Source: Candidatus Heimdallarchaeota archaeon
Lineage (GTDB): Archaea; Asgardarchaeota; Heimdallarchaeia; Heimdallarchaeales; Heimdallarchaeaceae
Direction: 5' to 3'
Length of the DNA stretch: 11,789 nt
Assembly: GCA_019057375.1 (NCBI GenBank)
Contig: DXJF01000055.1
Span: forward strand, 1 to 11,789
This document shows positions 1 to 11,789 of this stretch, one piece after another (within the stretch, counting starts at the first letter, position 1; the number at the start of each line of letters is the position of its first letter). Below the pieces are notes generated by a model. That model ran no database searches. It saw only the letters and a list, made by a program, of their open reading frames with translations, and had not been told where the DNA came from. A program made the position numbers and the translations under genes.

Positions 1-60
1 TATAATCTAGAAGTTGATGAAGATAATTCTTATCTCGTTAATCGTGTTGCCGTTCATAAC
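1..60 (+). mobile_element. Intein C-terminal splicing region (blocks F and G); C-extein starts at Cys codon 61-63
   Basis: Translation [20 protein letters not shown]|C matches the intein block F (YxLxV...xY/F) and block G (N..vHN followed by C/S/T) pattern. It replaces the GIGPGSI expected before the IMPDH/GMPR catalytic Cys. Confidence 0.93.
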
Positions 61-591
61 TGCATCACCAGAATTGTTACTGGTAGTGGTGTTCCTCAAT
101 TAACTGCTATTATGGATTGTGCCAAAGTAGCTAAAGACTATGGTATCCCAATTATTGCTGATGGCGGTGTACGCAATTCAGGAGATCTTACAAAAGCTAT
201 CGCAGCAGGAGCTTCCACTGTCATGATTGGAGGTCTTTTTGCTGGAACAGAAGAGAGTCCCGGAATAACCATTTTACGCTCTGGAAGAAGCTATAAAGTC
301 GTTCGAGGAATGGCTAGTTTGGGAGCTACTTTAGGAAGAGAAGCCAGAGAGAAAAAAGGCTCTTTCGATGAGCTAGACATGGGGAGTGTAGTTCCTGAAG
401 GAGTAGAAGCTGTAGTACCTTATCGAGGATCTGCAGCTGATGTTCTTGAACAACTTGTTGGAGGACTAAGAAGTGGAATCTCCTACTGTGGTGCAACTAA
501 TCTTAAAGAGATGCAAAGTAATGCAGAATTTATCAAAATAACTGCTGCTGGACGTTCTGAGTCAGCTTCACATGATGTTGAGCGTATGTAA
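1..591 (+). CDS. guaB: IMP dehydrogenase / GMP reductase family protein, 5'-truncated by the window edge, intein-containing; may be a GMP reductase
   Basis: Frame 1 is open from base 1, upstream of the ORF-track Met at 112. After the intein end it reads [20 protein letters not shown], then [50 protein letters not shown]. These are hallmark IMPDH/GMPR motifs. Stop TAA at 589-591. Confidence 0.95.
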
Positions 592-620
592 ATAGATTTT
601 CTACTCAAACATGGACAAAA

Positions 621-632
621 GAAGTTAAATAA
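621..632 (+). promoter_or_regulatory. Putative BRE/TATA promoter for the Nudix-MBL gene
   Basis: Purine-rich run then TTAAATA at 625-631, about 28 nt before ATG 659. Confidence 0.45.
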
Positions 633-658
633 TGATTAGTCCCCCCTTACCTTGACAG

Positions 659-2173
659 ATGTCTGAGTATAGAACAATAGCTATTCTTGTTTTTAGAATC
701 TTTAGAGGCAAATATCATTTTTATCTCGTTAGAAGAGCTATAAACGTACCAGCTGTGCCTTCCACATGGACACCTATTGGCTCTGTAATCACTGCTCAAG
801 ATTTTAGGGTTGCTGAGGAACTAGAGAAGAAGTATGGTGATATTTCAGATAATATGGCAGACAAAGTAACAGTATTAAGACTTCTTTTAGAAAGGGATTT
901 AATTCATGATACAGAATTGCAAAGTTCTGTACCTCTGTTTACAGAAGTTCGACAAAAAATCTTGAAAATGGATCCTGCTTATGTAACTACTTTCTTCAGT
1001 TCAATGATTCCTTGGGGAAGACAAAAAGCATATCTTAATGAAGATATCCTAGATTGTTACTACTACCTTTATATTGTTCCAACATCTTCAATTTTCAGAA
1101 AAGGAAAATTATCCCAGTATTCAGAATATATAAGTTCGAGTGATATAGTTTTGGAAGAAAGAAGCTGGTGGTTCAAATCAAGTAAACTTGTAAAAAAATA
1201 TAACAAGATTGAAGGTCTTTTCGATCCAATTGTTATGACTTTCATTTCTAAATTATACCATGAAAAGAAGAAAATTGTAGATGTTGCTAGAGAGTTGGAT
1301 AAAGAAACTATTGATACACAAATTATCAAATTAGGTTTGCTTCCGAAAATATTGAAGTTTGAGACTCCAGCTCCTACTCGAACTCCTTTTGATCTATGTA
1401 ATATCTATGTTGTTGGTAACGAACGACAATATATTATTGATCCTGGTTCAACTACTTCCAAAGCTATTACAGTTCTTGAAAAATATATTGAAGAGAATTT
1501 GGATAAAATTGATGGTATTCTTTTAACTAGTCATTTAGTTGATCATTGTAACCAAGCTCTCCAACTTAAGGAAAAATATGATATCCCATTATATGCTTCT
1601 GAAGAAACAGCAAAAGAATTAGTAGATGAGGGATTTGTTTTTAATTCGCATCTAAAGAAAGGAATGAAAATCTTTCTGGGAACATATGAACCTCTTGGAA
1701 TTAGAAAATGGGAACTTGAAGTTGTGGAACTTCCAGGATATACAAAAGGTCATTTGGGTTATTATGATCCCCGAGGAGTTTTGTTTTCAGGAAGTCTTCT
1801 TCATAAAGGAATTGTCAGTTCTATTGGTTCTTACGATAATGCTTATTCTGATTTCATTAGCAGCTTAAAGAAAATATCAAAATATAACTTAAAATACGCT
1901 CTTTCTGGTCATAGAGATATTATTTCAGATGTGAAACAAGCTATTAATTTTAATCTGAAGAATCTTAAAATGAATGAAGGATTCATCATACGCTTGTTAA
2001 AGGAAGGAAAATCAACTTTAGATGAACTTATTAACGCAGTTTTGAGAAATTCTGATTTAGAATGGAGAGATAGTGCAGTTAATATTGTACTTACTATTCT
2101 ATCAAAATTGACAAAGGAAAGTAAAATTAAAAAACGCGGTGAGGACTACTTTTGTGTAAATAGCACTAATTAG
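659..2173 (+). CDS. Nudix-like / metallo-beta-lactamase (LACTB2-like) / winged-helix fusion protein with degenerate catalytic motifs
   Basis: N-terminal YLVRR...WTPIGSV...D...LRLLLER resembles the NUDT19-type Nudix fold. The C-terminal half has MBL landmarks IIDPG, ILLTSHLVDH, PGYTKGH, FSGSLL and SGH. The final ~65 aa resemble the LACTB2-type WH domain. Confidence 0.8.
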   Translation: MSEYRTIAILVFRIFRGKYHFYLVRRAINVPAVPSTWTPIGSVITAQDFRVAEELEKKYGDISDNMADKVTVLRLLLERDLIHDTELQSSVPLFTEVRQKILKMDPAYVTTFFSSMIPWGRQKAYLNEDILDCYYYLYIVPTSSIFRKGKLSQYSEYISSSDIVLEERSWWFKSSKLVKKYNKIEGLFDPIVMTFISKLYHEKKKIVDVARELDKETIDTQIIKLGLLPKILKFETPAPTRTPFDLCNIYVVGNERQYIIDPGSTTSKAITVLEKYIEENLDKIDGILLTSHLVDHCNQALQLKEKYDIPLYASEETAKELVDEGFVFNSHLKKGMKIFLGTYEPLGIRKWELEVVELPGYTKGHLGYYDPRGVLFSGSLLHKGIVSSIGSYDNAYSDFISSLKKISKYNLKYALSGHRDIISDVKQAINFNLKNLKMNEGFIIRLLKEGKSTLDELINAVLRNSDLEWRDSAVNIVLTILSKLTKESKIKKRGEDYFCVNSTN

Positions 2174-2185
2174 TCATACTATCAC

Positions 2186-2199
2186 CAAAACTTATATTT
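2186..2199 (+). promoter_or_regulatory. BRE/TATA promoter for the rdhA-like gene (probably leaderless)
   Basis: CAAAACTTATATTT, with the TATA at 2192-2199 about 23-30 nt before ATG 2219/2222. Confidence 0.6.
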
Positions 2200-2218
2200 A
2201 TTCTAAATTTCCATTTGC

Positions 2219-3670
2219 ATGATGAGCCTTCAGATAGTTGTTGAAATCTGCAATCCTAATGATTGTCAGCATGAATGTGTATCAGTTTGTCCCCAAAACA
2301 AAAAAGGAAAAATTGCAATCAAAGTTGAAAAAACAATAGTTGAAATAAATAAAAGTAATTGTATAAATTGTTTGCAATGTGTCTATGCTTGTCCTTTTGA
2401 TGCCATAGAAGTTGTCTTGAAAAACAAGAATAAAATTACTAAGGAAACTCTACAATCTAAAGAGAAAGAAAGACAAAGAAAAAAAGATAAGAAATTGTTT
2501 GAGATAAATGAAGATGTTTATGAACCTTTCAATGAAAAATATACTATTTTCAGTCGTAGAATGTGGGATGAGGAGTATGAAGGATTTAAGAAACCTATTT
2601 TTGGAAAAGCAAAAGAACGCATTGAAATGGGTTTAGATGGCTACTCTGAAATTGAATTAGCTGCAGTCGATGCTGCATGGTCAGTTGAAAATCTTGTAAG
2701 TATGCATGAATTTCAGAAGGAAAGACCAAAAACATTGGATGAAGAAAACAAGAAGAAACTTGAAGAACAGAAGGTAAAAATCAAACTTAAACAAGTCAAT
2801 TATGATGTTCAAGAACCACAGCAGTACAAAGTTGAAGATCCAGAAGAGATGTCCAAATGGTTGAAGAAGGTTTCCAAATTCTATGGAGCGAATCTGATAG
2901 GTGTAGCAAAGTATGATCCAAAGTGGATTTACACTCACGATAGAATGGATAGACCTTATGTAATTCCTGAAAAAATAAAATATGTCGTAGTTTTAGTAGT
3001 TGAAATGGATCTAGATGCGATTAAAACAACTCCAAAAATGCCTGGCGGTATAGCCACAGGACTTGGGTATTCTAAAATAGCTTTTGTAAGAACACTAGTA
3101 TCAAGCTTTATCAAGAATTTAGGTTATGAAGCAATCCCTGCTGGAAATGCTCTAGGCTTGTCTGTTCCAGTGGCTGTTGAAGCAGGACTTGGAGGATATG
3201 GTCGTCATGGTCTGTTGATAACAAAGGAATATGGTCCTAGAGTAAGAGTTGCAAAAATATTAACTGATATGCCACTAGTAACTGACAAACCTAGTTATCG
3301 TTTTGCTAAATCTGTTGAACGTTTCTGTGAAACCTGTATGACCTGTGCTGAGAAATGTCCAAGTGCATCAATTTCCTTTGATAAAAAACCATCCTACAAA
3401 ACATATAGTATAAGCAATAATCCTGGAGTGAAGAAATGGTATGTTAATGTTGACACTTGTTATATGTTTTGGATAGAAAATGGCGGAGATTGTAGCGTGT
3501 GTATATCTGATTGTGAATATAATCACAAGCCAACCTGGCCTCATAAAGTAGCTAATTGGATTGTTATGAATTTGCCAATTTTCAATCCTATATGGCCTTA
3601 TGTTGGAAAATTATTAGGCTATGGAGGAAATAAATCAGCTAAGAAATTCTGGAAGAAGATTAATGTCTAG
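2219..3670 (+). CDS. rdhA: Reductive dehalogenase-like cobalamin/[4Fe-4S] protein with an N-terminal ABCE1/RLI-type ferredoxin domain
   Basis: Core motifs: KKVSKFYGANLIGVA, GYS, LGYEAIP, PVAVEAGLGGYGRHGLLITKEYGPRVRVAKILTDMPL, CETCMTCAEKCP and C-x10-CSVCISDC, ending in a LLGYG tail. The N-terminus carries Cx4Cx3Cx3CP and Cx2Cx2Cx3CP. No TAT (RRxFLK) signal. Start is ATG 2219 or 2222. Confidence 0.88.
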   Translation: MMSLQIVVEICNPNDCQHECVSVCPQNKKGKIAIKVEKTIVEINKSNCINCLQCVYACPFDAIEVVLKNKNKITKETLQSKEKERQRKKDKKLFEINEDVYEPFNEKYTIFSRRMWDEEYEGFKKPIFGKAKERIEMGLDGYSEIELAAVDAAWSVENLVSMHEFQKERPKTLDEENKKKLEEQKVKIKLKQVNYDVQEPQQYKVEDPEEMSKWLKKVSKFYGANLIGVAKYDPKWIYTHDRMDRPYVIPEKIKYVVVLVVEMDLDAIKTTPKMPGGIATGLGYSKIAFVRTLVSSFIKNLGYEAIPAGNALGLSVPVAVEAGLGGYGRHGLLITKEYGPRVRVAKILTDMPLVTDKPSYRFAKSVERFCETCMTCAEKCPSASISFDKKPSYKTYSISNNPGVKKWYVNVDTCYMFWIENGGDCSVCISDCEYNHKPTWPHKVANWIVMNLPIFNPIWPYVGKLLGYGGNKSAKKFWKKINV

Positions 3671-3680
3671 CTTCTTTCCT

Positions 3681-4535
3681 TTAACCAAAGAAATCAGCTA
3701 GTTTCTGTTGACCTTTGAATGTAGTTTTTTTAGGTTCAAGAGGAATAAGATTTTTTTCTGCAAGTAGATCTTTGAATTTTCTTGCTGCTGGAGGTGCATA
3801 TCCAGAAAAATGGTTGTTAATGAAAACATATCCTGTGCTTTTGTTAGTATTTTTTGAGTAAGCATCAGCCAGTTGACCTACTGTCTTTTCCATCAATTCT
3901 GTTTGATCCTTTAACTCCTTACCAAGACCAATCGTTTGCTTATGTGAACCTATTATTCTTAGATAGAAATAATCTTTTTTTACTTCCTCAAAAAGATTGA
4001 ATTTAATATATGGTAAAAATGAACTGACAATTCCTATATTTTTCTCATTAAGTAGATTATATGTATCATCGTTATACCAGCTGTTATGTCGAAATTCTAT
4101 GACTAGTTGATAGTCGGAATGTGGGAAAAATGAAATGAAATCATAGATTTGTTCTCTTGTTGAAGCGTTCTTTTCAAAACTAGGTTTTAGTTGCATAACA
4201 AGAGGGCCAAGTTTCTTTTTCAAAGGATTCATGATGAGTAGAAACGATTTGAGATTCTGCTCAACAACTGATAGATTATCAGCTTGGCAAATCGATTTGG
4301 GGATTTTTGCAGTTAGTACAAAATCATCAGGTAGAGATTTGTTCCATCTAGCTGTTGTTTCTAATTTTGGAAATGCATAGAAGGTAGAATTAATCTCACA
4401 AGTTGTAAATTGAGTAGAATAAAACTCCAAGAGAGCATATTTGTCTATCTTCGCAGGATAAAAACCTCCAAGATTGGATTTCCAGTCTTCATAGTTAAAA
4501 CCAGTACATCCTACATGTATTTTTATATCTTGCAT
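3681..4535 (-). CDS. DUF72 (YecE-like TIM-barrel) protein with C-terminal PIP box
   Basis: IHVGCTGFNYEDW, GFYP, CEINSTFY, FVLTAKIP, IEFRHNSW, YLRIIG and FINNH are DUF72 landmarks. ATG 4535 is preferred over TTG 4544 given the promoter position. Confidence 0.9.
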   Translation of the reverse strand: MQDIKIHVGCTGFNYEDWKSNLGGFYPAKIDKYALLEFYSTQFTTCEINSTFYAFPKLETTARWNKSLPDDFVLTAKIPKSICQADNLSVVEQNLKSFLLIMNPLKKKLGPLVMQLKPSFEKNASTREQIYDFISFFPHSDYQLVIEFRHNSWYNDDTYNLLNEKNIGIVSSFLPYIKFNLFEEVKKDYFYLRIIGSHKQTIGLGKELKDQTELMEKTVGQLADAYSKNTNKSTGYVFINNHFSGYAPPAARKFKDLLAEKNLIPLEPKKTTFKGQQKLADFFG

Positions 4536-4563
4536 CTTACTCAACTTTTCACGACTTTTTTAA

Positions 4564-4575
4564 CTATAAAAGTTT
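4564..4575 (-). promoter_or_regulatory. BRE/TATA promoter for the DUF72 gene
   Basis: Minus strand reads AAACTTTTATAG, with the TATA about 29-36 nt upstream of ATG 4535. Confidence 0.55.
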
Positions 4576-4661
4576 GATATTTCCATCTTCAAAAGTTTTT
4601 CCAAAATCTATTGCGGATAGAACTATTAGAATCTATTTAAAAGATGTTTCACATGTAAAAA

Positions 4662-4750
4662 TGCCGATAGGCACCCCTTGCCCTAGAGGATGCATGAGTG
4701 ACCAGCGCCGAGTAAAAAACTGGCACTCGAATTTCCTCTCTTGGTCTAGG
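4662..4750 (+). ncRNA. Candidate structured small RNA of unknown family (strand uncertain)
   Basis: 48 of 89 nt are G/C (54%) inside an AT-rich spacer. Pairings: TGCC-GATA-GGCA hairpin (4662-4673); AGAGGA 4685-4690 with TCCTCT 4734-4739; GAGTG(A)CCAG 4696-4705 with CTGGCACTC 4720-4728. TTTAAAA lies at 4636-4642 upstream and TTTT at 4757-4760 downstream. No family match was recognised. Confidence 0.4.
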
Positions 4751-4810
4751 ATTCACTTTTATAATGTTAAATAAATGTAATTCGAGGATATTTTTAATCT
4801 GGTTTCAAGC

Positions 4811-4823
4811 AAAACTTTTAGTA
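4811..4823 (+). promoter_or_regulatory. BRE/TATA promoter for the MFS gene (leaderless start at ATG 4848)
   Basis: AAAACTTTTAGTA, 25-32 nt before ATG 4848. Same AAAACTT(T/A)TA motif as at other genes. An alternative TTTTATAA lies at 4757-4764. Confidence 0.5.
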
Positions 4824-4847
4824 GAACGTACTAAACTCATAATATTC

Positions 4848-6227
4848 ATGCCTGATTCTGATTCTTCAATAGATTTACTTGAACCAATTCCATTAGGTGT
4901 ATCTATAGAGGATTCAGATTATGAAATTGAAAGAGCTGAAGAAATTGCTCTTTACTCTCGTTCAATCGCTACTAATGTATCCAATGGTCTAGTAAGTCCA
5001 TTTGTCTCGTTTATTTCATTAAATTTAGGTGCATCAGCTGGAATTTTGGGTTGGATTCAAGCAATAGCTAACCTTCTAAGACAATTTTTGGATCCTTTTT
5101 TTGGACGACTTTCAGATATGGTTAGAAGAAGAATTCCCTTTATAGTTATTTCAACTATAACTTGGATTATTCCTTACGTTTTTCTTTATTGGGTTAAGGC
5201 TCCTGAATTCGTTATTCTCATTGTAGCACTTGTTAACATCTTGTTAAGTTTAGGTAATCCTGCTTGGAATGCTTTACAGAATGAACTTTTTCCAAAAGAG
5301 GTTAGAGGTAAACTTACTGGTAGGGTTTTCTGGTTTGGATCATTTGGCAGTATGATTGCTACACTTTTTACTGGAGTAATTCTTACCTTTGCTTTTGGAG
5401 AAAACATCGAATATCAAAAGTATATCCTCATTCCAGTTGGTATAGGAGTTTTGATTTCCATTATAGCTGTGCTTCCTTTCAGAAAGATAGAAGAACCACT
5501 AAGAAGGGAAGGAGTGCAATTTGAAAAAATTGATGGAAATTTGAAAGATGGAATCAAAGAGATTTTTAGGAATAAACCTTTCAGAAAATTTATGCTTCTT
5601 TATTCAATCTTTGGTCTGTTTTGGACTTTTTCTTGGCCATTATTTAGTCTTAAACAGATTAATGTTTTGAATGCATCAGCAGTACAAGTCGCTTTGCTTG
5701 AAATCATCTTTGCAGTTACAACAATATTGTTTATTATGTTGGGAGCTAAGATAGCAGATAAGTTTGGAAGAACAAAACTCATTCTGATTAATCGTATGAT
5801 TTTGTTTCTCTTCCCTCTTGGATATATTTTTGCTTCTAAAATCTGGCATCTTTATTTGGTACACTTCTTTATTGCAAGTATATTCAATCTAAGTTTTGCT
5901 GGAGTGAATGCATATATTTTAGATATAATCCCTAGAAAAAATAGTGGGTTATATTTTGGTGTTCTGGGTTTGGTTACAGGAGTATTCTACTTTATAGGAA
6001 CCCTACTAGGAGGATATTTAGTCCAAGTACTACAAAATTGGTATTCACAAGAAGTTTCTCTTACTATAGCTCTTGCTTTTGTTACTATAATGAGATTCAT
6101 ATTAGGATTCATGTTCCTCTCATTGAAGGAAGTGAAGAAATTTTCTTCATCTTACAGAGAATTACCACATTATGCTTTATCGAGTTTTGTAAATTTAGTG
6201 AGAAAACCATTTCGAGGAAAGAAGTAA
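4848..6227 (+). CDS. Major facilitator superfamily transporter
   Basis: About 12 hydrophobic segments. MFS motif A variants GRLSDMVRRR and AKIADKFGRTK, plus ELFPKEVRGKLTG. ATG 4848 (MPDSD) is chosen over ATG 4764 because the extension is promoter-like DNA. Confidence 0.92.
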   Translation: MPDSDSSIDLLEPIPLGVSIEDSDYEIERAEEIALYSRSIATNVSNGLVSPFVSFISLNLGASAGILGWIQAIANLLRQFLDPFFGRLSDMVRRRIPFIVISTITWIIPYVFLYWVKAPEFVILIVALVNILLSLGNPAWNALQNELFPKEVRGKLTGRVFWFGSFGSMIATLFTGVILTFAFGENIEYQKYILIPVGIGVLISIIAVLPFRKIEEPLRREGVQFEKIDGNLKDGIKEIFRNKPFRKFMLLYSIFGLFWTFSWPLFSLKQINVLNASAVQVALLEIIFAVTTILFIMLGAKIADKFGRTKLILINRMILFLFPLGYIFASKIWHLYLVHFFIASIFNLSFAGVNAYILDIIPRKNSGLYFGVLGLVTGVFYFIGTLLGGYLVQVLQNWYSQEVSLTIALAFVTIMRFILGFMFLSLKEVKKFSSSYRELPHYALSSFVNLVRKPFRGKK

Positions 6228-6272
6228 TAATTTTCAAATTTCAGATTTAAGTTGCGTGTTGATTGAGTTCAA

Positions 6273-6310
6273 TTTATAAACGTAAGAACTTCTTTGCTCA
6301 TGAAGGTGGA
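6273..6310 (+). promoter_or_regulatory. TATA box (TTTATAAA 6273-6280) and SD-like GGTGGA (6305-6310) for lat
   Basis: Canonical archaeal TATA and SD spacing before ATG 6319. Confidence 0.6.
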
Positions 6311-6318
6311 TATTGAAA

Positions 6319-7623
6319 ATGGATGCTATAGAAAAAATAGGAAAACACATGCTTGTAGACGGTTATCCTTTAGTACTTGATTTGAAGAAAAGTCATGGAT
6401 GCAGATTAGTTGATAAAAAGAATGATAAAACCTTTCTTGATTTCTTTTCATTCTTTGCTTCATCACCTGTTGGAATGAATCATCCAGCAATGATGGAAAA
6501 GGATTTTCTAGATAATTTAGCAGAAGTTGCAGTAAATAAACCCAGTTGTTCAGATATCTATACTGATGAAATGGGTGATTTTGTGGAAACCTTTAGTAGA
6601 GTAGGAATTCCAAACGACTTGCCAAATCTTTTCTTAATCTCAGGTGGTGCTTTAGCTGTAGAGAATGCTCTAAAAACTGCTTTTGACTACAAAGTACGAA
6701 AGAACTTTTCTAAAGGTTTTGAAGATGAAGTAGGAAGTCAAGTAATCCATTTTGAACAATCTTTCCATGGAAGATCTGGATATACTTTAAGCTTAACAAA
6801 TACTTTTGATCCCAAGAAAACAAAGTACTTCCCTAAATTCCAATGGCCTAGAATTTCTAGTCCTAAAGTAACTTTCCCAATTGAAGATAATTTTGAGCAA
6901 ATTGTTATAGCTGAAGAGAAGAGTTGTCAGGAAATACATGATACTATCGAAAAATATGGTGATGATATCGCTTGTATGATAATTGAGCCTATACAAGCTG
7001 AAGGTGGAGATAATCATCTCCGTCCACAATTCTTCCAAAAACTTAGACAAATGGCAGATAATCATGACATACTATTAATCTATGATGAAATCCAAACTGG
7101 CGTTGGAATGACAGGAAAATTCTGGGCATATGAACACTTTGGAGATGCAAAACCAGATATTCTCTGTTTTGGAAAAAAAATGCAAGTGTGTGGAATATTA
7201 GCATCTGATAAAATTAAAGAGGTTGAAAATAATGTCTTTGAAGAAAGTAGTAGAATTAACTCTACATGGGGAGGAAATCTAACAGATATCTTCAGAGTAA
7301 CAAAATATCTTGAAATCATCGAGAAGGAGAATCTAGTTGGTAATGCTGCTAAAATGGGCGAGTATATGTTAAAGCAAGTAAAAGAACTCCAAGTTGATTT
7401 TCCAGAGAAAATATCCAATTGTAGAGGAAGAGGATTGTTCACTGCATTTGATTTAGAATCTACTGAAAAACGTGATCAATTCAACAAAGATTGTTATGCT
7501 AAAGAACTCCTTTTACTTGGTTGTGGAGAAAAAACTATCCGTTTCAGACCTTATCTCAATGTTACATCAAAGGAAATTGATGAATGTATGAGCATTCTGA
7601 GAGATGTTATGAAAAACCTTTAA
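6319..7623 (+). CDS. lat: L-lysine 6-aminotransferase (class III PLP aminotransferase)
   Basis: HMLVDG..VLDL..S.G, FLDFFSFFASSPVGMNHP, SGGALAVENALKTAFD, FHGRSGYTLSLTNT, EPIQAEGGD, DEIQTG, FGKK (PLP lysine) and STWGG match the LAT subfamily. Start is ATG 6319 or TTG 6313. Confidence 0.88.
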   Translation: MDAIEKIGKHMLVDGYPLVLDLKKSHGCRLVDKKNDKTFLDFFSFFASSPVGMNHPAMMEKDFLDNLAEVAVNKPSCSDIYTDEMGDFVETFSRVGIPNDLPNLFLISGGALAVENALKTAFDYKVRKNFSKGFEDEVGSQVIHFEQSFHGRSGYTLSLTNTFDPKKTKYFPKFQWPRISSPKVTFPIEDNFEQIVIAEEKSCQEIHDTIEKYGDDIACMIIEPIQAEGGDNHLRPQFFQKLRQMADNHDILLIYDEIQTGVGMTGKFWAYEHFGDAKPDILCFGKKMQVCGILASDKIKEVENNVFEESSRINSTWGGNLTDIFRVTKYLEIIEKENLVGNAAKMGEYMLKQVKELQVDFPEKISNCRGRGLFTAFDLESTEKRDQFNKDCYAKELLLLGCGEKTIRFRPYLNVTSKEIDECMSILRDVMKNL

Positions 7624-7668
7624 TTTCTCTTCCTTTTCTTTCTATGTTCGTTGTTTTGTGGTTTTTTT
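7624..7668 (+). terminator. U-rich archaeal-type terminator after lat
   Basis: Pyrimidine/T-rich tract directly after the stop, ending in T7 at 7662-7668. Confidence 0.45.
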
Positions 7669-7681
7669 GGGCACTGATACT

Positions 7682-7721
7682 AAAACTTATATGTTCAAAT
7701 CCAAAAAAGAGGGCAAGGTGA
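7682..7721 (+). promoter_or_regulatory. BRE/TATA (AAAACTTATAT 7682-7692) and SD GGTGA (7717-7721) for the formiminotransferase operon
   Basis: Same promoter motif as before rdhA. GGTGA ends 4 nt before ATG 7726. Confidence 0.65.
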
Positions 7722-7725
7722 AAAT

Positions 7726-8646
7726 ATGCCTCTGGTTGAATGTGTACCAAATTTCAGCGAAGGAAGAAATCAAGAGATTGTCGACCAAATCGTTGATGCC
7801 ATCCAAAAGGGTGGAAAAATCATTATGTTAGATATCAGAATGGATCCTGATCATAATAGAGCCGTTATTTCATTTATTGGTGAACCTGAAGAATGTGTTA
7901 ATGCTGCATTTGCAGGATGCAAGAAGGCTACTGAGTTAATAGATATGAATGAGCATAAAGGAGAACACAATAGATTTGGTTCTACAGATGTTATCCCCTT
8001 AATTCCAGTCACTGATATAACTCTAGAAGAATGTGCCGAACTAGCTCAAAAACTAGGAGAAAAAATTGCTAAAGAACTGAAAATACCTGTTTATTTCTAT
8101 GGAGCCGCTGCAAAAGATCCAGCAAGAGAAGTACTTCAGGATTATAGAACAAAATCATTTCAATATGAGCAGCTGAAAGAAGAAATAGCTACAAATGATG
8201 ACTACATTCCAGATGTTGGAGCTAAAAAGACACATCCCAAAGCTGGAGCAGTAAATATTGGAGCTAGAAACTTCTTAGTTGCTTACAATATCTATCTAGA
8301 TACCGATGACATGGAAGTTGCTAAGAAAATAGCTAGAAATATTCGTCATTCTGGTGGAGGATTAAGATATATCCAAGCTGGAGCAATGAATATTGAGGAA
8401 CGTGGAGTCGTACAAGTCAGTATGAATATAACCGATTTCAAAGGTACTCCTTTACATAGGGTGTTAGAAATGGTGAAGACAGAAGCAAAAAGATTCGGTG
8501 TTAATGTTACTGAATCAGAAGTTTACGGAATGCTTCCTCTTGATGCTCTTTTAGAAGCTGCGGAATTCTACTTACGATTAAACAATTTTGATAGAGATCA
8601 AATAATCGAAAAAAGAGTTTTTTCAAAAGGTGAGAAAAATGGGTGA
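7726..8646 (+). CDS. ftcd: Glutamate formimidoyltransferase (FTCD N-terminal half)
   Basis: LVECVPNFSEGR, DPDHNR, GEHNRFGSTDVIPLIP, GARNFLVAYNI and VQVSMNITDF are formiminotransferase signatures. Confidence 0.95.
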   Translation: MPLVECVPNFSEGRNQEIVDQIVDAIQKGGKIIMLDIRMDPDHNRAVISFIGEPEECVNAAFAGCKKATELIDMNEHKGEHNRFGSTDVIPLIPVTDITLEECAELAQKLGEKIAKELKIPVYFYGAAAKDPAREVLQDYRTKSFQYEQLKEEIATNDDYIPDVGAKKTHPKAGAVNIGARNFLVAYNIYLDTDDMEVAKKIARNIRHSGGGLRYIQAGAMNIEERGVVQVSMNITDFKGTPLHRVLEMVKTEAKRFGVNVTESEVYGMLPLDALLEAAEFYLRLNNFDRDQIIEKRVFSKGEKNG

Positions 8647-9277
8647 AATACTAATAGATAAAGTAGTAACAGATTTTTTGGATGAACTAGCTAGTGATGC
8701 ACCTGCACCTGGTGGTGGTGCTGCAGCTTGTATTGCAGGAGCCATGGGTGCGGCATTAGGTAGCATGGTTGCTAGACTTACAATAGGTAAGGAAGACTAT
8801 AAAGATGTTGAAAAATTTTTCAAGAAAAAATTGAAAAGAACTGAAGAGCTTCGCATTAAACTTACTGAGTTAACAGATAAGGATGCCAATGCTTTTAGTG
8901 GTGTAATTAAAGCATTTGGAATGCCTAAAGATACAGAAGAAGAGAAAGCAGCTCGTTCAGCGAAAATCTTAGCAGAGTACAAAGTAGCTGCAGAAGTACC
9001 TTTAGACACATGTATAGCCTGCAAGGAAGTAATTGATCTTCATTTAGAAATGGGAACTAAAGGCAATAAGCAAGCCCTTTCCGATATTGCAGTAGGTGCT
9101 CTCTGTGCTCTAACTGGTCTCAAGTCAGCAATGCATAATGTGGAAATTAATCTCGGTTGGATAAAAAACAAAGATGCTGAATATGCAAAAAAAATGTTTT
9201 CGCAGCTTGAAAAATTAGTTGAAGGCGTTGAAGAAAAAGTCAATATATTAGATGAAGAGATAAGAGCAACATTCTAA
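8639..9277 (+). CDS. Formiminotetrahydrofolate cyclodeaminase / methenyl-THF cyclohydrolase family protein (FTCD C-terminal half)
   Basis: DFLDELASDAPAPGGGAAA, MVARLTIGK, DANAF, VPL, GNKQALSD and NVEINL. ATG 8639 overlaps the upstream TGA and has GGTGA at 8629-8633. Confidence 0.93.
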   Translation: MGEILIDKVVTDFLDELASDAPAPGGGAAACIAGAMGAALGSMVARLTIGKEDYKDVEKFFKKKLKRTEELRIKLTELTDKDANAFSGVIKAFGMPKDTEEEKAARSAKILAEYKVAAEVPLDTCIACKEVIDLHLEMGTKGNKQALSDIAVGALCALTGLKSAMHNVEINLGWIKNKDAEYAKKMFSQLEKLVEGVEEKVNILDEEIRATF

Positions 9278-9296
9278 ATTCTTTTCCTTCTTTCTT

Positions 9297-9809
9297 TCAA
9301 TACTCGAAAGGTATATCATGTATTTCTATACCTGTTTTCCATTTTTTACTTTCTTTTTCTTTTAAATTCATAAATAGTTCAATATGTCCAAGTATGTTAA
9401 ATCCCATTTCATAGAATAATTTCATAGCTTTTTTATTTCTCGCTACAGGTCTTATGGACAGATATTTTATCTCCTTCTTGCTTGCGTGGTTGATAATGAA
9501 TCGTAATAATTTCTTCCCTATACCCTTTTTTCGATAAGCTGAGCTTATTATGATGGGTTCCACCTCTGCTTCCTTTCCTCTAACAATTAACCCAACCAAT
9601 CCAACTATCATCTTATCTACTACTGCTACCCAAATATTTTCTTCACCATATTTTTCTAAATGTTCGTTGAATGCTTGACCTGGATTCTCACCTCCAATAG
9701 AAGGATTATCATAAATTTCTTGATGATATTCAGTTAGTTCAATCCACATTTTCTGACAAAGTTCATTATCAGATACTTTGTAATTTCGAATCTTTACATC
9801 TTCTGACAT
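9297..9809 (-). CDS. GNAT family N-acetyltransferase
   Basis: Acetyl-CoA binding motif A (IIISSAYRKKGIGKKLL) and motif B (NKKAMKLFYEMGF). Confidence 0.9.
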   Translation of the reverse strand: MSEDVKIRNYKVSDNELCQKMWIELTEYHQEIYDNPSIGGENPGQAFNEHLEKYGEENIWVAVVDKMIVGLVGLIVRGKEAEVEPIIISSAYRKKGIGKKLLRFIINHASKKEIKYLSIRPVARNKKAMKLFYEMGFNILGHIELFMNLKEKESKKWKTGIEIHDIPFEY

Positions 9810-9918
9810 TTCCTTTCAAAAGAGATATTTTTAATATGTAATTAAAATTTGCGTCAAAGAAGTATCAACAGGATTATATGATTCTTATGTCTATCTAAAC
9901 CTCTTGTAAAACTAAATC

Positions 9919-9926
9919 TTTTATAA
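9919..9926 (+). promoter_or_regulatory. TATA box for the hypothetical gene at 9952
   Basis: TTTTATAA, 26-33 nt before ATG 9952. Confidence 0.5.
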
Positions 9927-9951
9927 TCAAATATCTGAGATAGAGTTGAAT

Positions 9952-10512
9952 ATGACAGGCCAATTACCCGATTCTTTTCTTTATGAGGATGAAGTCTATT
10001 CCCTTATTAGTATAGCTGATGAAGAACCTTTTACACCTTTAGATTATGATATTATACCACAAATGGCTTCAACAGCTTGTTGGAGAGGATTTGTTTTATA
10101 TTACAAATTAGATAATAATTCTCTGATTCTTCAGGATATGCAGCTTAATACCAAAGAAGCTAAGGAAATTAACAATATTAAACCTACAAAGACTAAAGAT
10201 ATGTTCAGATTTCACTACCAAGACTTGAACCTAAAACTAGATTATTCTGGTAAGTTATTGATTGCTCGTGACTTCATTGATGAGATGTATGTACATATGG
10301 GTTTTCAGAGACCTATTGCCTTTAGAAAAGTAGTTGAATTGGATTTCAAGAATGGTGAGCTTCTTTCAGTGAATGATTTGTCAGAACAAATGGAAAATAG
10401 AAGAAATAAGGCTCCTGCTGACGGTGCTAGACCTAAAACTATGAAAGACAAAGATGTGAAAAATTGGATAAAAGACACTTTTTCTCGAAAACACAACAAA
10501 GAAGAAAAATAA
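9952..10512 (+). CDS. Conserved hypothetical protein with STACWRG motif
   Basis: 187-aa ORF with host-like codon usage. MTGQLPD...STACWRGF resembles a widespread uncharacterised family (recognised from memory). TTG 9946 is an alternative start. Confidence 0.8.
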   Translation: MTGQLPDSFLYEDEVYSLISIADEEPFTPLDYDIIPQMASTACWRGFVLYYKLDNNSLILQDMQLNTKEAKEINNIKPTKTKDMFRFHYQDLNLKLDYSGKLLIARDFIDEMYVHMGFQRPIAFRKVVELDFKNGELLSVNDLSEQMENRRNKAPADGARPKTMKDKDVKNWIKDTFSRKHNKEEK

Positions 10513-10565
10513 GTTTTAAGCTGTTTCGATGATTTAAAATATGCATTTCTAATTGATTGATTGTC

Positions 10566-11108
10566 ATGGATATCTTTACTGATCTGGGAAAAAATTTGGA
10601 ATCTATAGATCTATCAATAGAAGCTCCTTTGAATTTCAGATTAGCTGCAGTTTTGGTACCTATTTTTACAAAGGGTCAGAAAATACTTTTCACTAAAAGA
10701 ACAGAAAACTTGACTCATCATCAAGGGCAAATATCTTTTCCTGGAGGAAGATATGACGATTTAGATGGGAATTTAGTAGAGACCGCTCTCAGAGAAACTA
10801 AAGAAGAAGTTGGAATAAAGAGAAGATCTATTCATGTTTTAGGTAGCCTTAATCCACTATTTTCAACGAGTATGCATTATGTTTATCCTTTAGTGGCCTT
10901 CATCGATGAAGATGTAGAATTAATAATTAATCCTGAAGAAGTGCAAGAAACTTTCTTTGCAGATATTCAGCAATTATTCCTCCCTGAAAATCATCTTTCT
11001 GGAACATTCAATAATCAAGAATATATGTACTATAATGTTGGAAAATATAAAATTTGGGGATTAACTCATCTTATACTTACTGATTTACATAGTAGATTGA
11101 AGAAATAG
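10566..11108 (+). CDS. Nudix CoA pyrophosphatase (NudL/PCD1/NUDT7 type)
   Basis: AAVLVP, the UPF0035-type motif LFTKRTENLTHHQGQISFPGG, an intact Nudix box ETALRETKEEVGI, and C-terminal IWGLT. Confidence 0.92.
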   Translation: MDIFTDLGKNLESIDLSIEAPLNFRLAAVLVPIFTKGQKILFTKRTENLTHHQGQISFPGGRYDDLDGNLVETALRETKEEVGIKRRSIHVLGSLNPLFSTSMHYVYPLVAFIDEDVELIINPEEVQETFFADIQQLFLPENHLSGTFNNQEYMYYNVGKYKIWGLTHLILTDLHSRLKK

Positions 11109-11110
11109 TA

Positions 11111-11581
11111 TCAGTCTTTATCCTGTTTCTCCATTTCTTCTATTATTTCATCAGCAATGGTTTTTGCCAGTTCATCAGCCAGTTCTTCATCAAGTATTTC
11201 TTCACCTTCAGCCTCCTCCTCCTCTGATTCAGGCATAATTAATACAGGAATACGTTGATCTTTGAGAAAATATTCAAAGGCTTCTGGTTGTGCCATAGCA
11301 TCCATCATATTACCTACTAACTCATTATAAGCTTCTTCTAGATTTATTATTGCATCTTGCATCTCTTGCCAAGGATAATATTCACTCTTGTTTGTATAAA
11401 AATGCTCAACCATTTCTTCTGGATCGAAAAATTGTTTTTCAACTTTATATCTTAAATTAGAGAGATGAGCAATGTTTGAGCGATATTTGTCCAGCATTTG
11501 ACCGCATTTTTGCATATATTGATTGAAAGATATCTCTTCCATATGTTCTAGAATTAATTCTAACATATAACTTATTCGCAA
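11111..11581 (-). CDS. Hypothetical acidic protein
   Basis: 156-aa ORF with a D/E-rich C-terminus. TTG 11581 follows a GTGAG, and ATG 11566 is an alternative start. No family recognised. Confidence 0.75.
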   Translation of the reverse strand: MRISYMLELILEHMEEISFNQYMQKCGQMLDKYRSNIAHLSNLRYKVEKQFFDPEEMVEHFYTNKSEYYPWQEMQDAIINLEEAYNELVGNMMDAMAQPEAFEYFLKDQRIPVLIMPESEEEEAEGEEILDEELADELAKTIADEIIEEMEKQDKD

Positions 11582-11730
11582 AATAGCTCACTTGATACCT
11601 CGAAGATACTGAATAAGTAAATTTCTTAAAGGGATAAGTTTCATTTGCAAAAACTTTAGAAGTCATATCTTTAACAGCTGCTGACACATACGTTATCAAA
11701 AGAAAACCAAAAAAATAGATTAGTGATATT

Positions 11731-11789
11731 ATGAGTTTTTCTAAGAAGAAAAAATACGTGAAGTATCAGCTGAATTACAAACAAAAACA
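11731..11789 (+). CDS. Possible N-terminus of a gene running off the window (MSFSKKKKYVKYQLNYKQK)
   Basis: ATG at 11731 preceded by GTGA, and the frame is open to the edge. Too short to verify. Confidence 0.3.
   Translation, partial: MSFSKKKKYVKYQLNYKQK

Follow-up and report, generated by a model that had tools for sequence, protein, structure and literature searches.

The gene at the start of this contig encodes an IMP dehydrogenase (IMPDH) that is interrupted, immediately before its catalytic cysteine, by an intein. We conclude, with a probability of roughly 90% for the two statements taken jointly, that the element is a canonical class-1 intein, in which a two-motif LAGLIDADG homing endonuclease is inserted into a HINT splicing domain, and that it is a selfish mobile element with no regulatory role in its host. 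The insertion site, GPGSI/C, is a second, distinct IMPDH insertion site that recurs in public genomes; we found no description of it in the literature.

The end of an intein fused to IMPDH

The window analysed here is the whole of contig C155 (11,789 nt), beginning at contig base 1. It belongs to an assembly of 3.47 Mb in 159 contigs, with 33% GC and 89% completeness. Bases 1–591, read in frame 1, encode 20 residues ending NRVAVHN, then 176 IMPDH residues, with a stop codon at 589–591. The features on this contig, and on a second contig that carries the upstream half of the gene, are as follows.

Window 1–60, plus strand: intein tail, the last 20 residues (block F/G, ending His-Asn), from TIGR01443 and alignment with 20 homologues
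Window 61–63, plus strand: TGC codon for a Cys that serves both as the +1 nucleophile of the intein and as the catalytic residue of IMPDH, from alignment to known IMPDHs
Window 61–591, plus strand: IMPDH C-extein, 176 aa plus stop, from PF00478 positions 180–345 (221 bits)
Window 334–369, plus strand: IMPDH flap segment, a feature of the host enzyme outside the intein, from an extein alignment of 42 sequences
C135:1297–2193, minus strand: N-extein, 299 aa including two CBS domains, from PF00478 positions 1–181 (256 bits) and CBS (78 bits)
C135:1–1296, minus strand: first 432 intein residues (locus L002), from TIGR01445 and LAGLIDADG_3

At window 55–63 the His-Asn that closes the intein is followed directly by Cys (VAVHN-C). 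The model for the intein C-terminal splicing region, TIGR01443, matches residues 1–21 at 18.2 bits (curated cutoff 15.6), and the Pfam IMPDH match covers window residues 21–191. An earlier, sequence-only reading of this DNA had described an intein end fused to an IMPDH C-extein in frame 1, and both models pass at exactly that arrangement. It had also pointed out that the list of open reading frames hides the intein, as it does: the closed ORF begins at Met 112, and the frame from base 1 is open at its 5ʹ end. The same block F/G is present in the 20 homologues that reach this region of the alignment. Block F of the window's intein (VYNLEV) has Asn at a position that is Asp in many inteins, and this Asn is invariant across the whole allele family.

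The rest of the window consists of ordinary genes, including those for a ferredoxin-domain protein, a DUF72 protein, an MFS transporter, a class-III aminotransferase, and GNAT and NUDIX proteins. Two adjacent genes with a 17-base overlap (window 7726–9277) encode a formiminotransferase (FTCD_N and FTCD) and a cyclodeaminase (FTCD_C); the pair adjoins the class-III aminotransferase and MFS transporter genes, and looks ordinary. A 504-aa protein encoded at window 659–2173 has a metallo-beta-lactamase fold in its C-terminal half only, its first ~240 residues being without a Pfam match, and a 188-aa ORF at window 9946–10512 has no Pfam match at all. The genome as a whole is rich in inteins, with seven N-terminal blocks above cutoff including that of the IMPDH gene. 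Three of the other six are in one 2107-aa ORF, two are in a 1433-aa ORF, and one is on C123; the corresponding loci in this genome (G000) are C126:8516–11725, C13:18379–20334 and C123:342–584.

The upstream half of the gene

Contig C135 carries an open frame of 731 aa (P0002; C135:1–2193, minus strand) in which an N-extein ending GVGPGSI is followed by intein Cys1, block B (TPEH) and two LAGLIDADG motifs. The frame ends KEAVVY at the last base of C135 and is open off the contig end. The sequence-only reading had anticipated GPGSI upstream, and then a block A with Cys or Ser as its first residue; both are found on C135, the first residue being Cys, together with a LAGLIDADG domain. The model for the intein N-terminal block, TIGR01445, scores 25.9 bits there (cutoff 24.5), so the two intein models that the earlier reading had named as checks both exceed their curated cutoffs.

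Once C135 is reverse-complemented, its end overlaps the start of C155 by three bases, TAT. When joined, the two contigs encode a protein of 926 aa, with an intein of 451 aa and exteins totalling 475 aa. This is the length of the nearest homologues (P0003, P0005 and P0008), and the sequence across the junction is the same as in those homologues. From the overlap and the exact fit to homologues in length and sequence, we take C135 and C155 to carry one gene that was cut by the assembler. The break falls inside block F, 19–20 residues before the end of the intein. There is no repeat at the break: a blastn search with 300 bases from each side against the whole genome gave only chance matches of at most 33 bases.

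An apparently intact homing intein

We judged whether the intein is intact by aligning 20 inteins that share this allele. Cys1, directly after GPGSI, is invariant in the 20 homologues, as are T64 and H67 of the block B motif Thr-x-x-His (TPEH, intein residues 64–67); with the terminal His-Asn included, all of the splicing residues are invariant or nearly so. LAGLIDADG_3 (PF14528) matches in two stretches with 42 bits. Both LAGLIDADG motifs, GYFLAEGY and GAFYGDGS, keep their acidic residues, E227 and D327, which are nearly invariant in the alignment. Two relatives (P0020 and P0024) have lost one or both of the endonuclease acidic residues, as would be expected of copies in the decaying phase of the homing cycle. 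Judged by its sequence, the copy described here is apparently intact, and is predicted to be active in both splicing and DNA cleavage. Exact excision of the intein gives a 475-aa protein reading GVGPGSICITRIV (GVGPGSI-CITRIV), like the intein-free alleles of the same genus. Base composition (intein 31% GC, exteins 38%, genome 33%; GC3 0.22 versus 0.19) is uninformative about recent acquisition.

We propose that splicing would follow the standard order of steps. After translation, Cys1 would undergo an N-S acyl shift, and the N-extein would be handed to the side-chain thiol of Cys+1, which is later to serve in catalysis. The intein would then be freed as its terminal Asn cyclises, and an S-N shift would create a normal peptide bond, yielding the 475-aa IMPDH. 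At the DNA level, the endonuclease would cut intein-free guaB alleles and the intein would be copied in. Such homing would explain a spread that is patchy and independent of the host. Since the active-site loop is split, the precursor cannot be active. Since the site is invariant, any imprecise loss would destroy the enzyme, which would explain why the intein persists.

The host enzyme

The sequence-only reading had proposed that the +1 nucleophile of the intein is the catalytic Cys of the enzyme. Indeed, the counterparts of the +1 Cys in an alignment are residue 331 of human IMPDH2 and the Cys of the CTTR motif in the IMPDHs of T. maritima and B. anthracis. It is on this Cys, numbered Cys319 in T. 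foetus, that the covalent intermediate E-XMP* is formed (PMC2525682). Window 61–72 reads C-I-T-R, which places a Thr two residues after the catalytic Cys; the roles of both residues are given in the same study (PMC2525682).

The earlier reading had suggested looking for intein-less alleles among orthologues, and 13 were found in the same genus or order. All have an uninterrupted GSIC at the site, in the form G(V/I)G(P/A/S)GSIC(I/V)TR, and those of the same genus are 474–475 aa long. Together, their sequence and length indicate that precise excision restores a normal enzyme. The IMPDH equivalog model TIGR01302 scores 351 and 184 bits on the two halves of the gene, and 554 bits on an intein-free orthologue with a 96%-identical extein (cutoff 481.5). 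We also considered GMP reductase as the host, and rejected it: all GMPR and GuaB1 models score below their curated cutoffs for the intein-free orthologue. No second IMPDH was found in the 89%-complete genome, where the sole other PF00478 match is a weak, partial one of 26 bits on C153 that is not an IMPDH. GMP synthase, which consumes the product of IMPDH, is encoded on C57.

The flap of the host enzyme may be unusual across the order. Its segment (P0001 residues 112–123; also L093–L110) belongs to enzymes that retain the catalytic Cys, the Thr of C-I-T, and the Glu of a PEG motif. The canonical flap has an Arg-Tyr dyad, Arg418/Tyr419 in T. foetus. In the extein alignment of 42 sequences, the flaps of all 19 enzymes from the order share the window's segment and are without an R-Y pair, and the DPANN and bacterial carriers all have (D/E)RY. 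The flap of the order is 3 residues longer, and one of its two Arg residues might still be equivalent to the Arg of the dyad. The IMPDHs of this order may work without the Arg-Tyr dyad, or the alignment may be shifted in the longer flap. If the alignment is right, the missing (D/E)-R-Y motif means that these enzymes would need to activate water by the Thr/Glu route, which has been proposed as ancestral (PMC2525682).

Distribution of the allele

A large protein collection contains 23 IMPDH clusters with an intein, all at one site, and their inteins are 31–69% identical to that of the window. The junctions are shared by every cluster that covers them (21 of 21 for the N-junction and 20 of 20 for the C-junction). 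The named relatives in this collection come from Heimdallarchaeota MAGs and are labelled plainly as "IMP dehydrogenase".

We surveyed 47 genomes from 13 genera of the order, counting as carriers those in which the IMPDH match is split at profile positions 181/180. IMPDH is present in 37 genomes, seven of which have the intein. Four carriers are in the window's genus (this genome, G015, G017 and G028) and three are in other genera (G004, G005 and G036). The gene is uninterrupted in most genomes of the same genus, and in most of the order. Complete versions of the intein-bearing gene, in one ORF, are present in sister genomes. Assembly breaks inside this intein also occur in further MAGs of the order (G036, G004 and G015, the last on its own contig C155, L044). 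The G015 bin includes three alleles (one with the intein, one without it and one that is partial), suggesting that the populations sampled were mixed at this locus.

A scan of species-representative genomes with an intein-only alignment found 33 IMPDH loci, one of them on a complete chromosome. All that reach the N-junction have GPG(S/A/T)I followed by C, and all end HN followed by C(T/I/V)TR. Given these loci and the clusters of the protein collection, the junctions in this gene are not a product of chance. The archaeal hosts are from the Heimdall group and from DPANN (Iainarchaeia). The bacterial loci are in MAGs labelled as Pyrinomonadaceae/Blastocatellia, Chloroflexia/Herpetosiphonaceae/Oscillochloris, Bacillota/Clostridia, Polyangiaceae, Gracilibacteria and Poribacteria, labels that may be wrong for single contigs. 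In a tree of exteins, the rows labelled Acidobacteriota, Chloroflexota and Bacillota are in separate, well-supported clades. A search of phage genomes for a possible vector gave only remote relatives (26–31% identity) in RNR, terminase and other genes, and none in IMPDH.

More distant relatives of the intein (~25% identity; L046–L059) are in other host genes of DPANN archaea, Omnitrophota and Patescibacteria. One such site reads PAH then C at its start and HN then CWTPWF at its end; the site in RadA reads HFRSEF then C, and HN then CGRGTLADRQQK.

A mobile element or a switch

What is the relationship between the intein and its host gene? The Heimdall enzymes group in a single clade of the extein tree, in which the five carriers are interspersed with 14 non-carriers. 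Three carriers and three non-carriers share one tight clade (SH-aLRT 95). The exteins of this genome and G017 are 96.4% identical at the amino acid level and their inteins are 67.8% identical; at four-fold degenerate third positions, identity is 69% for the extein and 45% for the intein. Hence, these two inteins are older than the split between their hosts and were acquired separately. A different pattern is seen for G017 and the intein-bearing allele of G015 (G015a), in which extein and intein are each 95.6% identical at the amino acid level, and identity at four-fold third positions is 72% for the extein and 95% for the intein. The intein is closer than the extein at synonymous sites, indicating that it was exchanged after the hosts diverged. 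Over a greater distance, Heimdall and Iainarchaeia inteins are 60% identical and the exteins 52%, and all archaeal inteins are in one clade (SH-aLRT 100). Together, the patchy, host-independent spread and the patterns of identity are signatures of a homing element, and argue against a conserved function in the host.

An alternative explanation is that the host has recruited the intein as a conditional switch: splicing, and with it the activity of IMPDH and the supply of GTP, would be gated by redox state or metals, for instance by way of a reversible disulfide between Cys1 and Cys+1. Both nucleophile positions at the splice junctions are indeed Cys, and a precursor with a split catalytic loop must be inactive. 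Moreover, conditional splicing is documented for some other inteins in the accessible text of three papers (PMC5790916, PMC4513877, PMC11409957). Nonetheless, we consider this explanation unlikely. The intein is absent from sister species with exteins 95–96% identical (G019, G024 and G025), and the gene is uninterrupted in most of the genus and order; intein lineages have been swapped independently of the host gene; the endonuclease has been kept, as expected of a mobile element, and a switch would have no need of it; and we found no feature that is specific for sensing. A more specific version of this idea is that anaerobic Asgard archaea use the intein as a redox-gated, post-translational switch for making guanine nucleotides, and have kept it where halting GTP production during oxidative episodes is of benefit; we regard this version as a long shot. 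The sequence-only reading had left the choice between a switch and a parasite at an invariant site undecided. The parasite is favoured by our data, and the redox- or metal-sensitive switch, which is unsupported, is disfavoured by the patchiness of the intein among near-identical hosts.

It is very improbable that the gene is truly in two loci, as a naturally split intein or a fractured gene like that of IMPDH-1, with the halves joined by trans-splicing. The halves are on different contigs, and fractured IMPDH genes with split inteins provide a precedent (PMC2677866). However, no stop codon interrupts the N half before it reaches the contig end, the C half lacks a start codon and its frame is already open at base 1, and the joined product fits the 926-aa homologues, all of which point to one gene and not a naturally split intein. 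Furthermore, the break is in block F, 19–20 residues from the end of the intein, whereas natural splits are at the position of the endonuclease between the two halves. The overlapping ends reproduce the contiguous homologues residue for residue, and sister genomes encode the complete gene as one ORF. It is just as improbable that the insertion is decayed and unable to splice, leaving guaB effectively a pseudogene and the organism dependent on salvage: endonuclease motifs have decayed in some relatives, but here the frame is open over all 926 codons, no splicing residue and neither acidic residue of the endonuclease has been lost, the exteins are 96% identical to those of intein-free orthologues with mostly synonymous change, and GMP synthase is encoded in the genome.

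Significance of the intein

The element has consequences for how this gene is recognised. It is hidden by gene callers and by the names given in databases, and in this genome the gene is also cut across two contigs. Hence, metabolic reconstructions from Asgard genomes could record guaB as absent or as a fragment. Hosts of the allele include Asgard and DPANN archaea and members of at least six bacterial phyla. Sequence signatures show that the intein moved recently between Heimdall-group species, a clear-cut case of the homing cycle in nature, among archaea that have not been cultivated. This family of contiguous inteins with Cys1 and Cys+1 has many natural variants, and could be mined for tools. 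Our understanding of how inteins work is unchanged by the finding.

Comparison with known inteins

In the literature that could be searched for inteins in IMPDH/GuaB or in Asgard archaea and Heimdallarchaeota, we found only work on split IMPDH-1 and no paper describing the GPGSI/C allele, and IMPDH is not mentioned in the main text of the survey by Novikova in 2016 (PMC4760082). The sequence-only reading had considered inteins uncommon in small-molecule metabolic enzymes. This is at odds with the same survey, which ranks nucleotide metabolism second among functional classes in its wealth of inteins (PMC4760082).

The first report of inteins in IMPDH came from ocean (GOS) metagenomes and concerned split inteins with free-standing endonuclease genes (Dassa et al. 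2009, PMC2677866), and these inteins have since been used as tools (PMC7090010, PMC11168065). The IMPDH-1 and IMPDH-2 inteins resemble the one described here in their host enzyme, in their insertion into the same active-site loop, in having Cys1, and in keeping the enzyme inactive until it is spliced. However, they are split, with a free-standing gene for a Vsr-like endonuclease between the halves, whereas the window's intein is contiguous with an internal LAGLIDADG endonuclease. The native IMPDH-1 junction is GGG/SIC, with Ser as the +1 residue, two residues upstream of the GPGSI/C junction, in which the catalytic Cys is +1. The earlier reading had placed the IMPDH-1 site correctly at two residues upstream, and the site and type of the window's intein are both different.

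Inteins placed directly before a catalytic Cys are a known pattern. A similar logic applies to the thiyl-radical site of RNR and to UDP-glucose dehydrogenase, where the +1 residue of the intein is likewise an invariant nucleophile needed for catalysis. The intein site in NrdA (RNR) is directly N-terminal to the thiyl-radical Cys (PMC2677866), and UDP-glucose dehydrogenase is among the archaeal intein hosts in the survey (PMC4760082). These inteins are in other host enzymes, and their insertion sites are unrelated to that of IMPDH.

The closest relative with a solved structure is PI-PkoII, intein-2 of the Thermococcus kodakarensis DNA polymerase (2CW7; E = 3.8e-20). Further sequence-profile matches to solved structures are the archaeal VMA inteins 7QSU and 7QSS, and PI-SceI (E = 1e-11 and 4e-9). 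Their hosts, DNA polymerase and V-ATPase, differ from that of the IMPDH intein, to which PI-PkoII and the VMA inteins are only remotely similar in sequence. Nonetheless, PI-PkoII, the VMA inteins, PI-SceI and the IMPDH intein are alike in architecture: each has a class-1 HINT domain with an inserted two-motif LAGLIDADG endonuclease.

Follow-up and report, generated by a model that had tools for sequence, protein, structure and literature searches.

Within a window of 11,789 nt (the whole stretch of DNA analysed) from a Heimdallarchaeal genome, one open reading frame appears to join two parts known from very different proteins. One is an N-terminal iron-sulfur (FeS) domain of the kind found in ABCE1, and the other is the core of a corrinoid-dependent reductive dehalogenase (RdhA). 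The locus therefore raises the question whether the N-terminal domain (N-domain) is a specific relative of the ABCE1 domain or an ordinary ferredoxin, and which role it plays in front of a reductase. As a whole, we consider it probable that the gene encodes a cytoplasmic RdhA of an Asgard clade, in which an ABCE1-like dicluster domain acts as a built-in electron wire.

Gene structure and proposed electron path

The gene and its product are divided into the elements listed in Table 1. Archaeal TATA boxes are usually located at about -26, and the position of the predicted TATA-like element suggests a separate promoter for this gene and a transcript that is leaderless or has only a short leader. 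Translation of positions 2219-2416 of the forward strand yields residues 1-66 and contains the peptide and the cysteine spacing reported in an earlier note on this DNA, with Pro13 at +2. The Lys/Glu-rich linker described there was also recovered, with 12 K/R and 5 E/D in residues 68-96. The same holds for the count of 16 cysteines in the 483-aa product (positions 11, 16, 20, 24, 48, 51, 54, 58, 370, 373, 376, 380, 414, 425, 428 and 432), eight of them in the N-domain and eight in the core. This number suffices for four predicted [4Fe-4S] clusters. In the AF2 model, the mean pLDDT is 90.2 for the whole protein and 95.8 for the N-domain; it drops to 56-74 in the linker, where a helix (75-89) is predicted with low confidence.

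Table 1. Features of the gene and of the encoded protein (positions in the window).
Feature	Position	Strand	Basis or remark
TATA-like box TTATATTTA	2192..2200	+	19-27 nt 5' of ATG; sequence only
Whole ORF, 483 aa + stop: N-terminal FeS domain, linker, RdhA core	2219..3670	+	translation
ABCE1/RLI-type 2x[4Fe-4S] domain, residues 1-67	2219..2419	+	profiles, fold, conservation
First Cys motif C11-N-P-N-D-C16-Q-H-E-C20-V-S-V-C24-P25 (Cx4Cx3Cx3CP)	2249..2293	+	translation
Second Cys motif C48-x2-C51-x2-C54-x3-C58-P-F-D-A-I63	2360..2407	+	PF00037 match, residues 41-64
Lys/Glu-rich linker, residues 68-96	2420..2506	+	composition, AF2
Corrinoid/FeS reductive dehalogenase core, residues 97-483	2507..3667	+	TIGR02486, phmmer, Foldseek
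Y284 = PceA Tyr246	3068..3070	+	phmmer alignment with 4uqu_A; invariant in 58 homologues
N310 = PceA Asn272	3146..3148	+	phmmer alignment with 4uqu_A; invariant in 58 homologues
R343 = PceA Arg305	3245..3247	+	phmmer alignment with 4uqu_A; invariant in 58 homologues
Core cluster motif C370x2C373x2C376x3C380P	3326..3361	+	Cys invariant in 58 homologues
Core cluster motif C414x10C425x2C428x3C432	3458..3514	+	Cys invariant in 58 homologues

All eight cysteines of the N-domain are invariant across 64 homologous N-domains, so their pattern is not due to chance. By homology with human ABCE1, C11/C16/C20/C58 are predicted to hold one cluster and C24/C48/C51/C54 the other. The 67-residue domain, which stands where respiratory enzymes have their TAT leader, would bind two [4Fe-4S] clusters in addition to those of the core. 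The N-domain clusters would be reduced by a soluble low-potential donor, for instance a ferredoxin or else a partner oxidoreductase, and electrons would pass from the N-domain, docked on the core, through the two core clusters to the corrinoid. The reduced corrinoid would then reductively remove a halide from an organic substrate. We infer that such a built-in electron wire is the most likely role of the N-domain. When the N-domain and the core were predicted as a complex that includes four 4Fe-4S clusters, the score was 0.00, which is below the mark and speaks neither for nor against docking.

The RdhA core and its probable cellular location

The core scores 214.6 bits with TIGR02486 (cut-off 160.35) and matches the RdhA model PF13486 weakly (19.3 bits, below the cut-off of 24.3). 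Its best solved relatives in a phmmer search of the PDB are 8q4h_A (205.7 bits, 1.1e-59) and PceA 4uqu_A (175.5 bits, 1.6e-50), with QueG reaching only 1e-5. Foldseek likewise ranks the RDH complex 8q4h_A first (E 4.7e-30), together with PceA (about 1e-24) and NpRdhA (about 4e-18). As in the RdhA family, the two [4Fe-4S] motifs stand C-terminal to the corrinoid domain.

The family assignment leaves some room for a corrinoid-dependent reductase that is not a dehalogenase and acts on another substrate, like QueG on epoxyqueuosine. No Asgard RdhA has been assayed to date, and the weak PF13486 match would fit such an enzyme. So would the gene neighbourhood, in which the conserved genes belong to amino-acid and one-carbon metabolism (FTCD, aminotransferase) and not to halo-organic pathways, and the aromatic ammonia-lyase beside a relative's gene (locus L022). 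We nevertheless regard this reading as rather unlikely in view of the TIGR02486 score above cut-off, the invariance of the catalytic Tyr/Asn/Arg of PceA and the QueG match, which is far weaker than the RdhA matches.

Concerning the location of the enzyme, the protein contains no RR motif, and its highest 19-residue Kyte-Doolittle mean is 1.38; thus, neither a signal peptide nor a transmembrane (TM) helix is evident. The protein starts directly with the FeS domain, without a hydrophobic h-region, and the leader typical of respiratory RdhA proteins is absent, in agreement with the missing TAT signal pointed out in the earlier note. The neighbours in the window encode a Nudix/MBL protein, DUF72, MFS, an aminotransferase and FTCD. 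Gene order is conserved only within the Heimdallarchaeaceae (IMPDH, Nudix/MBL, RdhA, DUF72, aminotransferase, FTCD, NUDIX) and, in part, between Thor and Odin (deacetylase, RdhA, PAS kinase). Neither rdhB nor another membrane-anchor family was found among the neighbours in the window and in the loci of six relatives, and no redox or membrane partner is common to these six loci. Loki- and Thorarchaeota RdhAs have likewise been described to be without TAT, TM or RdhB (PMC6737245).

A respiratory, quinone-linked enzyme, the N-domain of which docks on a membrane complex and is not fed by a soluble donor, was also taken into account. The closest solved relative, 8q4h_A, is the RdhA of a menaquinol:organohalide oxidoreductase, and five proteins from Heimdall archaea, each with a complete ferredoxin domain at the N-terminus, have been assigned to a "quinone-dependent" clade (Han et al. 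2025, PMC12219181). Against this stand the lack of TAT, TM helix and any membrane-anchor family in the window or the six relatives' loci, and the four predicted FeS clusters, which imply that a protein with no export signal is assembled in the cytoplasm and stays there. In our judgement, quinone-linked respiration is unlikely, and a cytoplasmic enzyme with a soluble donor is the reading followed here.

Kinship and origin of the N-terminal domain

Several lines of evidence connect the N-domain with ABCE1. As a criterion for the ABCE1/RLI type, the spacing Cx4Cx3-4Cx3CP followed by Cx2Cx2Cx3CP was used, and it is found here with C11/16/20/24-P25 and C48/51/54/58-P59. The first-motif spacing is that of the genome's own ABCE1 and also that of human ABCE1 (C16/C21/C25/C29, with C55/58/61/65 as the second motif; PMC13255074). 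It is not exclusive to ABCE1, since an HdrA-MvhD fusion shares it. An insertion after the first CP is common to both groups in the alignment, reading CP(V/Q)N(K/R)(K/R)(G/N) in RdhA and CPxVRxG in ABCE1.

Profile comparisons point in the same direction from both sides. Among the NCBIfam models, RLI NF009945 scores highest on residues 1-100 (46.4 bits, model positions 9-72), followed by DsrO with 37. When the N-terminal part of the RLI model was compared with the whole genome, the N-domain (43.8 bits) was the top match beside ABCE1 itself, and the next one reached 30. Conversely, a profile built from the 64 RdhA N-domains (RdhA-N) finds the genome's own ABCE1 over the whole domain with 41.6 bits and the other ferredoxin domains of the genome with at most 25.9. 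On extracted domain segments, this profile gives 40.6-71.0 bits for 107 archaeal ABCE1 and 12-31 bits for 31 dicluster domains of the own genome; in 61 Asgard genomes, only RdhA, ABCE1 and one HdrA-MvhD fusion exceed about 42 bits. Profile-profile alignment of the N-domain with ABCE1 by hhalign is similarly clear (99.2%, E 1.8e-19, 64 columns), and a language model ranked a Fer4_RLI cluster first (score 0.89), which is a lead only. Among everything compared, ABCE1 domains are the nearest relatives of the N-domain in both profile directions. The protein is not ABCE1 itself: the NF009945 match of 46 bits covers only model positions 9-72 and compares with a cut-off of 469, twin ABC domains are absent, and the genuine ABCE1 of this genome is encoded on another contig (C21).

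The fold supports this picture. In a Foldseek search with the N-domain model, the top 11 matches are ABCE1 chains (TMq 0.86-0.92). After realignment of the Foldseek matches by VIA-align, ABCE1 chains take the first 12 places (Z 10.8-12.6, 67/67 residues, rmsd 1.2-1.6), and the best other chain reaches Z 10.8 with 63 residues aligned. Judged from the predicted model, the structural lead of ABCE1 over other 2[4Fe-4S] domains (Z 12.6 versus 10.8) is modest. When VIA-align was run against 48,161 representative chains, the matches were ferredoxins of the FwdG, Fsr and clostridial types (Z 9-10.7), and ABCE1 was not among them; this absence is set aside here because VIA-align of the Foldseek matches ranked ABCE1 first.

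The contrary explanation is that the likeness arose by convergence or chance within the huge 2[4Fe-4S] superfamily and that the N-domain is a generic ferredoxin. For residues 1-100, the Pfam matches are indeed all generic models above their cut-offs (Fer4 37.4, Fer4_10 32.5, Fer4_7 27.6 bits), and PF04068 (Fer4_RLI, cut-off 23 bits) does not match this protein at E<=10. The fold is common to all dicluster ferredoxins, with many families at Z 8-10.8. In searches that start from just one ABCE1 N-domain, the N-domain of RdhA obtains about 31 bits and does not rise above a PorD-type ferredoxin (31.3 bits). An all-database profile search with the N-domain alignment was dominated by polyferredoxins, which account for almost all of the top 150; this search is unable to rank single domains, since HMMER adds up many repeated half-domain matches.

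Other observations argue against a generic ferredoxin, namely the consistent lead of 10-40 bits that ABCE1 has over every other domain of the own genome in both directions, the indels common to RdhA-N and ABCE1, and the superposition of all 67 residues in the ABCE1 family only. Furthermore, PF04068 matches 24 of the 64 relatives' N-domains at E<=10 (best 2e-8), and five of ten relatives pass its cut-off (P0081 33.8, P0098 30.9, P0067 30.4, P0066 26.0 and P0059 23.4 bits). For the protein itself, the comparison of PF04068 with Fer4 models proposed in the earlier note speaks for Fer4, and PF04068 is matched by relatives only. We consider the generic reading very unlikely, and it is disfavoured. 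The identification as an ABCE1/RLI-type domain instead of an ordinary ferredoxin, as the earlier note had put it, is largely upheld by reciprocal profile ranks, spacing, post-CP insertion, fold rank and hhalign.

How the two domains came to be related is a separate question. In a quick, unrooted and poorly resolved tree of 69 columns with 10 of 125 branches starred, the ABCE1 clade (SH-aLRT 96) excludes the RdhA N-domains. Holding RdhA-N and ABCE1 together against 28 other domains improved on the free quick tree by 72 lnL units (p-AU 0.977, 69 columns). As far as these alignments tell, the N-domain is placed beside the ABCE1 clade and not inside it. With the RdhA-N profile, non-Asgard ABCE1 (median 58.8 bits) and 8-Cys Asgard ABCE1 (median 60.3 bits) obtain about equal scores, and one cysteine kept by the RdhA domain is lost in most Asgard ABCE1. 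Because RdhA-N is not nested in ABCE1 and ABCE1 from both sources score alike, recruitment from a translation factor, as suggested in the earlier note, is just one possibility; the kinship on which that suggestion was built was recovered, and the nesting was not found in the 69-column tree.

The same observations (position outside the ABCE1 clade, similar medians and the lost cysteine) would also fit a membership of both domains in a wider "RLI-type" subfamily of ferredoxin modules, old within the archaea, that is used by ordinary redox enzymes as well. In that case the translation factor would have given nothing, and ABCE1, if anything, borrowed a redox module. The HdrA-MvhD fusion, found in two Asgard genomes with the same spacing, adds to this with 45 bits for the RdhA-N profile and 17.3 bits for PF04068. 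Its domain, however, lacks the post-CP insertion common to RdhA-N and ABCE1 and was seen in one genus only, no other carrier exceeds 42 bits in 61 genomes, and the unrooted 69-column tree gives no polarity. We hold an old subfamily possible, if tentatively. Quite conceivable, though somewhat short of probable, is a closer relation: the ABCE1 FeS domain would have a specific sister in the electron-transfer module of a corrinoid reductase found across Asgard archaea, one would have lent the domain to the other in either direction, and ABCE1-type clusters would be, or would once have been, redox wires.

Distribution, significance and comparison with known systems

RdhA homologues were found in 125 of 201 Asgard genomes sampled, and of 116 homologues with a length of 340 aa or more, 89 have the architecture of N-domain and core. 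The protein is 37-94% identical to sequences assigned by name to Heimdall-, Thor-, Loki-, Odin-, Hod-, Kari- and Hermodarchaeota. Mapped on a quick tree of the cores, presence of the N-domain shows 15 state changes in 110 rows, a count in which truncated gene calls are inseparable from real losses and which speaks neither for one nor for several fusion events. An additional N-terminal 4Fe-4S domain on Asgard RdhA was described for Thorarchaeota in 2019 (Manoharan et al. 2019, PMC6737245) and for Heimdallarchaeia in 2025 (Han et al. 2025, PMC12219181). The fusion, which the earlier note had not known to be described, is therefore both published and common. Within the searchable literature, subscription journals aside, no paper was found that ties the dehalogenase N-domain to ABCE1/RNase L inhibitor, nor one on ABCE1 in Asgard. 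The fusion itself is known, and the kinship with ABCE1 alone appears to be new.

The ABCE1-type identity of the additional domain provides a structural template for cluster assignment in widespread Asgard RdhAs and defines a module that can be deleted or mutated. For research on ABCE1, it offers a near relative of the FeS domain in which redox function is measurable. The purpose of the two [4Fe-4S] clusters in ABCE1 continues to be a matter of debate. If the two domains are indeed sister modules, potentials and reactivity of an ABCE1-type domain off the ribosome could be studied in Asgard RdhA as a natural system. The practical weight is moderate, since the fusion was already published and all functional points are inferred.

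Among known systems, the published Asgard RdhAs (PMC6737245, PMC12219181) are the closest, with the same N-terminal dicluster domain and core, no TAT, no RdhB and membership in the same clade; these reports name the domain pfam00037 or "4Fe-4S ferredoxin domain" and do not mention a kinship with ABCE1. PceA of Sulfurospirillum multivorans (4uqu) and the RdhA-RdhB complex (8q4h) share the core fold, the two [4Fe-4S] motifs and the catalytic Tyr/Asn/Arg. In contrast to the Heimdall protein, these respiratory enzymes are exported proteins with a TAT leader; they receive electrons from menaquinol via RdhB and have two clusters fewer than are predicted here. The catabolic, self-sufficient NpRdhA (4ras, 6zy1), the core of which is a more distant relative (65 bits, phmmer versus PDB), resembles the Heimdall protein as a TAT-less, cytoplasmic enzyme with an electron-input module fused to the core. 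Its module is a C-terminal, NADPH-driven flavin/[2Fe-2S] reductase, whereas that of the Heimdall protein is an N-terminal 2x[4Fe-4S] domain without flavin or NAD(P)H site.

The FeS domain of ABCE1/Rli1 (PF04068 and PF00037; PDB 3bk7, 6tmf, 6zce, 7o80) shares with the Heimdall N-domain the pattern Cx4Cx3Cx3CP ... Cx2Cx2Cx3CPFxAI, 33-37% identity, the N-terminal strand, the post-CP insertion and the location at the extreme N-terminus. Downstream, it is followed by twin ABC ATPase domains in ABCE1 and by a corrinoid reductase in the Heimdall protein. The ABCE1 domain works mechanically, as a wedge on the ribosome (PMC13255074), whereas its counterpart in the Heimdall protein would serve in electron transfer.

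A reductive dehalogenase homologue with an added iron-sulfur domain

The C-terminal 390 residues of the ORF product are a reductive dehalogenase homologue. The protein scored 214.6 bits with the RdhA model TIGR02486 (cut-off 160.35) and is the only one in the genome to exceed this cut-off. In a phmmer comparison with solved structures the top relative was 8q4h_A, the RdhA of the menaquinol:organohalide oxidoreductase complex (1.1e-59); PceA reached 1.6e-50, NpRdhA was more distant and QueG marginal, and the fold ranking obtained with the AF2 model (mean pLDDT 90.2) was the same. In the phmmer alignment, Tyr246, Asn272 and Arg305 of PceA correspond to Y284, N310 and R343, all three of which are invariant in 58 Asgard homologues. 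The window represents contig C155 of a metagenome-assembled genome of 3.47 Mb that is 89% complete. The nearest named homologues of the ORF belong to the Heimdallarchaeaceae, and the ABCE1 of the same genome shares 91% identity with its counterpart in 'Candidatus Heimdallarchaeota archaeon AB_125'.

The Cys-rich N-terminal peptide was confirmed as quoted in the earlier note, and its eight Cys residues are invariant across the aligned N-domains of 64 homologues. The 16 Cys residues claimed there were also counted, eight in the N-domain and eight in the C-terminal part, and the Lys/Glu-rich linker is present. Neither a twin-arginine motif nor a hydrophobic stretch was found in the protein (top 19-residue Kyte-Doolittle mean 1.38), in agreement with the proposed absence of a TAT signal.

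Positions of the RdhA homologue, its sequence features and related loci
Feature	Position	Details
RdhA homologue (ORF)	window 2219-3670 (+)	483 aa
N-terminal Cys-rich peptide	window 2219-2416	ORF residues 1-66
First Cys motif of N-domain	in ORF residues 1-66	C11x4C16x3C20x3C24P, Pro13 at +2
Second Cys motif of N-domain	in ORF residues 1-66	C48x2C51x2C54x3C58PFDAI
Basic/acidic linker	ORF residues 68-96	12 K/R, 5 E/D
TATA-like box	window 2192-2200	TTATATTTA, 19-27 nt 5' of rdhA ATG
Gene order around rdhA	window 659-9277	also L015, L017 (relatives)
MFS transporter gene	window 4764-6227	
Own-genome ABCE1	L001:1501-3363	contig C21
HdrA-MvhD fusion	L055:706-3075 (G002:C28)	789 aa; also G014:C220
Genome with two ABCE1-like ORFs	L137:1204-3072 (G019:C130)	also G062, G065
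Thorarchaeota RdhA locus	L019:2548-5837	
Heimdall-group RdhA locus	L022:4327-5858	
N-domains above PF04068 cut-off		P0081 33.8; P0098 30.9; P0067 30.4; P0066 26.0; P0059 23.4 bits

Kinship of the N-domain with ABCE1

The earlier note had assigned the N-domain to the iron-sulfur domain of ABCE1/Rli1 and named scoring against PF04068 (Fer4_RLI) as a check. Here the ORF fails, as no PF04068 match was found in its protein even at E<=10 and Pfam gives generic Fer4 families only. The PF04068 model spans just the first 35 residues of the domain, and the N-terminal strand is shortened and diverged in the Heimdallarchaeaceae branch. Across the family, PF04068 was matched by 24 of the 64 N-domains (best 2e-8), and half of the ten tested passed its 23-bit cut-off.

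Whole-domain comparisons agree with the assignment. Searched against NCBIfam, residues 1-100 matched the RLI model NF009945 best (46.4 bits, model positions 9-72), followed by DsrO with 37. Run against a six-frame translation of the genome, the N-terminal part of the RLI model found the N-domain with 43.8 bits, the next non-ABCE1 match having 30. Reciprocally, a profile of the 64 RdhA N-domains (RdhA-N) detected the own-genome ABCE1 over the full domain with 41.6 bits, the other ferredoxin domains of this genome reaching at most 25.9 bits, mainly as half-domain matches; 31 own-genome dicluster domains scored 12-31 bits and 107 archaeal ABCE1 N-domains from Asgard, Bathyarchaeia, Thermoproteota, Thermococci and methanogens 40.6-71.0 bits. 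Among 61 Asgard genomes, in essentially all of which ABCE1 was matched, RdhA orthologues ranked before ABCE1 (42-68 bits) and small ferredoxins (up to 38 bits), and the only other protein above 42 bits was an HdrA-MvhD fusion from one genus. In the alignment, RdhA-N and ABCE1 share the widened first Cys motif and an insertion after the first CP, CP(V/Q)N(K/R)(K/R)(G/N) in RdhA-N and CPxVRxG in ABCE1, both of which are absent from the other ferredoxins of the genome.

Comparison of the two family profiles by hhalign gave 99.2% (E 1.8e-19) over 64 ungapped columns. For the AF2 model of the N-domain (pLDDT 95.8), the top 11 Foldseek hits were ABCE1 chains (TMq 0.86-0.92, rmsd 1.2-1.5), as were the top 12 in VIA-align (Z 10.8-12.6, 67/67 residues aligned). 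A language-model search, serving as a lead only, placed Fer4_RLI clusters at the top (0.89). The assignment of the N-domain as ABCE1-type thus holds.

Limits of the kinship and origin of the domain

The structural margin of ABCE1 in VIA-align is small, the best non-ABCE1 chain having Z 10.8 with 63 residues aligned, and ABCE1 was not listed in a representative-wide VIA search. Separation from other ferredoxins results from the use of profiles: with a single ABCE1 N-domain as query, the RdhA domain (about 31 bits) did not outscore a PorD-type ferredoxin. In a poorly resolved tree of 69 columns, ABCE1 formed a clade (SH-aLRT 96) without the RdhA domains; a tree holding both together against 28 other domains exceeded the free quick tree by 72 log-likelihood units (p-AU 0.977), so that the N-domain stands beside ABCE1 and not inside it. 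Median RdhA-N profile scores were similarly high for non-Asgard ABCE1 (58.8 bits) and eight-Cys Asgard ABCE1 (60.3). Moreover, most Asgard ABCE1, that of the own genome included, have lost one second-motif Cys which the RdhA domain keeps, and the Cx4Cx3Cx3CP spacing occurs in the HdrA-MvhD fusion as well. Taken together, these limits speak against recent copying of the ABCE1 domain resident in the genome. Two readings are left, recruitment from ABCE1 long ago or a common source of both domains in an older redox module; of the earlier interpretation the ABCE1-type assignment stands, and the origin from a translation factor is unproven.

In a survey of ABCE1 (L001, L023-L052 and L056-L135), the canonical Cx2Cx2Cx3CP motif lacked its second Cys in 35 of 50 Asgard N-domains, two of the 35 being exceptions that keep four Cys with inserted spacing, and in none of 57 from other archaeal phyla. 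This seven-Cys variant, reading CxG..xCxxxCP (own genome: CSGVAICVKKCPFHC), appears to be lineage-wide. In some copies from Heimdall and Thor an additional Cys directly follows CPF. In some Asgard genomes two ABCE1-like ORFs, each with an iron-sulfur domain and two ABC domains, suggest ABCE1 paralogues. The internal ferredoxin domain of the HdrA-MvhD fusion with its ABCE1-like motif (VTVDHEKCDPNECGYACIRECP) scored 17.3 bits with PF04068, below the cut-off, and 45 bits with RdhA-N.

Gene region, predicted electron path and earlier reports

The TATA-like box lies within the 45-nt spacer behind the upstream gene and suggests, from sequence, an own promoter and a leaderless rdhA mRNA. Conservation of the order IMPDH, Nudix/MBL, RdhA, DUF72, aminotransferase, FTCD and NUDIX is limited to Heimdallarchaeaceae, and the neighbourhood gave no clue to donor or substrate. 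In detail, the window, L015 and L017 share IMPDH (with intein), Nudix/MBL-fold, RdhA, DUF72 (minus strand), class-III aminotransferase, FTCD_N/FTCD and FTCD_C, an order kept in the family at RdhA identities as low as 56%; both relatives lack the MFS transporter gene in this slot. In one Thorarchaeota genome, RdhA is divergent from MtrH, a RACo-type corrinoid-protein reductive activator and a B12-binding protein, possibly a corrinoid-handling neighbourhood, and this gene set was not seen at the other loci examined. In a Heimdall-group relative, an aromatic amino-acid ammonia-lyase gene (PF00221) is located directly upstream of the RdhA gene; with the FTCD genes (histidine catabolism) downstream of RdhA in the window, this may hint at amino-acid-derived substrates.

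No TM helix was found in the protein and no membrane-anchor family match among the neighbours in the window or at the loci of six relatives. Given that a TAT signal is also absent, the enzyme is most probably cytoplasmic. The clusters of human ABCE1 are bound by C16/C21/C25/C65 and C29/C55/C58/C61 (PMC13255074), and by homology the N-domain ligand sets should be C11/C16/C20/C58 and C24/C48/C51/C54; with two core clusters, the enzyme should hold four [4Fe-4S] clusters plus a corrinoid. As an extension of the electron path, the N-domain would connect the distal core cluster with the protein surface, where a soluble low-potential donor might feed in electrons.

A sample of 201 Asgard genomes contained RdhA homologues in 125, and the eight-Cys N-domain is complete in 89 of the 116 database homologues that are 340 aa or longer. 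Asgard reductive dehalogenases without TAT signal and without RdhB were reported by Manoharan et al. 2019 (PMC6737245). Han et al. 2025 (PMC12219181) described RdhA-like proteins of Heimdallarchaeia whose N-terminal 4Fe-4S ferredoxin domains are complete, and placed them in a quinone-dependent clade. The fusion is therefore widespread and already documented, an outcome that the earlier note had named as refuting its claim and that applies here to novelty; its description as previously unreported was wrong. A link of the RdhA N-domain to ABCE1 was not found in the searchable literature, and the kinship of these two domains is the residual new point here.
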